From contig JAYTXK010000213.1 of the NCBI GenBank assembly GCA_043743005.1, positions 1 through 24,135 of the forward strand: a DNA stretch of 24,135 nt. Direction: 5' to 3'. The notes beneath the pieces were generated by a model, which worked only from the letters and a program-made list of their open reading frames with translations, had not been told where the DNA came from and ran no database searches. Below are positions 1 to 24,135 of this stretch, one piece after another. This DNA comes from Ignavibacteriota bacterium (GTDB lineage: Bacteria > Bacteroidota > Ignavibacteria > Kapaibacteriales > UBA2268). The position numbers were made by a program, and so were the translations under genes. How positions within the stretch are numbered: the first letter of the stretch is position 1; each line of letters begins with the position of its first letter.

Positions 1-90
1 TACATCGGCTAAAAGTTTTAGTTCATAATTTAAATCTTCCAATTCTATTTGATTATATATATTAAATTCATTTTGTGATAAAGCAATCAT
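1..90 (-). CDS. 5' part of a hypothetical protein running off the left edge of the window
   Basis: ATG at 90-88 starts 1 nt after the stop of ORF 92..334. It reads MIALSQNEFNIYNQIELEDLNYELKLLADV with no stop up to base 1. Not in the ORF track (too short). Confidence 0.5.
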   Translation of the reverse strand, partial: MIALSQNEFNIYNQIELEDLNYELKLLADV

Positions 91-91
91 T

Positions 92-334
92 TCATTCACC
101 TATTAGTTTATTCTCATTAAAATAAAATCTTTCAAGATAATCGAAAGTTGTAAATTCCAAATCCTTTGTAATTTCTTTAGGCAGAGCATTTATAGATTCT
201 AATATTTCAAACAGATTTTTGAATATTATGTTTATATAAGAATATTTTATTTCTTCATCTAAATCTATAAAATTAAGATTGAAAAAAATGTTTAACTCAC
301 TTAGAGCTTTTTTAATTGATTTTTTCATTTGCAA
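92..334 (-). CDS. Small hypothetical protein (78-80 aa)
   Basis: ORF track; the likely start is ATG at 328 (MKKSIKK...). Apparently coupled to the ORF at 90. No recognisable motif. Confidence 0.55.
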   Translation of the reverse strand: MQMKKSIKKALSELNIFFNLNFIDLDEEIKYSYINIIFKNLFEILESINALPKEITKDLEFTTFDYLERFYFNENKLIGE

Positions 335-364
335 ACCTATTAAGTAGTTGATAAATAAATATAC

Positions 365-417
365 TATATGTATTTTATATATGTAACCATATTATAAAAA
401 TGTATAAAATACATATA
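365..417. promoter_or_regulatory. Perfect 15-bp inverted repeat (TATATGTATTTTATA / TATAAAATACATATA), operator-like
   Basis: Arms at 365-379 and 403-417 with a 23-nt spacer, in the divergent intergenic region. Function inferred. Confidence 0.4.
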
Positions 418-592
418 TAATATTGTAATGTTACATATTAGCAATACAAATATATGTATATTATACACATAAGTCAAGTATTATTTTCACTTTATTAAAT
501 TATTATTATTATTATTCTTAATTTAATATTTAAAATTTAAAATCAATATTTAATAAACAATATATTTGAATATCATATTAACAAAATATTCC

Positions 593-623
593 TTTGCTAA
601 TTCAGAAAAAAACCTTAAATTTG
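593..623 (+). promoter_or_regulatory. Bacteroidota-type primary sigma promoter (-33 TTTG, -7 TAnnTTTG) for the tRNA genes
   Basis: TTTG 593-596, 19-nt spacer, TAAATTTG 616-623; 12 nt separate it from tRNA-Val. Matches the established TTTG-N19-21-TAnnTTTG consensus. Confidence 0.7.
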
Positions 624-635
624 TATTCCTTATAT

Positions 636-710
636 GGGATGTTAGCTCAGCTGGTTCAGAGCACCTGCCTTACAAGCAGGGGGTCGGGGGTTCGAATCCC
701 TCACATCCCA
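636..710 (+). tRNA. trnV: tRNA-Val, anticodon TAC
   Basis: Acceptor stem GGGATGT/ACATCCC, D arm AGCTCAGCTGGTTCAGAGC, anticodon arm CCTGC-CT-TAC-AA-GCAGG, T loop GGTTCGAATCC. 3' CCA not fully encoded. Confidence 0.97.
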
Positions 711-727
711 CATTTTAAGTAAGAACT

Positions 728-754
728 AAGCAAGAGTAATCTTGCTTTCTTTTT
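728..754 (+). terminator. Intrinsic terminator-like hairpin after tRNA-Val
   Basis: AAGCAAGA-GTAA-TCTTGCTT followed by TCTTTTT. Confidence 0.65.
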
Positions 755-792
755 AAAATAGCTTTTTAATTTTAAATTATGATACAAATTTT

Positions 793-876
793 GCAAGAGT
801 GGCGGAACTGGTAGACGCGCTGGATTCAAAATCCAGTGGAGGCAACTCCGTAAGGGTTCGAGTCCCTTCTTTTGTA
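793..876 (+). tRNA. trnL: tRNA-Leu, anticodon CAA
   Basis: Acceptor GCAAGAG/CTTTTGT (two G-U pairs), D loop GGCGGAACTGGTAGACGC, anticodon arm CTGGA-TT-CAA-AA-TCCAG, long variable arm, T arm AAGGG-TTCGAGT-CCCTT. CCA not encoded. Confidence 0.96.
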
Positions 877-888
877 CTTGCAAATAAT

Positions 889-919
889 AAAAGGATTGTC
901 AATTTGGCAATCCTTTTTT
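889..919. terminator. Bidirectional intrinsic terminator
   Basis: AAAAGGATTGTCA-ATT-TGGCAATCCTTTTTT, with an A-tract before and a T-tract after, between tRNA-Leu and the convergent minus-strand genes. Confidence 0.8.
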
Positions 920-1189
920 ATTAAAAAATCTTTTTTCTACAATAAATATAATTACTTTATTAAATTCCATTTCTAATTCAATTAAACTTTGTTAATCGGC
1001 TCTTCCAAGTTTTTTGAATAGATTCCTTTCATAAGGCTAAACTTCTGTTAATATTCAAAGATTAAAGAAACTTTGTAATACTTTAGTATTTATATCTTCT
1101 CTAACTATTTAAACCCAGGAGAGGAGTCAAAAGTTTGGTGATTTCTGGAGCTACAAGTTTTTTAAATATAAATTAATGTAATTATCTTT

Positions 1190-1825
1190 TTACTTCAAGA
1201 CCTTTAATACATTATGAAGCATAAAATTATTTGACTGAAAAGTTATATTGTAAGTTCCATTTAAAAAATTAGATAAATTAATAGAATTTATTATTTACTT
1301 TGTATTTGTGTTTGAATTTATAATTTGCTCGTAAACCAAAATACCCAACATATTATATATTTTTAAAAAAGCATTATTTATTTCATTATCAAAATTACTA
1401 ATTATCGAGACTTCTGAATTTGCTGGGTTTGGAATTAATTGAATGTTGTTTATATTAGAATTAGTGAGCAATATTTCCTCATTTTCATTATTAATATTCG
1501 TGTGTAAGGGTTTTCTTCCTAACCATATTGCTGTTGTATGATTAGCACCTGCCGAAATAGATTTCCAATAATATGCAAAACCAATTTGAGTTGGTTTTTT
1601 CTTGCTATCATTCGTTCCATCTCCCAATTGACCTTTTTCATTATTGCCCCAAGTCCAAAGTGTACCATCTTGCTTGATTGCTAACGTATTATCAACACCT
1701 GCTGAAATTGATTTCCAATCTTTATCAATTCCTATTTGTATTGGCTTTAGCATGTAATGATTTGTTCCGTCACCCAATTGTCCATAATTATTATAACCCC
1801 AAGCCCAAAAACTTAAGCTTCTCAC
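1190..1825 (-). pseudogene. Remnant of an RCC1-repeat protein with a T9SS C-terminal domain; 5'-truncated, with an in-frame TAA at 1297-1295
   Basis: Two RCC1 repeats (WAWGYNNYGQLGDGT; LWTWGNNEKGQLGDGT), then IPNPAN. Reading past the TAA in frame gives IINSINLSNFLNGTYNITFQSNNFMLHNVLKVLK* (stop 1192-1190), which completes a typical CTD. No signal peptide; the ORF begins mid-repeat at a GTG overlapping the MFS stop. Confidence 0.8.
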
Positions 1826-3039
1826 TTTTCTATATTAATTTTAGCTATAAATGCTACAAATAATAGTAATAAGCCTGAAGCAATGAAAGTGGCGTTTATG
1901 CCAAAAAATGATGCAATATATCCTGATGAAAGGTAGGCTGCAAAAGTTCCAAACATATTCGCACTTGATGCAATTCCCATTATTCCACCTTTGCTTTCAC
2001 TTGGCACTTGCTTATTAATTGCACTATATAGTGAAGGAATAATAGCTGCTACAAAAATTCCAAACACTATACGCAAAGGAAAAAGGTAGTGATATTCGGG
2101 CATTATAATATGTAGCATTAAAAATAAAGCACAAATTGATGTAGATACAAAAACTGTTTTTCTCCAGTCTTTTTTATCGTTTCTTCTACCCCAAATTGGA
2201 GCGAACATAATTGAAAAAAGAGCAACAGTACCAAATAAAGACCCTGTAATTGTAGCAAGATGTGATTTGGGAGCTTGCAAACTTTCTACAAAAAAGGCAA
2301 ATATTGGCATAGTAAGTTGGATACCTGCTTGAGCAAATATTATTAATAGCATTAGTATTACTAATTGTTTATTTTGGTAAATAAATTTAATATTATCATT
2401 AATGCTAACTTGTTTTCTATTGCTTACTTCATATTTATCTTCTTTGAGAAAAAAGATTATTAGTAAAGTGCTGATAGTACAAAGAACACCAATGATTATA
2501 AACACTGACCTTATTCCACTTCTATCAGCAATTGTACCACCAATAAAAGGACCAATAATGCTGCCTGCCGATAGGGAACTTTGCAATACACCAATTGCAA
2601 ACCCACTTCTATCACTTGGAGTATTGGCACTTACAAAAGCAAGAGCAGAGGCAATAATTCCACTCAAAGCACCAAGTAAAAATCTACTTGCAACCAATTC
2701 ATAAACATTTGAAACATATCCCATAAGTATAATAGTAACTGTCAATCCTGCAGCAGCTCGCACATTCATCATTTTCCTACCATACTTATCTCCAATATAT
2801 CCCCAAAGTGGAGCAAAGATTACCCCTGAGAAAGTAGCAGCTCCCATTACGTAACCACTCCAAATCTTTGCATCAGCAAGATTAGTAATTCCAAGTTCTC
2901 GCACATAAAGTGGAAGAAATGGGATACAAGAAGTCATTCCAACCATTGCTATAAATTGAGCTAAGGCTAGCACAAATAAATTGCGTTTCCACAAATGTTC
3001 TTTTTCAGATGAAAAATATTGTTTGTAGTCTTTAAACAT
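1822..3039 (-). CDS. Major facilitator superfamily transporter (MdtG/DHA1-like)
   Basis: 405 aa, about 12 hydrophobic segments, motif A GYIGDKYGRK, RFLLG, LWKRNLFVL N-terminus as in MdtG-like proteins. Confidence 0.9.
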   Translation of the reverse strand: MFKDYKQYFSSEKEHLWKRNLFVLALAQFIAMVGMTSCIPFLPLYVRELGITNLADAKIWSGYVMGAATFSGVIFAPLWGYIGDKYGRKMMNVRAAAGLTVTIILMGYVSNVYELVASRFLLGALSGIIASALAFVSANTPSDRSGFAIGVLQSSLSAGSIIGPFIGGTIADRSGIRSVFIIIGVLCTISTLLIIFFLKEDKYEVSNRKQVSINDNIKFIYQNKQLVILMLLIIFAQAGIQLTMPIFAFFVESLQAPKSHLATITGSLFGTVALFSIMFAPIWGRRNDKKDWRKTVFVSTSICALFLMLHIIMPEYHYLFPLRIVFGIFVAAIIPSLYSAINKQVPSESKGGIMGIASSANMFGTFAAYLSSGYIASFFGINATFIASGLLLLFVAFIAKINIEK

Positions 3040-3800
3040 TATTTAAATTCATTTAGAAATTCTAAGGCTAACTTGCGAAATTCAGGCTTTTGAGTAATCA
3101 TAAAAGGGTGCTTGCCATAATCATAAACTACATTTCTTGACTTTGGTAATTTGTCAGCAACAGCTTTTACTTTGTCTGGAGTATTTGGAATTAGTTCATC
3201 AGTTTCAGCTGAAACACATAATATTGGGGTTAACACTTTGGATAAATCACCGTGAATTGTTAAAAGCCTTTTAGAGCCAACTCTTTCCATTAGGTCTATA
3301 TCTTGATCTACGACTGATGACCAATCTTCGCCAATCATATCTTTCCAAAAAGCTACTTGCAAAAGTGCGGTTTTTGCTTTTCTTCTTCTTCTGCCAATTG
3401 TAAGGGAATCTTCAAGAGTTAAACCAAATCCCATAAAACTATCAGCCACAAAAGCAACAAATCTATTTGGGTCAAGTGCAGTAACATTCAGTCCAGTTAA
3501 TGCACCACCACTTGTGCCAATTGCCTTTATACACTTGATTTTAAGCATATCAAGGATTTCAATACAGCATTTTGCATTATAATTCCAGTAATCATCTCTG
3601 AATTGTTCAATTCTTTCAGATAAGCCAATGCCTGGGTAATCAAATACAATTACATTATAAAACTGGCTATAATATTTAATTTCGGAACGAAACATTTTGT
3701 GGGAAACACAATTACCGTGAAGCAGTAGTAGATTTTCTTTTTTTTTATTGTCAAAAACATTATAGTAAATATTTTTACTATCATAAATATAATAGGGCAT
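3039..3800 (-). CDS. Alpha/beta-fold hydrolase
   Basis: LLLHG oxyanion motif, DYPGIGLS, nucleophile elbow GTSGG, acid in ETDELIP, His in GKHPF. TAATG coupling to the MFS gene. Confidence 0.88.
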   Translation of the reverse strand: MPYYIYDSKNIYYNVFDNKKKENLLLLHGNCVSHKMFRSEIKYYSQFYNVIVFDYPGIGLSERIEQFRDDYWNYNAKCCIEILDMLKIKCIKAIGTSGGALTGLNVTALDPNRFVAFVADSFMGFGLTLEDSLTIGRRRRKAKTALLQVAFWKDMIGEDWSSVVDQDIDLMERVGSKRLLTIHGDLSKVLTPILCVSAETDELIPNTPDKVKAVADKLPKSRNVVYDYGKHPFMITQKPEFRKLALEFLNEFK

Positions 3801-3938
3801 TTTGAATTTTATTCATAATTTAATAAATATTCTAAGCTAAGACGAATTTAGATAGGATTAAGTATAGGATTGATTTAATTTAAGAATATAAATTTTTGTT
3901 TATTAAATCTGAATTGATTTAATTAAATTGCATTCAAT

Positions 3939-5231
3939 ATGAAAACACATCACAAAATAATAAATGGCGATAGCAGAAATATGGATGAATTAAAAGATAA
4001 TTCAGTACATCTTGCTATTACTTCACCTCCATATTGGCAATTAAAAGATTATGGGACAGAAAATCAAATTGGCTACCACGATAGCTATGAAAACTACATA
4101 AATAACTTAAATTTAGTATGGAAAGAATGTTACAGAGTATTGCATAATGGCTGTAGATTATGTATAAATATAGGTGATCAGTTTGCAAGAGCCGTTTACT
4201 ATGGAAGATATAAGGTAATACCTATTCGAGAGGAAATAATTAAATTCTGTGAAAACATAGGATTTGATTATATGGGTGCCATCATTTGGCAAAAAGTAAC
4301 TACATCTAATACTACAGGTGGTGGAATTCAGATGGGTTCATATCCATACCCACGGAATGGGATTTTAAAACTTGACTATGAATTTATTCTAACTTTTAAA
4401 AAATTAGGTGATCCTCCTAAGCATACTAAAGAACAAAAAGAATTATCAAAAATGACTGCCGAAGAATGGAACACATATTTCGCAGGTCATTGGAATTTTT
4501 CTGGTGCAAGACAAAATGGACATATTGCTATGTTTCCTGAAGAACTTCCAAAAAGATTAATTAAAATGTTTTCTTTTGTAGAAGAAACAATTTTAGATCC
4601 GTTTGCAGGTAGTGGTACAACAGCTTTAGCTTCAAAAAAATTAGATAGAAACTCTGTAGGTTTTGAAATTAATCATGATTATTTACCTTTTATTAAAGAT
4701 AAATTGAACATAAGTCAAAATGATTTAGAAGGTACAAGTTATGAGTTTATAAAGCAAAATGAAAAAGGAATTGATTTTAATAATGAAATTCAAAAATTAC
4801 CTTATGTCTTTAAAGATCCTCATGTATTAGATAAAAAAATTGATATTAAAAAATTACAATTTGGTTCAAAATTAGATAAAGATAGTTCGGCAAGAGAAGA
4901 ATTTTTTACAGTAAAAGACGTAATAAGTCCTGAAAAGGTAAGATTAAGTAATGATTTAATTGTAAAGCTCATTGGGGTAAAGGAAGACCCAATAATTAAT
5001 GGTAAAGCAACAGATTTCCTAATTGATAAGACAAAAGGTAAAAGAGTTTATTTAAAATATGACAAAGTGAAATATGATTCTGAAAACAATTTAATGTGTT
5101 ACTTATATTTGGAAAATAAGACTTTTTTAAATGCTCACTTAATTAAAAATGGATTAGTACAAGTTGACAGTATCTTTGATTTTAAATATAAAGAAAAGTT
5201 TAATTTAATATTAGAGAATATAAATGTCTGA
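3939..5231 (+). CDS. Beta-class amino DNA methyltransferase (probably N4-cytosine) with a C-terminal degenerate SNase-like domain
   Basis: Motif IV TSPPYW precedes motif I LDPFAGSGTT (beta order); HIAMFPEELPKRLI. The last ~110 aa follow the thermonuclease pattern (VKLIGV...KRVYLKYD...LMCYLYL...LNAHLIKNGLV). Confidence 0.92.
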   Translation: MKTHHKIINGDSRNMDELKDNSVHLAITSPPYWQLKDYGTENQIGYHDSYENYINNLNLVWKECYRVLHNGCRLCINIGDQFARAVYYGRYKVIPIREEIIKFCENIGFDYMGAIIWQKVTTSNTTGGGIQMGSYPYPRNGILKLDYEFILTFKKLGDPPKHTKEQKELSKMTAEEWNTYFAGHWNFSGARQNGHIAMFPEELPKRLIKMFSFVEETILDPFAGSGTTALASKKLDRNSVGFEINHDYLPFIKDKLNISQNDLEGTSYEFIKQNEKGIDFNNEIQKLPYVFKDPHVLDKKIDIKKLQFGSKLDKDSSAREEFFTVKDVISPEKVRLSNDLIVKLIGVKEDPIINGKATDFLIDKTKGKRVYLKYDKVKYDSENNLMCYLYLENKTFLNAHLIKNGLVQVDSIFDFKYKEKFNLILENINV

Positions 5232-5937
5232 AATAAAGTACAATAACAATTGGATAAAAGAAGAAAATAAATTTAAAAAAGCAATAATTGGAATTAAGAT
5301 ACCAGAATTTAACTTAAGTAATGTTGATTTTGTAGAAATTAAAAATCGACAGGATTTAAATAATATTGTACCTGTATTAGGACATGCCGGTGGATGTTAC
5401 TGGATTTGGACAAATGAACCTATCAATCATTACTTTCACAAAAACAAAATACCTATGGGATTTAACGGAGGTGAAGTTATTTATAATGGAATTGCAAAAG
5501 ATGATATAAGAGGTAGAATTTCAAATCATTTGTTTTCTACTGAACATGAAGGTAGGTCTGGAATAAGTATTGACATTTACAAGCATTTATCAAGTTCACA
5601 TCATAAGAAAGCCTGTTCACTTTCTGGAAAAGTACCTTTTATATTAGATCCAATTATATTAGGTCCAAAATTAAGTACTTTGAAACAAATAAAAATTAAA
5701 ACTGATTTGTTAACTTTAACTTTAGATAGTAGTGAAATAACTTATATAACTTCTTCTCCTTTAAGTACTTTTTATTTTAGAAATGGAATTAATGTAACTG
5801 AATCAAAACACAAAAATTATGAATATAGAATATATTATATAATTGGGTTATCTACATTATATATTGAACATATTGAAAAAGAATGGAGAAAAGCAAATGG
5901 TTTGCCAAGACTATGCTCTTATAGCTCTGGAAGATAA
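5224..5937 (+). CDS. Putative GIY-YIG superfamily nuclease (divergent)
   Basis: GCY(57-59), YNG(87-89), RISNH(98-102), EHIE(215-218), PRLC(228-231). Overlaps the MTase by 8 nt and abuts the next ATG. Assignment is from the motif pattern only. Confidence 0.6.
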   Translation: MSEIKYNNNWIKEENKFKKAIIGIKIPEFNLSNVDFVEIKNRQDLNNIVPVLGHAGGCYWIWTNEPINHYFHKNKIPMGFNGGEVIYNGIAKDDIRGRISNHLFSTEHEGRSGISIDIYKHLSSSHHKKACSLSGKVPFILDPIILGPKLSTLKQIKIKTDLLTLTLDSSEITYITSSPLSTFYFRNGINVTESKHKNYEYRIYYIIGLSTLYIEHIEKEWRKANGLPRLCSYSSGR

Positions 5938-6624
5938 ATGAAAAAACACTCAAAAGAATTTGGAAAAAAAGAAAAAGTATTAAATTATGCTACTCAAACT
6001 TATCAATTATCAAGACCAAATAAAGTAGGTGCAGTTATGGCACTTATCAGAGAATGCCAACCTAAATCTTTTGATGATTGGGAAAAATGGTACTTTGAAA
6101 ATGCTGTAACAGATGGTAAAAGGCAACATAAGATTACTTTAGAAAGTTTAAAAGAACTTGGCGAAAGATTATATTCAAAAATAACAGAAATTGTAATTCC
6201 TGAATGGACAGAATCATTTAATCAACTTACTCCAGAAGATTGTGAAGAGTACATAATTAACCTGACTATTAATAGAACTTATGATGGTTATATCCGAGAA
6301 AAATCGGTAATAGAAGATAATCTTGTAAAAGAATTTAAGGAAGTTGAATTTATTCAAAGTGATTCTGAACTTGATCATGCTGGAGATATTGATTACCTTG
6401 GTTGGGTTGGTAAAAGGGCTTTTGGAATTCAGATAAAGCCAGTTACAGCCAAATCAAATTTTGGTAATTATTCTGTATCTGAAAGAATGAAATCAAGTTT
6501 TGAGGATTTTACTTCCAAATATTTTGGCAATGTATTTATTGTTTATAGTGTATCAGAAGTAATTCAAAATAAAGAAGTAATTGAAGAAATAAGATTAGAA
6601 ATAAAAAGACTTGAGGAATTGTAA
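5938..6624 (+). CDS. MjaI-family type II restriction endonuclease (PD-(D/E)xK)
   Basis: Recalled family-like segments QLSRPNKVGAVMALIRECQP and INRTYDGYIREK; catalytic-type DHAGDIDY...GIQIKP; in an operon with an SPPY MTase. The prototype MjaI recognises CTAG; the specificity here is untested. Confidence 0.78.
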   Translation: MKKHSKEFGKKEKVLNYATQTYQLSRPNKVGAVMALIRECQPKSFDDWEKWYFENAVTDGKRQHKITLESLKELGERLYSKITEIVIPEWTESFNQLTPEDCEEYIINLTINRTYDGYIREKSVIEDNLVKEFKEVEFIQSDSELDHAGDIDYLGWVGKRAFGIQIKPVTAKSNFGNYSVSERMKSSFEDFTSKYFGNVFIVYSVSEVIQNKEVIEEIRLEIKRLEEL

Positions 6625-6636
6625 TTTATATTCCCC

Positions 6637-8373
6637 TTACCCAATTTGTTGCACACTTTTTAAATATCTTTCTTTTTTAGAACTTTCGAGCATTGACAAA
6701 TCCAAAAGAATAAGACCATCAATTGAATTGGCAAAATTTTCGTCTATTCCAAAATCTATAAATTCTGTGCCTCCTTTTTTGCAAAGCTCAGTATAACTTC
6801 TAAACAAGATTGGAACAGTATAACCAAGATTTTTTAAAGAATACTTAAGAACTTTAAAGTCTTTTTCATAAGTATCTTCCGAAAATACTTCTACTAATTC
6901 ATTATGTCTGTTTTTAGTAATAACATAAGGGTGCCTTGCTTTAGTATGATATTTAGTAGTGCCATACCATTTATTGTAGAAATATATTATCAAACTTTTA
7001 GCTTCATCATTATAAAAATCACTAATACTAACAGCCCCCCAAAGATATTTTATATTTTGATTTTCTGAAATGTATGCACCAAGTCCTTTCCAAAGCAAAT
7101 CGAGGGCATTTGTTTTCCAATATTTATGCTGAACAAAACTTCTACCTAACTCTATAGAATTTTTCATTATTTCTAAAAAAGGTTCATCAAAAACAAACTG
7201 ATTGTGATTATAAATAGAAGAAACACCTTCATTATTTAATATTTCTCTACATATCCCAATACGGTACGAACCAATTATATCAAGAGTATTATCATCCCAC
7301 AGTACTAAATGCTTATATATTTTATCATATTTATCAGAGTCATATCTTTCTCCAGTCCCTTCGCCTACTTTTCTAAATGTATATTCACGTAGCCTTGCAA
7401 GTTCTTTCATTAGGTTTTTTGAAGAACCATAATCAACCAAAAAAATCATTTTATTGTCACTAGTTTTAGATAATAATTGTGACTCGTATAGTTCTTTTCT
7501 GATTAGTTTGGTTTCAATAGGGTGGATAATTGTCTTTTCAGTTTTAAAAATCCCTTCCTTCTTTTTTCCAATTCTAAAAGTATGCTTTTTTAAAAGTTTT
7601 GTCATATAATTTTGACTAACAACTCCAGAACTCAATACTGATGATGGAATTGGGTCTCCAACTGTAATGTGAATTGTCTTTCCTTTTTTATTAAACATCT
7701 CACTTGGCAGAAGAAACATTGCAAGTTTATTGCTAATTATAGAAGTAATATAAAATAGTAGTGAATTTCTGCCTTTCACATAGATAGGCAATATAGGAGC
7801 ATTATGTTTGCTTGCAAAATATAATGCACTTCGTGACCAGTCTTTATCTTTGATACCACCTGCAGTCATTCTTGAAACTTCGCCAGCAGGAAATATAATT
7901 ATAACTTCTTCATCATCTAAACATTTTTTGATTGCTAAAAGTTGATTGCGTTTTGGACCCGATGAATACAAATCAATTGGAATAAAATTACCTGAAATTG
8001 TATCAATATTTGATAAAATATTATTAGCTAATATTTTAACATCTTTTCGTACTTCGCCAATAGTTTGCAATAATACTAATCCATCTAAGCCTCCAAGTGG
8101 ATGATTGCTAACACAAATTAGCTTACCTTCAGCTGGAATTCTTTTTTTATCTTTATCTGAAATTGTAAATGAAAAATCAAGATATTCAAGAAAATCTTCA
8201 ATCATATCTAAGCCATATCTTGATTGGTGAGTATTTATGAAATTAGTCATTTCATTTACATAAAGGATTTTATGTAATAAAAATGAAATAGGTTGGCTAA
8301 TATATTTAGGGAATTTAGTTAAAAATGGCTCTAAACTTTTATCAACTATTTCAGCAAAATTTGTATTATTCAT
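6637..8373 (-). CDS. olsF: Bifunctional PlsC-like acyltransferase / GNAT N-acyltransferase (OlsF-like ornithine or amino lipid synthase)
   Basis: N-terminal HxxxxD motif NHPLGGLDG and FPAGEVS. C-terminal OlsB-like GNAT domain (LARLREYTFRKVGEG, IELGRSFV, LDLLWKGL, IDFGIDENF). Same architecture as OlsF. Confidence 0.8.
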   Translation of the reverse strand: MNNTNFAEIVDKSLEPFLTKFPKYISQPISFLLHKILYVNEMTNFINTHQSRYGLDMIEDFLEYLDFSFTISDKDKKRIPAEGKLICVSNHPLGGLDGLVLLQTIGEVRKDVKILANNILSNIDTISGNFIPIDLYSSGPKRNQLLAIKKCLDDEEVIIIFPAGEVSRMTAGGIKDKDWSRSALYFASKHNAPILPIYVKGRNSLLFYITSIISNKLAMFLLPSEMFNKKGKTIHITVGDPIPSSVLSSGVVSQNYMTKLLKKHTFRIGKKKEGIFKTEKTIIHPIETKLIRKELYESQLLSKTSDNKMIFLVDYGSSKNLMKELARLREYTFRKVGEGTGERYDSDKYDKIYKHLVLWDDNTLDIIGSYRIGICREILNNEGVSSIYNHNQFVFDEPFLEIMKNSIELGRSFVQHKYWKTNALDLLWKGLGAYISENQNIKYLWGAVSISDFYNDEAKSLIIYFYNKWYGTTKYHTKARHPYVITKNRHNELVEVFSEDTYEKDFKVLKYSLKNLGYTVPILFRSYTELCKKGGTEFIDFGIDENFANSIDGLILLDLSMLESSKKERYLKSVQQIG

Positions 8374-8403
8374 ATTTATAAATTCCTAAATTATATAACA
8401 CTA

Positions 8404-8411
8404 CAAAATTA
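8404..8411 (-). promoter_or_regulatory. -7 box TAATTTTG upstream of the olsF-like gene
   Basis: CAAAATTA on the plus strand, 30 nt upstream of the start at 8373. Confidence 0.45.
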
Positions 8412-8509
8412 ATTATATAGATTAAGTATTAAATAAATTTTGAGTTAATCTTTTGTGAAATTTTTCGTAAATTAATAAATTACACTTCTACATTTTGGAA
8501 ATTAATTTT

Positions 8510-10357
8510 ATGAAAAAATTTATACTTATTATCTTTATTTTGGTTTTACTATCAATAGAATTATTTGCTCAAAAGCACAATTTGGGAGTTAATATTGATA
8601 ATGCAAATGCTTTTGTAAATCTTGCAAATCATTTGAATAATTATAGCAAGGCTAAAAGCTATGATAGCCTTGGCTGGCCCCAAAGCGATTTTGAATTATT
8701 ATTTGATGGTCGCCCTGTTGCCGAGTGGAGCAATGATATAGATGACCCTTCAAAATTTAGAACTAATTATTCTGGAATTTATAAATGCAGTTTCAAAGGC
8801 TCTGCAAATGTTGTTGCAAGTTGGTCGGTAGTATCTGTAGAAAATAAAATTTATGACCCATTATCTAATACTACTTATTTTGATTTGAATATTGGTGGAT
8901 ACCCAAATACAGGTCATGGATTAGTCAATTTCTCGTTTACTTCCACAAAGAGAAGCCCAAATGACACTTTAAATTCAGGAATAACAAATTTAAAAATTAA
9001 TAGACCCAGCTATCCAATTAATTCAACAAAAATATTTACTGATGAATATATTTCACTTTTGAAATCAGCAGATTTTTCTTGTTATAGATTTTATGGTGTG
9101 CAAAATATATGGGATGGTGAGCCAACTTATCCTAAAAAATCAAAATGGAATAATAGAAAAACTCCTAATGATGCAAGCCAAAGTAGTATGAAAAATATGA
9201 ATAATAAAAGCGATGCTTGGAGTTGGGATTATATAATAGCACTTGCAAATATATTAAAAAAAGATATTTGGGTAAATGTATATATTTCTGCTGATTCAGA
9301 TTATGTTATTAATTTGGCAAATCTTTTAAAGACAAAATTAGACCCTTCAATTAATATTTATGTTGAAAATAGTAATGAGGTTTGGAGTCCAACCCAAACT
9401 ACACACGGACCTTATAATAAATCTCAAGCAGATGAATATAAAATTACTTTTGACCAAAACTATGCTCGTAGAACTGTGGAAGTATCAAATTTATTTAAAA
9501 CAGTATTTGGTATATATGAAATGAATAAAAGAGTGAGAGTAGTGCTTGGAGCTCAGCAAGCTTATGGAGGCAGGTCTGATACTCACCTTGATTATATAAA
9601 TAAAAATATAGGCTCTCCCAGTATTTATATATATGCTTTGGCACCCTCATTATATTTTGGTTCTAAAAATTCAAATGGAGATACAAATGCAATTAATCAA
9701 GGAATGTTAGATGACATTGATTCTCAATTGCAGAGCTTAACTGATAGAAAGGGTCATCTTAATAGATCTATAAAATGGTCATTAGTTGGTGGATGTGTAT
9801 CTTATGAGGGTGGTCCTTCAATCCCTGCAAGTGGTGGGAAAACAAATCTTTCAAACCAAATTCTTGCAAATCGCACTTATAAAATGAAAGAAATAATTAA
9901 AAAGAATTTTCAAGATGGCTGGTTTGATATTGGAGGCAATTTGGCAATGTATTTTACTTTATATAGTGGCTATAATAGATACGGATGTTGGGGCTTGACT
10001 GATGATTATAACAATTCTGATAGAAATTTCAAAATGCAAGCAGTAAGGGAAATTATTGGTACAAAGTCTGATGTATATGAAAATAAAGGAACTGAAAATA
10101 TATTTAGTGTAGCTCCCAATCCATTTAGCTCAAGAACTACTTTAATTTATTATTATAGTAAAGTTGAAAATAATTTAAATATTAGAATCATTAACGAATT
10201 TGGAATTATAGTTGAAAATAAAAGTAATCTATCTTGTTGCGAAGGAATAAATAAATATACTTTAGATATGAGTAAATTTCCTAATGGAGTTTATTGTGTA
10301 GAAATTAATGATGGTATTAATTCTTCATTTTTAAAAATGATAAAAAGTGGAGAATAA
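8510..10357 (+). CDS. Secreted clan GH-A-like glycoside hydrolase with a T9SS C-terminal domain
   Basis: Signal peptide MKKFILIIFILVLLSIELFA (ATG 8510 preferred over TTG 8495), acid/base-like YVENSNEVW, nucleophile-like SYEGG, CTD APNPF...LDMSKFPNGVYCVEI...KMIK. Confidence 0.72.
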   Translation: MKKFILIIFILVLLSIELFAQKHNLGVNIDNANAFVNLANHLNNYSKAKSYDSLGWPQSDFELLFDGRPVAEWSNDIDDPSKFRTNYSGIYKCSFKGSANVVASWSVVSVENKIYDPLSNTTYFDLNIGGYPNTGHGLVNFSFTSTKRSPNDTLNSGITNLKINRPSYPINSTKIFTDEYISLLKSADFSCYRFYGVQNIWDGEPTYPKKSKWNNRKTPNDASQSSMKNMNNKSDAWSWDYIIALANILKKDIWVNVYISADSDYVINLANLLKTKLDPSINIYVENSNEVWSPTQTTHGPYNKSQADEYKITFDQNYARRTVEVSNLFKTVFGIYEMNKRVRVVLGAQQAYGGRSDTHLDYINKNIGSPSIYIYALAPSLYFGSKNSNGDTNAINQGMLDDIDSQLQSLTDRKGHLNRSIKWSLVGGCVSYEGGPSIPASGGKTNLSNQILANRTYKMKEIIKKNFQDGWFDIGGNLAMYFTLYSGYNRYGCWGLTDDYNNSDRNFKMQAVREIIGTKSDVYENKGTENIFSVAPNPFSSRTTLIYYYSKVENNLNIRIINEFGIIVENKSNLSCCEGINKYTLDMSKFPNGVYCVEINDGINSSFLKMIKSGE

Positions 10358-10367
10358 GGAATTATTA

Positions 10368-11039
10368 TTAAAAAGCTTTAGCCTTAAAATTATTTGGAGT
10401 TTCAATTACAACCATATCATTTTTCAATGTAGCAGGATAAAATCCAGCTTTTAGTATTTCTTTTGTTTGAACATCTTTCAAATGAGGCACAGCTATTATC
10501 CCAAACTTCTTTTTATCGCTCAGTTCTGGGAAAAAAGTATCAAATTTATTTATAATTTCGGAAAGCTGTTTAATTGCATCTTTGGAATATCTTGATTTTA
10601 TTTCAGTTAAAAAAACAGAATTTATATTTCCATTTACAATTCCCATTGCATCAATCTCAATTGAAGAATTATTTAATTCTCTTGAGTTATTTGCAGTAAA
10701 AAACTGAACTCCAAATTTAGTTTTCATCAAATTAGAAAGTGAATTAAAGAACAAATCTTCAGTAAATTTACCTAAGCTTCTATTTAATCCACCAATTTGC
10801 TTTCCTTGTTCAAAAATAGCTTTGCTATGTTCAGCAAATTCTAATCTTTGTTCAGCAAATTCTAATCTTTGTTCAGCAATTTGCTTGCTTATTCTTTCAA
10901 TTTTAGCATCAGTTTCTTTAAACCTTTTGTCCATTCTTGCATCAGTTTCTTTAAACTTGGCATCAGTTTCTTTAAACTTGGCATCAGTTTCTTTAAACAT
11001 TAGCCATACTTTTTCAAAACTTAATTTTTCTTCTTTCAT
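10368..11039 (-). CDS. Coiled-coil heptad-repeat protein with a C-terminal PD-(D/E)xK domain (DUF3782-like)
   Basis: Likely start ATG 11039 (MKEEKLSFEKVW). KFKETDA and EQRLEFA repeats, LGKFTE, EIDAMG...TEIKS nuclease-fold motif. Confidence 0.75.
   Translation of the reverse strand: MKEEKLSFEKVWLMFKETDAKFKETDAKFKETDARMDKRFKETDAKIERISKQIAEQRLEFAEQRLEFAEHSKAIFEQGKQIGGLNRSLGKFTEDLFFNSLSNLMKTKFGVQFFTANNSRELNNSSIEIDAMGIVNGNINSVFLTEIKSRYSKDAIKQLSEIINKFDTFFPELSDKKKFGIIAVPHLKDVQTKEILKAGFYPATLKNDMVVIETPNNFKAKAF
10828..10879. repeat. 21-bp tandem repeat, about 2.5 copies (TGTTCAGCAAATTCTAATCTT)
   Basis: Units start at 10828, 10849 and 10870; encodes EQRLEFA on the minus strand. Confidence 0.9.
10906..10998. 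repeat. 21-bp period repeat with core GCATCAGTTTCTTTAAAC (4 cores)
   Basis: Cores at 10906, 10939, 10960 and 10981; encodes FKETDA on the minus strand. Confidence 0.9.
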
Positions 11040-11185
11040 ATTATTACTATTTTTTTTATTTATTTTACAAATACACGAATAAATGACAAATATATTATTT
11101 GTGATCTTTTTATAATTCAATATAGTTAAAAGCCTATTAATAAAAATATTAATAAATAAAATTCTTACTTTTTATTTAAAAATAT

Positions 11186-11725
11186 TTATTTTGGTGGTAC
11201 ATATCCAAATTTTGCTAAACGTTCACCCATTGGTTCATAATATAAAGGGTCTTTTGGGCTAACTGTAGCTAATCCGTCAACATAGCGGTTGTACATACAA
11301 AAAGCAGCAGCAATTATTACAGTATCGTGTATTTCTATATCTCTAGCACCATTTACTTTTGCAATATGAACTAATTCTGTTGTTACAGTTCGTGCATCTT
11401 TTTGGACAGCTGCTGCAATTGCTAATAATGATTTTAATTTATTTGGAATTGGAGCATTGCTAAAATCCTCCATTACCAAATCTACCACATTTGCATTTTC
11501 TCCATAAAGATATTTTGCAACAGAGCCATGGCTTGACTTGCAATAATGACAACCATTTAAATGTGATACAAAAGTAGCAATAAGTTCGCTATCAGCCTCT
11601 CCCAATGATGAATTTTGCTTTAAAAGTGCTTGAGCTAATTCATATAGTGCTTTGCCAGTATCAAGTCTAAAACTTGCTAAACTACGGATACCAGCTAAAT
11701 TTTCATCTAATTTTATATGAGGCAT
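11186..11725 (-). CDS. AhpD/carboxymuconolactone-decarboxylase-like peroxidase-related protein
   Basis: ELIATFVSHLNGCHYC (CxxC), HDTVIIAAAFCMYNRYVDG. Confidence 0.85.
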   Translation of the reverse strand: MPHIKLDENLAGIRSLASFRLDTGKALYELAQALLKQNSSLGEADSELIATFVSHLNGCHYCKSSHGSVAKYLYGENANVVDLVMEDFSNAPIPNKLKSLLAIAAAVQKDARTVTTELVHIAKVNGARDIEIHDTVIIAAAFCMYNRYVDGLATVSPKDPLYYEPMGERLAKFGYVPPK

Positions 11726-11743
11726 ATTTTCTCAATTTTTAAG

Positions 11744-12298
11744 TTATATTTTTGGTAAATTTTGGGGTCGTCTATTATAACCAAAATCAACAATTTTATG
11801 ACCCAATTGTTCATAATATTCTTGCTCAGTTGGTGTTATTGTTGACATACCATCTACATATTTATTATACAAACAAAAAAGCGATGCAATTAGAACTGTA
11901 TCATGGATTTCCATATCAGTAGCACCTTGTTTTTTAGCTAAAACAATAGCTTCATCAGTTACTTCTTTACCATTTTTTTGAACTAATGTTGCAATTTTAA
12001 GTAATGCTTTCATTTTTTCAGAAACTGGAGCAGAATCAATATCAGCAAGCATACACTCAGTTGTATGAGTATTACCCAAAAGTTGGTTTGCAACTGTAAC
12101 ATGAGCAGTTGTGCAATACTTACATTCATTTTTTGATGAAACAATTGAAGCGATTAGTTCTCTTTCGCCACGAGTAAGAGAATTTTCTTGACGAAGCAAT
12201 ATCTCTGTAAGTTCTCTGATAGGCATTGCTGTATCAAGCCTAAATTCAAGGAGACCAGTTATTCCTGGTAAGCTTGTGTTTAATTTAATATGAGGCAT
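11744..12298 (-). CDS. AhpD/carboxymuconolactone-decarboxylase-like peroxidase-related protein (paralogue of the adjacent gene)
   Basis: ELIASIVSSKNECKYC (CxxC), HDTVLIASLFCLYNKYVDG; same MPHIKL start. Confidence 0.85.
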   Translation of the reverse strand: MPHIKLNTSLPGITGLLEFRLDTAMPIRELTEILLRQENSLTRGERELIASIVSSKNECKYCTTAHVTVANQLLGNTHTTECMLADIDSAPVSEKMKALLKIATLVQKNGKEVTDEAIVLAKKQGATDMEIHDTVLIASLFCLYNKYVDGMSTITPTEQEYYEQLGHKIVDFGYNRRPQNLPKI

Positions 12299-12336
12299 AT
12301 TATACTTAATTCAAAAATTCTAAATATCTTATTTTT

Positions 12337-12344
12337 CAAAGATA
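12337..12344 (-). promoter_or_regulatory. -7 box TATCTTTG upstream of the AhpD-like pair
   Basis: CAAAGATA on the plus strand, 38 nt upstream of the start at 12298. Confidence 0.45.
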
Positions 12345-12403
12345 ACATTTTATTTGTTATTGGAAAAAGTTTATTATTTATTATATGAATTAAACTAATT
12401 TAT

Positions 12404-13249
12404 TTAGCTTTTGAAATAAATAGTAATGTTTTTTTCTTTATTAAATCTTGAAATTAATTCTTGCTTAATATTGCTTTCAGTTTCTCTTCTTTTAAAGAAT
12501 TTACATATATAATGAATTATTATTTTGAATTTGTATTCATCAAGATTTAACATAACATTTGGGCTATGAGAGGGGAAAAGCAAATCTTGGTAATGAGCTT
12601 TAATATCACTTTTATCTTTTTCCGAAAATTGATATGAAAATTCTAAAGCAATGTCATCAGCAATTTGCTTAGCTTTTTCCAAATCACTTTCTTTTGTGAT
12701 AGATACTTCAATTTCATTCCAAATCAAACCTAAACCTTTTGAATAGTTTGCTACTTTTTGAGTAAGAGCAAGGCTATTAGGTATTTTGATTAATCTACCT
12801 GTTGGCGAATCATTACTCATCCAATTACCAATTTCGGCAACCGAAATATATAAAGGTCCAAATTCCATAACATCACCAATTACACTATCTCCAACTTCAA
12901 TTCTATCGCCTACTTCAAATAAACCTCTCCATACAATTACCATATAAGCAACAAAATTGAGTATTAGCTCTTTTGAAACTAAAATCAGTGTAGCAGAAAC
13001 TAATGTAATTAATTGGAAAAAGGACTTAATGTCATTGAACCAAATTGTAAGTAAAGCTACTAAGCCTATTATAGTAACTATGTAGTTTGCTGTTTGTCTC
13101 CAAAGATATTTAGATGTTAATTGTTGAACATTTTTATTTATTATTCTGCCAACAATGCCACGCAAAATTAAACTGACTGTTACAACAAGTGCAGTTGCAA
13201 AGATTTGGAAATTAGTATTATCTAAAAGTCGGTGAATATTTCTAAACAT
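12404..13249 (-). CDS. MscS-family small-conductance mechanosensitive channel
   Basis: Three N-terminal TM segments, then FEVGDRIEVG...GDVMEFG, TGRLIKIPNS, NYS. Confidence 0.88.
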   Translation of the reverse strand: MFRNIHRLLDNTNFQIFATALVVTVSLILRGIVGRIINKNVQQLTSKYLWRQTANYIVTIIGLVALLTIWFNDIKSFFQLITLVSATLILVSKELILNFVAYMVIVWRGLFEVGDRIEVGDSVIGDVMEFGPLYISVAEIGNWMSNDSPTGRLIKIPNSLALTQKVANYSKGLGLIWNEIEVSITKESDLEKAKQIADDIALEFSYQFSEKDKSDIKAHYQDLLFPSHSPNVMLNLDEYKFKIIIHYICKFFKRRETESNIKQELISRFNKEKNITIYFKS

Positions 13250-13277
13250 AATTCTTAATTATTGAAAAATTTGATAT

Positions 13278-13304
13278 AAAAAAACCGCATTTTCAGCGGC
13301 TTTT
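13278..13304 (-). terminator. Intrinsic terminator after the DUF2795 gene
   Basis: Minus strand AAAAGCCGC-TGAAAAT-GCGGTTTTTTT. Confidence 0.7.
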
Positions 13305-13308
13305 CAGA

Positions 13309-13548
13309 TTAATAATATTGTTCTTCTTCGTCGTCATTGTAGAAGTATTCTTCACTCGAAACATCTTCATATTCGGGCCATAAGTCTTCCATTCCCTCAA
13401 TTAATTCATCATTGTCATCTAATTCATCAAGATTATCCAACACTTGCTGGGGGCAACCAGCACGATTTGCATAATCAATTAATTCTTCTTTGGTTGAAGG
13501 CCAAGGGGCATCTTCTAGAGAAACAGCCAATTCAGGAGTCCAAAACAT
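13309..13548 (-). CDS. DUF2795 family small acidic protein
   Basis: MFWTPELAVSLEDAPWPSTKEELIDYA matches the conserved Bacteroidota MYWTLELASxLEDAPWPATKDELIDYA pattern (recalled). Confidence 0.85.
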   Translation of the reverse strand: MFWTPELAVSLEDAPWPSTKEELIDYANRAGCPQQVLDNLDELDDNDELIEGMEDLWPEYEDVSSEEYFYNDDEEEQYY

Positions 13549-13708
13549 TTTAAATCCTCACTTATAAATTTTATTTCAATTTTTATTATTTTAACAATAC
13601 CAGATAAAAGCTACTATTTATTGAAACTATTGAAAGATAATTCAATATTGCAACTCAATATTTGGCATAATCGAATAATGTAATATTCTATTTTAAAAAA
13701 TTTTAAAA

Positions 13709-13757
13709 TAAGCAAAATAATTTCATTATTGTCTTTGAAATAGTTAGTTTTGTAAAA
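13709..13757 (+). repeat. Left copy of a 49-bp direct repeat flanking the C5 R-M cassette
   Basis: TAAGCAAAATAATTTCATTATTGTCTTTGAAATAGTTAGTTTTGTAAAA; 48/49 identical to 16176-16224. Confidence 0.95.
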
Positions 13758-13812
13758 TAGAAATCAAAAAGAAAATATATTTTATGTATATTGCAATAAT
13801 AAAATTAAAGAA

Positions 13813-15045
13813 ATGAATATGAAATTAAAACAAACAATAAGTATTGATGAATTTGAAGGCAAGAACTTTCAGATTAGACTTGTTGAAGGTATAGAAGACA
13901 AAGCTGTTTTAACACATTATCTTCATAATTACCGAAATGGTGTTAAAAAACATTATGAAAAAGATGCAATTTCTACTCTTAATAATTTTATTGATTTTAA
14001 AAAAATAAATGAAGAAAAGAATTTAGTTCAAGAAGATACTTTAAGGCAACTATTATTTGAAGTTGAAAATGTTCCTTTTCCAACTCCTAAAAACTATACT
14101 TTTAAATTCATAGATTTATTTGCAGGCATTGGGGGGTTTAGGCTTGCTTTACAAAATGTTGGTGGAAAATGTGTTTTTACAAGTGAATGGAATGTAGATG
14201 CTCAGAAAACTTACAGAGAAAACTTTGGAGAAGTTCCATTTGGCGATATTACAAAAGAAAGAAATAAAGCATACATACCTGAAAAATTTGATATATTATG
14301 TGCAGGATTCCCTTGTCAAGCATTTTCTATTGCTGGACAGCAAAAAGGATTTGCTGATACAAGAGGAACTTTATTTTTTGATATTGAGCAAATTATTGCA
14401 ACTCACAAGCCAAAAGTAGTATTTTTAGAAAACGTAAAAAACTTAGTTTCTCACGATAACGGTAATACGTTTAAGATAATAATTGATACTCTTGAAAAAA
14501 AATTAGGTTACAAAACTTTTTCAAAAGTTTTAAATACAGCAAAACATTCAAATGTACCTCAAAACAGAGAAAGAATTTTTATAGTGGCATTTGATCCAAA
14601 AAAAGTTAAAAAATATAATAATTTTAAGTTTCCTTCAGATATTAAATTAACTAAAACAATTCATGATTTTATAGATAAAGGAAAGCAAGATGATATTTAT
14701 TATTATAAAAAAGAACACCAATATTATCCTGAACTATTAAAATCTTTGCTATCCAAAGATACTGTTTATCAGTGGCGTAGAGTGTATGCAAGAGAAAACA
14801 AAAGTAATCTTTGCCCAACTTTAACAGCAAATATGGGTTCTGGTGGACATAATGTACCTCTTATAAAAGATAATTTCGGAATTAGAAAATTAACTCCAAA
14901 AGAATGCTTTGCATTTCAAGGTTATCCTATTGATAAATACATTTTGCCGAAGCTTGCAAATAGCAAATTATATATGCAAGCAGGTAATTCTGTAACTACA
15001 ACTTTAATTGAAAGGATAGTAAATCAAATTATTAAAGTTCTATGA
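13813..15045 (+). CDS. C5-cytosine DNA methyltransferase with a ~95-aa N-terminal extension
   Basis: FIDLFAGIGG (I), GFPCQAFS (IV), LENVKNL (VI), QNRERIF (VIII), RKLTPKECFAFQGY (IX), QAGNSV (X). The TRD YQWRR...CPTLTANMGSGGHNVP resembles GCNGC-group enzymes as I recall them. Confidence 0.96.
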   Translation: MNMKLKQTISIDEFEGKNFQIRLVEGIEDKAVLTHYLHNYRNGVKKHYEKDAISTLNNFIDFKKINEEKNLVQEDTLRQLLFEVENVPFPTPKNYTFKFIDLFAGIGGFRLALQNVGGKCVFTSEWNVDAQKTYRENFGEVPFGDITKERNKAYIPEKFDILCAGFPCQAFSIAGQQKGFADTRGTLFFDIEQIIATHKPKVVFLENVKNLVSHDNGNTFKIIIDTLEKKLGYKTFSKVLNTAKHSNVPQNRERIFIVAFDPKKVKKYNNFKFPSDIKLTKTIHDFIDKGKQDDIYYYKKEHQYYPELLKSLLSKDTVYQWRRVYARENKSNLCPTLTANMGSGGHNVPLIKDNFGIRKLTPKECFAFQGYPIDKYILPKLANSKLYMQAGNSVTTTLIERIVNQIIKVL

Positions 15046-16178
15046 AATCATTTGCAGAAATAGATATTGAAAACAAAGGAAATTATTTAAAATTACTTTC
15101 AGCAGTCTCAAAACTCTCAGGTTTGTTCAGCGAAAGTGCAATTCCTTTTATAAATTATAGAGTTGCAGAAAATGTTTTTTGCCGAAGTTTTGATGCTGGA
15201 AATCTTTCAAGGTCAGACACTGCTTTTGATGCAAAGTATAATTCTATTGGTGTTGGTTTGAAAACTTTTACTTGTAATTCAAATAGTAGTACTGAAAAAA
15301 TAGCAGAATTCAACTCTTTATCGGGAACATTAAAAGATTTTAAAGAAAAAGAATTGGCAATAAAACTAGGCGAATATAGAAATGACAGAATAAAATTAGC
15401 AAACAGACTTTATGATATTGAAAGTTCTATTTATCATATTGTTGCTAGAAAACAATATGAACTTTTGCTATATGAAACAGATTATAACTTTATTGATATT
15501 GAGAATATAGATGCTGTAAAAGACAATAAGTCAAGTTTGCAATTTGAAGATGGAAACAACTTTTATTCTTTCAATTATTCAAAAAGCACTCTTTATAGAA
15601 AATTTATTATTCCTCAAAATGTACACAGACTTCCAATTGAAATAATAGAAGATCCATATTCTTTATTACTTAATCTCTTTTTAAACAAAGATATAAAACT
15701 AGCTAATGACAAATTAGTAAAAGGTCATAGTTATGTAATTTTACCACTTTATGGAATAGATAAAAAAGAAAAACATATATTTGAAAAATCTGGTTTAAAT
15801 CAATGGAATGCAAATGGAAGAAAAAGAGATAATGGTGAAATTTACATTCCAATACCTACTATATTACACAAAAAATATCCAAATTTCTTTCCAAATAGAG
15901 ATATAAATTTTAATTTGCAAATTCCTACAGGAGAACTATTTAGTGCAAAACTTTGTCAAGATAATTCTAAAGCTCTAATGACAAATCCAAATAAAGTACT
16001 TTCAGACTGGCTTTTAAGAAAGGTTTTACAACTTAAAGAAGGAGAATTAGCTACAATGGAAAAATTAGATAAATTAGGTTTTGATAGCGTTATAATTACC
16101 AAAACAGACACTCAAAATTTTAAAATTGATATTATGAAAACTAATACATATTCTGAATTTGTAAATGATTCTGATTAA
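15042..16178 (+). CDS. Type II restriction endonuclease, NgoFVII-family-like (N-terminal PD-(D/E)xK-type domain, C-terminal B3-like domain)
   Basis: ATGA overlap with the MTase; LSRSDTAFDAK...GVGLKTF; C-terminal GLNQWNANGRKRDNGEIYIPIP and KALMTNPNKVLSDWLL. Confidence 0.8.
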   Translation: MKSFAEIDIENKGNYLKLLSAVSKLSGLFSESAIPFINYRVAENVFCRSFDAGNLSRSDTAFDAKYNSIGVGLKTFTCNSNSSTEKIAEFNSLSGTLKDFKEKELAIKLGEYRNDRIKLANRLYDIESSIYHIVARKQYELLLYETDYNFIDIENIDAVKDNKSSLQFEDGNNFYSFNYSKSTLYRKFIIPQNVHRLPIEIIEDPYSLLLNLFLNKDIKLANDKLVKGHSYVILPLYGIDKKEKHIFEKSGLNQWNANGRKRDNGEIYIPIPTILHKKYPNFFPNRDINFNLQIPTGELFSAKLCQDNSKALMTNPNKVLSDWLLRKVLQLKEGELATMEKLDKLGFDSVIITKTDTQNFKIDIMKTNTYSEFVNDSD

Positions 16179-16224
16179 GCAAAATAATTTCATTATTGTA
16201 TTTGAAATAGTTAGTTTTGTAAAA
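16176..16224 (+). repeat. Right copy of the 49-bp direct repeat
   Basis: TAAGCAAAATAATTTCATTATTGTATTTGAAATAGTTAGTTTTGTAAAA; single C/A mismatch at repeat position 25. Confidence 0.95.
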
Positions 16225-16300
16225 GTAAAATCATATTAAAAGAATTTAGTTGAGGGTGATTTTAATAATTTTTTATAAATTTTTTAATTAGGAATACAAA

Positions 16301-17809
16301 ATGCAAATATATAAATATCTTCAGTTTCTTTTGATTTCAATATTAAGTTCTTCTAATTTAATTTGTGAATGGAATATACAAACTTTTAAGCCAATTAATG
16401 ATAGTTTGGTTTTAATGTCAATTGGTTCAATGAGATTAGATGAGTCTAAATCATTTTTAATGTGTGGACAAATACTGACAAATAAAAACCTTAAATATGA
16501 AGCAGAGCATCCATACATTTCAAAAATAAATGTAAATGACTTAACTAAGCAAACATATCTTAATACTGATTTTCAAAATAAACAAATTTTTAGAACATAT
16601 AAAACTAGCTTGTCTTACTTAAATAATGATGGGCTTGGGATATTTGATGTAAATACTTTAGAAAAAAAACTATTTAAAATTGGAGATAAATTTGATAATA
16701 AAATTGTATTTCCTAAAGATGGGTCTATTAATAGTACCTTGCAATATGATAGAGAATTTAGAAACTTACTGATTGATAATGATACAATTTTTATTACTTC
16801 CAAAGCACGTGAAATTGATCAGGCACAACTTTTAGGTAGTACTCCTTATATTCATATTGCTAATCTATGGAATGAAATATGGAAATTTAATCAAAATAAT
16901 TTTACTTTATTGTACAGGGATTCTGTTTCTTTGGGTTTGAGTTCTGCATACCCATTAGATTTTATTAAATACAAAAATGGTGAGTTTGTTTTATCTTCAA
17001 ATAAAACTTTTATTTCCAAAGGTTCTTCATTGTATAAAATAACTAATTCATTCAAATGGGAAAGCCTTCCAGAAGTTGATTCTGTAAAAGTAATGGCAGA
17101 AGCAAATTGTACTAGTATTCTTTCAATAGGTAATAAACTATATGCAAAATACCTCTCTTCAACCGATAGATTGGTAAATGATGTAGTAAAGAAATATGGT
17201 TTTGTGCCTGCTATGTTTGTAGTTTATGAAAATGAGACTCCAATTGATGCAATGCCACTTTCATTAGTTAGCTTTGATGGATCAATGAGTGAAAAATATT
17301 CAAATCCAAATTTTGACATAAACCCAATTATTAATTACAAAGGTTACATTTTCATAGTTGGCTCAAATAACATTTACATTTATAAAAACAACAAACTATC
17401 AATTGTTGATATTAATAATGGTAAAGGATTGATTGGAGTGGGTGCAAATCCTAAATTAGCTCTTCATGGACAAGTTTTAATAAATGAAAAGGGTGTATTT
17501 ATTATTAATAGGGATTCAACTTACAATTATCAAATTCTTTATAATAGAGATATTGAAGGAATTATAGCATCTACTGGAATTGACAATGAAATTGATACAA
17601 AAGAATATTTTAATATTATAAACAAAAATATTAACTTTATTCAACAAGCAGATTCTTATACTATTTATGACCTTAACTGCAAAATACTTGCTAATAAAGT
17701 CAATCCGAATTTAATTGAACCATTACCTGAAATGGGAAATGGTATTTACTTCATACTTGCTCAATATGGAAAAACATATTATTCAAGTAAAATTTTAATC
17801 ACAAAATAA
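16301..17809 (+). CDS. Secreted hypothetical beta-rich protein with a divergent T9SS-like C-terminal domain
   Basis: Hydrophobic N-terminus MQIYKYLQFLLISILSSSNLIC; C-terminus YTIYDLNCKIL...GNGIYFILAQYGKTYYSSKILITK. Confidence 0.7.
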   Translation: MQIYKYLQFLLISILSSSNLICEWNIQTFKPINDSLVLMSIGSMRLDESKSFLMCGQILTNKNLKYEAEHPYISKINVNDLTKQTYLNTDFQNKQIFRTYKTSLSYLNNDGLGIFDVNTLEKKLFKIGDKFDNKIVFPKDGSINSTLQYDREFRNLLIDNDTIFITSKAREIDQAQLLGSTPYIHIANLWNEIWKFNQNNFTLLYRDSVSLGLSSAYPLDFIKYKNGEFVLSSNKTFISKGSSLYKITNSFKWESLPEVDSVKVMAEANCTSILSIGNKLYAKYLSSTDRLVNDVVKKYGFVPAMFVVYENETPIDAMPLSLVSFDGSMSEKYSNPNFDINPIINYKGYIFIVGSNNIYIYKNNKLSIVDINNGKGLIGVGANPKLALHGQVLINEKGVFIINRDSTYNYQILYNRDIEGIIASTGIDNEIDTKEYFNIINKNINFIQQADSYTIYDLNCKILANKVNPNLIEPLPEMGNGIYFILAQYGKTYYSSKILITK

Positions 17810-17822
17810 AGGAAATTAAAAA

Positions 17823-18408
17823 ATGAAAAAGATTATTTTATTCTTACTAATTATACTCAGTTACATTTTCTGAGGATAAATCAAAAATTCCTACATTCAA
17901 ACCCACATTTATTTATGAAAGACCTGATGGTTCTGAATACGCTAAAATTGATGGAGTTGAAGGGTGGGTAATTTTAAAACCTTCCCAAAAACCAAATCCA
18001 TTTTTTAGTACAGTTGATATTCCTAATCAAAATAAAATTAAGAAAAATGAAAAAGGTGAAACTATTATAGATGTTTTCGAAACAACTCCACTTAATCCTA
18101 GTGTATCAACAAATAATAGTTCATTTATTGATAGAACTTTTCCATTGGACTTGAGAACTGTAAAAATTTTCCCCAATCCATCAACTGAAAATTCTTCAAT
18201 TAGTATAAATTTAACTAATGAAAAAAATGTAAAAGTAGAATTATTTACAACAACAGGTAAATTTGTAGCCTTAGTTCAAGAAGGTTTATTACCACTCGGA
18301 GAAAACACCATACTAATTCCATCAAATAAATATTATAACGGGAACTATTTAGTTTCAGTTTCGATTGATGGTGCAAAACGAATGGAAGCAATTAAAATAG
18401 TAAAATAA
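17823..18408 (+). pseudogene. Small secreted T9SS-CTD protein with a +1 frameshift in the signal peptide (about 194 aa if repaired)
   Basis: ATG 17823 reads MKKIILFLLIILSYIF* (TGA 17871). The +1 frame is open from 17851 (LYSVTFSEDKSKIPTFK...) through to the ORF-track fragment 18145..18408 (IFPNPS...YNGNYLVSV...IKIVK). Removing one base near 17853 gives MKKIILFLLIYSVTFS-EDK. Confidence 0.8.
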
Positions 18409-18422
18409 AATTCATAATATTG

Positions 18423-18462
18423 AAGCTGTTCTTAAATGCAATAATGAGAGAACAGCTTTTTT
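18423..18462 (+). terminator. Intrinsic terminator after the T9SS gene pair
   Basis: AAGCTGTTCT (18423-32) pairs with AGAACAGCTT (18449-58), followed by TTTT. Confidence 0.7.
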
Positions 18463-18583
18463 AATGATTACTCCCAAGCCAAAAGAATTCAATATTTTGT
18501 AACTACAAAATTTGGAATTATAGCTAAGTTTTGATTTTATATACACAATTATTTCTTTTAATTTTTAATGTTTTAATATTCAG

Positions 18584-18634
18584 CTTATAAGTCTGCTTAA
18601 TTTTTAATAAAATAAAAAAATTACTTATAAGTCT
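18584..18634. promoter_or_regulatory. Two CTTATAAGTCT boxes (palindromic core CTTATAAG) upstream of the TA pair; candidate operators
   Basis: Identical 11-mers at 18584-18594 and 18624-18634 (40-nt period). Function inferred. Confidence 0.45.
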
Positions 18635-18658
18635 TAATTGAAAATAATGGAGAATTGT

Positions 18659-18859
18659 ATGTCATTTACAGAAATTATTGACTCAGTTGAAACTTTAAGT
18701 ATAGATGATCAGATTGAAATTGCTAGAATTATTACTAGTAGATTAATCGATATTAAAAGAAATGAAATCTATAATAATTGGCAATCTTCAATATCGGAAT
18801 ATCTAAGTAATAAAATTAAAGCTTTACCTTATGAAAGTGCAATTTTAGAATTGGAATAA
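18659..18859 (+). CDS. Putative type II antitoxin (66 aa)
   Basis: ATG 18659 after GGAG; small acidic helical protein (MSFTEIIDSVETLSIDDQIEIARII), 2 nt upstream of a RelE-family toxin. Confidence 0.65.
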   Translation: MSFTEIIDSVETLSIDDQIEIARIITSRLIDIKRNEIYNNWQSSISEYLSNKIKALPYESAILELE

Positions 18860-18861
18860 AA

Positions 18862-19140
18862 ATGAATATTGTCTTTTCATCAACTTTTAAAAGAGCATTT
18901 AAACATTTTACAAAAAATAATTCTGAATTAAGAATACAAATTTTAAAAGTTATTGAAAAACTATCTAAAGACCCATTTAATATTCAACTGAAAACTCATA
19001 AATTGAGTGGTAATCTTTATGGTCTTTATTCTTGTAAATGTGGATTTGATTGTAGAATTATATTTGAAATATCAAGAAATGAAAAAAACGAACAAGAACT
19101 TCTGATTGTAGATATTGGAACTCATGATACTGTTTATTAA
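18862..19140 (+). CDS. RelE/ParE superfamily toxin (YafQ-like mRNA interferase)
   Basis: SSTFKRAFK, LKTHKLSGNL, DCRIIF, C-terminal DIGTHDTVY. Confidence 0.88.
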   Translation: MNIVFSSTFKRAFKHFTKNNSELRIQILKVIEKLSKDPFNIQLKTHKLSGNLYGLYSCKCGFDCRIIFEISRNEKNEQELLIVDIGTHDTVY

Positions 19141-19173
19141 TAATAACATCATTTTTAGATTTTATTACACTTC

Positions 19174-20142
19174 CTATATAGTATAACTATCAGAAGGATA
19201 TAGTTTGTTCTTATTATCAAAGCACAAAGCATATTCAAATCCTTTTTGTAAAGAATAAGCTCCATATTCTCCTGATTTGCTTAATGCTAAAAATCCTACT
19301 TGGAAATCTTTGTAGTCTTTTTGTTTTCTTGCAATTCTTTCAACAGCAATTTTGCAAGCCTCGTTTGGAGATTTCCCATTTCGCATTAATTCTACAATCA
19401 TTGCACTACCAGCTATTTTAATAACTGCTTCGCCTTTGCCAGTAGCACAAGCACCACCCACTTCATTATCCAAAAATAACCCTGCTCCAATAATAGGGGA
19501 GTCGCCAACTCTTCCTCTTAGCTTATATGCCAAGCCACTTGTAGTGCAAGCACCACTTATATTCCCATTATTATCAATTGCCAACATTCCAATTGTATCA
19601 TGATGGTCTTTGTCGATTTTCAAATATTCATTAGTTTTTTTCCAATCCAACCAAGCCTTTTTTGAACTTTCAGTTAGCAAATTTTCTTTTTTAAATCCAT
19701 TATCTAAAGCAAATTTCAAAGCACCATCTCCAGCCAGCATTACATAAGGAGTTTTTTCCATTACTTTTCGAGCAACTGAAATAGGGTGCATAATATTTTC
19801 TAAAAAACAAACTGAACCACAATTGCCTTCTTCGTCGATAATACAAGCATCGAGAGTTACATTTCCATCTCTATCAGGTAAGCCACCATAACCTACACTC
19901 GATACATTTGGGTCAGCTTCTGATACTCTAACTCCCATTTCAACTGCATCTAATGCTCTTCCTCCATTGGATAATACTTTCCAAGCTTCTTCATTGGCAG
20001 CTAATCCATGGCTCCAAGTAGAGATTACAATTGGCTTTTTAAATTCTGATTTGCTTAAAACATTTAAGTTATTTATATTTGATGCTAATGCTACACTAAA
20101 AGTTGAAAGAATTGAATTTGAGAGAAATTTTCGACGTTCCAT
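19174..20142 (-). CDS. aspG: N(4)-(beta-N-acetylglucosaminyl)-L-asparaginase (glycosylasparaginase, Ntn hydrolase), Tat-exported
   Basis: Tat motif ERRKFL; PIVISTW, ALDAVEMG, SVGYGGLPDRDGNVTLDAC, autocleavage site HD|TIG, GRVGDSPIIGAG, ATGKGE. Confidence 0.92.
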   Translation of the reverse strand: MERRKFLSNSILSTFSVALASNINNLNVLSKSEFKKPIVISTWSHGLAANEEAWKVLSNGGRALDAVEMGVRVSEADPNVSSVGYGGLPDRDGNVTLDACIIDEEGNCGSVCFLENIMHPISVARKVMEKTPYVMLAGDGALKFALDNGFKKENLLTESSKKAWLDWKKTNEYLKIDKDHHDTIGMLAIDNNGNISGACTTSGLAYKLRGRVGDSPIIGAGLFLDNEVGGACATGKGEAVIKIAGSAMIVELMRNGKSPNEACKIAVERIARKQKDYKDFQVGFLALSKSGEYGAYSLQKGFEYALCFDNKNKLYPSDSYTI

Positions 20143-20225
20143 AATTGACTTTTTTAATATTTATTCTAAAATTGAATTTAAATTTAAGATTTATTTAGTA
20201 AATAATATTATTATTTTTCAAAATT

Positions 20226-20233
20226 CAAAATTA
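20226..20233 (-). promoter_or_regulatory. -7 box TAATTTTG upstream of the glycosylasparaginase gene
   Basis: CAAAATTA on the plus strand, 83 nt upstream of the start at 20142. Confidence 0.4.
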
Positions 20234-20303
20234 AAATCAAGTTAAATCGTATAAAAACATTAGAGTTGGATAACTTATACTATTTTAAGTATATAAAATT
20301 CGT

Positions 20304-20311
20304 TATATTTG
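20304..20311 (+). promoter_or_regulatory. -7 box TATATTTG upstream of the large T9SS gene
   Basis: TAnnTTTG match 28-40 nt before the possible starts (20340 or 20352). Confidence 0.5.
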
Positions 20312-20339
20312 CTGAAATAAAAAAATTATAATTATATTA

Positions 20340-23300
20340 TTGGGGAAAATTATGACACTTTTTAACAATTTGAAAAAGGCAATTTACTTTAATTTGCTAC
20401 TTGTATTAGCATTGATTACTATAAATACAAATAATAAGGCAAGTGGTCAAGATGCTTTTGGAATATTACCTGGTCCTGATGGTGGTGAGATTAAAGTACT
20501 TGCTATCAATTCTCTTGATGCCATAATAGCTGGTACTTGGGGTAATGGCATTATGCGTTCTATCAGTGCTGGTGCCACTTGGACTAACATTAATACTGGT
20601 TTGACAAATATGTATATAACTGATATTAAAATTGGTCCCCAAAATGTTTTTTATGCTTCTACTTGGGGTGGTGGTGTATTCAAATCAGTAGATAATGGGA
20701 ACACTTGGACTGAACAAAATTCAGGTATAAGCAATCTTAAAGTAAAATGTTTGTTTATCAAAAATAAAGATACAATATTTGCTGGTACTTATGGCAATGG
20801 CATTTATAGGTCAGTCAATGCAGGTGCAACATGGCAAGCCATTAATGCTGGCTTAACATACCAAGATGTTAATTGCATAGGCATAACTCGTGCTGGTACT
20901 TTGCTAATAGGAACTTATGGTGGTGGGCTATTTCTATCTACGAATAATGGAGATACTTGGAAATATAATAATGGTGGAATTGGTTCTAAATATATTAATA
21001 CATTTTATCTTCGTTTAAAAGATAGTGTTACTGTTGCTGCTACTAATGGTGATGGTTTATATTCTACTGATAATGATGCAAAAAGTTGGGGTGAATTTCA
21101 AGATGCTTCGGCTTCAAATTTAACAGATCAAAATATTACTTGTTTGACAACAATCTTTTCAAAAGGTATTCACGAATTTGTGGTAGGTACAAGAGCTAAA
21201 GGAGTACAATATTATACTTCAGTTAGTTACGACCAATATAGACCTTCAAGTATAATTGGTGGTGGTGTAAATGCGATTGTAAAAAGTTCGAATGGTGATT
21301 TATACGCTGCAACTCCTCGTAAAGGACTTTATAAAAGTACTGATAATGGAGTAATTTGGACTTATGTTTCTTGGAATTTCAACCAAACTTTACATGTTTA
21401 TAAATTATTTAAACCTAAGGGCAACTTAATGTTTGCCTCTGCAAAAGATGGTGGTTTGTTCCGTTCAATAGATCGTGGTGAGAATTGGTCATTATCAGGG
21501 TTTGCTGGATTGAAAATTCAAGATTTAATTATAACAAATGTTAATAGAGTACTTGTTGAAATTAACCAAGCTGCTGCTGACCCTATGTGGTCATCTTTGG
21601 ATAGTGGCAAGACTTGGTCAAAAAATTCCGGAGCAGCCGATACAGTTTTAAGCATAGTTGAATTATCAAATAATGATATATTAGCTTTTTATTTTAGGCA
21701 ACCTGCAGTTTCTCCACCAACTCAACCAGACCCAAGAGTTAGAGTAAAGAGATCTGTTGATGGAGGAATAACATTTACAGAAGTATTACCTTCTCCAAAT
21801 ATTAAAGGAAATATTGCAAAATTTATTCAAAGACCAAATGGTACTATTTTTGGTTACACTTCATTGATTGGTGTACCTTCCTTGTATAAGTCTTTAAATA
21901 ATGGGGCAAGTTATACCAACTTAAGCTCCTTTACAGCCACTGTTACAGCACAGGATATAAAATCATCACCTGATAATTCATTGTATTTTGCAACAGATCA
22001 GGGGCTTTTCAAATCTGTAAATGATGGACTAACTTGGCCCCTAAATAATTTAGGTTTTGTTTACCCTAATACATCAACTTTACCAGACATTAGTTCATTT
22101 GCAATAAAATCTAATAGTGAATTGTATGCTGCTATTCAAAATTCTGATGGGTTTTATAAAACTAATGATGCCGGTTTAAACTGGGATTCTTTAAATAGTA
22201 GCTTTAGTGTTGCAGATGTGCAAGCAGTTACTTTAAATGCTGATAATGATGTTTATATTTCTACTTCTTCTCTTTATAGAATGGTCAATCCAAGTTCTAT
22301 GGGTGTTCCAAGTTTGAATTCCCCGCTTGATATGAAAGCTGGTGTTGATTTAAATCCAAGCTTTACTTGGACAGCTTCAACAAAAGCTGATATGTTTGAA
22401 TTAGAATTATCTCAATCGGAAAACTTTGATTATGCTAATTTATTTTTTACTCAAACTCCAACAGAATTAACTGTTTACGATAGTTTACAATTTAATACAA
22501 AATATTATTGGAGAGTGAGAGGTAAAAATAATGGTTCTTATAGTGATTGGTCAATTTCAAGACAATTTGCAACCAAATTAGCTCCTCCTCAATTGGCATC
22601 TCCAATAAATAACAAAAGAGGTGTAAGAGTATTACCTCAATTGTCAGTACGTCCAGTTGAAAGCTCTTCAAGCTATACAGTACAAGTTTCTAATAGTAAT
22701 TCATTTACAACTATTGCTTTTAATGGAGCAGCAAACGATACAACAATTATAGATTCAACAATTGAATTAAAAGCATTAACTGATTATTGGTGGAGAGCAA
22801 AAGCATCAAGCTCTATTACCTCAAGCGATTGGTCTTATTCTTGGAAATTTAGAACTACAGTTGATAGACCAAAACTGAAAGAGCCATTTAATAATTCTAT
22901 ATATGAAAATACTGATTTTATAGCTAAGTGGGATACTGTAAATGAAGCTACTTCTTATGAATATCAAATTGCGTTAGATACAATATTTGTTAATATTATT
23001 AACTTTGGACAATCAAGTGATTTGGACAATACTCCATTTAAAAACTTAGAGTTTAATATTAAATACTATTGGAGAGTAAGGGGTAGAAATAGCGAGGGTA
23101 CTGGTGAATGGTCTCAAGCTTGGAATTTTAAAACATCGGTACAAGCTCCTAAGTTAGTTGCTCCAGATAGTGGTTTGGTAAATATGCCATTAAGTGCTAT
23201 TTTTAGATGGGGATCGGTTAAAAATGCTGTAAAATATCATTTGCAAGTCTCAGAAAAATCTGATTTTTCAAGCATATTTTATGAAAGCTCAACTATTACA

Positions 23301-23987
23301 GCCTTAGAACAACAAGTTAAAGGTTTTAATAAATACACTATTTACTATTGGAGAGTAAGTGCAAAAGATAATTTATATGAAAGTCCATTTAGCAAAGCTT
23401 GGACAATCAAAACTCTTATGGATACTACAAGACTTGAATTACCTTTGAATAATGCTAAAGATGTTGCACAAAATATTTTTTTAGAATGGTTGCCTACAAA
23501 AGGTGCTATAACTTATAAATTGCAAGTTTCAAGAAATGATTCATACACAGATTTAAGATATGATGACTCGACTTTAACTTTCAATAAAAAAGATTTTAAT
23601 TTTGGTAATGACTCTACATTTTGGTGGAGAGTAAAAGCCAAATCAATAGATGGTGCAAATGAATGGTCTGAAAGATGGAGTTTCAAAACAGTTAAGATAG
23701 TTGGTGGAAGTGTAGAAGATGATATAGCTTTATCCACTTTTAATGTATATCCTAATCCTTTTGATGAAAGCTTAACCATTAACTTTAGTTTGATTAAAGA
23801 TGCAAAAGTACAAATTAAAGTAATTGATGTGGCTGGAAGTGAAATAGCTATTTTAAAAGATAGTTATCTATTAAATGGAGAGCAAAAAATTGAATGGAAA
23901 CCATTTGCTATAGCGAAAGGTACTTATTTCTTGCAAGTGAAAATTGGAGATAGTTCGAGCTTAAGAGAAATTAAGTTTGGTAAATAA
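20340..23987 (+). CDS. Large secreted protein: Asp-box (BNR/VPS10-like) beta-propeller, five Fn3-like modules, T9SS C-terminal domain
   Basis: Signal peptide (alternative ATG 20352); repeated SxDxGxTW Asp-boxes; five PxLxxPxN...Y(Y/W)WR(V/A) modules; CTD VYPNPF...KGTYFLQVK. Confidence 0.88.
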   Translation: MGKIMTLFNNLKKAIYFNLLLVLALITINTNNKASGQDAFGILPGPDGGEIKVLAINSLDAIIAGTWGNGIMRSISAGATWTNINTGLTNMYITDIKIGPQNVFYASTWGGGVFKSVDNGNTWTEQNSGISNLKVKCLFIKNKDTIFAGTYGNGIYRSVNAGATWQAINAGLTYQDVNCIGITRAGTLLIGTYGGGLFLSTNNGDTWKYNNGGIGSKYINTFYLRLKDSVTVAATNGDGLYSTDNDAKSWGEFQDASASNLTDQNITCLTTIFSKGIHEFVVGTRAKGVQYYTSVSYDQYRPSSIIGGGVNAIVKSSNGDLYAATPRKGLYKSTDNGVIWTYVSWNFNQTLHVYKLFKPKGNLMFASAKDGGLFRSIDRGENWSLSGFAGLKIQDLIITNVNRVLVEINQAAADPMWSSLDSGKTWSKNSGAADTVLSIVELSNNDILAFYFRQPAVSPPTQPDPRVRVKRSVDGGITFTEVLPSPNIKGNIAKFIQRPNGTIFGYTSLIGVPSLYKSLNNGASYTNLSSFTATVTAQDIKSSPDNSLYFATDQGLFKSVNDGLTWPLNNLGFVYPNTSTLPDISSFAIKSNSELYAAIQNSDGFYKTNDAGLNWDSLNSSFSVADVQAVTLNADNDVYISTSSLYRMVNPSSMGVPSLNSPLDMKAGVDLNPSFTWTASTKADMFELELSQSENFDYANLFFTQTPTELTVYDSLQFNTKYYWRVRGKNNGSYSDWSISRQFATKLAPPQLASPINNKRGVRVLPQLSVRPVESSSSYTVQVSNSNSFTTIAFNGAANDTTIIDSTIELKALTDYWWRAKASSSITSSDWSYSWKFRTTVDRPKLKEPFNNSIYENTDFIAKWDTVNEATSYEYQIALDTIFVNIINFGQSSDLDNTPFKNLEFNIKYYWRVRGRNSEGTGEWSQAWNFKTSVQAPKLVAPDSGLVNMPLSAIFRWGSVKNAVKYHLQVSEKSDFSSIFYESSTITALEQQVKGFNKYTIYYWRVSAKDNLYESPFSKAWTIKTLMDTTRLELPLNNAKDVAQNIFLEWLPTKGAITYKLQVSRNDSYTDLRYDDSTLTFNKKDFNFGNDSTFWWRVKAKSIDGANEWSERWSFKTVKIVGGSVEDDIALSTFNVYPNPFDESLTINFSLIKDAKVQIKVIDVAGSEIAILKDSYLLNGEQKIEWKPFAIAKGTYFLQVKIGDSSSLREIKFGK

Positions 23988-24011
23988 GCATAAGCGATTT
24001 TGATATTAATT

Positions 24012-24046
24012 AACTGTTTCTTATTATTTTAAGAAACAGTTTTTTT
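24012..24046 (+). terminator. Intrinsic terminator after the large T9SS gene
   Basis: AACTGTTTCTTA-TTATTT-TAAGAAACAGTT followed by TTTTT. Confidence 0.8.
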
Positions 24047-24135
24047 ATATAATTTTTTAATTGAATAAAGATTTGATGTACAAAAAAACAATAACAAAGC
24101 AAATTGAAAGCCGAACGTGAATTCGGTATATCTAC

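Follow-up and report, generated by a model that had tools for sequence, protein, structure and literature searches.

A Type II restriction–modification cassette between copies of a 49-bp direct repeat in an Ignavibacteriota bacterium: probable insertion with a long duplication of target DNA

A 2.4-kb Type II restriction–modification (R-M) cassette in an Ignavibacteriota genome (assembly GCA_043743005.1) lies between the two copies of a 49-bp direct repeat. Comparison with related loci makes it very probable that the cassette reached this site through an illegitimate insertion, independent of a recombinase, with long target duplication. The repeat consists of unique host-type sequence and brackets exactly the segment that is homologous to a mobile cassette family. 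Other loci have received cassettes of the same family too, with different duplications whose length varies. The analysis covered a window of 24,135 nt, the whole stretch of contig JAYTXK010000213.1 under study. R-M insertion with long target duplication is a known process (Nobusato et al. 2000, Gene 259:99; Furuta, Abe and Kobayashi 2010, NAR 38:2428, PMC2853133) and has been reported for all R-M types. In H. pylori the published duplications reach about 420 bp; Haemophilus, Thermus and Xylella have examples of 45–47 bp (PMC2853133).

The cassette and its direct repeat

The features of the locus are as follows.

13309–13548, minus strand: left-flank host gene, DUF2795, 79 aa (PF11387, E 2e-12), transcribed away from the insertion
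13709–13757, plus strand: DR-L, left copy of the 49-bp direct repeat, also present in the close strain L022
13745–13752, plus strand: TAGTTTTG in DR-L, matching TAnnTTTG, ~60 nt upstream of the methyltransferase start
13758–13812, plus strand: 5′ non-coding part of the cassette, containing the upstream block of the cassette family, with TTTG changed to TATG here
13813–15045, plus strand: C5 cytosine DNA methyltransferase (MTase), 410 aa, intact (PF00145, E 4e-88; TIGR00675, E 4e-93; PADLOC MTase_II, E 2e-133)
15042–16178, plus strand: NgoFVII-family Type II restriction endonuclease (REase), 378 aa, intact (PADLOC REase_II PDLC03479, residues 1–376 of 376, E 2e-196)
16176–16224, plus strand: DR-R, right copy of the 49-bp direct repeat, its first bases being the REase stop
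16212–16219, plus strand: TAGTTTTG in DR-R, ~80 nt upstream of the gene at 16301
16301–17809, plus strand: host gene of the right flank, whose 502-aa product carries a weak T9SS sorting tail (TIGR04183, weak)

An earlier, sequence-only reading of this DNA had described a cassette that encloses only a C5 MTase and an REase gene and is accompanied by no transposase or integrase. Both statements hold. The MTase and REase ORFs are the only genes between the repeat copies; they are co-oriented, and the MTase stop and the REase start overlap by 4 nt. No integrase or transposase domain was found when the ORFs of at least 70 aa in the 24-kb window were scanned against Pfam. Furuta et al. (2010) recognize insertions with long target duplication by an insert of less than 20 kb that has no mobility genes and contains both the R and the M gene; the present insert is 2418 bp long, carries both genes and has no gene for mobility. 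A second R-M operon in the window, at 3939–6624, has no flanking repeat.

The MTase translation contains all of the C5 motifs FxGxG, PCQ, ENV, QNRER and GNSV, which together with the adjacent, co-oriented REase gene places the pair among the Type II C5 R-M systems. Residues 240–355 of the REase match the C-terminal B3-like DNA-binding domain PF20731 (E 4e-12). The possession of this domain and of a C5 methylase partner is shared with the NgoFVII/AspCNI cluster (PLD-type Type II, GCSGC, C5 methyltransferase). The N-terminal catalytic half of the window enzyme (residues 1–240) has no match in Pfam, and the whole protein has no match among the solved structures in a sequence search of the PDB. 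The invariant His132 does not stand in a plain HxK context, and relatives on plasmids (40–44% identity) are annotated as NgoFVII family or PLD domain REases. Searches of plasmids and phages returned only distant relatives (30–44% identity) on Firmicutes plasmids and in Pasteurella and Oenococcus phages, and therefore no Bacteroidota vector for the cassette was identified.

Realignment reproduced the repeat that the sequence-only reading had reported. DR-L and DR-R are identical at 48 of 49 positions, with a sole mismatch at 13733 (C versus A), and their starts lie 2467 bp apart. Weaker similarity extends to 13766 and 16233, where 54 of 58 positions agree; at either length the repeat exceeds the 30 bp asked for by Furuta et al. 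(2010). DR-R begins, as described earlier, at the TAA stop codon of the REase gene (16176–16178). A BLAST comparison of the two flanks (~1 kb on each side) gave E = 1e-21. Among 400 random 2.4-kb pseudo-inserts from the same genome, E ≤ 1e-15 was reached in none, and E ≤ 1e-8 at one locus, which was sampled three times. The 49-mer is present in exactly two copies in the 2.6-Mb assembly, with a next best match of 26 nt, a count that is provisional because the assembly is 77% complete. To the same provisional extent the repeat is absent elsewhere in the genome, as in the published cases. A dispersed multi-copy motif, the outcome that the sequence-only reading had set against itself, is excluded by this count.

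The genome, a fragmented MAG, consists of 556 contigs, and in one relative discussed below, G150, a contig ends inside the repeat. Such circumstances favor an assembly artefact, in which metagenomic contigs overlapping by about one k-mer were mis-joined, yet this explanation is extremely improbable here. A complete operon lies between the repeat copies, which stand 2.4 kb apart and differ by one base. An independently assembled genome of a close strain (L022, GCA_043745925) has the left junction as well: its matching contig of 2.07 kb is 98.3% identical over 13010–15077 and carries DR-L and the MTase adjoining DUF2795. The left junction is therefore no assembly artefact. Exact-protein look-ups with the proteins of the flanks and the cassette had this contig as their one usable hit. 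In two other sequencing runs, Logan contigs include the identical REase and 134 nt downstream of it, judged by coordinates and to be taken as a lead only; the coordinates suggest, equally as a lead only, that one Logan contig ends at ~13747, inside DR-L. The same architecture is also seen in the relative G030, on a contig of 214 kb.

The close-strain contig also bears on the age of the insertion, which the sequence-only reading had called recent. This is partly true and overstated: a strain whose matching contig differs by 1.7% already shares the left junction, and the nearest relative of the cassette has only ~81% DNA identity.

The cassette family across Bacteroidota

Alignments of the window cassette with more than 80 relatives are confined to 13766–16178/16187, the interval between the repeats. 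The homology starts at 13766–13780 and ends at 16160–16187, i.e. within about 10–20 nt of each repeat. A search with the REase returned 255 relatives. The REases of the aligned cassettes have 57–84% amino acid identity to that of the window, and the hosts include Flavobacterium, Chryseobacterium, Pedobacter, Polaribacter, Arcicella and others. The insert's GC content lies 4–8 points under that of the flanks in other hosts. Several family copies are decaying, with the R gene broken or lost and the M gene retained where the contig shows it.

Unique flanking repeats in two copies were found at five further, non-homologous loci of the family.

G030: 47-bp flanking repeat, 46/47 identical, on the 214-kb contig
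G150: flanking repeat of about 200 bp, inside which one contig ends
L083: 82-bp flanking repeat
L053: 24-bp flanking repeat
L061: 24-bp flanking repeat

No flanks are common to the repeat-bearing loci. At three of them, G030, G150 and L083, the 3′ end of a host gene lies within the repeat, which indicates that the repeat is target DNA and not cassette DNA. An empty site is available for G030. In its congener G040 the 47-mer is present as a single copy, which forms the 3′ end of a 682-aa gene and directly precedes the terminator that in G030 comes after the right copy. This pair is the counterpart, for a homologous cassette, of the single-copy empty sites in relatives by which Furuta et al. (2010) recognize the target. 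No empty sites were found for G150 and L083, whose relatives match at one flank only.

Flanking repeats are enriched around the family. At E ≤ 1e-8 they were detected at 11 of 68 cassettes and at 3 of 400 random pseudo-inserts (Fisher p 7e-8); with unique repeats only, the count is 6 of 68 (p 5e-4). About 57 of the 68 cassettes have no detectable flanking repeat. At L057, L073, L109 and partly L051 the repeats are dispersed multi-copy elements, the one at L057 having at least eight copies in its genome, and the L109 repeat was rejected as a target duplication on account of its dispersal. Since the repeats of several relatives are dispersed elements, a flanking repeat alone is no proof of mechanism.

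These loci bring up the possibility that the window cassette, too, was inserted by chance between pre-existing local or dispersed repeats or entered by recombination between them, a situation that Furuta et al. (PMC2853133) treat as a separate class. This is very unlikely at the window locus. Its 49-mer has no third copy in the assembly. The DNA in which the two copies lie is intergenic, AT-rich and unconstrained, and their identity is 98%. On both sides they closely adjoin the cassette homology. Furthermore, the one empty site available for the family, in G040, has a single copy, and the corresponding region of the congener G002 has at most one weak copy.

Direct repeats of 40–60 bp are typical of att sites, and with 23% of the genome outside the assembly an integrase could be encoded elsewhere. 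Site-specific recombination at att- or attC-like repeats by an integrase acting in trans, in the manner of integron cassettes or small integrative elements, is nevertheless highly improbable. Besides the lack of an integrase in the window, the repeat differs at every locus without a shared core and consists of ordinary host-gene 3′ ends in G030, G150 and L083. The repeat ranges in length between 24 and about 200 bp. The ends of the cassettes are ragged, with 5′/3′ non-coding lengths of 55/0, 161/44, 14/–14 and 229/205 nt, and no conserved termini were found in the family. The folding energy of the 49-mer is no better than that of shuffled sequences (z about 0), so that it has no attC-like hairpin, and it is not a tRNA. 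The lack of a hairpin and the unrelated repeats at different loci set the cassette apart from integron cassettes with attC sites. Transposons and IS elements likewise duplicate target sequence on both sides of the inserted DNA. Their duplication is of a fixed length of 2–14 bp, in contrast to the variable 24–200 bp of this family, and the window cassette, which has no terminal inverted repeats at its boundaries, no transposase and no conserved ends, does not qualify as a transposon or IS element.

The host flanks and the putative promoter box

The DUF2795 gene on the left is conserved, with 72–80% DNA identity across the host family. A search of 129 genomes of the host family for the 502-aa protein on the right found no homologue; its own genome has one partial paralogue. 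The gene at 16301 is species-specific, and for this reason an empty site of the window locus itself was not found. The close strain L022, the only one detected, has the MTase beside DUF2795 as well. The only syntenic congener, G002, matches the window over 12402–13698, and synteny ends ~10 nt before the repeat. On the right side G002 has a different gene, and all that resembles the repeat there is one weakly similar single copy (32/43, shuffle p about 0.005). Its neighboring gene of 885 aa was considered as the counterpart of the 502-aa gene and rejected as unrelated. A metagenome scan with a 21-nt motif from the left flank returned three contigs, all unrelated; the same 21 nt also occur at the beginning of an rpsT-like gene elsewhere.

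Each copy of the repeat contains TAGTTTTG, which by its agreement with the published consensus TAnnTTTG is a putative Bacteroidota –7 promoter box. A scan of the plus strand from 13500 to 16400 gave only three matches to the pattern, two of which lie in the repeat copies; a sigma-70 promoter scan is not informative for Bacteroidota. Because the duplicated segment includes this box, one copy may drive the cassette and the other may keep driving the host gene.

The presence of the box in each copy, at a promoter-like distance to the next gene, together with the mutated TTTG block upstream in the cassette itself, also fits a secondary local duplication. According to this scenario the cassette was inserted without duplication, and the promoter-bearing 49 bp were later copied upstream of the methylase, or in the reverse direction, under selection for expression. 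We regard it as very unlikely. It requires two separate rare events, and their ends would have to match both boundaries of the cassette exactly; relatives also show the same architecture where the repeat is the 3′ end of a gene and not a promoter.

Insertion mechanism and implications

The sequence-only reading had proposed a recombinase-independent insertion with long target duplication. The proposal finds good, though indirect, support in the limits of the family homology, the five other repeat-flanked loci, the empty site in G040 and the lack of conserved termini. We propose that the 2.4-kb cassette inserted into the intergenic DNA that separates the DUF2795 gene from the gene at 16301, and that about 49 bp of the target (up to 58) were duplicated in the process, so that a copy now borders the cassette on either side. 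A linear DNA fragment was probably attached by end-joining, either to a staggered break or to nascent ends that were offset at a replication fork. Such a step would explain duplications from 24 to about 200 bp. The similarities to the published long-target-duplication R-M insertions concern the short insert with R and M genes, the lack of a mobility gene, the unique host direct repeats of more than 30 bp, the variable repeat length and the frequent position of the repeat over the 3′ end of a host gene. What distinguishes the present case from those of PMC2853133 is that one cassette family appears to have used this route at six unrelated loci.

It is conceivable, though a very distant prospect, that the cassette inserts itself, with the REase carrying out the strand transfer by which its own cassette is linked to nicked host DNA. 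BfiI, the best-studied PLD-type member, forms a covalent enzyme–DNA intermediate and can catalyse DNA transesterification (PMC4081073). A strand-transfer activity of the REase would explain the repeated recombinase-free insertions of one cassette family. No GC-rich NgoFVII-like site was seen at the junctions.

Once inserted by illegitimate joining, the cassette could be excised or amplified by RecA-type recombination between the repeat copies, and post-segregational killing, in which the restriction enzyme outlasts the methylase, would act against its loss. A length of 49 bp is near the lower limit for efficient homologous recombination. Units with the order repeat–R-M–repeat are reported to undergo amplification through unequal recombination (ref. 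84 in PMC2853133); the amplifiable units described there share this architecture and have long direct repeats, in contrast to only 49 bp here.

The locus is a new example of a known route by which selfish defence genes move, in a phylum, Bacteroidota, that is without mention in the text of Furuta et al. (PMC2853133). How bare R-M pairs move without a recombinase has been a puzzle since long target duplications were first described in 2000. The promoter-bearing duplication suggests how an incoming cassette could be expressed without silencing the downstream host gene. The window locus alone adds little, and its cassette family is more useful: six of its insertions appear to be independent and have unique duplications (from 24 bp to about 200 bp), and for one of these six the empty site is proven. 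The family also includes copies between dispersed repeats and decaying copies. All this makes it a comparative set for mapping junctions and for testing microhomology or replication-fork models, and it could guide the choice of a tractable Flavobacterium host for measurements of insertion, excision and amplification.

The cassette and its flanking repeat

The sequence-only reading described a restriction-modification (R-M) pair enclosed by a direct repeat, and this was confirmed. A repeat search of the window placed the repeat core at 13709–13757 (left copy, DR-L) and 16176–16224 (right copy, DR-R), with a spacing of 2467 bp. The two copies, read and counted base by base, agree at 48 of 49 positions, the sole mismatch being at 13733, and weaker similarity continues to 13766/16233 (54/58). 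Only two ORFs lie between the copies.

Features of the cassette and its left flank
13309–13548, minus strand: DUF2795 gene (79 aa), left flank
13709–13757: DR-L
13813–15045: C5 cytosine methyltransferase (PF00145, E 4e-88; TIGR00675; PADLOC MTase_II)
15042–16178: Type II restriction endonuclease, REase (PADLOC REase_II PDLC03479, full length, E 2e-196; NgoFVII C-terminal B3-like domain PF20731)
16176–16224: DR-R

The full set of catalytic motifs is legible in the translated methyltransferase. The REase is predicted to belong to the NgoFVII cluster from its C-terminal domain and the annotation of its relatives. Its stop codon TAA (16176–16178) forms the first three bases of DR-R. Across the 24-kb window, a Pfam scan of ORFs of 70 aa or more detected no integrase or transposase domain, bearing out the absence of such genes noted from the sequence. 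The repeat search of the window found no terminal inverted repeats, and a folding test found no fold in the 49-mer.

As the reading had proposed, further copies of the 49-mer were sought in the 2.6-Mb assembly, a MAG of 556 contigs (77% complete, 28% GC). Exactly two copies were found, the next best match being 26 nt; the 49-mer is thus not a dispersed motif in this assembly. The flanks of about 1 kb upstream and downstream matched each other by BLAST at E = 1e-21. The identical procedure was applied, with flanks of 1.5 kb, to 400 random 2.4-kb pseudo-inserts from the same genome; not one of them reached E ≤ 1e-15, and E ≤ 1e-8 was reached by one locus only, sampled three times.

The left junction is also present on a 2.07-kb contig of a sister strain (GCA_043745925), which is 98.3% identical over 13010–15077, and the identical REase with 134 nt of downstream DNA occurs on contigs of two other sequencing runs. 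These matches show that the structure is no artefact of assembly. The sister-strain contig differs at 1.7% of positions and shares DR-L next to the methyltransferase gene, so that the insertion predates the split of the two strains. Base composition gives no signal in the window (insert 26.6% GC, flanks 27.0%).

The host locus and its neighborhood

An empty site was sought at this locus. In the congener G002, homology covers 12402–13698 at 78% identity and ends about 10 nt short of the repeat, and an unrelated 885-aa gene lies beyond. About 55 nt past the end of homology G002 carries a single weak look-alike of the repeat (32/43), a score matched by 0.5% of mononucleotide shuffles, so that it is no more than suggestive. 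No homologue of the 502-aa right-flank gene (the 16301 gene) was found among 129 other family genomes, and a metagenome scan for an empty site at this locus returned nothing useful. In the only conspecific sequence found, the methyltransferase gene adjoins the DUF2795 gene too. A Logan contig from run SRR22198267 ends about 199 nt upstream of DUF2795, at an inferred coordinate of ~13747 inside DR-L; this break could reflect a population of mixed occupied and empty sites. Logan contigs of runs SRR22198267 and SRR23617268 end at an inferred ~16312, 134 nt past the REase.

The rest of the left flank contains an MscS-type channel gene and two CMD-family genes. Upstream of DUF2795, at 13657–13680, a 22-nt block is conserved with G002. 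Its minus strand reads ATGCCAAATA..., an opening that recurs identically in an rpsT-like gene of an unrelated contig from a metagenome (L130), and in the window it opens an 8-codon ORF only. The block could be a leader, a remnant or a coincidence. On the right flank, the 502-aa protein has a weak T9SS tail. An 87-aa ORF at 18145–18408, 335 nt past the 502-aa gene, consists of a T9SS C-terminal sorting domain (PF18962) only and probably represents the tail end left over from a broken gene for a secreted protein. At 18638–19140 a small antitoxin-like ORF precedes a YafQ/ParE/YoeB-like toxin gene, and the two are likely to form a type II toxin-antitoxin pair. The presence of this pair, the R-M cassette and the species-specific T9SS gene marks 13.7–19.2 kb as a stretch of accessory genes. 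Further right-flank genes encode an asparaginase and a 1215-aa T9SS protein. The T9SS domains assign the source organism to Bacteroidota. A second R-M operon, at 3939–6624, comprises genes for an N6/N4 methylase that carries an SNase-like tail and for an MjaI-family REase, with an unnamed gene between them. No flanking direct repeat was found around it; it either arrived by another route or its own repeats have decayed.

Related cassettes and their insertion sites

Close relatives of the REase were found in 5 of 253 other genomes of the same order. A scan of Bacteroidota species genomes yielded 255 relatives, the best 80 of which share 57–84% amino acid identity with the window REase. The hosts of these 80 include Flavobacterium, Chryseobacterium, Pedobacter, Polaribacter, Arcicella, Tenacibaculum and Sphingobacterium, among others, and in nearly all of them a matching methylase lies directly upstream. 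DNA homology between the window and the family starts at 13766–13780 and ends at 16160–16187, with nothing beyond. The horizontally shared unit is therefore the interval between the repeats. The nearest relatives are about 81% identical in DNA, so the databases hold no recent donor. The family is AT-rich throughout (27–31% GC); in hosts of higher GC the insert lies 4–8 points below its flanks and is thereby marked as foreign. The REase gene is broken or truncated in three of the five genomes of the order. Residues ~112–296 are lost by internal deletion in G118 (locus L032 on contig C63, 1500–2048); in G008 (L009 on C15, ~1357–1452) only 32 residues are left, and the neighboring methylase is intact; and in G004 (L027 on C42) the REase is in two pieces, on a short contig that stops before the methylase. 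What breaks in these decaying cassettes is the restriction gene.

The insertion event is seen completely in a sister cassette. The cassette of G030, a genome of the same GTDB order (locus L019 on contig C1, 4626–7158; 75% DNA identity to that of the window), is bracketed by a 47-nt direct repeat (46/47), which is unrelated in sequence to the 49-mer and present in two copies only in that genome. A 682-aa host gene supplies the left copy with its last 45 nt and its stop. In the congener G040 (contig C15) the site is empty: the 3′ end of the 682-aa gene occurs once, with the terminator hairpin that follows the right copy in G030 directly after it. Comparison of G030 with G040 demonstrates in full an insertion that duplicated 47 bp of its target. 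A 458-aa ORF next to the G030 cassette (7302–8678 of L019) is missing from G040, a second, separate indel at this spot.

Other relatives duplicate other host DNA. In G150 (L031 on C29, 7021–9473; L044/L048 on C65) the 3′ end of a rhodanese-like gene is duplicated over ~200 bp, the first 169 nt being identical; the right copy spans two contigs overlapping by 84 nt. The right copy begins 14 nt ahead of the REase stop, which makes the final four codons of the REase gene target DNA. One G150 copy has one unit more of an 11-nt GGAGGCAAAAG tandem repeat than the other. A Polaribacter MAG (L083) has an 82-bp repeat of 90% identity, in two copies only, from the 3′ end of its own right-flank gene, and two further loci (L053, L061) each have a perfect 24-mer, in two copies apiece. 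Including the window, unique duplications thus mark six insertions, of 24, 24, 47, 49, 82 and ~200 bp. No flanks are shared among the repeat-bearing loci, which are non-homologous.

A flanking repeat by itself is not proof of target duplication, since at L057 (1064–1202, Amniculibacterium aquaticum), L073 (630–820), L109 (3091–3248) and partly L051 the repeats are dispersed multi-copy host elements. At L057, L073 and L109 they are intergenic and of ~130–190 nt; the L057 genome has at least eight copies, the L073 and L109 genomes several each. The four loci belong to the class of insertion between repeated sequences. At E ≤ 1e-8, 11 of 68 cassettes have flanking repeats, compared with 3 of the 400 control positions (Fisher p 7e-8); counting unique repeats alone gives 6 of 68 (p 5e-4). 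These p-values are rough because the control is one genome and the family members are related. The cassettes with no detectable flanking repeat (~57 of 68) may be older insertions, or a different route such as homologous replacement may have brought them in.

Insertion mechanism and a possible duplicated promoter

The non-coding DNA retained 5′/3′ of the genes amounts to 55/0 nt in the window, 161/44 in G030, 14/−14 in G150 and 229/205 in L083, and these four cassettes have no common termini. Together with the lack of terminal inverted repeats and the non-folding 49-mer, this argues against an enzyme that recognizes ends or a fixed att site. The data show an insertion that is non-site-specific, contains no mobility gene and duplicates a variable stretch of target. 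A linear fragment could be joined to two offset single-strand breaks followed by fill-in, or to nascent ends that lie offset at a stalled replication fork. Duplications of 24 to ~200 bp and ragged cassette ends fit both routes; they are at odds with a transposase of fixed stagger. Double-strand breakage, common to all R-M types, was suggested to be involved by Furuta et al. (PMC2853133).

Each copy of the 49-mer contains TAGTTTTG, with TTTC about 20 nt upstream. This matches TAnnTTTG, the consensus of the Bacteroidota −7 promoter box. One box lies ~60 nt ahead of the methylase gene and the other ~80 nt ahead of the 16301 gene, counted to the gene starts, and the plus strand of 13500–16400 contains three such boxes only, two of them inside the repeats. 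The cassette's own upstream block reads TTTTATG in the window versus TTTTTTG in relatives. With this block altered and a box in the duplicated repeat, a host promoter copy may now drive the R-M operon.

Post-segregational killing, an established property of several Type II systems, is at most a prediction for this cassette family. Recombination between the 49-bp repeats could excise a 2467-bp circle and restore the empty site, or could instead raise the copy number of the unit; R-M units between long repeats have been reported to amplify (ref. 84, as cited in PMC2853133).

Of the five features by which Furuta, Abe and Kobayashi (2010) recognize an insertion with long target duplication, the window shows four, and the fifth, an empty site, is found solely for the G030 cassette, through G040. 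The core of the sequence-only reading was correct, with support from the cassette family, including this empty site. The window duplication of 49 bp compares with several of 45–47 bp in that study, which describes such insertions in epsilon-, beta- and gamma-proteobacteria, cyanobacteria, actinobacteria and Thermus and makes no mention of Bacteroidetes in its text (PMC2853133). A non-exhaustive literature search found no paper tying this type of insertion to Bacteroidota. A single cassette family here provides several independent events for the study of the insertion mechanism.
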